From Iphione sp. A-MEVVRFRX5 (lineage: Eukaryota), in contig OZ320320.1 in NCBI GenBank assembly GCA_976226885.1, forward strand, positions 64,790,001 to 64,854,000: DNA of 64,000 nt, given 5' to 3'. The position numbers and the translations under genes were made by a program. Within the stretch, counting starts at the first letter, position 1; each line of letters starts with the position of its first letter. Under the pieces are notes generated by a model. That model worked only from the letters and a program-made list of their open reading frames with translations, ran no database searches and was not told where the DNA came from. Positions 1 to 64,000 of the stretch are shown here, one piece after another.

Positions 1-1854
1 ACCAGCTAGCCTGTTCCTAATTCTACTTTCTATCTACTACTCACGTGTGAAGGCAAGATTCGAAGCTCCCTCTTTTTCTTCTAAGGGCCTACCGATAGAA
101 CATTAAGCAGTGAATGTAGTCCCTGCAGCTGCCAATCAGAGGGGTCAGGCAATAGTAGCTGAAGGCAGAACTTAGGTTTGGTATGCTGAACTAGATTGCA
201 GACTAAGTCTGCCACGTTCTCGTGATGAAGGGTTAAGGAGTGTTTTCATATTGTTTTGAAGTGAAAGATATTGAACGTAATTTTGCCAGTTGTCCGAAAG
301 GTGACTGTATCTTATACAGCATCAAAAGGCGCATGCTGGATTGAATTACTTTCTAAATCTCTATTTTTCAGAGTATTTTTAGATTCTATAGATTTAATAC
401 TCACAAATAACATTTCTAGTGTAATGCCTGATGTCAACCGTTAATCCACCATATTTGAGCCTCGGGGCTTCTCTCTCTTCATACAATAATTCATATCCTT
501 TGAAAAATCAATATTATCTTTTTGTTCACGTTTTTTGCGCAATGGTCCAGGGGTACTCATAGAAATGTGATTGGAAATCTATACAAGTGTGCTTTTGATT
601 ACAAGTGGTGGTTGTTTGATAAAAAAAATGATGGCGGGGAATGTTGCTCGAAATAAATCGTTCGGGTGATGTAGCTACACAAAACGAGCGACTTGTTTCC
701 CTACTTTATTGTATGTGCTTTTTTAACGCTCAGAAAAAACGAGCCTCCTCTCAGGCTGGTTCTGAACTGAGGCATGTCGCTTATGATCAATGGCGGGATA
801 ACTTAAATACAAACACAAAGGAGGAGTTGTAGGGAAAAAAGTCACACACCCACAAAGGCAAAAGAAAGGGATGTCCATGGTGAAATTAACTCTCCACCAC
901 CAAGCGTCAGAATAGATGATCATTTTATATGCCATGTGGTTAGATAAAACGGTGTCTGTGTGTTGGGTAAGCTCTACTGCATGTTTTGTGTCAAGATTTA
1001 CATGGAATTAATTGGTTTATCCCGGCCATTCCACTCCCGTCCATTATCCAATCCCGTTCCCTTATCTAGCGTCAACAGATGCATTTAAACTACTTAAACA
1101 TTTCTTTCGGGTACCTTGGATGCCTTTTTTGTGCTTGCTTCATCTTAATTTGATTTTGTTTTACGTGAAGCATCCACTTAGAATTGACAGGTCTGGGTGC
1201 TGCCTGCAGCACCTTGGTGTTATCTCATTGGAAACGGAGTGTTATTCGTAGACCATCGAAATTCATCGAGCACTTGCGCGCGTCGGTTTCACCTTTATGA
1301 TATCACATGAAATTATTAATCTAGTATAGCCAATGGCAAAAGGCTCACAAATTACGGGAACTTCTTTTCTGATACTATAAAATGTAAATCTTTAGGCTTC
1401 TTACTCATTCTGAACGTTAAACTCCGTCTGCCGATTGTTAGTGTAGTACAACAGCGGTTCGAAAATAGTCCACAAGATAGAGGAACCAGTACTTTGGGAC
1501 GGGTTTATTCCATTTAATTTCCATTTAATTTCTGAACTATTGTCCATATAGTTTGGAGACGCACACTATATGCATCATCGCATTTTCCCATTATCCATTT
1601 TGTATTGTCTTGCTACGTAAAGAGCATCTCGAATTATTTCGTCCTGATAATAAATCATAGAAGTGTACATGTAGAGCAGTTGGGATGGTTGGGCTTCGGT
1701 TTGCCATTATGTAGGAATTAAGTGTAATGCTACATAATCTCGACAGTAACTGCCTCACTAAGGCCAGTGTAGAGAATGGGATGACAGGTCATACCATGCT
1801 GGAGAAAGGGGCAGCCGTGCAGGTTCTTTATAGGAGTTGACAGGTCTAATATAT

Positions 1855-2078
1855 GCCGACACCTCCAGTCAGGAACTGTTGAGAGAGACAGCGAGGCAGT
1901 AGTTTACTAATTGAAGAATCCACAATGTGTGTCAGCATGTTATTGAAGAATATTTCCATTCTTTTAGCCGACAGCTCCAGTCAGGAACTGCTACGAGAGA
2001 CAATGAGGCAACAGTTCACTAATTGAAGAATCCACAATACGTGTCAGCATGTTATTGAAGAATATTTCCATTCTTTTA
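1855..2078. repeat. Tandem duplication, 2 x 112 bp
   Basis: GCCGAC..CTCCAGTCAGGAACTG...GTCAGCATGTTATTGAAGAATATTTCCATTCTTTTA occurs at 1855-1966 and again at 1967-2078 with scattered substitutions. Confidence 0.9.
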
Positions 2079-5000
2079 TGAAGGTCAGTATGGGAAGTGG
2101 AGCCAAACGAGGTAATATCCTGCATTTGGTGGAGTTTCCTATTCTGACTGAGTGGGCTATTTATATCTGCACGCTATAAATGTATTCTGTCTATTATACT
2201 CCTTCAAAATAAATTTAAAAGCCTTTCAAACTTAAATTTTCACCCGATAAAGAGGGTCACAATGTTTACCTTCGTCACCATGATGAAAACTAGCCAGTTA
2301 GGAGATTTTGTCACATAAATGGGACTTTTAGATATAAAAACCAAAAGAATAGACTGAATTGAGCATGTACACATATGTTAACAGCGTAAAAATTGAGTAA
2401 TAAGGCTTAATTTTCGAAGTATTTTCATCATTTGTGGTGTCGTAAGTGGCAGACGATCTCAAAGCCTAAGCTTCAAACATAATAAATAGTCACAAAGGTT
2501 AAGTGGCCCAAGATGGCAGGCAGTCTGTTTTTGAAACATAATGATAACAAACCTCATCCAATGGTAATGAATAATAAGGATCCAAAACCATTGTATTTCA
2601 CTTGGTAGGGTCAATTAAAAAATATTTCATCTAGTTCAGGAAAAATTCATTCGAGGCAGTGCAGATGGTGTGCAGATACTATGAGACTACATAGACAGTG
2701 AGCTGATAAAACCGGCCAGACAAGACCTGTAGGTAGGAAGATTGGAGCCAAACGAGCCTGCAGGGAGAGTTCAGCATAGTTCTTCATATCCACCGATATC
2801 CGCCAATTATTTTAGTTCACTGTCTATGTATTCTTTTATTATATGGTCATGCAATGAGTGTGGACATACTACAAACTGATTTTCTATTTTAATAGTCTTC
2901 TTCTCCAGTCTGTTGTCTGTAGGGAAGTGCTATCTGGTCACATGATACTTCGATTTTTAAGAGTGGGCATGCCCGCTACAATGGAAGTTGATAAAATCAA
3001 CATGGCAGTCAGCGTATATTTGTAGCAGATCGATTGAAACTCTTTCAAAAGGTGATATTGCACCCTTCTAAATGCAAGAAACATGGTTGACACAAACCTT
3101 TTAAAGGGAGTTGGTGAAATATTTAATATTTTGGCTAGTCCACAAAAAGATCTGCTAGAAGCAGCAAGGTAGAACGTCTGTAAACTCCACGGTGGTCCGT
3201 ATAGCTAGCTGTAGGGAATCAGTATCTTCATACAATTTTATGGCTCTGTATCGGTCTAACCATAATAATAAATGTTGATATGTTCACAGTGTGCTGTACA
3301 CACTTATGAAAAACCCATGGTATGGGAGCAAAAAATAGTCGCTGAATCTGCATAGGAGTATAATAAATGTACAAACGTGCATCAATGCATTTTAATTCAT
3401 AAAATGTATTTGTTCCAAGAAGACATTCTATATAACAGGAATGCAGTAGCAAACCGTGGAACCTTCTGTGTTGCGGTAATAAAGATGAAAGCTTCTTTGT
3501 GTTGATTGACAGAACATGTATGTGGAAATGGTGACCTGTACAATGTCGTCTTCTGTCATGGCCGGGACGGCGCCTCCACTGTTTTAGTCACTAATTTTCT
3601 TGTCCTTCACCTCCATTTGCATATCTATCTCTCGTTCTCTATGCCTCTCAGCTTGCTTCTTTCAGCCCCTCTCTCATAGCTCGTGTCATCTCATTTTGAC
3701 GTATCATTTAAATCTAGAAAGCCTAAGATATAACGGGAATACATCCCACATCAATTCGTGCTTACCTTTCCTTGTGCAGATCAATACCGCTAGGGTCCGC
3801 TGGCCTTTTCGGAGCGCCTCCCCCCTCCCCACCAATGTGGTGGTGCAGCCAACCCGAAAGGACAAAGGCGAAGAATGTCCATTCCAGTAGAAATATTCTC
3901 ACCGGATCTTACGGTTCCGTTCGACCACAGCTGCCAACTACCGTTGGAATGCTTAGAGTCAGGAACTGATGCTTGTTTTTCAGGACCTTTTATTTCGTTT
4001 GAACAACGCTAGAGGCTTTGGTCACCGGTGCCTGGCCTGTTATCTGACACGAAGAGGGGACTATTTTGACCCTAGTGATTGTGATCAGGAGGCCAAACCT
4101 TGAGAGAGATGGTGGTATACAACGTGTGAATGTGGTAATTATAGTCAATCTGTACGGCATGAGACACATTTTTTTTAAAACGTCTGTAGATAAACAATAT
4201 GGCAACTTTATTTCGTTGCAGACCGTAGTCAATTTGCAAAGGCCTATATGTCAGCCACGATTAGGTTTTTCTCCTGGACAACATTTCTGTTCCTTAAATC
4301 CCTCTATTTATTGAATCTCCTTTATTTACCTTGATGTTCTTTTCTATATATCTCCCTTGTGTAGTGCGTCATGCGTGCCCTCCTTTCAATATCTGAGTTT
4401 GCATACCGGTATCGCTTATTTTTTCTCCTTCCCACTTCGCTTTTCTCTTTCTCTGGCTCGCACTTTTTCACCTGACTTGTTACTCTACCTCAGTCTGCAA
4501 CTATTACACATTTTTTGCGTTGATATACTTTAGCATCTTGTTCCGACTTCCCCATCCTTCGTATGACCCAGCCTCCTTCTATTTCTATTCGTCCTCCCTT
4601 CTCTATAGGAGAACCCTCTTGTCTAGCTCACACCCACTGAGCGCTCCGCCTTTTCCTTTTCCACGTACCCATCAAGTCATCCCCTGCCATTAGCCACATG
4701 CTAGCAGAGGCCGATATCTCCACTGTACAGTGGGTCGGACTAGCCCCAAACCCCCTCCCACATCCTACCCCAAGCTGCGCGTGCGTAAGAGCACCCACTT
4801 CCGCCGGCGTTTGTCGCGGGGACTCCGTGCCTTTAATCCTCGTCAGAGGGAAGGCAGCCCATGAAAGAGATAGAAAGGCAAGGGTGCCTACAGGGTGGGT
4901 TATTGGAAGGGGTAAGCAGGGCCCAGGGGGGAATGGGCCCCCATACAAGAAACCAGTCGGTGGGGAGGTTGGGAATGGGGACCACCTAGAAAGAGACGGT

Positions 5001-6037
5001 GGCAAAATGGCGGGTCTAGCAATAAGGTAGAATGCAGGGAAAGATGAAAAGTAAGGGGCTGTAGGGAACAACAAGGAAAGGGGAGGTAGTAAGGGTGGAT
5101 AGTAGGGGTGGTGGGGTTGTGGTGGTGGTGGTGGTGTTGGTGAACAATGGATAGGCCTGCATAGCAAGTAATGCAATGTTTGTGTGAGAGAGGGAACAAA
5201 GCGACTTACGAATTGACGGGTGGTATTCTACATTCTGTACTTTCAAAATGTATAGAAAATGCAGCGGGGACAGGATGTTCAGGAGATAAGACAGAACGGT
5301 GAAGAAATCTCTCTAGATAAAGCTTGTAAGATGCTGACAATAGCAGTGAATTCTTAGCACCCCATCAACTAAAACACATGGTCCTTTACAGAACAAGGAC
5401 GCCCCGCACTGGGGAGTGTAGGGCTTCCCTGGTCTGTCGCCTTTGTGACGGCCAGTGTTAGGCATTCATAATGTTAGGGGAACATCTGGCGTATGTAAAG
5501 AATCATGTATTATAGATGAGAGCAAATGCCTCTTAGGCATGGGTTCCTTCTGAAGAGGTCACCCGGCTTGTATATATATTTTGATAGACCCATCAAAGTT
5601 TTGGCATAATTTTAGTCGCTGCTTTTACCAAACGCTTCTACAGCGTGCGCATATTTAACCTCCCGTATCAACTCATTCTACTGGGGGGAGGGGGGAAGAA
5701 CTGATCAATATGGACTGTAATGGTAAAGTTCAAAAAGTAAAATCACAAAAAGTCATCGGGTTTGCCATTCAAACGTTTTTTTCTCCATGCACTGGTAAAG
5801 CCGGCAATGTTTAACCTTCACACTGCTACATGCCCTCCTCGTGTGACATACCTACTACTGCTTCTGTTGAGCATTTTCCTGTGGCCATTAGGGAGAATGG
5901 TATTATTGTTTCCTTGCTAGCTCCACATTCAACAAATGGACTTCATTGAAATGTTTGCCATATAAGTTAGATGGGTACGGTACCATGATCTGCTGATGAG
6001 TATCAAAGGAATATATTTCATAACTTACTCTGCAAGC

Positions 6038-6366
6038 TAAGGCATTAAAAAGTTCTGTGTTTCTGGTAACATGCTGAAAAAAGAGGGTCGGTCGGCAGGT
6101 GCCTTTTTTTTCTTTTTTTCAATGTTAATTAGTTCTCAAGGTAACAAATGTATATGGTAAGATGAGTTTTGCTGCTTAGGTCTTAATTAAATATATATCA
6201 AATAAAAGCCGAAAATGTAAGCAACAAAATGATGTTTAGTACGGGTCTCTATCATGATTCATTCTGACGTTATTTAAAAAAAGGAAACAATAAAAATTCA
6301 CAATTGTCTCCAATGTAAGGTCAGTCAGGTTACCAGAAACACAGAACTTTTTTTCATTAGGCCTAA
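6038..6366. mobile_element. MITE / non-autonomous DNA transposon, copy 1
   Basis: Perfect inverted repeat AGTTCTGTGTTTCTGGTAAC (6051-6070) / GTTACCAGAAACACAGAACT (6329-6348), with TAAGGC...TTAGGCCTA outer ends. The interior is homologous to 11771-12100. Confidence 0.8.
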
Positions 6367-6471
6367 TATCTAGTGAAATATCAGAAAACATGCTTTTATC
6401 AAATGTAAAAGGCCTGCAAACAGGCAGTTTCGGGCAAATTTTGGGTGCTCTAACTCAGCATTTCATTTCAT

Positions 6472-6821
6472 GGGAAGTTAGCTCAGTGGTAGAGCACTGG
6501 TCCACTGATTGAGTGGTGACAGGTTCAGCCCCTGGCTTTGGACTCTTAATCACAAACAGACAGACTTACTGTAGCTCCAACTCAGAGTGGTCGGAAACTT
6601 GTTAAAAAAACCTTGGGTATATAGGACCCCATCCCCCATGTACAGAAAGACCCCCTAAACCTATTTAAAATAAGTGTAGATAGTCTACCCCAGATATTCT
6701 GGCCTCTCAATTCTCAATAATAGATGTTAGTATGCTACCTCAAGGAGATATGAAAGAACCCTGTCATATGAAAGGTGAATATCTAGTTCCTGGTAAAATA
6801 TACAATTAAACAAAATAAAAA
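6472..6821 (+). mobile_element. tRNA-derived SINE, copy 1
   Basis: Head has a Pol III A-box (AGCTCAGTGGTAGAGCA) and a degenerate B-box (GGTTCAGCCCC). The body CTCTCAATTCTCAATAATAGATG...GTCATATGA...TAGTTCCTGGTAAAA is shared with 45948-46234. A-rich tail. Confidence 0.75.
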
Positions 6822-9800
6822 TTTGGCCACGTTTGAACAGTACAGTACACAGCGTGACGGGGGGCAGTAGAACGGAACATATAGCGACTAAACCTTGTCG
6901 AGGCCCGGCTTAATGTGCTTTTCCCCTTTTAATCGAGAGGCATAGGGCAGGAGATGCACCACCTGACAAGCCCCAAGCCCCTCTGCATCTCCTGCACCTA
7001 AAAGCATTGATAAACACGTCCCGAACATAAGGGCCCGTGTACCGAAGTGGGGGGAGGGGGTTGAATCGTCATATTCAAGTTCACGTAGCGGGCATGGGCT
7101 TCTGTAAGATAATCCCTCGGGCATTTCGTAGACAAGGTAGATAAATGTGGGGCAGTGCTCTGTTTAGTCGGAGTTGCAACCACATATTCTCTGTGTATCA
7201 GGTCAATAACTACTATAAAATATATGCATATAGCACTAAAGTAATCTCTCAAAAGGTATATACATATATATATATATATATACGCAAGAGGCATTATATG
7301 GACATTCAAGTGGTTTGAATCATGTAACATCAATTTCCTAATTTGAAATACTGTTTTGTCCCTGAACAATCTAGAAATCAAATGCTTTATTTGTTCAGGA
7401 TTTATTTACTTTCAGCAGGCGAGTTGCTAGTACATCCACACCTTTTCGTCCCTCCTCAACGCCCGTGCATGCGCAGATCAAAGTCACGTGACGGTGAGAT
7501 GTAAACCCTATTGGCCAGGCGCGCTGCTTTGGTGAGACGTATTATCGAAAGGTTTTCGGGCGATAATGGAAGAAAATGTCGCTCCATGTCCGCTGGGCGG
7601 CGCCACCTGACCTTATAAAGGCACCACCCAATGAGTGCGCCTGTCGCCGCCAGAAGGCGATAGCTGGCCTTTTATACCCTTTCTTGTTTTTTCCCCTCTC
7701 CACTTCCTCGTTCTCTTCCTCTTCTTCCTCCATGTCAGCTTTTCTTGGAAGTGTTTTGGTATTCACCCTCTTTCGAAGGGTGAATATCAAAGCTAACAAG
7801 GCAATTGCAACGCCTAGGCGCAGAGAGTTTTTCATGTTCTTCGTTTTAATAGCATAGCTTATAGTGAGAGCCGTTGGCTAAAAGCCATTAAATGGGCTTG
7901 ATAGCTGCCGACCTTGCATGATGAGGGCCACCCAGAGGCAAACATACACCGAGGTTTCTCGGGAGAAGAGGAACAGTGTTACAATCAAGACAAATATAAA
8001 CAAGTTAATAATTCAACCGAATACACTGCATGCGATCAATCTACAAGTAGCAAGAAAAGTGACCAAAAGGAAAGATACAGACCTGTTGAAAAGTGTCTGC
8101 TTTGATGTTTGTCTGACATTTAAAGGTAGACAGTAAATTTTGATGGGACATCCGTCATGGAAGTCACAATGGGCAAATTTCGTAGAAACGTCAAACGTAT
8201 GTTAGCCCTATTTTCAGAAAAGAACTTAACAGGTGTATAGAAAAGCGAGCATTTGGCAGGGGCAAAAAAAGATATGGATAGATAAGGGAAGCGTAGCCGT
8301 GTGTATAAAGCAGATAGGAGGAAAGTACTTGCTGGACAAAGAGTTTGCCTACCATCAATCAAACGATTGGACAACTTTCTCTACTTGTCGGCGAAGTCAC
8401 GTGCTTTCTTTCCTGTCACTCGTTTTTAAATTTTTGATAACGATATTATTCGATTTTCCCGGCCGCAAAGGTTAGTGGGAGGGGGGAATGGGCATGCCTG
8501 TGGGCAGATTTGGAACTGATCTGACAGCTATTGCATGGTTGTCTAGGCGTGTACAAGAACCGATCACAAAGCGTCTTATGCGGAGGATGCGCCTCAGATA
8601 GGACAGGTCTCCGTAACAAAGGAAAATGTACGTCCTTCCAAGTGTACGGAATGCAATTAGATACGCCGTCAATGAAAGACGTCCTTAATGGAAGAGTTTC
8701 GCAATCGAGCACTCATCCATACCATTAAGATGATGATGATCCAGGACAAAGTTTTCTTGTCTGATACATACGCTTCCCGAGACATTATATATCTGATACG
8801 TTTAACTTGGCTTGGTAAAAACAGTAGGAATAGATAAAAACCGCTACAATTATGCATCGTTTCTTTAGGAATTTAACGAATTAACCGACACCTCTGCAGT
8901 GATTGTTATTAAAGACAAAGATAACTCATGCAATGAATGAAATGAATGACACATAATAAAGTTGCAGTATTTATCAGGACCGTTATGTTTTGACAATAAA
9001 ATGGTGTTGGTATTTAAAGGGGTTTGTCGTGGATATTCCGCATTTGGAGATTTCAAATGGTTATTACTGGGCATTTTGGACTCACGCCACCAATTCTCAA
9101 AAAAAAATTCTGCACTATGTGATATGTTCTAATGTGTTAGAGATTTGAATAACTTGTACGTATGCACTTTGGCACTTCGAAGTCTTACATATTAGACTGC
9201 ATAAATCTTATGCTTTTTAGGTGTCTACGCACATAAAGATTATAGTCTTGCAATACGTACAGCCAAGTAACCCTGTAAATCATCGTTATCGTGTTACATG
9301 GTGCTATAAAACAATACTAAACGCGCAGAATGTGTCACGTCGACTAACAACTGCTCAAATAAAATACAGAGGAGATCGACGAGAAAATAAATGGCTGTCG
9401 GAGGTTTTTATGATTTGTGGCAAACAATGCCCCCAACATAGTCCCAAGATGCTCCCCCATGACAACCAGAGGGTCAGAGGTCATTCTGGGGAGCCCCCTT
9501 GCGGGCACTGAAGGTAACCACCGTGAGCATTCCATTACGTGGATTGCACCCAGCCACATTGTATGAGCCAGTGACCTTAGCGAGGGAGGTGGATTGACAG
9601 TAAAGTACGAGGGCAGGGCTGGAGGACACGTGCGCTAAAGTATGGACTGTATCACAACCTGCAGACGATAGACACTAGTTAACATTGAAAGACGAAATCG
9701 AGGCATGGGTACCCGTGCAGGCATTTTGGTTCCATTCAAACTAGTTTCATATCCTATAGGCAACCAATTTCACGTGATGTGGTCTCAATTTTCCAGTTTC

Positions 9801-11770
9801 CATCATTAGTAGATTTTTTTTAAATGTGTATTATGTTTATAAAATAAGAACACTTAAACATATAGCTGTATCAATATGACGTTATGTTCTCAATAAAATA
9901 TTGAAATTGAAATTATAGGAATTCCCCACCACCTGACCACTAGGGGTACCTTGTGGGAAATGTTGGAGCTACATGTATGCCTTCTCCACAGAGATAGCAT
10001 TTTCATTTAAACTTTAGTGAATTTCTACATCAAGGGAAAATGTACACATTTGTTTGATGAATCGTCTGCTTCACATGCACGGAAAGACGGAAAGAGGAAA
10101 CACTAATCCTGATGGGAACTAGTGGCTAAACTGGTGCCCATGCCTCGGTTTCGACTTAAGATGTGAACTAGTATCGGCCGCCTGGCAAAGGGGGGGGGGG
10201 GCGGTATTGTTTTTCTTAGCATCGATCTCTTCTCCGTTATTTCAAAGTCTATAAGTGCCAATCTTTGTTCAAAAGGAAGGAACAAGATGTCTGCGTGGTT
10301 GTGTGGAGATTGAAGAGGAAGTACTGTCGGCGGTATACTTGGCGAAGCACCTGCTCACCTAAGGGTTTTTGCCGTATGCAGCAAACAAATATTTATTATG
10401 GGACATATCACTCAAAGTCCAATTACATTATGATAACGCTTGTATGTCTGAGAAAGCGATACCGGAAGATCACCACCATATATCTGAATGTCCATCTTCT
10501 TATTTTCAAATATCTATCCTGTGTGAGTAAGACTGTCGTGATATTTATCAGATGTCATTAAGCGCAGCGGGAGCAGCAGCCGCATCTTGTCTTTTCATAT
10601 ATGATAAACCGTTGCATTCTATTCCCTTCGTCGACTCCCCACATGCCCACCGGTCGATCCACTTTCTACCCACTTGACGGCCGGTGACCGTGCGATCTGA
10701 GGCATTACTCAAGGCTGAGTGGAGTAGAAACGTCAGAAAGATGGCGGTATGACACCATTTTCACGCCTAGATTTGTGATAGGCTGGAAGGCTCGCTGGAA
10801 GGGGAAGGGGCAGGCATCACCTAACCAAGCAAAGTGCTGATGACCTTGAGCACCGGGTGTGGTCTGATAAGGACTAATGATTGGACCGCCGCTGGGTCCG
10901 AGCTCTGGTGCTTTTAAGCTTCCTCGACACTGCAATTCAACTGGAACAGGACGTCATCACTAAAACCTCCACGTTTTGTTGTTCCTCTGGCGATCCACGC
11001 TCCAACGTTCCGTCAACAATTGTCGGTGTGAAATTTGGTGGTTTACCGAGAAGGATTAGTTCTGCAGATCTCAAATGCACACATAATGCATTATTCCCGA
11101 GTGATTCTCTTGTACCATGTCAAACGTGGGTAAAAAGTGAGTGATTCGAGGTCTCGAACGCTCTCGTCGACGTTTTCTTCCTCATCGCTGGGCAGGCCCT
11201 ATTCGATAAAAGTATAAAAGTACAGATTGAGGTCGGCCGAATCATCTGACTCTTATGAAGGGTGTCAGAGCTTGCATGAGCTGCTGTGTGTCATTCACTC
11301 GTATATTCCTCCCTTTCACACGCACTGTCTCCTGGTTGGGATGAATTTTAGCTCACACAATGCAGAGATATCATAATAAGCCTCTATTTCATTGCCTAGT
11401 TCAAACATATTAGGTATATAGACAAAAAGTATAAGCGTAACGTGAGCGACATCTCGGGGTACATATTACATGGGACATTCTCAGATTTACTCATTATAAT
11501 CGTGACGGTAAAGTCCTATAATTGGTAGAGGTCAATCCAAAGTCCATTGCTGTTCTTGACAGATTAGTGGAGGTCAGTATTTACAAAGCAAAGGAACTAA
11601 CACATCCAGGTTATCATTTCATACTTGATTCCTTCAAGTAAAAATCGGTAATTATGTCTGGGATCTAAAGGTGAACAGCAAATAGCAAATTATAATCACA
11701 TTAATTTTTGTAACTACATGGAACTGTTAGGTTTTGAAATAAATTCAGTAAAACAAATTACCTAAAGGAA

Positions 11771-12100
11771 TAAGACCTAAAAAAAAGTTCTGTGTTTCTG
11801 GTAACAAGCCAAAAAAGAGAGGGTCGGTCAGTAGCTACTATTTTTCTCTTTTTCTTTTGTTTTCTATGGTAATTTAGGGTGGTAGGAAGAAAATGTCTAT
11901 GGTCATATCACTTCTAATACTTAGATTTTAATGAAACTTATGGCAAATAAAAGCTAGTAACCTGGGGAGTAATTTGGTGTATAGATCATTATTCATTCTG
12001 AAGTTATTCAAAAAACAAGAAAAAAGTTAAAAGTTACAATTGGCTGCAATGTAGAGGTGGGAGGGTTACCAGAAACAGTTATTTTTTTGTTTAGGCTTAA
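11771..12100. mobile_element. MITE, copy 2 of the family at 6038-6366
   Basis: TAAGACCTAAAAAAAAGTTCTGTGTTTCTGGTAAC ... GTTACCAGAAACAG...TTAGGCTTA. Shares internal motifs with copy 1 (GAGGGTCGGTC, AAATAAAAGC, ATTCATTCTGA, ACAATTG). Confidence 0.8.
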
Positions 12101-12209
12101 GTCCAAGTATTCAAAGAATAATGAAAACATGGGAAACGGATCAGATTGAAGGATAATGTTTTCCCATTAATGGGGCCTTCGGCAAAGGAGGCTTTGGTGA
12201 AAAAAATAT

Positions 12210-12520
12210 TGTTGGAGCCACTGCGTGGCTGCGGCACCGCGGCACACGAGGGGTGCTGCGGCACAGTGGATTGGACTGGTAGGGTGCAGCGGCACGCCCC
12301 CGTGCGGCACTCGTAGGGGTGCTGCGGAGTAGGAGGGGTCCGGTACCCGGATGCTGAAGAGACTGGGGTCGGGTATATAAGGGAGTTGGCCCACCCGGGC
12401 AGTTCAGATTACCTTTGGTGCTCACTGTTGGTGCTCACTGCTTATGCTCATATTGTTCTTACTGAATAAACCTCATTATCTTAACTGGAGTTATGTCTTA
12501 CTTGCGGAGCCGACGTTACA
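12210..12520 (+). repeat. 5' LTR
   Basis: TGTTGGAG...GACGTTACA; TATATAA at about 12374; AATAAA at about 12465; 3 mismatches against the 3' LTR by manual comparison. Confidence 0.97.
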
Positions 12521-12521
12521 T

Positions 12522-12539
12522 TGGTGGCAGGGGTGGGAT
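12522..12539 (+). promoter_or_regulatory. Primer-binding site, tRNA-Leu
   Basis: TGGTGGCAGGGGTGGGAT begins 1 nt after the LTR. It matches the complement of the tRNA-Leu 3' end (TGGTGGCAGCGGTGGGAT, from memory) with one mismatch. Confidence 0.8.
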
Positions 12540-13971
12540 GGAGGAATCACCCACCGGAGCACCGCGACCGCGAGGAAGGGGGACACGCCCTGCCCCCCGG
12601 GGGGGACACGTGGGACGTACCATTCCCCACGAGTGGTCCCCTGTGAGGGAAGACTCCAGCACTGAGGACGAGGAGGTGCAGCTCGGGGCGCATCGCGTGC
12701 CGCGGGGCCGCGTGCCGCGGGGCCGCAGCACCCCACCGTGCCGCAGCACCCCACTGCACCGCAGCACCCCACCGTGCCGCCGCACCCCTTTGCGCCGCAG
12801 CGGCACAGCACTGTCGGACGAAGACCACTCATCGAGCCGCAGCAGCAGTGAGGATTCTTCTATTCCCAGCGGGGCCGGCTCACCCCGTGGGAGGGGCAGT
12901 GACGACACCACGCCCGGAGCCCCCACCGGGGTAGGAGGACAGGCAGACGGAACGACGAACCCTCGCTACCCTGCTGCCCCGGCCCCCCCGCCGCCAGCAG
13001 CCCCGCCGGCCGGCCCTCCCCCACACAACCCGAGCCCGGCCGGGGGCGGACAGGGAAACGCCGTCCAGCTGATGCGGGGACTGATGGATGAGATCCAGTC
13101 CGCTCTCCGGCCTTCCACCCTGGTACCCCCGACACGCTGATTCCATGTCAAACCGGAATCCTTCAGTGGAGGAGTCCCCCTTGCGGAATACCTGCATCAC
13201 TTCTCCCTGGTGGCCCGGGCCAACCGATGGGACGAAGCGGAACAGGCGCTGCAACTCAGCGTGTGTCTCAGGGGCTCGGCACAATCCGCCCTCCGCTCAG
13301 CCAATGTGGATGTATCCGCTGAGGGAGCGTTCTCGACTATTGTCGAGACCCTGCGACAGAGGTTCCAGTCGGAGGATCGAGCCCAGTATTATGAGCAGGA
13401 GTTGAAACAGCGTCGCCAGAAGAAGGACGAGGATGTCCAGAAACTGGCCGAGGAAATTGAAAGATTGGTACGGCAGGCCTACCCGGAGGCCGAGGGCTCC
13501 TGGTTGGATCGAATGTGCAAGGATGCCTTCGTCTCGGCCCTCCGCGAAGAGCGTTGCCGGAGATGGGTCGTGCAAGCTAAGGCCCGGTCCTTTCAGGCAG
13601 CCATCTCGGAGGCGCTCTTGGCCGAGTCGTACCACCGCGCCAAGAAGGAGCGCAGCCCGGGGGCTGGGGCGACGCGTGTCCACGCGGCACAGGCCGAATC
13701 TCAAGAGGTGGCGGCGGCCAGCCACGACGCCAAGACAACGACCAGATTGGAGCGCATTGAGCAGCTCCTGTCCAAGCTACTGGAACAGCCCGCAACAACC
13801 GCTTCCCCCGTTAGGTGAGGCGGGAAGCGCGCGAACAATGAAGGATGCTTTTACTGCAAGGAGCCCGGGCACTTCAAGCGGGACTGCCCGGTGCGGAAGG
13901 CAGCCGAGAACATCGCCGACGTTGCTCCAACGCAGCCGGAAAACGAGAAGCCGCCCGCCCCGGCTCAGTAG
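12538..13971 (+). pseudogene. gag: Gag, 477 codons, interrupted by two in-frame TGA (13138-13140, 13816-13818)
   Basis: The track ORFs 12493..13140 and 13210..13818 are in the same frame. Reading through the stops gives KPESFSGGVPLAEYLHHFSLVARANRW (capsid-type motif) and the CCHC knuckle CFYCKEPGHFKRDC, ending at TAG 13969-13971. Confidence 0.88.
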
Positions 13972-13980
13972 GGCGGGCGG
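13938..13980 (+). promoter_or_regulatory. Probable -1 programmed ribosomal frameshift signal (gag-pol)
   Basis: G-GAA-AAC (13938-13944) in the gag frame, a 6-nt spacer, then a perfect 10-bp stem CCGCCCGCCC (13951-13960) / GGGCGGGCGG (13971-13980). Pol lies in the -1 frame. Confidence 0.75.
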
Positions 13981-15131
13981 CGTCCGATTCCGTACCACCC
14001 GGCCTGGGACCCCCCTTGGAGGCGATGGTCGCTGCCGTCGAGGGGGAGCCAAGGAGGGTACTGCAGGGAAGGAGGAGGACGGGGTGCCGGGGAGTATTGC
14101 TAGAGGGAGAAGTCGGCGGACAGGTGGTGGACTGGCTGGTGGACACAGGAGCCTCCGCTTCCCTCCTCTCGGCACGGACCTACCGAGAACTACAGGGGGT
14201 GTCGTTGGACCCGGCGGGGGCGCGAGTCTTCGGAGTGGATGGCAGCGCCCTACAAGTATTGGGGCTGGTGGATTGCGAAGTTCGGTTCGCAGGGGTCACC
14301 CTACAGGTGGTGGCCATTGTGGTAGAGATGGAGATACCGGGTCTACTTGGCTTGGACTGGCTGGATCGGTGGGCAGCAACAGTAGATAGGAGGGAGGCCA
14401 CGGTCACTGTTTGGCCTGGCAACCGTGAATGGGCGGCCACCCTGCGAGCCAGCGGCAGTCAAGAGATTCCTGCGGGAGGAATAGGCTGGGTTCAGGCGAA
14501 GGCGTGTCAAGGAGGGGTCGACTCTTTGGAAGGGTTGGCGGAGCCTGACGCCAGGTTCGAGTCACGCTCGGGGCTACGGGTGGCTCGCGCGCTGGTACGA
14601 TCTCAGGAGGGGAGGGTGTGGGTTCCAGTGTGGAACCCCGGCTCCCAGGCGACACGAGTCTTCGAGGGAACCCGGTTGGCCGAGCTCCGTCAGGTCGCCG
14701 CGGTGCTTGAACCACCCAGGGCTCCCCAGGAACAGGTGGAGGCAGAGCAAGAGCAAGCTGTAGAGTACTTGCTAGGGCAACTAGCGGTAGAGACCACCGA
14801 CCCGGAGCGGCAGCAGATAGCGGCCATGCTACGGCGCCATCGCGAGGTCTTCCAGACAGCCAGTGGTCCGCTCGGCCGTACCCCGGAAGTCCGACATCGC
14901 ATCGACACCCAGGGTCACCCACCCATTCGTCAACGAGCAAGGCGCCTCCCCCCTCACAAGAGGGAGGCAGTTCGCGCGGAGGTAGACAAGATGGTGCAGA
15001 AGGGGGTGCTGGAGCCCTCCACAAGTCCATGGGCATCTCCGTTGGTGCTCGTACAAAAGAAGGATGGGGGGCTACGGTTCTGCATCGACTATCGCAAACT
15101 CAACGCCATCACCAAGAAGGACGCGTTCCCC
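13942..15131 (+). CDS. pol: Pol N-terminal part: aspartic protease, spacer domain, start of RT
   Basis: LVDTGAS at about 14136; IEPSxSPWASP-like LEPSTSPWASPLVLVQKKDGGLRFCIDYRKLN. The frame is broken by an apparent extra C in the C-run at 15128-15131. Confidence 0.92.
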
Positions 15132-18100
15132 ACTCCCCCGGATAGACGACACCCTCGATGCTCTGCAGGGTAGCCAGTATTTTTCGGCGATCGACCTGGC
15201 CAGCGGTTACTGGCAGGTCGAGATGGAGCCGGCGGACGCCGAAAAGACGGCGGTATGCACCCTGAATGGCCTTTACCAGTTCCGGGTAATGCCGTTCGGC
15301 CTCTGCAACGCGCCCTCCACCTTTGAGCGGCTTATGGAGTCCGTACTGCGGGGCCTCGTGGGCACCGAGTGTTTAGTGTACCTCGACGATGTGATTGTCC
15401 TGGGCCGCTCGGTGGAGGAGATGTGCACCCGACTCGGCACGGTATTCCAGAGGCTGATTGAGGCCGGACTCCGCGTCAAAGCGTCCAAGTGTCAACTATT
15501 CCAGCGAGAGGTGGCATACCTGGGCCATCGGGTCTCGGCGGAAGGAGTGGGGGTCGACCCAGAGAAGATCAGGGCCGTCTCGCGATGGCCCCGCCCTCGG
15601 TGTGCAGCAGAACTTCGAAGCTTTCTAGGACTCTGCTCGTACTACCGCAGCTTTGTGGAAGGGTTTGCCACCCTAGCGGCACCCCTGCATGCCCTGGCTG
15701 GAGCAGAGCGGGAGTTTGAGTGGTCCCCGGCCTGTCAAGAAGCCTTCGAACAGCTGAAGGCCCGGCTGTCCACTACCCCCATCCTGGGTTATCCGACACC
15801 CTTGGGGCAGCTGCTCCTGGACACCGATGCTTCCGACACTGGCATCGGTGCGGTGTTGTCTCAAGTGCAGGAAGGGCGTGAGCGGGTGCTAGCCTACGCC
15901 AGCCCCACACTGACCCGCCCTGAGCGGAACTATTGCATTACGAGGAAGGAACTCTTGGCGGTGGTGTTCGCCCTCCGGAAGTTTAGATGCTATGTGGGGG
16001 GCCAGGCCATTGACATCCGCACCGACCACGATTCCTTGCACTGGCTGTGCAACTTCCACGAACCACAAGGTCAGCTGGCCAGGTGGTTGGAGGAGGTCTT
16101 CTGTCATGACCTCCGGATCACGCACCGGCCAGGCAAACGCCATGGTAACGCAGACGGACTATCACGGCAAGAATGCAAGCAGTGCGGCCGGCGAGACCTG
16201 GGGTCCGAGAGTGCGGCGGCAGTAGGCATCGCCGGAGTGGAGGGTGGTCCAGATGTGTGCCAGATGCAGAGGGCGGAACCGGCAACAGGCGAGCTCATCC
16301 AAGCGCTGGAGGAAGGGGGGCCCCTCCCTGGACTGCGGGCTGGATTGACCTGGGAAGAAAGACAGCTCAGAGCGGAAGGCCCGAGACTCGAGCTCCGATT
16401 GGGAGCACTGGTGCGCCTTTGGGAAGAGGAGGACCGGCAGAGGCTCCCTCAGACCTATGTCCCCCGGGCCATACGGAAGAGCCTCTGGCAGGAGACCCAC
16501 GCGGGCCCGGTGGGTGGCCACCTCGGTCCAGAGAAGACTGGAGCAGCGCTGCGCCGGCGCTGGTTTTGGCCCGGGATGTCGCGGGACGTTGCACGCTGGT
16601 CCCAGTGCTGTCAGGCATGCCAACAAAGGAAGGGGCCGGGGAGGCGCCACCGGGCCCACCTGCAAGGAAGCCCCGTGTCGGAGTCGTGGGAAGTGCTGGC
16701 GGCAGACATCTTGGGGCCGCTTCCTGTGACGGAGAGGGGAAACAGGTACATCCTGGTAGTGGCCAACCACTTCTCGAAGTGGACGGAGGCGTTCCCTCTT
16801 GAAGAGGCCACCGCGGCGGCCACAGCAGACATCATCGTTAGGGAAGTGGTCTGCCGTTTCGGCCCCCCACGGGTACTCCATTCGGACCAGGGCCGTAATT
16901 TTGAGGCGGCGCTGTTCGTGGAAGTACTACGACTCCTCGGGATAGAGAAATCCCGAACCACCCCCTACCACCCCCAGAGTGATGGGGTAGTCGAGCGATT
17001 TAATGGCACGTTGGGGAACATGCTGGGCACGCTAGCCGAGGAGCGCCGGAAGGACTGGGACCAAGCCCTGCCGTTCGTGATGGCCGCCTACCGGGCCACC
17101 CCCCACAACGCCACGGGGGAATCACCGAACCAGACGTTGTTGCACCGAGAGGTGACGCTGCCAGTGGAGCTGCACTATGGTGGCCCGGCCCCACCCCTGG
17201 TGGATCGTGGGGAATACGCGAGCCGGATAGCGGAAGAGGTCCGCCGGGCGCATGAGAAAGTAGCAGAGAAGCTGAGTCGTGCGGCAGCACAACAGAAGGA
17301 CTGGTACAACCGAGGGGTGAGGCACCAACGGTACGCCGAGGGCAACCGAGTCTGGCTTTTCACCCCGGCCCGTAAGAAGGGAATCTCCCCGAATTTGCAG
17401 AGTTGGTGGGAGGGGCCTTGGACCGTGGAGAAGGCGTTGTCCGAAGTGGTGTACCGAGTCAGCCGTGGACATCGGCACAGAGTAGTTCATGCAGACCGCC
17501 TGAAGATCGCCCATCTCGACCCCCAGGTGACGTGCGGCGTTCAGGAGGCTGCAGCGGCACAGGACGAGACGCAGCGGGCCCAGGAGGAAGCCGCGGGGCC
17601 GCACGGTTACGCCACGCCGCTAGAGGGCGCCGCAGCCGCATCTCAGCTTATAAAAGGCAGAGCGCTGGGCCCCACCCCGTCAACCGCAATACCGCACGCT
17701 TCGGCCGTTAGTCTCCAGGCGGCGCCAGGGGAGCCGCAGGAAGTTGCACCCGAGCGACACCACACGATCCACAGCGTCGTGATCCACGCAACACGTGTCG
17801 AGCGCCAACGGAACGCACCTAAGCCCCCCGACCAGAGAATATCGACCCGGGGCCGCGGCGACAGAAGAGGAGCCGCTGCCGCTGCCGCTCAACGTCTTAC
17901 TTCGACGAGGGATTCGCCGCGGCAGCACGAGGTAAGGAACCTACCATTGGTAGCGGCACACATGGGCGATAATCGGGGTAACGGGAGAAAGCCGCGCTGG
18001 GTGAGCGGCGAAGGTCGTGATGCACCCTTGTTTTTCGATGAAATGTGTGGTAAACCTGTCGCCGCTGCGGAGGGAACTACCTGGAACCGTTACTCTTATG

Positions 18101-21100
18101 GGTACCTTTCTTCCGCAGCTCGACTGGCGTGCTGCACGGGGGTGGACTGCAGCCGCACCATCCCCCTCCGACGTAGTCGCCGCAGGCTCGCACGCCCCAG
18201 TGAAGTCGACTCACCCCTGCCGCTCTGCGGCGATCTAGCGGGCAACCCGCCGCAGCCAGGGTGCCAGGGTACCGCAGCGGCACTACCCGGTGGCGACCAA
18301 CAGCGAGAGGATCGCCGCAGCACCCCAATCAGCGATCCACGCGAGAAGACCCGCAGTGCCGCAGAGGCTGACCCTACCCCACCGAAGCCGGTTCAGACCC
18401 GCAGTGCCGCTGCGGCCCTCGTCGACCCGTTACCGAGCGGCCGTGCGCCACCTGTAAACTGCGCCCCACCGGTGCCGCATCGCCGCAGTGACGACATGGC
18501 TGATGCACCAGAGGACGCCCCCCCACCCGACGCTGAGAGCGACGACTTGGGGTCCTCTGGCGGGGAAGAACCAGGTGCCCCGGAGGAGCGCCGCCACCGC
18601 TGCTCCCGCTGCGCATCCACGTTCGCACAGCCGTCCAACCTGCGCGGCCACCTGAAAGATGTGCACGCGCCTGAGGGATTGGGATGGTTGTGCCCCGACC
18701 CGGAGTGTGAACAACAAGCCTTCCACCGGTGCACCGACTGGAAGCGGCACCTGAATGGGGTCCACGAACCCAACGATTGGGCCCTAACAGTGGACCTCCA
18801 GTACTTACGGTTCTGGGGTCTCAACCCCACCTACGGGGAACCGCGTCTCTGCCCGGCCGACAAGGTGGAGATGCTTCAGCGAGCCCGGGCCCGAGAGAGG
18901 AAGAGCCGAGAAAAGGAGGTGCGTAGAGCGGCGGGTCGACTCCCGACGCACGGAGGGGCCTCCAAGCGAAGCAGCAAAAAAAGAGGACGCTCCGCTACGC
19001 CGGAAGAAGGTGGCGACAACCGAGTGGAGGGACTCTCAGTGGTCACCCCGGGAGCTGCAACCCAGCGGCAGCAAGGTCCCGAGGCCGGTTCGTCGGCTGA
19101 GCAGCCAGAGGACCAGGCGGAGCCACCGCCAGCACAGCCGTCGACGTCTACTGGCGCGTCGACCCCGTCGGGACCTAGAGCAGTTGGGGGAACCCGGAAG
19201 GTACGACGCCGACGGGGAGCGCCCACCCGACAACGGAGGGATCTCCCTCCCAGCTCGTCGGAAGAGAGTGCCCTGCCGTCCGCCCGGGCGCCAGGGGTGG
19301 TATCCCGGACGGTGTTGTCGGGCCCCTTGGGTGGGGAAGAGACCATGACCGGAGACGCCGACTGGAGTGGAAGCAGTTGCGCCGGACCCCCCCCGCCGCC
19401 CGCACCCACAGGGGCACCGGGACCGGATAAGGAAGTACCGCCACGCCCCCCCGGCGCCGAGGGCACCACTGCTGCTCTGGAGAGACGAGGGGCGGGCCGC
19501 TCAGTTGATGCCCCACACCGCGGGCCGCAGACCCCACTGGGTCCCCCGCCTAGCAGCAGCTCGGGCCGGGACTCTTCCACAGATGAGGCACGGCGCTTGG
19601 TGAAGGAGTGGGCGGCCAGCGTCCTCCGCAAGGAGGGGCCTGACCATCGCGCCCCCGGGCCTCCGGCATCGGCCATGCCCGACCTTCCGCCAGACAGCGA
19701 GGGAGGGGAGTCCCCCGTCTCCGGCCGGACGTCGGATCGCGGCACAGGAACCCCCGACGGGGCGGGTGACGGTGGCACCCCTTCCACGACCGAGCCGTCG
19801 CCCCAGGAAGCCCCAGGCCAGTACACTGGTTCCACGGAAGCCGCGACAGGAGATAGTCAGGGCAGTGGAGGGTCGGGACCCCCACCCCGCCTGGACCAGC
19901 GTTTGGCCACTCGCACGTATGCGAGACCACACCGCCCCCCCTCCCAAGAAGAGGAAAGACGGGATGCCCCCCCACCACGGCCAGAGGTAGCCACGCCCGA
20001 CAACATTGACCTACCTGCCGGGGCGTCGCATTATAAGGGACGCAGGCTATTCCTGGACTCAGCTAGTCAGACGTCGGCTGATGAGCCTCCCCCGCAACTT
20101 CAGGTGACCCTGCCCCGGGACACGACCATGGAGCCGAGGGGCGAGGGATTGTCCGGTCTCTCTGGCGCGGCGGGGACTCGCCAGGTGGGAGTGCGAGCGA
20201 CCTTCCGGGCCCCCCCTGCTGCCCGGTCCGTCGGGCTGTCACCCCCATGTCGCCTCCCTGGTATGGGCAGGGGTGCCCCCGACTGTCGCAGGGAGCCCAG
20301 GCCAGGGACTCCGTTTGGGGCGCCCTCGTGGGAAGAAGACGAACGCCGGCTGGACGAACGCCTAGGCGTAGGTTGGGAGCGGCCGGAGGAGGGAGACATA
20401 GTGGACCTTGTGACACCGCCCGGGTCCATCACACCATCGCCTGCCAAGAAGCCGAGATTGGGGGGGGCCACGGAGGCTGACCCAGCCGGGGAGCCCTTGA
20501 CCACAGGCCCGACCGAGACGCACGGGCCCACGAGCGAGGGGCGTTCCCCCAGGAAAGACGGTGAGGAGGAACAGGAGCTAGCGACCCTCTTTGAGGAGGA
20601 ATCTTCTGAAGAGGAGTCGGAGCCCCCCCCCGACGGCACAGCCCCGTGCCCGCGAAGCTCGCCCGTGCCGGACACTGATTCCCAGCCAACCATACCCACG
20701 GCACCAAGGGTGCCCATTGGGACCAGCGACGCGGATACGGTGGGAATTACGGCAAGACCGTCGGGAAGTTCGCGGCAGGAAGAGGTCCCAACTTCCGTTA
20801 CGCAGAAGGAGGCGGAGACGGAGGAGGGCCTGGGTGGCGGCGTGACATCCAAACCTACTGCCGCCGAGGGGGCCGGGCCAGCTCCCGACCCCACGACCAG
20901 TTCAGCCGCGAGCCCGACCATCGTAGGGGCATCGGTGGAGAGCCAGCAGAAAGTCCCAACCACCTCGGAGCGGAAAGGCGAAGAGGTGACAGTGGACCCA
21001 GGGCAGATTCACGAGCCCAGTGGGCCGACAGAGGACGAGCCGGCCACAACAGAGGGGGCTGGGCCAGCCACCAGCCCGGCGACTAGTCCGGCCATTAGTA

Positions 21101-22077
21101 CGACCCCCGAGGAAGTACCGGCCGGAAGTCGACAAGATGGCGCCACCGAGGAGACGGCGAGCCCCGAGCGACCTAGAGGGCCTAGAGGGCCAACGGAGGG
21201 GGTACGTCGGGCCTCTCCACTCCATCTCCAGCTGGTGCTGCCGCCCTCGCGGGGGAGAGGGAGCGGGTCCGCAGGGCTGACTCGGGGTCAGGGCACGTCC
21301 CCATCACCGGGGATAACTCGGCCGGAAGGACCCCTAAAGAAGCAAAGCGGGGCCGGCGTGACCTTGACAGCTGGAGAGACCACAAGGGGCCGCGGATGGG
21401 GGCCTCCTTCCACATCCACCCAGGGAACTCCAGGAGGCGAGGGAAGGGCGAGCCCCCGCGGAATAGCCCCCGTCAGGCCTTGGGAGGACCTAACGGCAGC
21501 AGCGCCGCCCGGAGGGTTCCCGCGCGGCCCGACACCGGGTCCTGGCCGCGGGGCACGCCCTCCCCGGGGCCCCTCCCTTGCGCTGGGGCCACCGGCGCTC
21601 CCTGGGGCAGGGGGGTGGGGGACGCGGCCAAACCCCCCCTCCGGCCCGCCCGCACCTCCCAGCGTACCTTGGTCGGCCCGGCCAACCCCTGGGACGGGAG
21701 CATCCCTGCAGGACGTATCGGGCTCGTCGGGAGCAGAAGAAGAGGTTCCGGCCGACGTGTACGTCTGGGCGGCATCACGGTTGGTGTCGCCGGAATCCAC
21801 CCTACCGCCCGGGTGGATGGTCATTTCCAACACCTCAGCTTTGGATGTGCAGGTGCTCACCGCCGGGCAAGTGAAAGTCGTCCTCCGGCAAACCATCACC
21901 TTCCGGCGGCTTGGGGTGCCGGTCCCCGGCAGCGAGTTGGCCACATGGTATGCCAACTACGGGACGGTACTGACACGGGGCTGCCCAGTGCGACTCCTGT
22001 CCACGTGGCGGGAGGAGCCCACCGCCGGGGGCAACGTGGAGGTACATATCCGAGAGTCGTGGACGGTTCACCTGTGA
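15132..22077 (+). CDS. pol: Pol C-terminal part: RT, RNase H, integrase, then an extension of about 1,520 aa with two C2H2 zinc fingers
   Basis: YLDD (15379-15390); DTDAS and RTDH (RNase H); HHCC and DILGP / HSDQG / VERFN (integrase D-D-E); WEGPW; VVHADRLK (to 17505). No stop until 22075-22077. Fingers at 18601-18666 and 18691-18765. Confidence 0.93.
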
Positions 22078-22245
22078 TTCTCAGAGACGGATATAGCTGA
22101 CGATTGGACTGCCCCTGGATTCGCGACATTACGAGGAATGTGTTACCGGACTCAGACGTCAGACCGCCCCAGGACCTGAGTGTGTTGAACAGTTACAGTT
22201 GCAGTTACGGTTGGGAAGCGAGTTGCTTGAGGACAAGCAACCTCT

Positions 22246-22258
22246 AAGGGGAGGGCAA
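22246..22258 (+). promoter_or_regulatory. Polypurine tract
   Basis: AAGGGGAGGGCAA lies immediately 5' of the 3' LTR. Confidence 0.85.
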
Positions 22259-22569
22259 TGTTGGAGCTACTGCGTGGCTGCGGCACCGTGGCACACGAGG
22301 GGTGCTGCGGCACAGTGGATTGGACTGGTAGGGTGCAGCGGCACGCCCCCGTGCGGCACTCGTAGGGGTGCTGCGGAGTAGGAGGGGTCCGGTACCCGGA
22401 TGCTGAAGAGACTGGGGTCGGGTATATAAGGGAGTTGGCCCACCCGGGCAGTTCAGATTACCTTTGGTGCTCACTGTTGGTGCTCACTGCTTATGCTCAT
22501 ATTGTTCTTACTGAATAAACCTCATTATCTTAACTGGAGTTATGTCTTACTTGCGGAGCGGACGTTACA
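22259..22569 (+). repeat. 3' LTR
   Basis: 311 bp; 308/311 identical to the 5' LTR; followed by the ATAT TSD. Confidence 0.97.
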
Positions 22570-23349
22570 ATATTATGCATTGAAACATAGAACAACTAAT
22601 CAAACCCAATGCAAACTTCGGCGTATGTGTGATCGTGTTTATTAAGTAAGAACAAAGGTAGACCCGTGCGTCAAAATCAACTGTCGCACATAATTTTGAA
22701 TCAAGTTATCTGATAGTTGCTCCTTCAGCTTGCTTGATTAGTCCTGCAATGTGTACGTAAAAGGCACGAAACGTGTCGCTGTGGCGTGGCAGGAATGAAA
22801 TATCCGTTCAAATTAGTCAAATTAAACTGGACACGGAATTCCTTTAGACTTGATATAGCCGTATCGAAACTTAATTGTTTATGACATGCTCATCGTACGT
22901 TTGCTTGCTCTAGACAGAATAAGAGTAGAAACGGTGTATTAATAGATGGCATACTCTTCTCTAATTCTTCTTGATATACTCATTATTCTTATTAGAAGGG
23001 ACATGAATTTGCTTCTTTTGAAATCAGTTGTACGCGTCTGCACGTTCCAAAGAGTTGGTGAGAATGGGAATCTTAATGAAATTGAATAAATGGACTTCCT
23101 TTGCTGTGTTTGAATTATGTATAATCTCCTCAAGCCTTTACATACCTCCAGGATACAGAGTACCATCAAATTGGATTAACTTTGATATACAAGTTAGAGA
23201 AGGGCTCCATATATTTCTCGGTGTCGTGTTAGTTTTTTGATGACATAGAATTAACATATGCAGCTACGAATATCGTATTTCATGAACGTTTATTCTCGGA
23301 TGTGACAGCAACCATTTAAGTCATAGTGCCAGGCTACTTATATCCTAAG

Positions 23350-23950
23350 TTCGCTTCAAGAAATGATTGGCCATTCATCATTTGGCTTCTGATTTGGCCA
23401 GCGACCCCGAGGTCGCTGTCTACTATTGTTGATGATGCGTAACTAAGCGGAACTCTTTGTGATTTGGACAGACCAAACGATCTGCAGCAACTCGACCTCT
23501 TTTGAAGAGAGAGATGAGTGCCCACACTACTCAAATGAGTTGACGCCCAGCGGCAGCCCCACGAGGATGGAGAATACAGTTGTAAGCAGCAGCTAGTCTG
23601 AATAACCTCATAATGTAGGCCCTGGTCACCAACAAGCCTGATGATAATCACCCCTAATCCAAACAATGCGAAGCTTACCATACAGCTACTGGTTAATGAC
23701 CGTCTTTGCAACAGTTACAACAAGATGCGCTAATACAAGCCTTATGTAAGAGTTTAAGAGGAAACACCAACACATTCCCTTGCGTGAATAATAAACACAA
23801 TGTCTTATACGGCTCGGATGAGTTCTTTGCTCCTCTGTGGGGAAACATGAGTGATATGGCCTGCCTACCTAATTATGGTATCCCCAACGAAGAACCAAAT
23901 GCTACATTGACAAGACTAAATATGGCCTACCGACCAATATGAACTTGCAA
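23350..23950 (+). pseudogene. Possible decayed non-LTR retrotransposon (ORF1 Cys knuckle / APE endonuclease start)
   Basis: Broken-frame pieces TICSN...ECPHY and LYGSDEFFAPLWG loosely resemble the CANC...CPxY and GDFNAxxxxWG motifs. Many stops. Confidence 0.3.
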
Positions 23951-26216
23951 AATCAGGGCCAGGAATGAGACATTACCTAACATTCATTTTACATATGCTT
24001 CACCTATACACGACAACGAGCAATCCCTACGCTCTAAGTGGATGGCTCACACCTGCTCACATATTAATAATTTATATTGAGTACTTCATTATTTAACCAA
24101 TATTAAATGTATCCTAATATCAATCGTTTGCATAGGTTCTGAACCTATTTCTTCAATCTGAATACACAAAATAATTAATTTCATAAGTCGTTTAGGCACC
24201 GAACCCATGTCAATTCAGGTGCTCTGTCCAACTGATAATGGTTTTCATGATGGGCTTAAATTAAAACTGTGCAATATAAATTGAAGTTCCTATTCAACAA
24301 AGTAAAAGATATAAACATTTGGAACTTCTAAAACAGTTGGTCGGGAATGAGAGTTGATTTAATGTTAACTTCAATGTATATATTAACGTAAAATATATCA
24401 CCAATAATGAAAACGATTTAACTGTGGTACGTCATCAGTCAGCTAGAGCAAGAGATAACAGCATTACCGTTAGTGTGATCAGTAAGAATATTATGTTGCA
24501 ATATGTAAGAAGATTTTGGCTTGGAAATATGTCCCTATGCACCTATAGGCCTCCAACGCAAAGCACTGTTTTTACATGCAGTGTAAGTCGATCTGCTCAG
24601 TCCCCGAGTACTGTACAGGTATCCAAATACCATTTATATTCAGTGGAAAACAGTACTTAGAGAGAAATATGAGGCAGGCCTCTGGGCAGTAACATTGCGA
24701 AAAACCTTTCATAAATGCTCTAAGTTGCTTCTAACCTGATAGCAGGAAGGATAATTATGTGTCCAATGACCAACAGGGGGCAGCAGGGGCACCAGCCAAT
24801 AACGTTGAGGACATAGTATCACACGGCCTGAAAGGCGTAGGCCCTTCACGTTTCTTCTCCCTATTACTGTACCCTACCCCACTTGGCCCACCACCTCAAT
24901 CGCCCAAGCCAACTTCCCTATCCCCAAACTGTACATCAATCCATCGATGACGGGGGCTCAGTGGTCTCCTTCTATCCGAGGGAGGGCCATCCTTTGCGCG
25001 GCTCTGCTTCCGATCCTTGGGAAATGTTCTTTTCACATCGAGGGCGGATAATTAAATGTCGCCAATGCAGCTGAGGCCCCTCCCTTCAAGCGAACTTCGG
25101 AGGAGGATTCAGAGATGAGTTCGGACGTCAACACTTCAAAGCTGATTACATGAACTGGCGCCTCATCTGTACACAACATATGGGCCAGTTGCTCACACTT
25201 GCATGAAAAAAATATATGCACCACTGAAAGGAGCAGGGAAAGGCGAAGCAATAATGCTACCGTATTTACATATGACGGTGCGCGAGATGTCATGACAGCG
25301 ACAATATTGTGTTGCTAGGAACACTCTGATTTTATTTACATAGTTTATTAAAACTCATAACATCGACCGGAATCTTTACATGCCACATTAAAGTTTGTTT
25401 CTCGGAACAGAGCAGGTGATCAAGTGTGACGGCAGAAACTAATTGCATTTGTTAGCATTTGCGAATGAAACAATGACTGAGAAATGTTGCCGAACATGCA
25501 CCAACCCTAGAAAGAACCAGAAGGGTTTGTCACGACAAGGCGACTAAAGGTGGCACGAGGAAACCTAAGTCGACATGATCATCCGAACAAACTACACACA
25601 GATGACACCTAAATCAAGACGAAACAACTTCATCATGGAGCCACAAAAACGCAGACAAACAGTACTTCTGCATGATTGAACTCACAGATGTCTAGCACCT
25701 ATCACAGATGTGCCATCCCAGTAAACAGTACGGTTACCCAGTAGCTGGCTGATTGTCCGGCCAGAAGGATGGAAAAGCAGGAGCTCGTCGGGAACCTGGA
25801 AGAGGAACTTGTACGGAATTAACATACATGAGCTTGTGTTCTTTGTCCATCAAGTCCAAACAGATGGAGGATACAAATAAAACTCGTTCCTATCCCCTGG
25901 AAGAGGTCCTGTGAAGAGGTAGAACACCAGGACAGAGCCCCGGAGTAATTTGAATAACCTTTCTCCCGTGAGGATGTGAGTTGTGTATTCTGTATATAAA
26001 TGTAATGTTCATGATGAATCTGCCTCGTATTCTTCTGCGATTTTTCAGGTTTCCTGCATTTGCGCATGATGGAATTAGAGATTTCAATTTGCAAACGGCA
26101 CTTCAAAACCCCTTAGTTTAGGGGGACAGGGTTTAGGATTCTGCTTCTCTTTTTAATGGTAGATCAATTTCTTTGAATTAACATCATCATAATTCTGCGT
26201 GTCTTTGAGGATGACC

Positions 26217-26218
<2 letters not shown>

Positions 26219-26268
<50 letters not shown>
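26219..26268. repeat. (AG)25 microsatellite
   Basis: Read directly from the sequence. Confidence 0.98.
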
Positions 26269-26269
<1 letters not shown>

Positions 26270-26697
26270 CCATAAAGAAAAAGAGACACATAGATAGACA
26301 CACATTGAGCAATAAGAAGTAATCATGCACAGCCAGAGATGAGGTGTCGTGAGGTTTGGAAAACATGAAAAAGGTTGAGAATGTATAGTAGAAGAGACAG
26401 CTTGAAATAAGATACGACTAGTGAAACAGTCCTGCTCCAAAAACGACCAATTTAGCGCAAATAGCCTGGGTCAGTCACGTGAATTATGTGCAGATAGATT
26501 TGAAGGCAGCATGTTTCTATGTGGTATCCATGGGACCATAGTGTCTGTATTTAAAAATAAAAAAAAAACTTAGACGTTACGTAAATTGGGTCAGGGTAAC
26601 ATTTTTCTGAAAGCTGAGACAGGAATTTCGACAGCCAGGGTTCTAAATAGGCGGTCAAGGGTTCACGGGGATTTACTAGAAGACAATGCTTTTTTTC

Positions 26698-27000
26698 TGT
26701 AAGAATTGTGAATCAGGCTTCCGAGGTGAATGGTAAAGAAATGTCCGTTAGAACGCAGTGGTGGCAAATCAATGATTTTTGCTTAACTACCCAGCACAGG
26801 TTGTCCCTATCTAGGTGACATCTATTCGTGCTGTGCTCATGTAATAGCATATCGTCATGATGCATTCCAACAGGTGGTGCGGCTGTATATGGTTACGTTA
26901 TAAACATATATATGTTTAGTGACTCAAATCAGTAAATGCTTGTTACACTACCTATTAAGAATATCTCCAGAACGTAGTCCATACCCACCCAGTACAGTCT
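26698..27000 (+). pseudogene. Decayed KolX / P2X7-ballast-like fragment
   Basis: Across frameshifts the fragments appear in order: CKNC (26698), CLTTQH (about 26780), AYRHDAFQQVVR then VYGY (26847-26900), LRISPE (about 26955). This order matches the recalled family pattern CxxC..CITxH..YRHxAYRQFVRWxYGxLG..IRxxFP. Confidence 0.45.
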
Positions 27001-27349
27001 CATGCTGTCTGTGAGATTTGTGTGTGAGTATATATTAACTTATGCTTCTAAAAGAATTTCTTTTGGTTCTGAAAGCTGAAACAGTTAAAATGCCTCAAAC
27101 ATTTTTGCATCGAGGATTCACATAAATAAGTAAGAGGAACTGCACTATTTTTTAGTTGAGAAGGAATACTGCCCTAATTAAGTTTGACACAGTTGTATGG
27201 TCGAATAGGGGCTAAGGAGGTCATGGCCTGCCTGTCTGAGTCTGTGGGCAGTGGGGAGGGGTGGGGTCTCTCTCTCTTTCTCTCTCTTTCTCACCAAAGG
27301 CGCTCGTTCTTTATTAATAGAGCAATTGTCTGTGGCGAATTGGATAGTG

Positions 27350-28340
27350 ATACGTATAGATATCAACTTCTAGATGAATTGTGTTTCCTCATGCAGGACA
27401 GTCGAATATATATTATATTTAATCGATTCATTTACACAGTGATGCTGCACTTGAGTATGTAACCAAGTTATGGATTACTATTGATAAGGAATAATATTAT
27501 ATTCTCAAGAAATGGAAAAGCATACAGGTAAGCAATAAGATTTTTTACAGATTTGTTCTTATGCAGGTTGTAATCAGGGTAGAGGGGTCGAGCATGATTA
27601 CTCACTGTATAGCATATACAACAAAAATGAGGTAGGTAGATATGTACACATTGTATAGATCCATATGATAATACTTCATGTAATAATGTCCACAAGAAAT
27701 CTGAAGGAAATTTGAAAAGGTATGTTTATGCATGATATTTGATTCTAAATATAATAATAAATGTACCTCAGGACCATGTTGAAGCGATCTCAGGTCATAC
27801 ATTGTAGGAAGATATCAACAAGATATCTTCGGAAGATATTTGGGAAGATAACAGATATTCTAGTGCTGACCAACAATCATGGAACCTGTGTTTAGAAATG
27901 TTACCCATGATCATAGCTGGACCTATAAAATCGTGAATATCGTCCGTAGTGAACTTTCTCCATAAAGCCCTATGTCCAGCAATTTCCTCATCCTCATCAC
28001 TGTGAGCATGACTATTGATGTCGTTAACAGTTTTGATGGGGAATCCAATGGATTTTGATTTCTAAATCATTTGGCCTTTTTTGTGGGATATTATAGTAAC
28101 CATCATTTTTTCATTTCTTCTCACCGTGTCAAGTAAACCTCATTTGAATCATAACCATTTGCAGTGACGTTATTGGTTTGTCATTTACCAATTATTACAT
28201 TTTTAGATATATCGTCTTCCTGAGAACTTGCATTCTCCGTATTTAATGGTAAAACAGCTTCAAGATCAAGATCTCCTTCCCAATCTCTGTCAATAATACA
28301 AAAGTCACTATCTGATGCAATTTCGATGAGAGAAAGTAAC
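27350..28340 (-). pseudogene. Decayed, intron-containing piggyBac transposase
   Basis: Minus strand: an AG/GT-bounded acidic exon 28340-28189 (LLSLIEIASDSDF...); WRKFTTDDIHDFIGPAMIMGNISKHRFHDCWS at about 27965-27870; MT*DRFNMVL followed by GT at about 27800-27765, matching piggyBac W..T..E..F.G....MG....YWS and MSRxRF; a possible VNES (IDES) remnant near 27430. Confidence 0.65.
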
Positions 28341-28399
28341 CTGAAAACAAATATCAGGCAATTGACATACCAAATACAGAGAGTGTGGTGTAATGGGAG

Positions 28400-29420
28400 T
28401 TTTCTAAATATCTACCAATAATTACAAGGATTCGCTAGGGATCTATTTTAGGTCCCTGGCTGTTCATTGTGTAATTAAATTACATATTTAAATACTCTTT
28501 TCCTTCCAAAATATTGGCATATGCAGATGACATAACAATCTTGATGTGGGGGTCAAATGCCTTTGGCTTGAGGACCAAATTGTAGCATATGATGACTCAA
28601 GTTGGAAATTGGTGCCATGAGAATGGCCTTATAGTCAACAAAGATAAATCCGAAGTAATGAGTTATGGTAAAGCGAGGTCGTTTCAGTTGGATGTGGAAT
28701 CACAGGGAAAAGTTTTAGAACAAGTACATGTATTTCAGTTTATGGAGTTTAACCTGGATAGCAGATTACTTTTTAAAAGTATGGTTAATTACAAAACCTC
28801 ATGTATAAGAAGTGTATGTTATTTGTTATACAGGGCAAGAATCTAATGGATCGGAAAATGATTGTGAATCTACTTGTTTTGCGTATTAGTCCACGTTTGG
28901 ACTATGGCTTGCCCTTCTTGAGTGTGTTAAGGCAGCAAGATATGGAGAGACTTGAAAGTGCATGGCTAAAATCTATACGTCTATTACTGTTCAATAGGTA
29001 GACAAGTAAAACAACCATGTTAAGATTCATGTGTAAAGAAAATATACAAACTATTGAACAACGTATATGTCATTCAACCATTATGCTTATAACTGACATG
29101 TATTTTCTGTCTTTCTGGAGAGTCAAGAGAAGTACCAACAAGAGATGAGGATGTAGCATATAGTTACAAGTTGTTAAGCTGAATATAAAAATAGTATATA
29201 TCAGTTTTATATACAGAGGTGTACAGTGTTGGAACGGAATACCAGAATAAGTTACTTGTCAATCATGTACCTGTATTAAGTTATATTGGAGAAGATCCAG
29301 GTTAAGTTGGTGATCGCCGAAATAAATTCTTTCAGGTATGGTTTTGTATTTTTGTATTGTATGATACCTAGTTTGGAGGTGGGTCTATTCTGCTCAATAA
29401 AAATATTTTGAATTTGAATT
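28400..29420 (+). pseudogene. Decayed 3' part of a CR1/L2-type LINE reverse transcriptase
   Basis: GSILGPWLFIV (about 28440), AYADDITI (28518-28541), WCHENGLIVNKDKS. Ends in AATAAA plus a TTGAAT-type tail at about 29395-29420. Confidence 0.75.
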
Positions 29421-30049
29421 TAAATTTGTGTTGTCAATTGCAACAGTAGAGCAATGCCATCAACAAAGTACAATGCAAGGAATACTTCCAGTCCTCAAAA
29501 CATACATCATCTATCATTCTATTTAGTTTTAGTAGCGTTTACTAATTATTGTTGAAGAAAAATTAGTTATGAATATTATTTCCAAATTTAGTAAAAATCC
29601 ATTTACTATTTCTATTAAATTCTGATGCAAAAATACATGTACTTGTAGACATCAGGGGAGCTTTGTAAGAGGCACACATATAGGCCTTTACCTCTGTTCG
29701 CCCAGGAGTGCCTGTGGGTATTAGCTGCCAGAACAGGGTTGGTATTTGGTAAGCAACCAGTTTAAAACTAATTTACCCAAGTGCTCTAGGCGTATAGGTG
29801 GTAGAGAAGCGTATCCTGCTGCTTGTTTTAAGTGCGTTTCTCCTAACATTTCGGGGGAAGGTACTGAAAGTGTGAAGAAAAAAAGGAATCAGAGATAAAT
29901 TTGATAGCGGATCAAAGTCTAGTTGATCAAATCATTAAAGTGGAGAAGAATATCTCGAAATCATCTATTCATTATCCTTCCGGAATAGCGTACGCGCTGG
30001 ACATCTGCCTACCCGCCCCGCGCACATATTGCACAATGGATTCTCCTTC

Positions 30050-31050
30050 GTTCATCTTCCCACATCCTAATAAACACGTACTACCCAGTAAATGATCATA
30101 TATAATTGATCAGCGGAAGATGTGGTTAGTCTGAGCATCTCGCCCACTCCCGTTGTGAGTGGCTCGTAGGTCATACCCATCACTAAGGGCATTGCTGCAT
30201 TATTGACAGGGTTAGAAATAGGGTTGTCCGAGGGGCGAGGCTCATTTTCAGGGCAGTCTAGGATTACTGACAATATATATCATAAGGACCCATGTGCTCA
30301 GTAAACAGGTTTCAGACCCAGGAGGATGCCTGTGAGATTATCAAATTAAGGCGTTTGACGAGCATGTTTTTAGGTAAATTCTTATTCAGATTCAGAACGG
30401 AAAGTGTCTAAGTATCAGGACTTTTTCATTATGAGAGAAGGTGTGATATGGGCATTGGTCAGGATGTGCTTGTATGACGAAAGTATTTTCAGTATGCGCT
30501 GTCTGCTAATACAGCGTGACCTCACTGCTGTTGATCCGTATTGTTGTTGTTAGCAGTTTGTATGAAGTACTGAGTAATCTGAAGTATTTAATCATAAAAA
30601 ATAATGATGGATCTCTTGTTACCTCATATGCTTCAAATATGAAAGAATAAGAGTCTTTTTGAGGATTTGAGTCATTGCAGAGTGGCTGGATATATAGATT
30701 GGAATCTTTCAGATATGGACAACAAAGGAACTGCCCAAAACTGCCAATAACGAGAAGATGTTTGGAATAGCTGGAGTATAGAATAATGGATTTAGGGATT
30801 TGGTTCTCCCTTTTCACTGTCAATAAAATGAGATGTCCTGAGCGGAAGGTGTCCGGAATAAGGGATCCCTGGACTTGAGAATATGGTTCCTCTGAGGTTC
30901 AGACTGTAAGATACACGGTTTGCTGTTACATTGTGGTAAACGAAAGAGAATAACTAGACGTTTCCCCTGTATGGCCTCTTTCATATGAAGTGGTCCTGGC
31001 GTAGAATGGCCTGTCACTCTGTGTGCAGCCATCTAGCATTTCTAATGATT
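30050..31050 (-). pseudogene. Possible decayed LINE APE-endonuclease region
   Basis: Minus-strand fragment LDC..PSDNPIS resembles the APE terminal SDHxPI motif; the rest is heavily interrupted. Confidence 0.3.
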
Positions 31051-32360
31051 TACTCTAGCATAATCGAATAATGAATGTCCATGGATGTAACCCATTCATG
31101 TTACCTGCTCATAATTTCCATGTGTTCCTCTCTGCCATTTGTCAGTTGTTTTGCTGGCCGAAAGACTATTTAAATTGCAACAGCAGATATCGTATTGCTT
31201 ACTGGATTATGGCCTAAGAACATGACAGTTGGTGTTCATATAGCATAAACTATGTATTAGACAATGACTTCGGGTCTTCAGAAACAAAAATACGAGAGTG
31301 CCCTTGTTGTCCATAAGTGCGGACATGATCACCATGATAAGTCAAGGAATGAAACATAAACCATTGAAACTTATCAAGTAACATACCTTAATATGGTTTA
31401 TGAAAAGACCTAAAGTGCTAGATTCGGCAATGTTCAGCCTAGTACCTGGATTATAGATGATATATCCTAAAGTAGACTTCATACCGAAGATCATAGAATA
31501 GTAATCATAAACAAGCATATATCCAGCCTATCTCTGTCGAACCGACATCTGGCGAGGAGAGGGACATGACCCGAGAGGAAATCATAACGAAGAGGGGACA
31601 TTGAGAAACGGAACCAATAGACATTAAGAGGTTTGGTATATAACATATAACCGTCTACATAACAGGAAATGAGGTTAATTGAAAAAGAGCTGTAATGGAG
31701 GGGGGGACGTGAGGGAAATAGAAGGGGGGCTTATTCAGCGACAGAGAACGAGTTTTGTACTGAGCTGGAGGAGATTATAGCGGTTGTGAAGATGAACGGA
31801 AAGACACCGAGAAATTTCGCTAGAGAAAATGAAGAAGAAATATCATGAAGAAAGTGATAGAGAAATATAAGACAGGTTGAATCTTATATGACTGCTCCTA
31901 ATTAAATCTAAGACAAAGAGAACGAGGGGAAACCAGGAAGATAGGGGTGGGGGGAGGGAGTGGTTTTCGAATAAAAGGAGTAGAATTACACCATCAGAGG
32001 CTTCACCAGTGACGTTCTGTGAAATTGAAACAGGTAACCCAGGAGCGAATCACCAGCATCGGCATTGTTCTCTCAGTTCGTGACGCTCTCTGGCGACCGG
32101 GAGTGAAGGTTTGAAAAGCTTCTTTAACCCTATACTGGCCGCACAGTGGGAAATCGTCCATATCTGGATGATGGTTTTCACAACATGTTTTCTGTGTGTT
32201 TCTGCAGTTTTTTTTTTGAAAAATAATATGCAAACTGTCTATATGAACATGAAAAGCAATTTGATCCATAGAAATGAGTATGTTACATTGACAAAATAAA
32301 TTGAATAAAATAATAGAAGTAGATCCGCACTCGTGCCTTTGTTGAGTGCATGGCGCCAAC

Positions 32361-35300
32361 ATGCCACGCCCTCAGAGATCCGCTGCCCAGAGGGCAAGGA
32401 AATTAATAGAACAAGGTTACACAGTAGCAAGGGTAGATGCCATAGGATCAAGAGGGATGACAGAAGAGGAAGAAGATGCACTCAATGAGGAAATAGCAGG
32501 CCCACCAGAGGGGAATATCATGGATTTCTACGAGAGTGAAGCTGAGGATCAGGTCGGCAACATTTGTGGCAACAGTCGTAAACGACGGTATGTATTAATA
32601 GATGGAGTTTTCTGTTGAAAATCAAGTAAGGATAAGTGTAATTTGAGAAACTGAGATAGCCAAAATGTAGTACAAACCTCATTTTGTAAGCCTACAAATG
32701 AAAATGGCTGGAAGTCATGTAGATCTTGAGCACCAGCCAAAATGCTCCCCGATGTTATTCGTATGTGGCGACATCTTACTGCTATTTTGACGTTGTTTGA
32801 CGTCATTAGCGGCGTCAACGTGCAGTCGTACAGTTATTCTATTTTTTTTAAAGATTGATGGTATGAAACCATTAAAAATTAGACCAAATGAATCATTAAG
32901 GGTTTCTAACGTAATTTAAGTACAGTAATTGATCTTTATGTTTTAGATTTATGTCATATGAGGATGTTGATGTGCAGCCACCTATGAAGAAGTTCAGGCC
33001 TCCAAATCCACCGGGACTCCATCTGACGGAGAGGATAACACGCACAGGAATACTGAAATTCACTCGAGCCATCGATTTTTTCCAGTTATTGATAACTGAT
33101 GAGTTATTGGAGGTACGAAAAAATAGATTATAATCTGTTCGGTTCTGCCTGGAATTACAGGACTGTGGTGCCTAACATGAGATTGTCGAATATGGCCACC
33201 TGCACGATATGTAAAGGTGTTTTTCCGATGGAAATGAATGAAACATACTATGGGTTATATGTTTGATGAGCATTACTATGAATTTGGATAATTGCTTCGG
33301 TTGGGCATATATGCAAGGGAATGGAAATAAAATGTGCATGTTAAGTACAATTAATGACCTGCACATATGTAAAACTGCCAATATGTTTTATTTGCAGATG
33401 ATAGTTGACCACACTAATGTGTATGCCGAGCTTCATATCGCAGAAAAACCATCCTATGGTAAACGGCGGGATGGATCGTGGGAACTAACCTGTGTACAAG
33501 AGTTAAAACAACTGATAGCGTTGATCATATTCCAAGGCTTCAATGGACCTAGGGATATTGAAAGAAGTTGGTCACAGGCCACCCTGTACTCTGGGGGATG
33601 GAGCAGGAGGTTCCTCTCTAGGAACAGGTATGCATTGGATTGTACTGTAGTTTATGTCCTATTTGTATATGTCTGCTATAATGCTAATAATAATGATGCC
33701 GTGGCTGCATTCCCTCAGTGGCATTGATTTTCCAGACAGTCATGTTTCTGCCTTTATTTTTCTTCTCTACAGATTCAAGGCCCTTAGTGCAATGTTGCAC
33801 ATTTCAATGCCTGGCGAGGAAGATGAAAACGACAAGCTGACCAAAGTCCGCCCAATCTTGGACCACATGGAGTGTGTGTGCTCGAAATATTTCCAGCCAA
33901 GGCAAGATGTGTCGATAGACGAGCGCATGGTTGCCTCGAAAGGAAGGTCTCCAGTGAGGCAGTATATGCCTAACAAGCCATCCAAGTACGGCTACAAACT
34001 ATGGTGTCTATGCGATGCCGAAACAGGGTATACAATCAACTTCAAGTAAGTAACAAAGCCAATATTAAATCCTTGTCCTTTTATAATTGTTGTAATAATG
34101 TCACCATGGTCTAAGGATCACATAGGGGGATTTCAATTTTAGTTATGCAATACTTGAATACCTAGTGGATCTGTCAATTGAAAAAGCCTGATATTATATG
34201 GATGTCTCATACACTGAATAGAACCTCCTAACATGGCATCACTTCTACGTTGCAGTGTCTATACAGGTCGGCAGGAGGAACGCAGTAGCTACGGCCTAGG
34301 GTATGATGTTGTTACTGCCCTGATGAAGCCTTATCAGCACCAGGGCTACAGGGTGTTCTGCGACAACTTTTTTACATCGGTGGGCCTGGCCAAGCATCTG
34401 ACAACACAAGGCACTTATTTGTGCGGCACAACACAACCTTGGCGGCGAGGTTTTCCTCAGGTAATCGGACAATGGATTTGTGGTGAAATAACCAGAGATG
34501 TACAGCAGAATTAACTTTAATGTCATTACCACAATTATGACACCCATCACTTTTCTATTTTCCAGCCTCTCAAGGAAAAGACTTGGATAAAGAAAGCAAA
34601 GCGCGGTGACATGAGGTACATCCGAGATGGTGTTGTTTTGATGCTTCAATGGTTCGATAAGCGTCCCGTTAACATGATGAGCACCATGCACCGTGGCAAC
34701 GACCATTTGCTGATATTCAGGCGTGGTAAAGACAAGGAAGGCGCATACAGCCCTGATGTTGTCCGCATGCCAACATGTGTCAAGGCCTACAACAAGTCTA
34801 TGGGAGGCGTCGATCTGGCCGACCAGATGCTCGAAACATACAGCTGCCTTGCAAAAGTTAGAAGATGGTGGAAAACGCTCTTTTTCCACATGGTGGATGT
34901 GGCCATCCTCAACAGTCATCTACTTTTCAAGATGTGGAGGGCTGCTCATCCTGAGGTTCCAGGGTTGCGCAGGCGTGCTAGTAAGTGTTTGAGTAAAATC
35001 GACAGGAGTAAATAGGCACACACAGTCATGATACATTTACAATAGACTGGCGATACAATACTTCTTTTAATTTTGTGCATTTCATATGTATTGAATTGGT
35101 ATTGCTGGCATGAAACCTAACCATATAATACATTCTGTCTTTCATTCAGACTATTCCCACCTGAGCTTCAGGGAGGAGTTGGTCCGGCAGTTGGCCAGGA
35201 TACATGACAATGAGTATCCACCGATATATGGTCCTGCTTTCAAACGCAGGAAAAGCCTCATCTGTACTGGTCCACATGACCCATCCTACACAACAATCAG

Positions 35301-35472
35301 GAGGAACTGCTATGTTTGCTACGCACGCCATGGGAAGCAACGGAAGAGCTACATAAAGTGTTCCGATCCACAGTGTCAGGTGCACCTGTGCCTGAACAAG
35401 AAGAGGAATTGCTTCCCACTATGGCACTCCCCCGAATTCGACAAATACAGGCGTGGAAGGAAGGAGGAATGA
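32361..35472 (+). CDS. Intact piggyBac DDD transposase, 7 exons, 612 aa: join(32361..32587,32947..33112,33398..33627,33773..34045,34256..34460,34566..34980,35150..35472)
   Basis: All six introns are GT..AG and phase-compatible; the total is 1839 nt (613 codons including stop). Motifs: SRNRF across a junction, SIDERMV, KPSKYGYK, FCDNFFTS, YNKSMGGVDLADQ, and the C-terminal Cys-rich domain CYVC...CSDPQCQVHLC...CF..WH. Confidence 0.93.
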
Positions 35473-35619
35473 ACAAGTTGAACATGAAGTGGCTAACGGC
35501 AGAGAATTTAATTTCAAGCTTGGTTACAGGATAAACTGGCAACAAAACCAAAATGTATTCATTTATAATCCTTCATCGTCCACTGCAGATGCTGTTATCC
35601 TTGAATCCCATGCCACTCA

Positions 35620-36313
35620 TTACGATGATTTGCCTTTCTTGGGGTAAGTGAGCATGCTCATTTCCTCGAGGGTGACGTAATAAACCTGTAGATAAAGATA
35701 AGAGTACAACAAGTTAGTCTCAAATTCCAATCATATCCAACCAAATCACATTCCACATGCCTAATCTAGTTACTTTGTATGGTGCAACAGGGTTCGGAAG
35801 TGAATCTGTAATTTTGTTAGAAGTTAAGACATGTACTCACATCTGAACGATGTTCGTATTGCTCGTCATATGCACCAGAATGTTCGTCAGGGAATTTCTC
35901 CCTCACAGCTTCACGTACCTCCTGTGGAAATACGTATGTGGTGTTTCCTTGTCCAAGACTAGCACCAAACTGAAGATGTAAGAAATTATATTTGCAGTTG
36001 CTGTTTCCTCCTGTAATATCAAGTCTATTTACTTGTAAGTCGACAGGATTACAAATTACTTTGATTCAATGACCACCTGTCGTGATGTAATACTATCTTG
36101 TATGTGAACATATGATTAATTGTTCTTTTAATCAAATTACAGATGTACTCGGCTAAATTGTAACCTATTGGGTCTGGTATGTTTATACATTCACTCAAAC
36201 TGATGTACCTTGCATGCAGCCCACAGGAGCCGATATATTCTTCGTCGTGATGCAGCTGTCTCGATTAATCTGACAAGACCTTGGGGGGTTTCCAGGCTAC
36301 CAAGGACAATCAT
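35620..36313 (-). CDS. Predicted 99-aa accessory protein, 3 exons: complement(join(36313..36209,35969..35841,35685..35620)); KolX / P2X7-ballast-like
   Basis: Both introns are GT..AG and phase 0, with strong sites (AAG|GTACAT, CATCTTCAG|, GAT|GTGAGT, TTTATCTACAG|). Product: MIVLGSLETPQGLVRLIETAASRRRIYRLLWAACKFGASLGQGNTTYVFPQEVREAVREKFPDEHSGAYDEQYEHRSDVYYVTLEEMSMLTYPKKGKSS. The 5' end is uncertain. Confidence 0.7.
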
Positions 36314-49600: not shown

Positions 49601-52600
49601 GACGTCCTCAGGGATTTGAATGCTCTTGCTTCTCACGCCAAAACAATGTTTTTCCTTCAAAACCCCTTGTTTTTTTTGTTTTTTGGGGGCGGGGGGCAAC
49701 GTATGCCGGTGTGACCAGTACTGCGACTAGGCGTCCGTCTATAAATGTGTATCGTGATAATAAATATGTGTGTTAGCATGTGTTGTGAGTGAGCTGTGAG
49801 CGTGCTAGTCTGAATATTCTCTGATGAAAATGTTTGTGTGTGTGTGTGTGTGCGCGCGGGTGTGTGTGTGTGTGGACGTGGAGGGAGGGCGAGGAGTCGG
49901 TGTTGTGAGTAGGTGGAGGGGGGAAGTTTATGTTGAGAGTGATATGTTCTGTGTGTGCTGTTTTTCGGTACGCTGTCTTCTGAGAGGATGTGTAGAATAA
50001 TTCATAGGTCTACGTTTCTAGTAGAAGTCACGCCCGTCCCACCCCTTCAAATGTCCAGGCAGTGCCGAGAGCGATACTGGATATTTGCTGGGTAACAGAC
50101 CAGCAAACCAACCGAATAGTCATACCCTACGGAAGGGCTGTTATGACCACTGAGACAAATAATAGGGACAGACCAATCGCGAAGGGTACGGGAATTATCC
50201 GATTATCTAAGATTAACGACCGTTACTTCAACAATTGAGCGTCAATCTTTGAAAAAAAGTGAAAAAATTATGTCTCCATAAGATATATAAGCTTGTTGTC
50301 ATATTATCATCCAGATTGACAGCCTGCCAAAGACCCATTACTTGACGCAAATAATGTGTTTTGCTCAATGTTTGGCAATAGCAGGGGCCTAGTTCTGAAT
50401 TCGTTGGTATCCAGGTTAATGAATATTGACGACATCACATCGCCCATTGCATGTTCCAAACGCCACCGGCAGTCACAGTGGTAGCTCCCCCCCCCCCCCT
50501 TTGCAAATAGGAAGCCGAAAGGTGATTTTTTTTTCTGTCATAGTTCGCATTTCGACGCTACCTATGACGTCAGATGCGCTTTCTCAAATCGATTAAAGCT
50601 GGTGCTTTCAAGGTGACGTTATCATCCCGATTCTGAACCCTGAAATGCATTGTCCTCCTGTCTTCTCGGAGCCTGGAACTGCCCCCCTTCGTTCCAAGTG
50701 GAGATGCTGTGGAGCCCGGGAGCATGTGACATGTTTGACGTTCATCCATCCCTGACGCGCCAGATCGGAAGATAACTGTCCCCCGCCCCTGCAGACAGTG
50801 GAGGAGGAGTGGAGGCATTAGCCCTTCGTTCGCCTCCTATAAGGCGAGATGGGCGCTAGGGATGGGAGGCCAACTTCAGCTGCAGTGACAGTAACCGCCG
50901 GTGAAATCCATGCAGCGTCACACTCTGGCTGTCCTGAGGTTTGATCGTGACAATAACAGACAAAAGGAGGGATGGCTCATTCCCTTAATGCATGTCATAC
51001 TCTTGTATTTCGGCTATTGCTTAGCTGGTAAAAGATGCTGTACGCTGGGACTAAGTAGAAGTCGAACTCCGTTGCTGGCTTCTGGTATAAGGAGTGTCAA
51101 AAGTAATGCGTTTCCCAAGCTTCTTTGTCGCCACCTTTATGAGACAATCTTTCATCGGATGTCAGCACTCCACATCAAGAAAACCGCATCTGGTCTTCAA
51201 AATAATACTCCACTCCTGTTTATGGTCAATCTGAAAAAAAATAATTCCTGTCGAGATGGAAGTCACCTTCACTGGCACGCTGGAGTTTGTCCTTCATGTG
51301 CACTTATCTTTGTAAACGATGATGAGGAGAAGGGAAAACTCTATTACGAATGCCACGACGCCTGCGTGGCAGCGGAGCGTTGTTCAGGGGAGGAATAGCC
51401 TCGGTGATAACACTTCTGATCACAGATCGGCGGCAGATACTGCGATATATATGAGTGCAGCGGCTAACCACCTTACCATGGTTTAATGTCCTCACTCGCC
51501 GGGCCTACCCTCGCAGGCGCCGTCTTGTCATAAGGCGAATAGTTGCCTGAATCAATCAAACACCATCCCGACCGTGGAGCTTGGCGGCGGGGTGACAACT
51601 TTTATTTAAAAACCTACAATGTGGGCACAACTTGGAGAACGTAGGAAAACACATGGTGGAAAGGGAGTCCATACGCGGGACGGGATGTGGCGAGGTCGGA
51701 TGGAATGAGCAGGTTCTGATGCGATGGGATGAATTGAACTGGACGACGGAGTAAGTTTGGAATTAGGTGGGTTGGAATGACTCGCTGCCGAAAGTTCTAC
51801 CTTTTTTTCCTGGGTTGATATTTATCAGGGCTGTCGTCGTCGTCCAGGAGAATGCTTTCGGACTGGATCCTCATAATACGAATGGCACAGTACCGCGACA
51901 CTACGGACCATATTAGGCTGATTACAACTTTAACAGGCCGAAACCAAAAATTGTAATGGATTGGAGTTCTGACTCCGTGAATGAGTCGGCTTTATACAGA
52001 CTTGTCATTTTAGCTGTAGCTTTCTTACTCTGGGTCACTTGAACGGAAACCCTCAAATTTTCTCTCCAAATCTAATGGTTATCTACAGGTGTGTGTGTTT
52101 GACCCCAGTGATCGGACATCTTTAAATACGTGGTAGTTGGATGATGCTGAATGGTTGATATCGCCTCTATAATGCCCCTCAATACCATGAGAGATTTATA
52201 ATTTTTTGCACACTGTGCAAGTCGCACAATTTCATCAAACCCCCTGAGAACAATTGCCCTCGTTGCCTTGCTGTCCACAATTTGAAATTAAAACCAAGTT
52301 TTTACGGTTAGCAGCCTGTACGTAGGCTGAAGAATGAGGCAGTTATTCTGATTGAATAATATTCATGAGCCATGTGTTCCCTTAAAATGTCAAGTATTTT
52401 GAGGCCCCCCATTGAATGTTTTATATGTACATGTACTCCCACGGGGCCAAGAGTTTGCGATATGATGAGAGTTGGGGGTTGTGGGTTCGGAAGAATTGAT
52501 AGTTATAATGACAGTCGAGAAAATGGCTTGAGAACAGTCAGAAATAGGAACGTATTCCAAACACGATGCACATTGAATCTGTGCCGGCGTAAGCCCAAAA

Positions 52601-54948
52601 GATCTTGGGGCGGCAATCTAATCACGTGATGTCAGGTAAGATATGCATTAGCGGAGCGATTAGTCCGCCACACTCTCACCAGATTGCGCCACCAGCTCCT
52701 GCTCCGGCAGTGTTCCTTTTCTCACCTTTCTCCATCGACCTGTGGTCGTGCCCTTCTCGTAGCATCTTACTCTCCATTTCTATGCATTTCTGTGTTTACA
52801 ATACCGTTTCCCTGTCCTGTTCTTTGCCAAACTTCTTTTTAATATACCCTCCTACTTTGCCAGGCATCTTCTTTCTCGCCACCCGGCCCGTTTCTCTCAG
52901 AACTACTAGTTATCTCGTTCTTTGAGGTGGAATAATATATACTTTTACAATTATCACCTGTTTCCTTCCCCTGCCTATACATGTCCCTCATTCACTTATT
53001 GACAACTTTAGTTCCCTCTCCCTCTCTTTCTAAATCCTTCTATCTCTTTCTCCCCTTGCTTCACTCCTTTCCTGTGTCCACACATGGTATCCTTTACTAT
53101 TGCACACACACTCTCTCACTCTATATATACATTATCCCGTTCCTTCTGTCTTTCTCCGCCTCTCTCTCTATTGATGTAGCTATATCTATCCACAGTGAGA
53201 CTCATTTAGAGACCAACCCACAGGGAAGAACAACATTTGGAAGAGACCAAAAACCTTCAAGTCGCAAACTGTATTTCTACACGGTTATCTTGTATCGGAT
53301 ACCAACCCAATGGAGAAACCAAAATTGTCCAGTCACAAGCTTGGTCTCCTACGTATGTTCCCACTGTAATTATCTATCTGTCCATCCATCTATATGTCTG
53401 TCTGTGCCTTTCTATGTTTTCCTTAAAGACGTGGCTAGTACGCACAATGTTTTCCTGACTTTTCCAGTCAGTGTATGATTCACATCTGCTATCGTAGAAG
53501 TTTTTTTTTGTATTCCAAGCACGAACTTAGTGGACGGAATATTTATTATCCATCTACTGAGAATAAGAACATCACATCATCGCTGTCTCAGTAACTGATG
53601 ACTTCATGAGGTAGCATCAGACACCTCGGAATCTTTGATGGATCTTAAGTGTGCAACGGCTTATTGTGATCGATTATTTAATCCATTAATCTTGAGAGTA
53701 CGTTGGGATATCCTATGCTGGGTTTCCGTTTCGAGTTCCTAGAACACCAGTAATTTACCAAGCCAGTGATCTACATCGTATTTATTATAAACACGCTCTC
53801 CTTTCTATATTTATGGGATGAATTGGATGAAGGCATGAAACAAGTGGCCACTTCCCATTGGCAGCGTGTTGTTATTCAGCTCAACACGACTATTTAAGCA
53901 TTAACAGTTCCGATCGCTCATAGAAGAATTATTCGTACTACCTTGTAATCAAAGGTGCATTCCGAAATTATTATCGCTTATTCGACCTTCGAAACCTCAC
54001 GAAAATTGACAAATTCCTTTCCTTTTTATTTTAGCCGCATATGTAGAGCCATCATAATTATGTCTAGCTGTTTGTAAAATCCCAGTCAAATTAACTTTCA
54101 CACCCCACTGTATACATCAAATTGAACCTTATAGCCAGTGTTTCATAAATCCGGAGCCTAGATAACGCAGAGCTGGGTGGACGGAGGCTAAATCCCAATT
54201 TTCAAAACTACCCTCCATACAGACAGCAAACAATAAAGGACACAAAATGGCCAAAATGATAGATTACAGACAGAGCTATATCTGTGAAAACTAACGTCAC
54301 ATTTCTTCAATTGAAATGCACATTGTCCCTTTTTTTATGATTAGCTGTAAGTCAATTAAATGGTTTTATTTGCTACAATTAATCGTATATACCAATAATA
54401 TACATGCATTGATTTAACTGCCTATTATTGGGATCTGGTTTGCATTGATCAAGTGATCAGTTCAATTTGGGTAGGCAAATCATTCAGTCATGGGACCCAT
54501 CCACTATCAAATATCCATGTACAAGTTTGTACCATTTGCAAATGGGTACATGCCTAAAATATAACATAACAGGCTTTGATATGCCTTCAGCTACGAATAA
54601 TGATAATATCGCCCAGGATAAAGTACATATGTACCAATAATTACGTTAACGCATACATCATTTCATTATCGCCAGTCATAGACGATTGATTAAAATCTAC
54701 CGAACGGGCTTAATATTTACAATTGTACGTCTTTCGCATTCGGGGTCGGTAATTTTTACATCTAATCTTCCGCATGAACCATTTCGGATTGGACGTTACT
54801 AATAAAAGTGTCCCTAGGGTCATGCACACAATATACCAACCAAACAATAATACACAATATGATAATACATGTACACGTGAATGTGTATCTGGGCCACTGT
54901 TGTTTTTCTGTGGTACTCACTATGGCATTGTCTTCTTCCTTTTCGCAG

Positions 54949-57900
54949 GTGAATAATGGCACGTGGCGGCTGGGTGATGTCCTATGTGATGCGTGGGTGG
55001 CCCTCGACGTCATGGGCTGCACCTCCTCCATCCTCAATCTTACGGCCATCAGTGTTGATAGGTTAGTTTAATTTTTATCCCACAATGAATATTAAATTTA
55101 TTCTAAAGGAAGTAACTTTTGAAACCCTCGCGAATATGAAATACTGATTCTATTTTGCATGTAGACATATGTCAAACCAGTTCATTGCTTGATCATTTAA
55201 ATCCAAGCTATCGGAATGGCTATTGGTAATATCAATATGATGTTTCATTTCTTAATATTATACTGAGGGATTTAGCATTGTTAGAATGAATATTCTATGA
55301 ATATTATATGAATACATCTGACATACATTCTCTCAAAACGACGATATTTTCTAATGTGTTGACCTAATTTGCAAATTGGTCAGTCCCAAACAGGCTCCGG
55401 ACAATGCTGTTCAGGTTATCTATATTTCTGAAAATATGTTGACTGCTCACTCTACATGGGGATGATCAGTAATGCTCAACTTGGACATTAACACCAGCCG
55501 GTGTCTAAAATGACTTGAGCCACAGACAAATGCTCCACTCTCCTCCTTTAGAGTGAAAAACGAGACAGGAGAGGGGAACTGACTGGAGAAAAAAATGGGG
55601 AGGGAAGGGGAAGGGAGGGACTGTTGGGCTATACCTGACCAAAGACCTGAGTAGTGTAGAGAGGGTAAGAGGTCATTGAGTGCATTCCTGTGTCGCCACC
55701 ATACAGATAGGATTTCATTGAGTGCACTGAACTGGTGGGACTAACTCATTGTGCTTAGTGCAGTTGCATCAAGAGTAATTGAGTGGGACCATCGTTTTAG
55801 GTAGGGAGTTATCAGTTGTGGTGGGGCCACTGAAGGCACCTGCACTAGGAGCTAGGCTATCAAATTAGGAAGTGCACTATTCCATTAGAAGATCTTTGAG
55901 TTCATTGAATCCATTGGTACTATGGAAATCAACTAATGTATGAGAGATACTATGTATTACACTGTGCCTATCCTGACACATAGTTGAGTCAAAGAGGAAC
56001 TGAGGGTGATGGGGATATTTTAGTAAGTGGAAACTAATGAAGGGTCACCTGGAAGGGAGTTCCCAGTTCATACGCATTGTATATTATGACTATGACATCC
56101 GCTACCTTAGCACTAGTTTTCGACGGGGATTGGTGTTTGGTCCCATTTTGCTGGTAGTAAACACCTTCATAAACTCACTCCGGCATGGGTCTAAGACCTC
56201 TCACTTTGCAGATGGTTTGCTTCTGTCTCAGCTGGACGGGACCTGGTGCTTCAACATTAACAAATGCACCGTTGCCCCTATGCTGTGGCTCAATGGTGCA
56301 ATCGTGAAGGCATACAGCTAAATTCGGAAAAGTGTCAGTACATGATGACCAGTAAAGCAAAGGGCATTCCATTTGATATTGCACTGGGAGATTTCACTAT
56401 TAAGCACATCACTACATGCAACATCCTGGATTACGAGCTGGAAAACAGGCTTTATGGAAGTGCAACGCTAGGAGAAACCAAGCGGAACATAAAGTTGCAA
56501 TCTGGAAGGTTTGGCAAGCTCAATGGAACCTGCCTGCAGGTTTGAGGCTTCACTTTATGCAAACCCTAGTCCTGCCGAATATGTAGCTGTGCTGTATTTT
56601 TGTATGCTTTTGGACCAAGATACATGATGTTCTTCCCATGTACACCTTCATGACTGAAATCAGCGCATCACCCGTCCCCAATATACACCGGTATGCAGGA
56701 AAACTAGTACACAACTGATCTGCATTCCCTTATATGCATCCAAATATGTCTGTCTGGACACATGGGTGGCAATGTCATAACCATTTGTGTGTTTTCCTTT
56801 CCACGTGTCCTAGCTACGTATCTGGCATATAAAAATATGTGTGCATGTAAAGCCCATTTTGAAATAAAACCTGGAAGAGCATGAGGGTTGGGATTGTGGT
56901 CGATGAATACATACATATAAGTTGTAGAAGCACTGATTCTTTAAATTACTATATAAAGATTCACAAGAAGCAGGTAACCATGAAGATTGGCTTTTGAGTA
57001 AATATTGCTATCATGCCTCAAAGTGTGGCAAGTTACATCACTGATCATTCCTATCTTGTGTGAGCAATTGATAACTAGAATATCCTTGTCCTGATCCCAT
57101 TTTGGATGAACCAACTGTGGACTAAGTTGATAAGGACTCATCAGAAAAGTAGGGCATGTTTACCAGAAATATATCTATCCGCTGGAATTGATCGCGGATA
57201 GACAACATTTCTACAAGAAATGGAAGCGTGACAAATGTGAAGACGCGAGGTGCATTTTCAAGTATCTAAACACGCAGTTAAGGAAGGCAGTGGACGCTGA
57301 CCATCGTAAGCACTGGAGGGGGAAAATAGCAGAGGCAGATAGGGATCCGAGGAAACTCTGGAGTGTTCTCAACAACATCCTGGGACGCGATGCCGAAGCT
57401 GAGATACTACCGCATGAACCTGAGAATAGCACAAGTGCTCGAGCAAAGTTGGCCGACCGCTTCAACGACTTCTTCGTCGACGAGGTCGCAAAATTAGCAG
57501 TGACACCACAGACAACAACTTGGAAGGCACCTGGCACACAAGACTCGTTCAGCATAGGAGATCCGAGCCCGATAGTGATTCGGCCATTAATCCAAAAACA
57601 GCATCTGCGCAAGGCTTCGGGAGTGGTGGGTCTTCCAACACGTATTCTCAAGCCACTACTACTGCTACTGTTGGACTATGTCGCGGAGTTATTCTCCAGA
57701 ATCGTTGAAACAGGGCAGTATCCAAATCGTGGAAAGTGGCCCATGTGACACCTATCTTTAAGAAGGGTGACCGGGAGAATTTGTCAAACTACAGGCCGGT
57801 CTCCATATTACCATTATCGGGTAAGATCTTCGAGGCGTGGTTCGTAGGCAGCTTGATGAAGAGTCTTGACGAGAGGAAGTTCATTAGCAAGAACCAACAT

Positions 57901-60900
57901 GGATTCCGACCAGGCCGAAGTACGGAGACTGCAGTTGTAAGCATGATTATGGATGCTCAAGCGAAGTTGAATGCGGGTATGTACTGCAGTCTCCTTGCCT
58001 TTGATCTCAAAAAGGCCTTCGACTTGGTCCCTGCATGCGTTGTACTAAAACGGCTTAAGCTGGCAGGAGCAAACGTCAAGATACGCAAATTGGTTGAGAG
58101 TTACTTTGCAGGCCGGAAACAGTTCGTTCTATGTAAGGGGGTCAGCTCTGGTCTTAGGGAGGTGCAGCATGGAGTGCCGCAAGGATCGGTTTTCGGTCCG
58201 AGCGCCTTCTCGATCATCATTGATGAAGTGACCAGATGCCTCCCACCTCACAGTGAAGTTGCACTCTATGCAGACGATCTCACCATTGTGGTTGCGGCTG
58301 GGGATCTACTGCATCTTCGAGCGGTGTCGCAGAATACGGTGAATGCGGTATCCAGATGGTGTGAAGACACAGGGCTGCTATTAAGTGAAAACAAGTGCTG
58401 CTATATGGTCCTGGGAAAAGCAGCTGACACGCCATTGGACCTGCACATAAATAACAACAAGTTAGCGTTAGTGAGTAAGGCATGCTTACTGGGATTCACC
58501 GTGGATTCTCGACTGAAATTCAAGGAGCAAGCGAACGCGATCAAGGTGAAAATGTGGTGTAGTGCCTTGAAACTTGGGAGAGTAAAGCACCTACTGCCAC
58601 TGGATGTCAGAGCGAAGCTCTTCAAGGCATTGGTGTTGCCCCATTTGTTCTACGGAGCAGCAGTTCTTTTTGGGATGACCACCTCCCTTATAGGGAGTCT
58701 GCAAGTGCACCTAAACAGATGCATACGGGTCAGTCTGCAATCCAGGAAGCAATCTTCAACGCGGATGCTAGCAGGTAAATTTGGCATCGACAGAGTCAGC
58801 GAAATAGTGGAATGCAGAGCAGTGTCCGCCGTCCATCGCCTAGCTCACCTGGACTTGCTGACACTGGCAAGTAGATCAAAAACGAGGGATGGAGGCAGCA
58901 TGAGGGTAGTGCCTCCGAAAGCAAAGTCTAGAAAATTCTTGTCCAGCCTGTGCTATGGCGCACCAACACTGTGGAATTTCCTCCCGGGCGCTGTAAGGGC
59001 TGCCAAGAAACCAAGTCTGAGGGCTGTTCTTCTGGGAAAACGACGACCTACCACGAGTTAGATAGGGCTACTCTGACAACAACATGTAAATTAAGGGTCT
59101 CACGAGTCCCCCGAGGGGGAGGTGGGGGCTAGATGGTGCTACAAGTGGTCCGGTACAATTATGGTCTAATCAACACTAAAGGGGATACACAGTGTGGGCG
59201 ACAATAAAGAAAGGCCTGATAAGTACAGTATTACTGCCAGATGTGGAGTGGACAAAGGGGATGCTTTTATGTTGGCAATCCACACAAGCAGATACTTGTT
59301 GAGCACTCTTGAACGTAAAGGCCGCTGATAGCGGTTGTGTGTACATACTGTCTATGTATCGTCCTGTCTTGGTGCAGCATGTCGTGTCAAGTGTTTTATG
59401 TCACCTGTGAATATGTGATATCTAACATGTGGTGTCTGTGTTGTCAATCCTGTACAAAGTGACGTCTATACTTGTTTATGTTCGTTGTTTGCGTGTCCAG
59501 TGCATATGTGATGTCAATCTCGAGATTCACCTTTACAGTGTACACTTGTCACTCTTTCCTCCAAGAATTAACCAAGGAGAACTTTGTACAACTACGAAGA
59601 ATGGTTAATAAACATTTATACAATTCAATTCAATATGTCAGATGTTTTCTATAATATCCGACTGGGTAGTCAGCGCATCTGATCATGATATCCTGAATTA
59701 GTTCTGTTCAGGGATGATACCATTTTCCTTCTCATTCAAATTTCAAAAATAATAGTTTTTTTAATTCAATGAACTGTTGCCGTATAATTGTTGGCCATTT
59801 ATTTAATGCTACCTCTATTCAGAATTTTCTTCTATTTTGGTTCAGGCAATCCTACCTACACTACAGGGTTTTCTTTATCTAAATCTCCTAATTCAATTTT
59901 GACCTTTATTGGACAATGTCAGTTCTTAACTTCAATAATGGCCATCTCCAAAATAGCGCACAGACCCTCATACTCCAGTCAGCAAATTAATGTTTTCATC
60001 TATGAACTAACCTATAGGCCTATTAACCCAGATTGACCTTATCTATACCGGAAAGGTATTCCTTGCTTCAAGACTCTGTGTAACTATTTTTTTATTAGAC
60101 TGATTTATGAAGCATGTATCCCATGCCTTTGGTTCCGTGCGAGAGGGAAGGGCAACACTGTGCTGTAAATTACTGACCTGAGAAATGGGAGCCCCTTCTG
60201 ATACGCACACATCCCAGCTGGCTTCATGACCATAATTTATTTTCAATTAATAGCTTTAAGTGTAGATGTGTTAACTAGCTATGCAGTATATAAATTCAAT
60301 TTCATATTCGAGCAAGTCTTTGTGGGGTCCTTACTAGACTTTAGACATCGTCCCGTTTGTGGAACTTTTACCGAAACGTGAGGTAAAATAAAATGCATAT
60401 GATCTATTTTATTCATTTTGTCTCCGATTCGAACTTCCAAAGACAACTATATCCCAGAGTGTGGTGGGGTGTATGTGAAAATATCTGTCGAACAAATGAA
60501 CTGGCATATCTCACTTAAGATAGCTTGCTTTAGAACCTCATTCGCTGTCCGTAAACTTGAATGCTAAAACCTTTCTATGCGGATATAAGTATGTCACTAG
60601 AAAGTCACCCTTAGTTAACTCATTTTCACTCTTCTCTTTCTCTCCTCATCCGACACACCGGACCGTGACAACCCTACTGTCCTTCGGGATCCAGATTTAT
60701 AGCTGTCACCCAGCCCATTCGATACGCCAAGCACAAACACTCTAAGAGGGTGCACATCATGCTTGCTCTCACATGGATCGTCTCCATCGCCATCTCCTCG
60801 CCTATCGCGCTTGGTATGAACTATACGGAGGCGCGCAGTCAGACGCCCGAGCTGTGCATCTTCTACAACTCCGAGTTCCTCATCTGCTCCTCCATGGGCT

Positions 60901-63193
60901 CCTTCTACATCCCCTGCATCATCATGCTCGTCCTGTACTGGCGAATCTTCCGGACCATCCACATGCGCGCCAAGAAACAGGCGATGAAGATGACACGCCA
61001 CCTGGCGGCCAATGACCGCAACCTGCAGAACGTTATCGAGAACCGCGACGTTTCGACCAACTACACCGGCTTTTCCACTTCGGGCAGCAGGGGGCGAAAC
61101 GACACCAGTGACGCACTGGCGCTGGAGCGGCGCCGCCGGAAATGTCCCATACACGGAAGTCCTGACCGAGGTCGCGGTGGCGGGGTTGGCGGGCGTAGCG
61201 GTGGGGGTGGCATGTCGCCCATACTCTCGCCGCAGCAGACGTCGTCGTCAACTCCGACGACTACACCTTCCGCTGCGGCTGCGGCGGCGTCGCTGGCCAT
61301 GGCAACGCATAACAACCACGAGTCGACGTCGTTTGTCTGTGGTGGCGCAATGACGACGACGACGACAGACACCGGGGACGAGGACTCCCACTGCGCCGAC
61401 GTCGTGCGCAGTCCGCTCAGCGACGACACGGACCACGTGATCCCAAATGACAAGTCCACCGACTTCATGCTCAGCCCCCAGAGCGAGGACTCTCACGGCG
61501 AGAGCTACCGCGACGTCGGCATCATCGGTGGAAGTGGCGGCCCTGCTGGCGTCGGCGGCGGTTGTGGCGGAAGCGGGGGTGGAAGTGGTAATAACGCTGA
61601 CATCGGTTACAGCCCGCCAGTCGCCATTGTTGTTGAGACACAGTTCTCCAACGTGACGTCCCCGACGTCGCCGCAGACACTGCTCGGTGGCTCTTCCAGT
61701 GGTCGGAAGGCGGGTCTCGGCTTCCGGAACCATGCTGCCGGTAAACTGAACTTCCTGCGGCGCGAGCATAAAGAATCGCCGCGGAAAAGCGTGACCAAGT
61801 TTAACTTTCACCTTCGGCACAGTAAGAAGAAGAAGCAGAGCTCAGCAATACGTCGGGAGCGCAAGGCTACCAAGACACTGGCCATTGTCTTAGGTGAGTA
61901 TTCGACATGTGGCTTCTTGCGTCTCCTTCGTGTCTACGAATTATTCTACATCTGCCCCCCTGCAACAATATGCAATATCAGGACAAGGGTTTGTGGCCTT
62001 AGACACTTTATTGGGTGGCGACGCACTGCCAAGGGCTTGAGCTAATTTCAACCTTATGATGCGCAGATCGAATCAAGAAGCTTTGGTCCTCTTATTCCTA
62101 AGTCAAAGTGTACATACTGCACGTGAATAGAGCAGTGCAGGTATATCTTATATCTCTAGTTTATCTTAAAATAGACTGTTAAACATAACCGCATATGTGC
62201 ATACATATAGAAAGTGACAGCAAGAGAGGGAAAGAGAGTTTAAACAGAGAGAAAGAATACATGCACACATGGTAAGCACTGCATGCAAAGCCACATACAT
62301 AAGGGCTGGGGGGAGGGATGGGAGAGGAGCGGGGCGGCGGTATGCCAAAGTGAGCCTAAGGACAGAATGGTTTAAATAAGTGGACAAGCACTGAATCTAT
62401 AGCTATTTGGGACAATAATGGCAGGCGGGGAACAAATGAATATTAAGTTGGAGACCAAGCTTGGGACTGGTTAATTTTAGTCCCTCCCATGATTTGGTCT
62501 GATCAGGCAAACTCTACATACATCTACGTAGATGGAAATGGATGATTTGATCTTGTAAGTCTTTGTTTCTCCCCATTTTGGCCTCCCTATGCTCTAGTCC
62601 GGGTGTCCACTGTGGATGCATGCTGTAATATCAAACATAATACTGATGCTACCTGCATCCCTTCTCATGCCTTTACCCGTTAAACTATAGGGGCATACTC
62701 CGAAAAGAAATTTTTGGTGGTTGCTACTTGCAGTTATGATTATCATCTGTAGTTGCCTTCTTCACTTGTCACTATCACTCCTGTTTCTTTTTCTTCTATC
62801 TGCAAGCTGTCCACACAAATATGAATGGCATACCTTTTACTGTATATTAAAATATTGCTCTGTTCATTCTCCTTTATGAGGTACATTTATATGCTGTGTC
62901 TTAATGTTACTGACGAACCTTTACATCATTCCTATTGCTTTCTTTCGCTAGGTGTGTTCTTGTTCTGCTGGTTACCGTTCTTCACTGTCAACGTCATGAC
63001 AGCCATCTGCATCAAGCTGGATGTTATGCACCGACCGGAGTGTAACATTGATGCCACGCTCATGTCCTTCTTTGTGTGGCTCGGCTACATCAACAGTTTC
63101 CTGAACCCCGTCATCTACACTATCTTCAACGTTGAGTTCAGGAAGGCCTTCAAGAATATCCTCTTCAACCCTTGCAACCGCAAGCGCTTGTGA
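54949..63193 (+). CDS. Dop2R: D2-like dopamine receptor (class A GPCR), 5'-partial: join(<54949..55061,60695..61893,62952..63193)
   Basis: TM3 Asp ([21 protein letters not shown]|F); TM5 serines ([11 protein letters not shown]); long ICL3 ending [14 protein letters not shown]; TM6 FCWLPFF; TM7 [18 protein letters not shown]; short Cys-containing tail. GT/AG introns are phase-compatible, and those before TM3 and in DR fall where I recall D2-family introns. Confidence 0.9.
56040..56560 (+). pseudogene. Decayed LINE RT fragment in the receptor intron
   Basis: GLVFGPILL...INSL...HFADG and [17 protein letters not shown] resemble the GSVLGPLLF / YADD / WxxxNxLxLNxxK blocks. Confidence 0.6.
57188..59634 (+). 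mobile_element. 5'-truncated CR1/L2-group LINE: RT with one frameshift near 57725, plus 3' UTR
   Basis: [51 protein letters not shown]; stop at 59061; AATAAA at 59607 and a CAATTCAATTCAAT tail at 59621-59634. No endonuclease domain seen. Confidence 0.9.
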
Positions 63194-64000
63194 GGTTCAG
63201 CGCTCTCTAGTGGAGCATTGAAATTACTAGTGTGGTCTGGGGCGGTGAGGAACAAAGCCCGTCAAGCATTGCAAGATTCCCTGGAGGATTATTCTCAGCA
63301 CTTGCAGAGGCTGTTGATTTGTAAAGCATGCATGAAGCATCGGTGTCGATGTGGCCCATCAGTGGAGAGGACATAGTATCATATTATGTTACTTGAAGAT
63401 AGTTTCAATGGGTACAGGCCTGCGAGAACCGAGTATGTCAAAGACAAAGTATAGAAATTAGTAACGAAACATGTGTTCTGACAAGAGATTAGCCACCACG
63501 GAACGTATGTCCCACAGGCTCTGGGTGAGGGTTAGGTCCTAGAGTTTAGGAAACCCGTTTCAAGATTCTTTAAATTTTGTGCAAGCGCAACACTATGCCA
63601 AGCTATATCCATGTTTGAGATAATGGGCAAGACACTGCGTTTCAGGACAGGTGTTTGGCTTGCCGTGAGAGGATCTGTGACACACTCTGCCCTTAATGAT
63701 TTCATGGATAAAAAAGAGTAATCGTACACACAGTATTTTCAATATGGTCAGCAGTGCTCCAAGTGATAGTGCCCCTAAGAACATACTTTTATGGTGAGAG
63801 TCGTTTTGTCTTTTCCTTCTTAGGTTCGTAACTGTAATTATTCTGAATTAATTGGTACCTGTCAACGGCAGGTTTCCATATTCCCCTGGTCTGGCAATGA
63901 AAACCCTCTCAAGCAGCTTGATATTAGCTTTTCAGTCCAGGAAATCTGATTGTAGAGTATTTCATATTCCCAAAAGCTGCATCAGTAAAGATTAAGGTCC

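Follow-up and report, generated by a model that had tools for sequence, protein, structure and literature searches.

A Gypsy retrotransposon clade with a conserved zinc-finger protein in frame behind integrase and a predicted internal promoter

A Gypsy element with an extended pol frame

The window analysed here, a 64,000-nucleotide stretch of contig OZ320320.1 from Iphione sp., contains a Ty3/Gypsy (Metaviridae) element flanked by a 4-bp target duplication, ATAT. Its features are as follows.

12210..12520, plus strand: 5' LTR of 311 bp, identical to the 3' LTR at 308 of 311 positions
12522..12539, plus strand: primer binding site-like sequence, TGGTGGCAG.GGTGGGAT
12538..13971, plus strand: gag, interrupted in the window copy by a stop near 13140 and a frame break near 13820
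13842..17505, plus strand: pol, with aspartic protease, RT, RNase H and integrase (zinc, core, p58_C)
13938..13985, plus strand: likely -1 frameshift signal between gag and pol; a GC-rich inverted repeat comes next
17506..18495, plus strand: linker of 330 codons, stop-free and CpG-rich; predicted internal promoter, 5' UTR and intron
18496..22077, plus strand: predicted stand-alone accessory protein of 1,193 aa, with a Kozak ATG, in the pol frame
22243..22258, plus strand: polypurine tract
22259..22569, plus strand: 3' LTR

The assignment to Ty3/Gypsy follows from the paired LTRs with TG...CA ends, the target-site duplication, the primer binding site and polypurine tract, and the domain order PR-RT-RH-IN behind gag (Pfam). 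We take the primer binding site-like sequence to be of the tRNA-Leu type. Pfam scans detected no chromodomain at the integrase C-terminus and thus do not point to a chromovirus. The U3 of the 5' LTR carries (T)GCGGCAC / GCGGAGT repeats, behind which a TATA box lies at about 12374, and a cluster of the U3 motif lies in the 5' part of gag (about 12700-12810). The heptamer of the frameshift signal is GGAAAAC in the window copy and GGGAAAC in families 5-7. The window copy is decayed: besides the breaks in gag, it has a private frameshift near 15130 in pol and deviates at two finger residues that are near-invariant elsewhere.

The frame from 14986 to 22077 is open for 2,363 codons. It continues past HADRLK, the integrase end at 17505, for 1,523 codons, in agreement with the extra 1,520 or so residues reported in an earlier note on this DNA. 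Of these codons, 330 separate the integrase end from an ATG at 18496; the extension encodes a pair of C2H2 fingers and a disordered tract before closing with a folded C-terminal domain. Seven related families in the genome share this architecture, each with natural single frames (2,376-2,742 codons), so that a fusion private to one copy is ruled out and no family-wide stop after integrase was seen. In a tree in which the compared relatives include no named reference elements, the 12 rows from this genome form a single group (SH-like 100).

Across 23 linkers from the seven families (251-626 codons long), in which the copies of families 2-7 were chosen for long open frames, the pol frame contains no stops, whereas the two remaining frames of the plus strand contain 244 and 288. 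A second set consisted of 36 family 1 copies picked by DNA similarity only, after three partial copies of 39 were dropped. The linker is free of stops and frameshifts in 24 of these 36, and its density of breaks per kb per copy is 0.42, versus 0.49 for RT-IN; the breaks are sparse and copy-private as in RT-IN, with one site common to two copies. The open frame of the linker is thus more than chance, as had been estimated for the window copy. The motif LRRSRRR (18166-18186), previously regarded as the usual tail of Pol, did not hold up: it is altered in sister copies and absent from other families, and we rejected it as an ancestral Pol end.

Selection differs along the extension. In nine pairs, dN/dS is 0.62 (0.55-0.69) in the linker before the internal ATG, 0.20 from the ATG to finger 1, 0.10 in the finger region, 0.31 in the disordered tract and 0.11 in the C-terminal domain, so that the step down falls at the internal ATG. 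The fingers and the C-terminal domain, for which the earlier note had proposed this calculation, are therefore under strong purifying selection (about 0.1), the disordered tract is likewise under purifying selection, and the linker as a protein is weakly constrained. Whole frames give per-pair values of 0.02-0.18 for RT and 0.03-0.10 for IN; pooled RT and IN values were left out because two truncated frames (L081, L082) bias them upwards.

Within the predicted accessory protein we distinguish the following parts.

18601..18924, plus strand: finger region, with two C2H2 fingers, a conserved beta hairpin and a long basic helix
18601-18666, plus strand: finger 1, CSRC..H..H
18691-18765, plus strand: finger 2, CPDPEC..H..H
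18925..21711, plus strand: disordered P/G/S/T-rich tract with basic and acidic patches and the short conserved motifs RRLF and LDxRLGxxW
21712..22074, plus strand: C-terminal domain with an alpha/beta fold, belonging to no known family

Both fingers, the basic patch KRSSKKRGR (18964-18990) and the P/G/S/A/T-rich stretch behind it were thus located as first described. The ligands C-x2/4-C...H-x3/5-H are invariant and the fold is beta-beta-alpha, as in a classical C2H2 pair. The pair resembles DNA-binding C2H2 pairs and has residues typical of DNA reading; its Pfam scores lie under the curated cut-offs and its Foldseek matches are weak. A homologue search with the finger domain returned one generic multi-finger protein, and no relatives of the domain were found in metagenome contigs. 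For the C-terminal domain, no homologues were found in the libraries searched, including a set of 72 candidates; one search gave three weak multi-stretch matches, of which the one examined, P0007, is a tandem repeat. Its Foldseek E values exceed 0.001, and its best structural match, to a phage tail-terminator-like fold (Z 7.0, rmsd 3.9, 101 aligned, 5% identity) has a Z inside the range of common arrangements. The domain is well folded, and the missing match does not prove a new fold. No activation, enzyme or repressor domain is recognisable in the protein. The reported lack of an env-like membrane segment was borne out, since the Kyte-Doolittle mean over 19 residues peaks at 0.89 for the window copy and at 0.67-1.19 for seven representatives; by this hydropathy, the 3' ORF has no signal peptide or TM segment like that of env-bearing Gypsy elements (errantivirus-like, Tor), a class that we rejected.

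Predicted expression signals in the linker

According to our analysis, the linker looks like a promoter with a 5' UTR, as judged from its CpG content, TATA-like and CTCF-like sites, splice sites and Kozak ATG. The signals in the window copy are listed below.

17617..17631, plus strand: CTCF-like site, CCGCTAGAGGGCGCC
17647..17657, plus strand: TATA-like box of the predicted internal promoter
17932..18118, plus strand: predicted 187-nt intron, donor AG|GTAAGG, acceptor TTTCTTCCGCAG|

The first of these was called with what we take to be the CTCF consensus. Among 11 family representatives, the donor is present in ten, the CTCF-like core in eight, a GCGATAA motif (at 17966 in the window, inside the predicted intron) in eight and the TATA box in five, a strict TATA being absent from the other six; each count exceeded the maximum of 200 shuffles. 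The CpG observed/expected ratio is 0.91-1.18 in the linker versus 0.68-0.86 in the coding flanks, in ten of ten cases, and certain linkers have been enlarged by tandem duplication.

In all 23 elements, finger 1 is preceded in frame by an ATG that has a purine at -3 and, in 20 of them, G at +4. A splice donor was detected in 21 of the 23, and in 18 of these 21 the best acceptor is followed by a first ATG that shares the frame of the fingers. Four representatives of families 1-3 contain no ATG in 1,701 nt of predicted spliced 5' UTR and 13 in 751 nt of intron, the expectation being 7.2. Family 4 has ATGs within the predicted first exon; family 7 is intron-free, and GC boxes, a CCAAT box and a TATA-like box precede its ATG. 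All 14 distinct predicted intron lengths equal 3n+1, so that splicing of a full-length RNA would terminate Pol 7-39 codons later. Intron-less genomic copies were found neither in 108 ten-kb loci searched with family 1-4 junction patterns nor in two further sets of alignments.

The earlier view of the 330 codons as a protein linker thus stands as regards the missing stops, but it overlooked the predicted promoter, splice and start signals and the motif shared with the LTR. Its proposal of a transcription-factor-like module with possible subgenomic expression gains support from the dN/dS step at the ATG and from the start and splice signals, and the finger protein is likely to exist both as part of Gag-Pol and as a product of its own.

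Shared motifs and finger recognition residues

U3 and linker share an enriched family-specific motif, which is GCGGCA in families 1, 2 and 4, GCGGCT in family 3 and GCGGAG in families 5 and 7; these motifs were selected post hoc, from inspected sequences. The sharing extends to six of the seven families, the linker of family 6 being without enrichment, and in these six the LTR and the internal promoter would have predicted response elements in common, as with foamy virus Tas. In the linker, the motif is in sense orientation in families 5 and 7, antisense in family 3 and mixed in families 1, 2 and 4. This dependence on the family is compatible with a double-stranded DNA site and led us to reject the idea that the shared motif reflects long-range pairing of U3 with the linker at the RNA level. 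U3 and the 5' part of gag have 13-15 nt of complementarity in families 1, 5 and 7, and RNA pairing between these two may be another source of the motif.

By the C2H2 recognition code, finger 2 (R-1, D3, R6, invariant among families) is predicted to read GCG, and finger 1 of family 7 (R-1, N3, R6) is predicted to read GAG, matching the motif of that family. Family 6 is without R6 and N3 in finger 1, and its U3 repeat is also different. The code does not fit throughout: N3 predicts a middle A, yet families 1-4 have GCA or GCT, and L-1 (family 2) and Q-1 (family 5) disagree with the last base of the motif. The motif would change partly in step with the recognition residues; on a small tree, this co-variation comes down to two or three changes that are independent of one another. 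The motifs could instead be read by host factors.

Proposed mechanism, alternatives and known systems

The reading that we favour, with about an even chance of being right, is that the clade encodes a conserved, separately made finger protein which activates its own LTR and internal promoter via GCG repeats. A promoter at the integrase end would start an RNA from which the short intron would be spliced out, and translation would begin at the ATG at 18496. The two fingers would bind the family motif in U3, 5' gag and linker, and the disordered tract would recruit coactivators or protect the CpG-rich promoters from silencing. The outcome would be a positive feedback loop resembling that of foamy virus Tas. 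Least certain are the last steps, in which the stop-free linker may let -1 frameshifted Gag-Pol bring a few regulator copies into the particle, and the particle-borne regulator may start the loop at a new insertion. The wider picture of a "complex" LTR retrotransposon lineage, with its own C2H2 factor, an insulated internal promoter, Gag-Pol delivery and co-diversification of fingers and motifs such that each family would drive itself and no other, is put forward tentatively, with less confidence than the loop itself.

Several other explanations were weighed. The strongest of them, which bears on the fusion only and which we nevertheless hold to be unlikely, is that the fused form is functionless and the linker is kept open for RNA stability, avoiding a stop followed by a 4.6-kb tail, or is removed by protease. 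Linker length and sequence drift freely (251-626 codons, dN/dS 0.62), and the 3n+1 introns offer a tail-free Pol through splicing of the full-length RNA; however, the gag stop already gives most ribosomes an 8-kb tail, so there is little gain unless gag is otherwise protected. The module might also remain on integrase as a tether, the fingers or the C-terminal domain directing insertion to DNA or chromatin in the manner of the chromodomain in chromoviruses, where a precedent for integrase targeting exists (PMC6338049). Strict preservation of the fusion in seven families speaks for this, and a Pol fusion would enter the particle together with integrase. A finger-targeted integration had been proposed in the earlier note, and the insertion sites do not bear it out. 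An LTR end could be located at 96 of the 108 loci. Their target preference is NTAT, with 80 loci having T as the second base and 83 having A as the third, and 300 bases of the 3' flank, on that one side, revealed neither enrichment of the predicted finger motif nor a common target repeat. These flanks are AT-rich, 19.6 kb holding GCGGCA three times and GCGGAG not at all. A preference for NTAT only, without motif enrichment, counts against guidance by the fingers; copies are distributed across all large chromosomes, and a promoter, intron and ATG of its own would be superfluous for a tether, which we consider the least probable of the explanations.

Two further possibilities retain a separate protein and change its task. 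The predicted binding fits a repressor equally, and the same motif evidence would support a self-repressor that limits copy number or a sequence-specific anti-silencer that removes methylation, like VANC. The CpG inside the motifs, the CpG-rich linker and its enlargement by tandem duplication in some elements suit this role, whereas the motif clusters lie directly upstream of TATA boxes, the usual position of activator sites, and no enzyme or repressor domain is recognisable; we regard it as improbable. Slightly more improbable is a Rev- or CERV-like factor that binds unspliced genomic RNA for export or packaging. The genomic RNA retains a strong donor and acceptor and must escape splicing, and the protein has arginine-rich basic patches, but the DNA-reading finger residues and the likeness to DNA-binding C2H2 pairs argue against it, as does a motif that sits in U3 upstream of TATA and flips in orientation, which is unsuited to a single-stranded RNA site.

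The precedent for an RNA factor is CERV of Cer1 in Caenorhabditis elegans, which is made from a spliced mRNA with the last exon in the polyprotein frame and on which the export of genomic RNA depends (PMC10309623). The 3' ORF described here is likewise in the polyprotein frame, its splicing being predicted from sequence. CERV differs in sharing N-terminal exons with gag, in its 517 aa and possible C4 finger, and in its role in RNA export (PMC10309623), whereas the protein here has 1,193 aa, two C2H2 fingers and internal-promoter signals. Tas/Bel1 of foamy viruses, to which we liken the predicted working of the element, is a 3' accessory protein with an internal promoter and is reported to bind response elements there and in the LTR (PMC517496, PMC13220597). 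Foamy viruses are Retroviridae with env, and their Tas is a separate ORF, unlike the finger protein in frame with Pol; fold and family searches found no sequence link to Tas. In the Gypsy-type elements Tor3b and Tor4b of Oikopleura, the 3' gene is driven by an internal promoter that has been mapped to pol or to the sequence directly following it; that gene is a membrane-bound env, in contrast to the gene here, which is in the pol frame and has no TM segment (PMC4402516). VANC proteins of Arabidopsis VANDAL transposons bind DNA at a short, family-specific motif repeated in their own non-coding regions, with which they co-evolve; they belong to plant DNA transposons, are unrelated proteins and have been shown to act in demethylation (PMC5735166). 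Gypsy elements with additional ORFs, namely GDSL, DEDDy and env in bdelloids and AlkB-like in orchids, also retain a captured gene behind pol through many replication rounds, but there the extra genes form ORFs of their own and code for enzyme or membrane domains, unlike the in-frame fingers here (PMC5408684, PMC9289625). The bdelloid paper among these two contains neither the word "zinc" nor the word "finger".

If the favoured reading holds, retrotransposons would have arrived at the regulatory design of complex retroviruses. A transactivator that the virus itself encodes, that binds DNA and that goes together with an internal promoter is characteristic of those viruses. No Gypsy retrotransposon with such a transactivator was found in the literature searched; Repbase or GyDB may hold an entry with such an architecture. 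The families would provide a natural series of finger/motif pairs, directly testable in vitro, and hundreds of young insertions would have spread the factor gene, its binding sites and the CTCF-like site through the host genome. Of two metagenome relatives from a distant clade, one has its fingers in a frame other than that of pol, so that the fusion is perhaps dispensable in some lineages. Shorter integrase-finger read-throughs occur in at least five of 120 Gypsy relatives from other organisms, and their presence in Gypsy elements of other animals would mean a widespread, unannotated accessory gene.

The element and the conservation of its extended pol frame

According to our analysis, the element bearing the extension is a member of Ty3/Gypsy, residing in an animal genome assembled to 1.18 Gb in 89 contigs.

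12210-22569, 10.36 kb: Gypsy LTR retrotransposon, recognized by its LTRs, target duplication, PBS, PPT and domain order

Its LTRs measure 311 bp each and are identical at 308 of 311 positions, the target duplication is ATAT, a PBS and a PPT are present, and the order is gag-PR-RT-RH-IN. This copy is young yet decayed: gag is interrupted near 13140 and 13820, pol carries a private frameshift near 15130, and the fingers deviate at two near-invariant residues. The pol frame lies at -1 relative to gag and overlaps it. A GC-rich inverted repeat there follows GGGAAAC (families 5 to 7) or GGAAAAC (families 1 to 4), an arrangement which makes production of Pol via frameshifting likely. Families 1 to 7 are the related Gypsy families of this genome that share the fusion, and the window copy belongs to family 1.

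Every component that the earlier note had described in the extension was found in its place. The extension comprises 1,523 codons, in which no TM segment was detected; the LRRSRRR sequence, which had been taken for the usual tail motif of Pol, is not conserved and does not deserve that name. A DNA search for family copies (40 scored of 54 candidates) retrieved 39 besides the window copy, three of which have an unbroken single frame of 2,715 to 2,716 codons from the protease to the C-terminal domain. Among the 36 near-complete copies, with three partial ones left out, the linker between integrase and the internal ATG is unbroken in 24, and its breaks are no denser than those of RT-IN. When the C-terminal domain and the end of integrase served as protein queries, with 150 scored out of 1,236, 2,043 and 5,906 candidates, six further families came to light, each with natural frames of 2,376 to 2,742 codons and with a matching finger pair and C-terminal domain; RT identity is 72 to 79% for families 2 to 5. 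In the RT tree (FastTree), the 12 rows of the seven families form one group (SH-like 100). The fusion, whose conservation the earlier note had proposed to examine, holds across all seven families: 23 linkers of 251 to 626 codons contain no stop in the pol frame, versus 244 and 288 in the other two frames, the copies of families 2 to 7 having been picked for long frames, although several equally long-framed copies exist per family. Read-through into the finger protein is a real, selected and clade-wide feature.

The linker and the predicted expression of the finger protein

Across nine within-family pairs, dN/dS is 0.62 (0.55 to 0.69) from integrase to the internal ATG at 18496, 0.20 from this ATG to finger 1 and 0.31 in the disordered tract, while the finger and C-terminal domains, the regions for which the measurement had been suggested, give 0.10 and 0.11. 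Whole-frame pairs range from 0.02 to 0.18 in RT and from 0.03 to 0.10 in IN; pooled RT and IN rows were excluded, since two truncated frames were among them. The step from 0.62 before the ATG to 0.10 to 0.31 after it indicates that the accessory protein proper begins at the internal ATG and that the linker is held open but loosely constrained. In neutral simulations with the observed substitution number, a stop-free linker arose in less than 4% for six of the nine pairs.

At the sequence level, the linker reads like a promoter, a 5' UTR and an intron. Its apparent conserved peptides, EVS/QVS and SSAAR, were rejected as such: the underlying DNA is a splice donor, AG|GTRAG, and an acceptor with CAG at its end. 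Of 23 elements, 21 have the donor, and in 18 of 21 the first ATG past the best acceptor belongs to the finger frame; ahead of finger 1, every one of the 23 carries an in-frame ATG whose -3 position is a purine. For four representatives of families 1 to 3, ATG is absent from the 1,701 nt of predicted spliced 5' UTR and occurs 13 times in the 751 nt of predicted intron, where 7.2 are expected. In 10 of 10 cases, CpG o/e peaks in the linker. Four motifs, selected after inspection, exceed the maximum of 200 shuffles in the linkers of 11 representatives, namely, the donor (10), GCGATAA (8), a CTCF-like core (8) and a strict TATA (5). Two observations count against this reading of the linker: the remaining six lack a strict TATA, and family 4 has ATGs within its predicted first exon. 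The family 7 linker is without a donor and carries GC boxes, CCAAT and a TATA-like box ahead of the ATG. Because of homology and the open frame, the predicted introns are all 3n+1 in length, so that splicing of the full-length RNA would terminate Pol 7 to 39 codons further on. No intron-less genomic copy was seen among the loci and alignments examined. The sequence signals in the linker strongly imply that the finger protein would be expressed separately. Some linkers (L079/L081, L076 and L112) are enlarged by tandem duplication of whole codons.

Domains, putative target and relatives of the finger protein

For the finger region, the predicted fold (pLDDT 87) combines two C2H2 fingers with a hairpin and a long basic helix, and it resembles generic finger proteins only. 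The C-terminal domain has a confident predicted fold (pLDDT 89), no match in sequence searches and at most a possible structural likeness to phage tail terminators (Z 7.0, rmsd 3.9, 101 aligned).

The proposal that the fingers target integration is unsupported: at the 96 of 108 loci whose LTR end could be located, the 300 bases on the 3' side show an NTAT target preference, a GC content of 39%, no enrichment of the family motifs and no common repeat. The likely target of the finger protein would be the element itself. Upstream of the LTR TATA box, the U3 of every family holds repeats of a short motif, and this motif is enriched in the family's own linker as well, as GCGGCA for families 1, 2 and 4, GCGGCT for family 3 and GCGGAG for families 5 and 7. 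The exception is family 6, with GTGC(A/T) repeats in U3 and no motif enrichment in its linker. Linker motifs are in sense orientation in families 5 and 7, antisense in family 3 and mixed elsewhere, as a double-stranded DNA site would give. Fingers were matched to bases by the general C2H2 recognition code. By this code, finger 2 (R-1, D3, R6) would read GCG, the constant half of the motif, and finger 1 carries R6 in every family whose next base is G; in family 7 (R-1, N3, R6) we would expect GAG, an exact fit, and in family 3 we pair H-1 with the final T. The fit is not complete: N3 predicts a middle A where families 1 to 4 have C, and the last base misfits in families 2 and 5. Finger 1 of family 6 lacks R6 and N3, and its motif differs. 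The co-variation is supported by only two or three independent changes, and binding of the finger protein to its own element's motifs is a testable prediction.

The 5' gag repeats at 12700-12810 contain a 15-nt perfect complement to U3, with 13-nt complements in families 5 and 7 too; they could be extra binding sites or an RNA circularisation signal. In family 2, U3 (3' LTRs of L070 and L073) has tandem CAGCTG E-box-like repeats alongside GCGGCA.

Among the best 120 of 240 long Gypsy relatives of other organisms (at least 1,493 aa, which favours read-through forms), a C2H2 pattern lies behind integrase in five by regular expression (P0008, named as a pearl oyster protein, P0053, P0061, P0083 and P0085) and three by eye (P0063, P0077 and P0086). 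Past the usual Pol end motif, they continue with a Met (ahead of the finger in seven of eight), one or two fingers of C2H2 type and a tail predicted to be disordered; they fall at three other places of the tree, and the C-terminal domain is absent in all eight. Of two metagenome loci, L174 and L175, one carries an acceptor-like site and an ATG, followed by the finger in the pol frame; in L175 the finger has an ATG of its own and lies in a different frame. The long relatives P0084, P0111, P0105 and P0106 have in-frame env-like or Ig-domain tails after integrase.

Comparison with known elements and other features of the window

Cer1 with its CERV protein has the closest architecture to the finger-bearing element (PMC10309623): the mRNA for CERV is spliced, its last exon shares the frame of the polyprotein, and the protein acts in genomic RNA export. 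Two further reports describe an internal promoter inside pol in Tor elements (PMC4402516) and co-evolution of VANC proteins with motifs that are specific to each family and lie in the proteins' own elements (PMC5735166). A Gypsy element with such a C2H2 accessory protein was not found in a literature search covering few subscription papers, with Repbase and GyDB outside its scope, nor was a comparable protein in the accessible portions of PMC9289625, PMC5408684, PMC7828637 and PMC6338049. The most likely reading, to which we give an even chance, is that the element operates in the manner of a complex retrovirus and encodes its own regulator; we infer activation by the finger protein, as we do the purpose of the Pol fusion.

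The window holds three further features.

57134-59061 (+): two adjoining open frames that contain an RT domain (Pfam RVT_1) and read like an ORF2 fragment of a non-LTR retrotransposon
6471-6816 and 45947-46235: two copies, 82 to 84% alike, of a tRNA-like dispersed repeat, in which ARAGORN finds no tRNA; probably a SINE
60669-62045 (+): large exon encoding a GPCR of the rhodopsin family whose third loop is long and which we take to resemble a D2-type dopamine receptor
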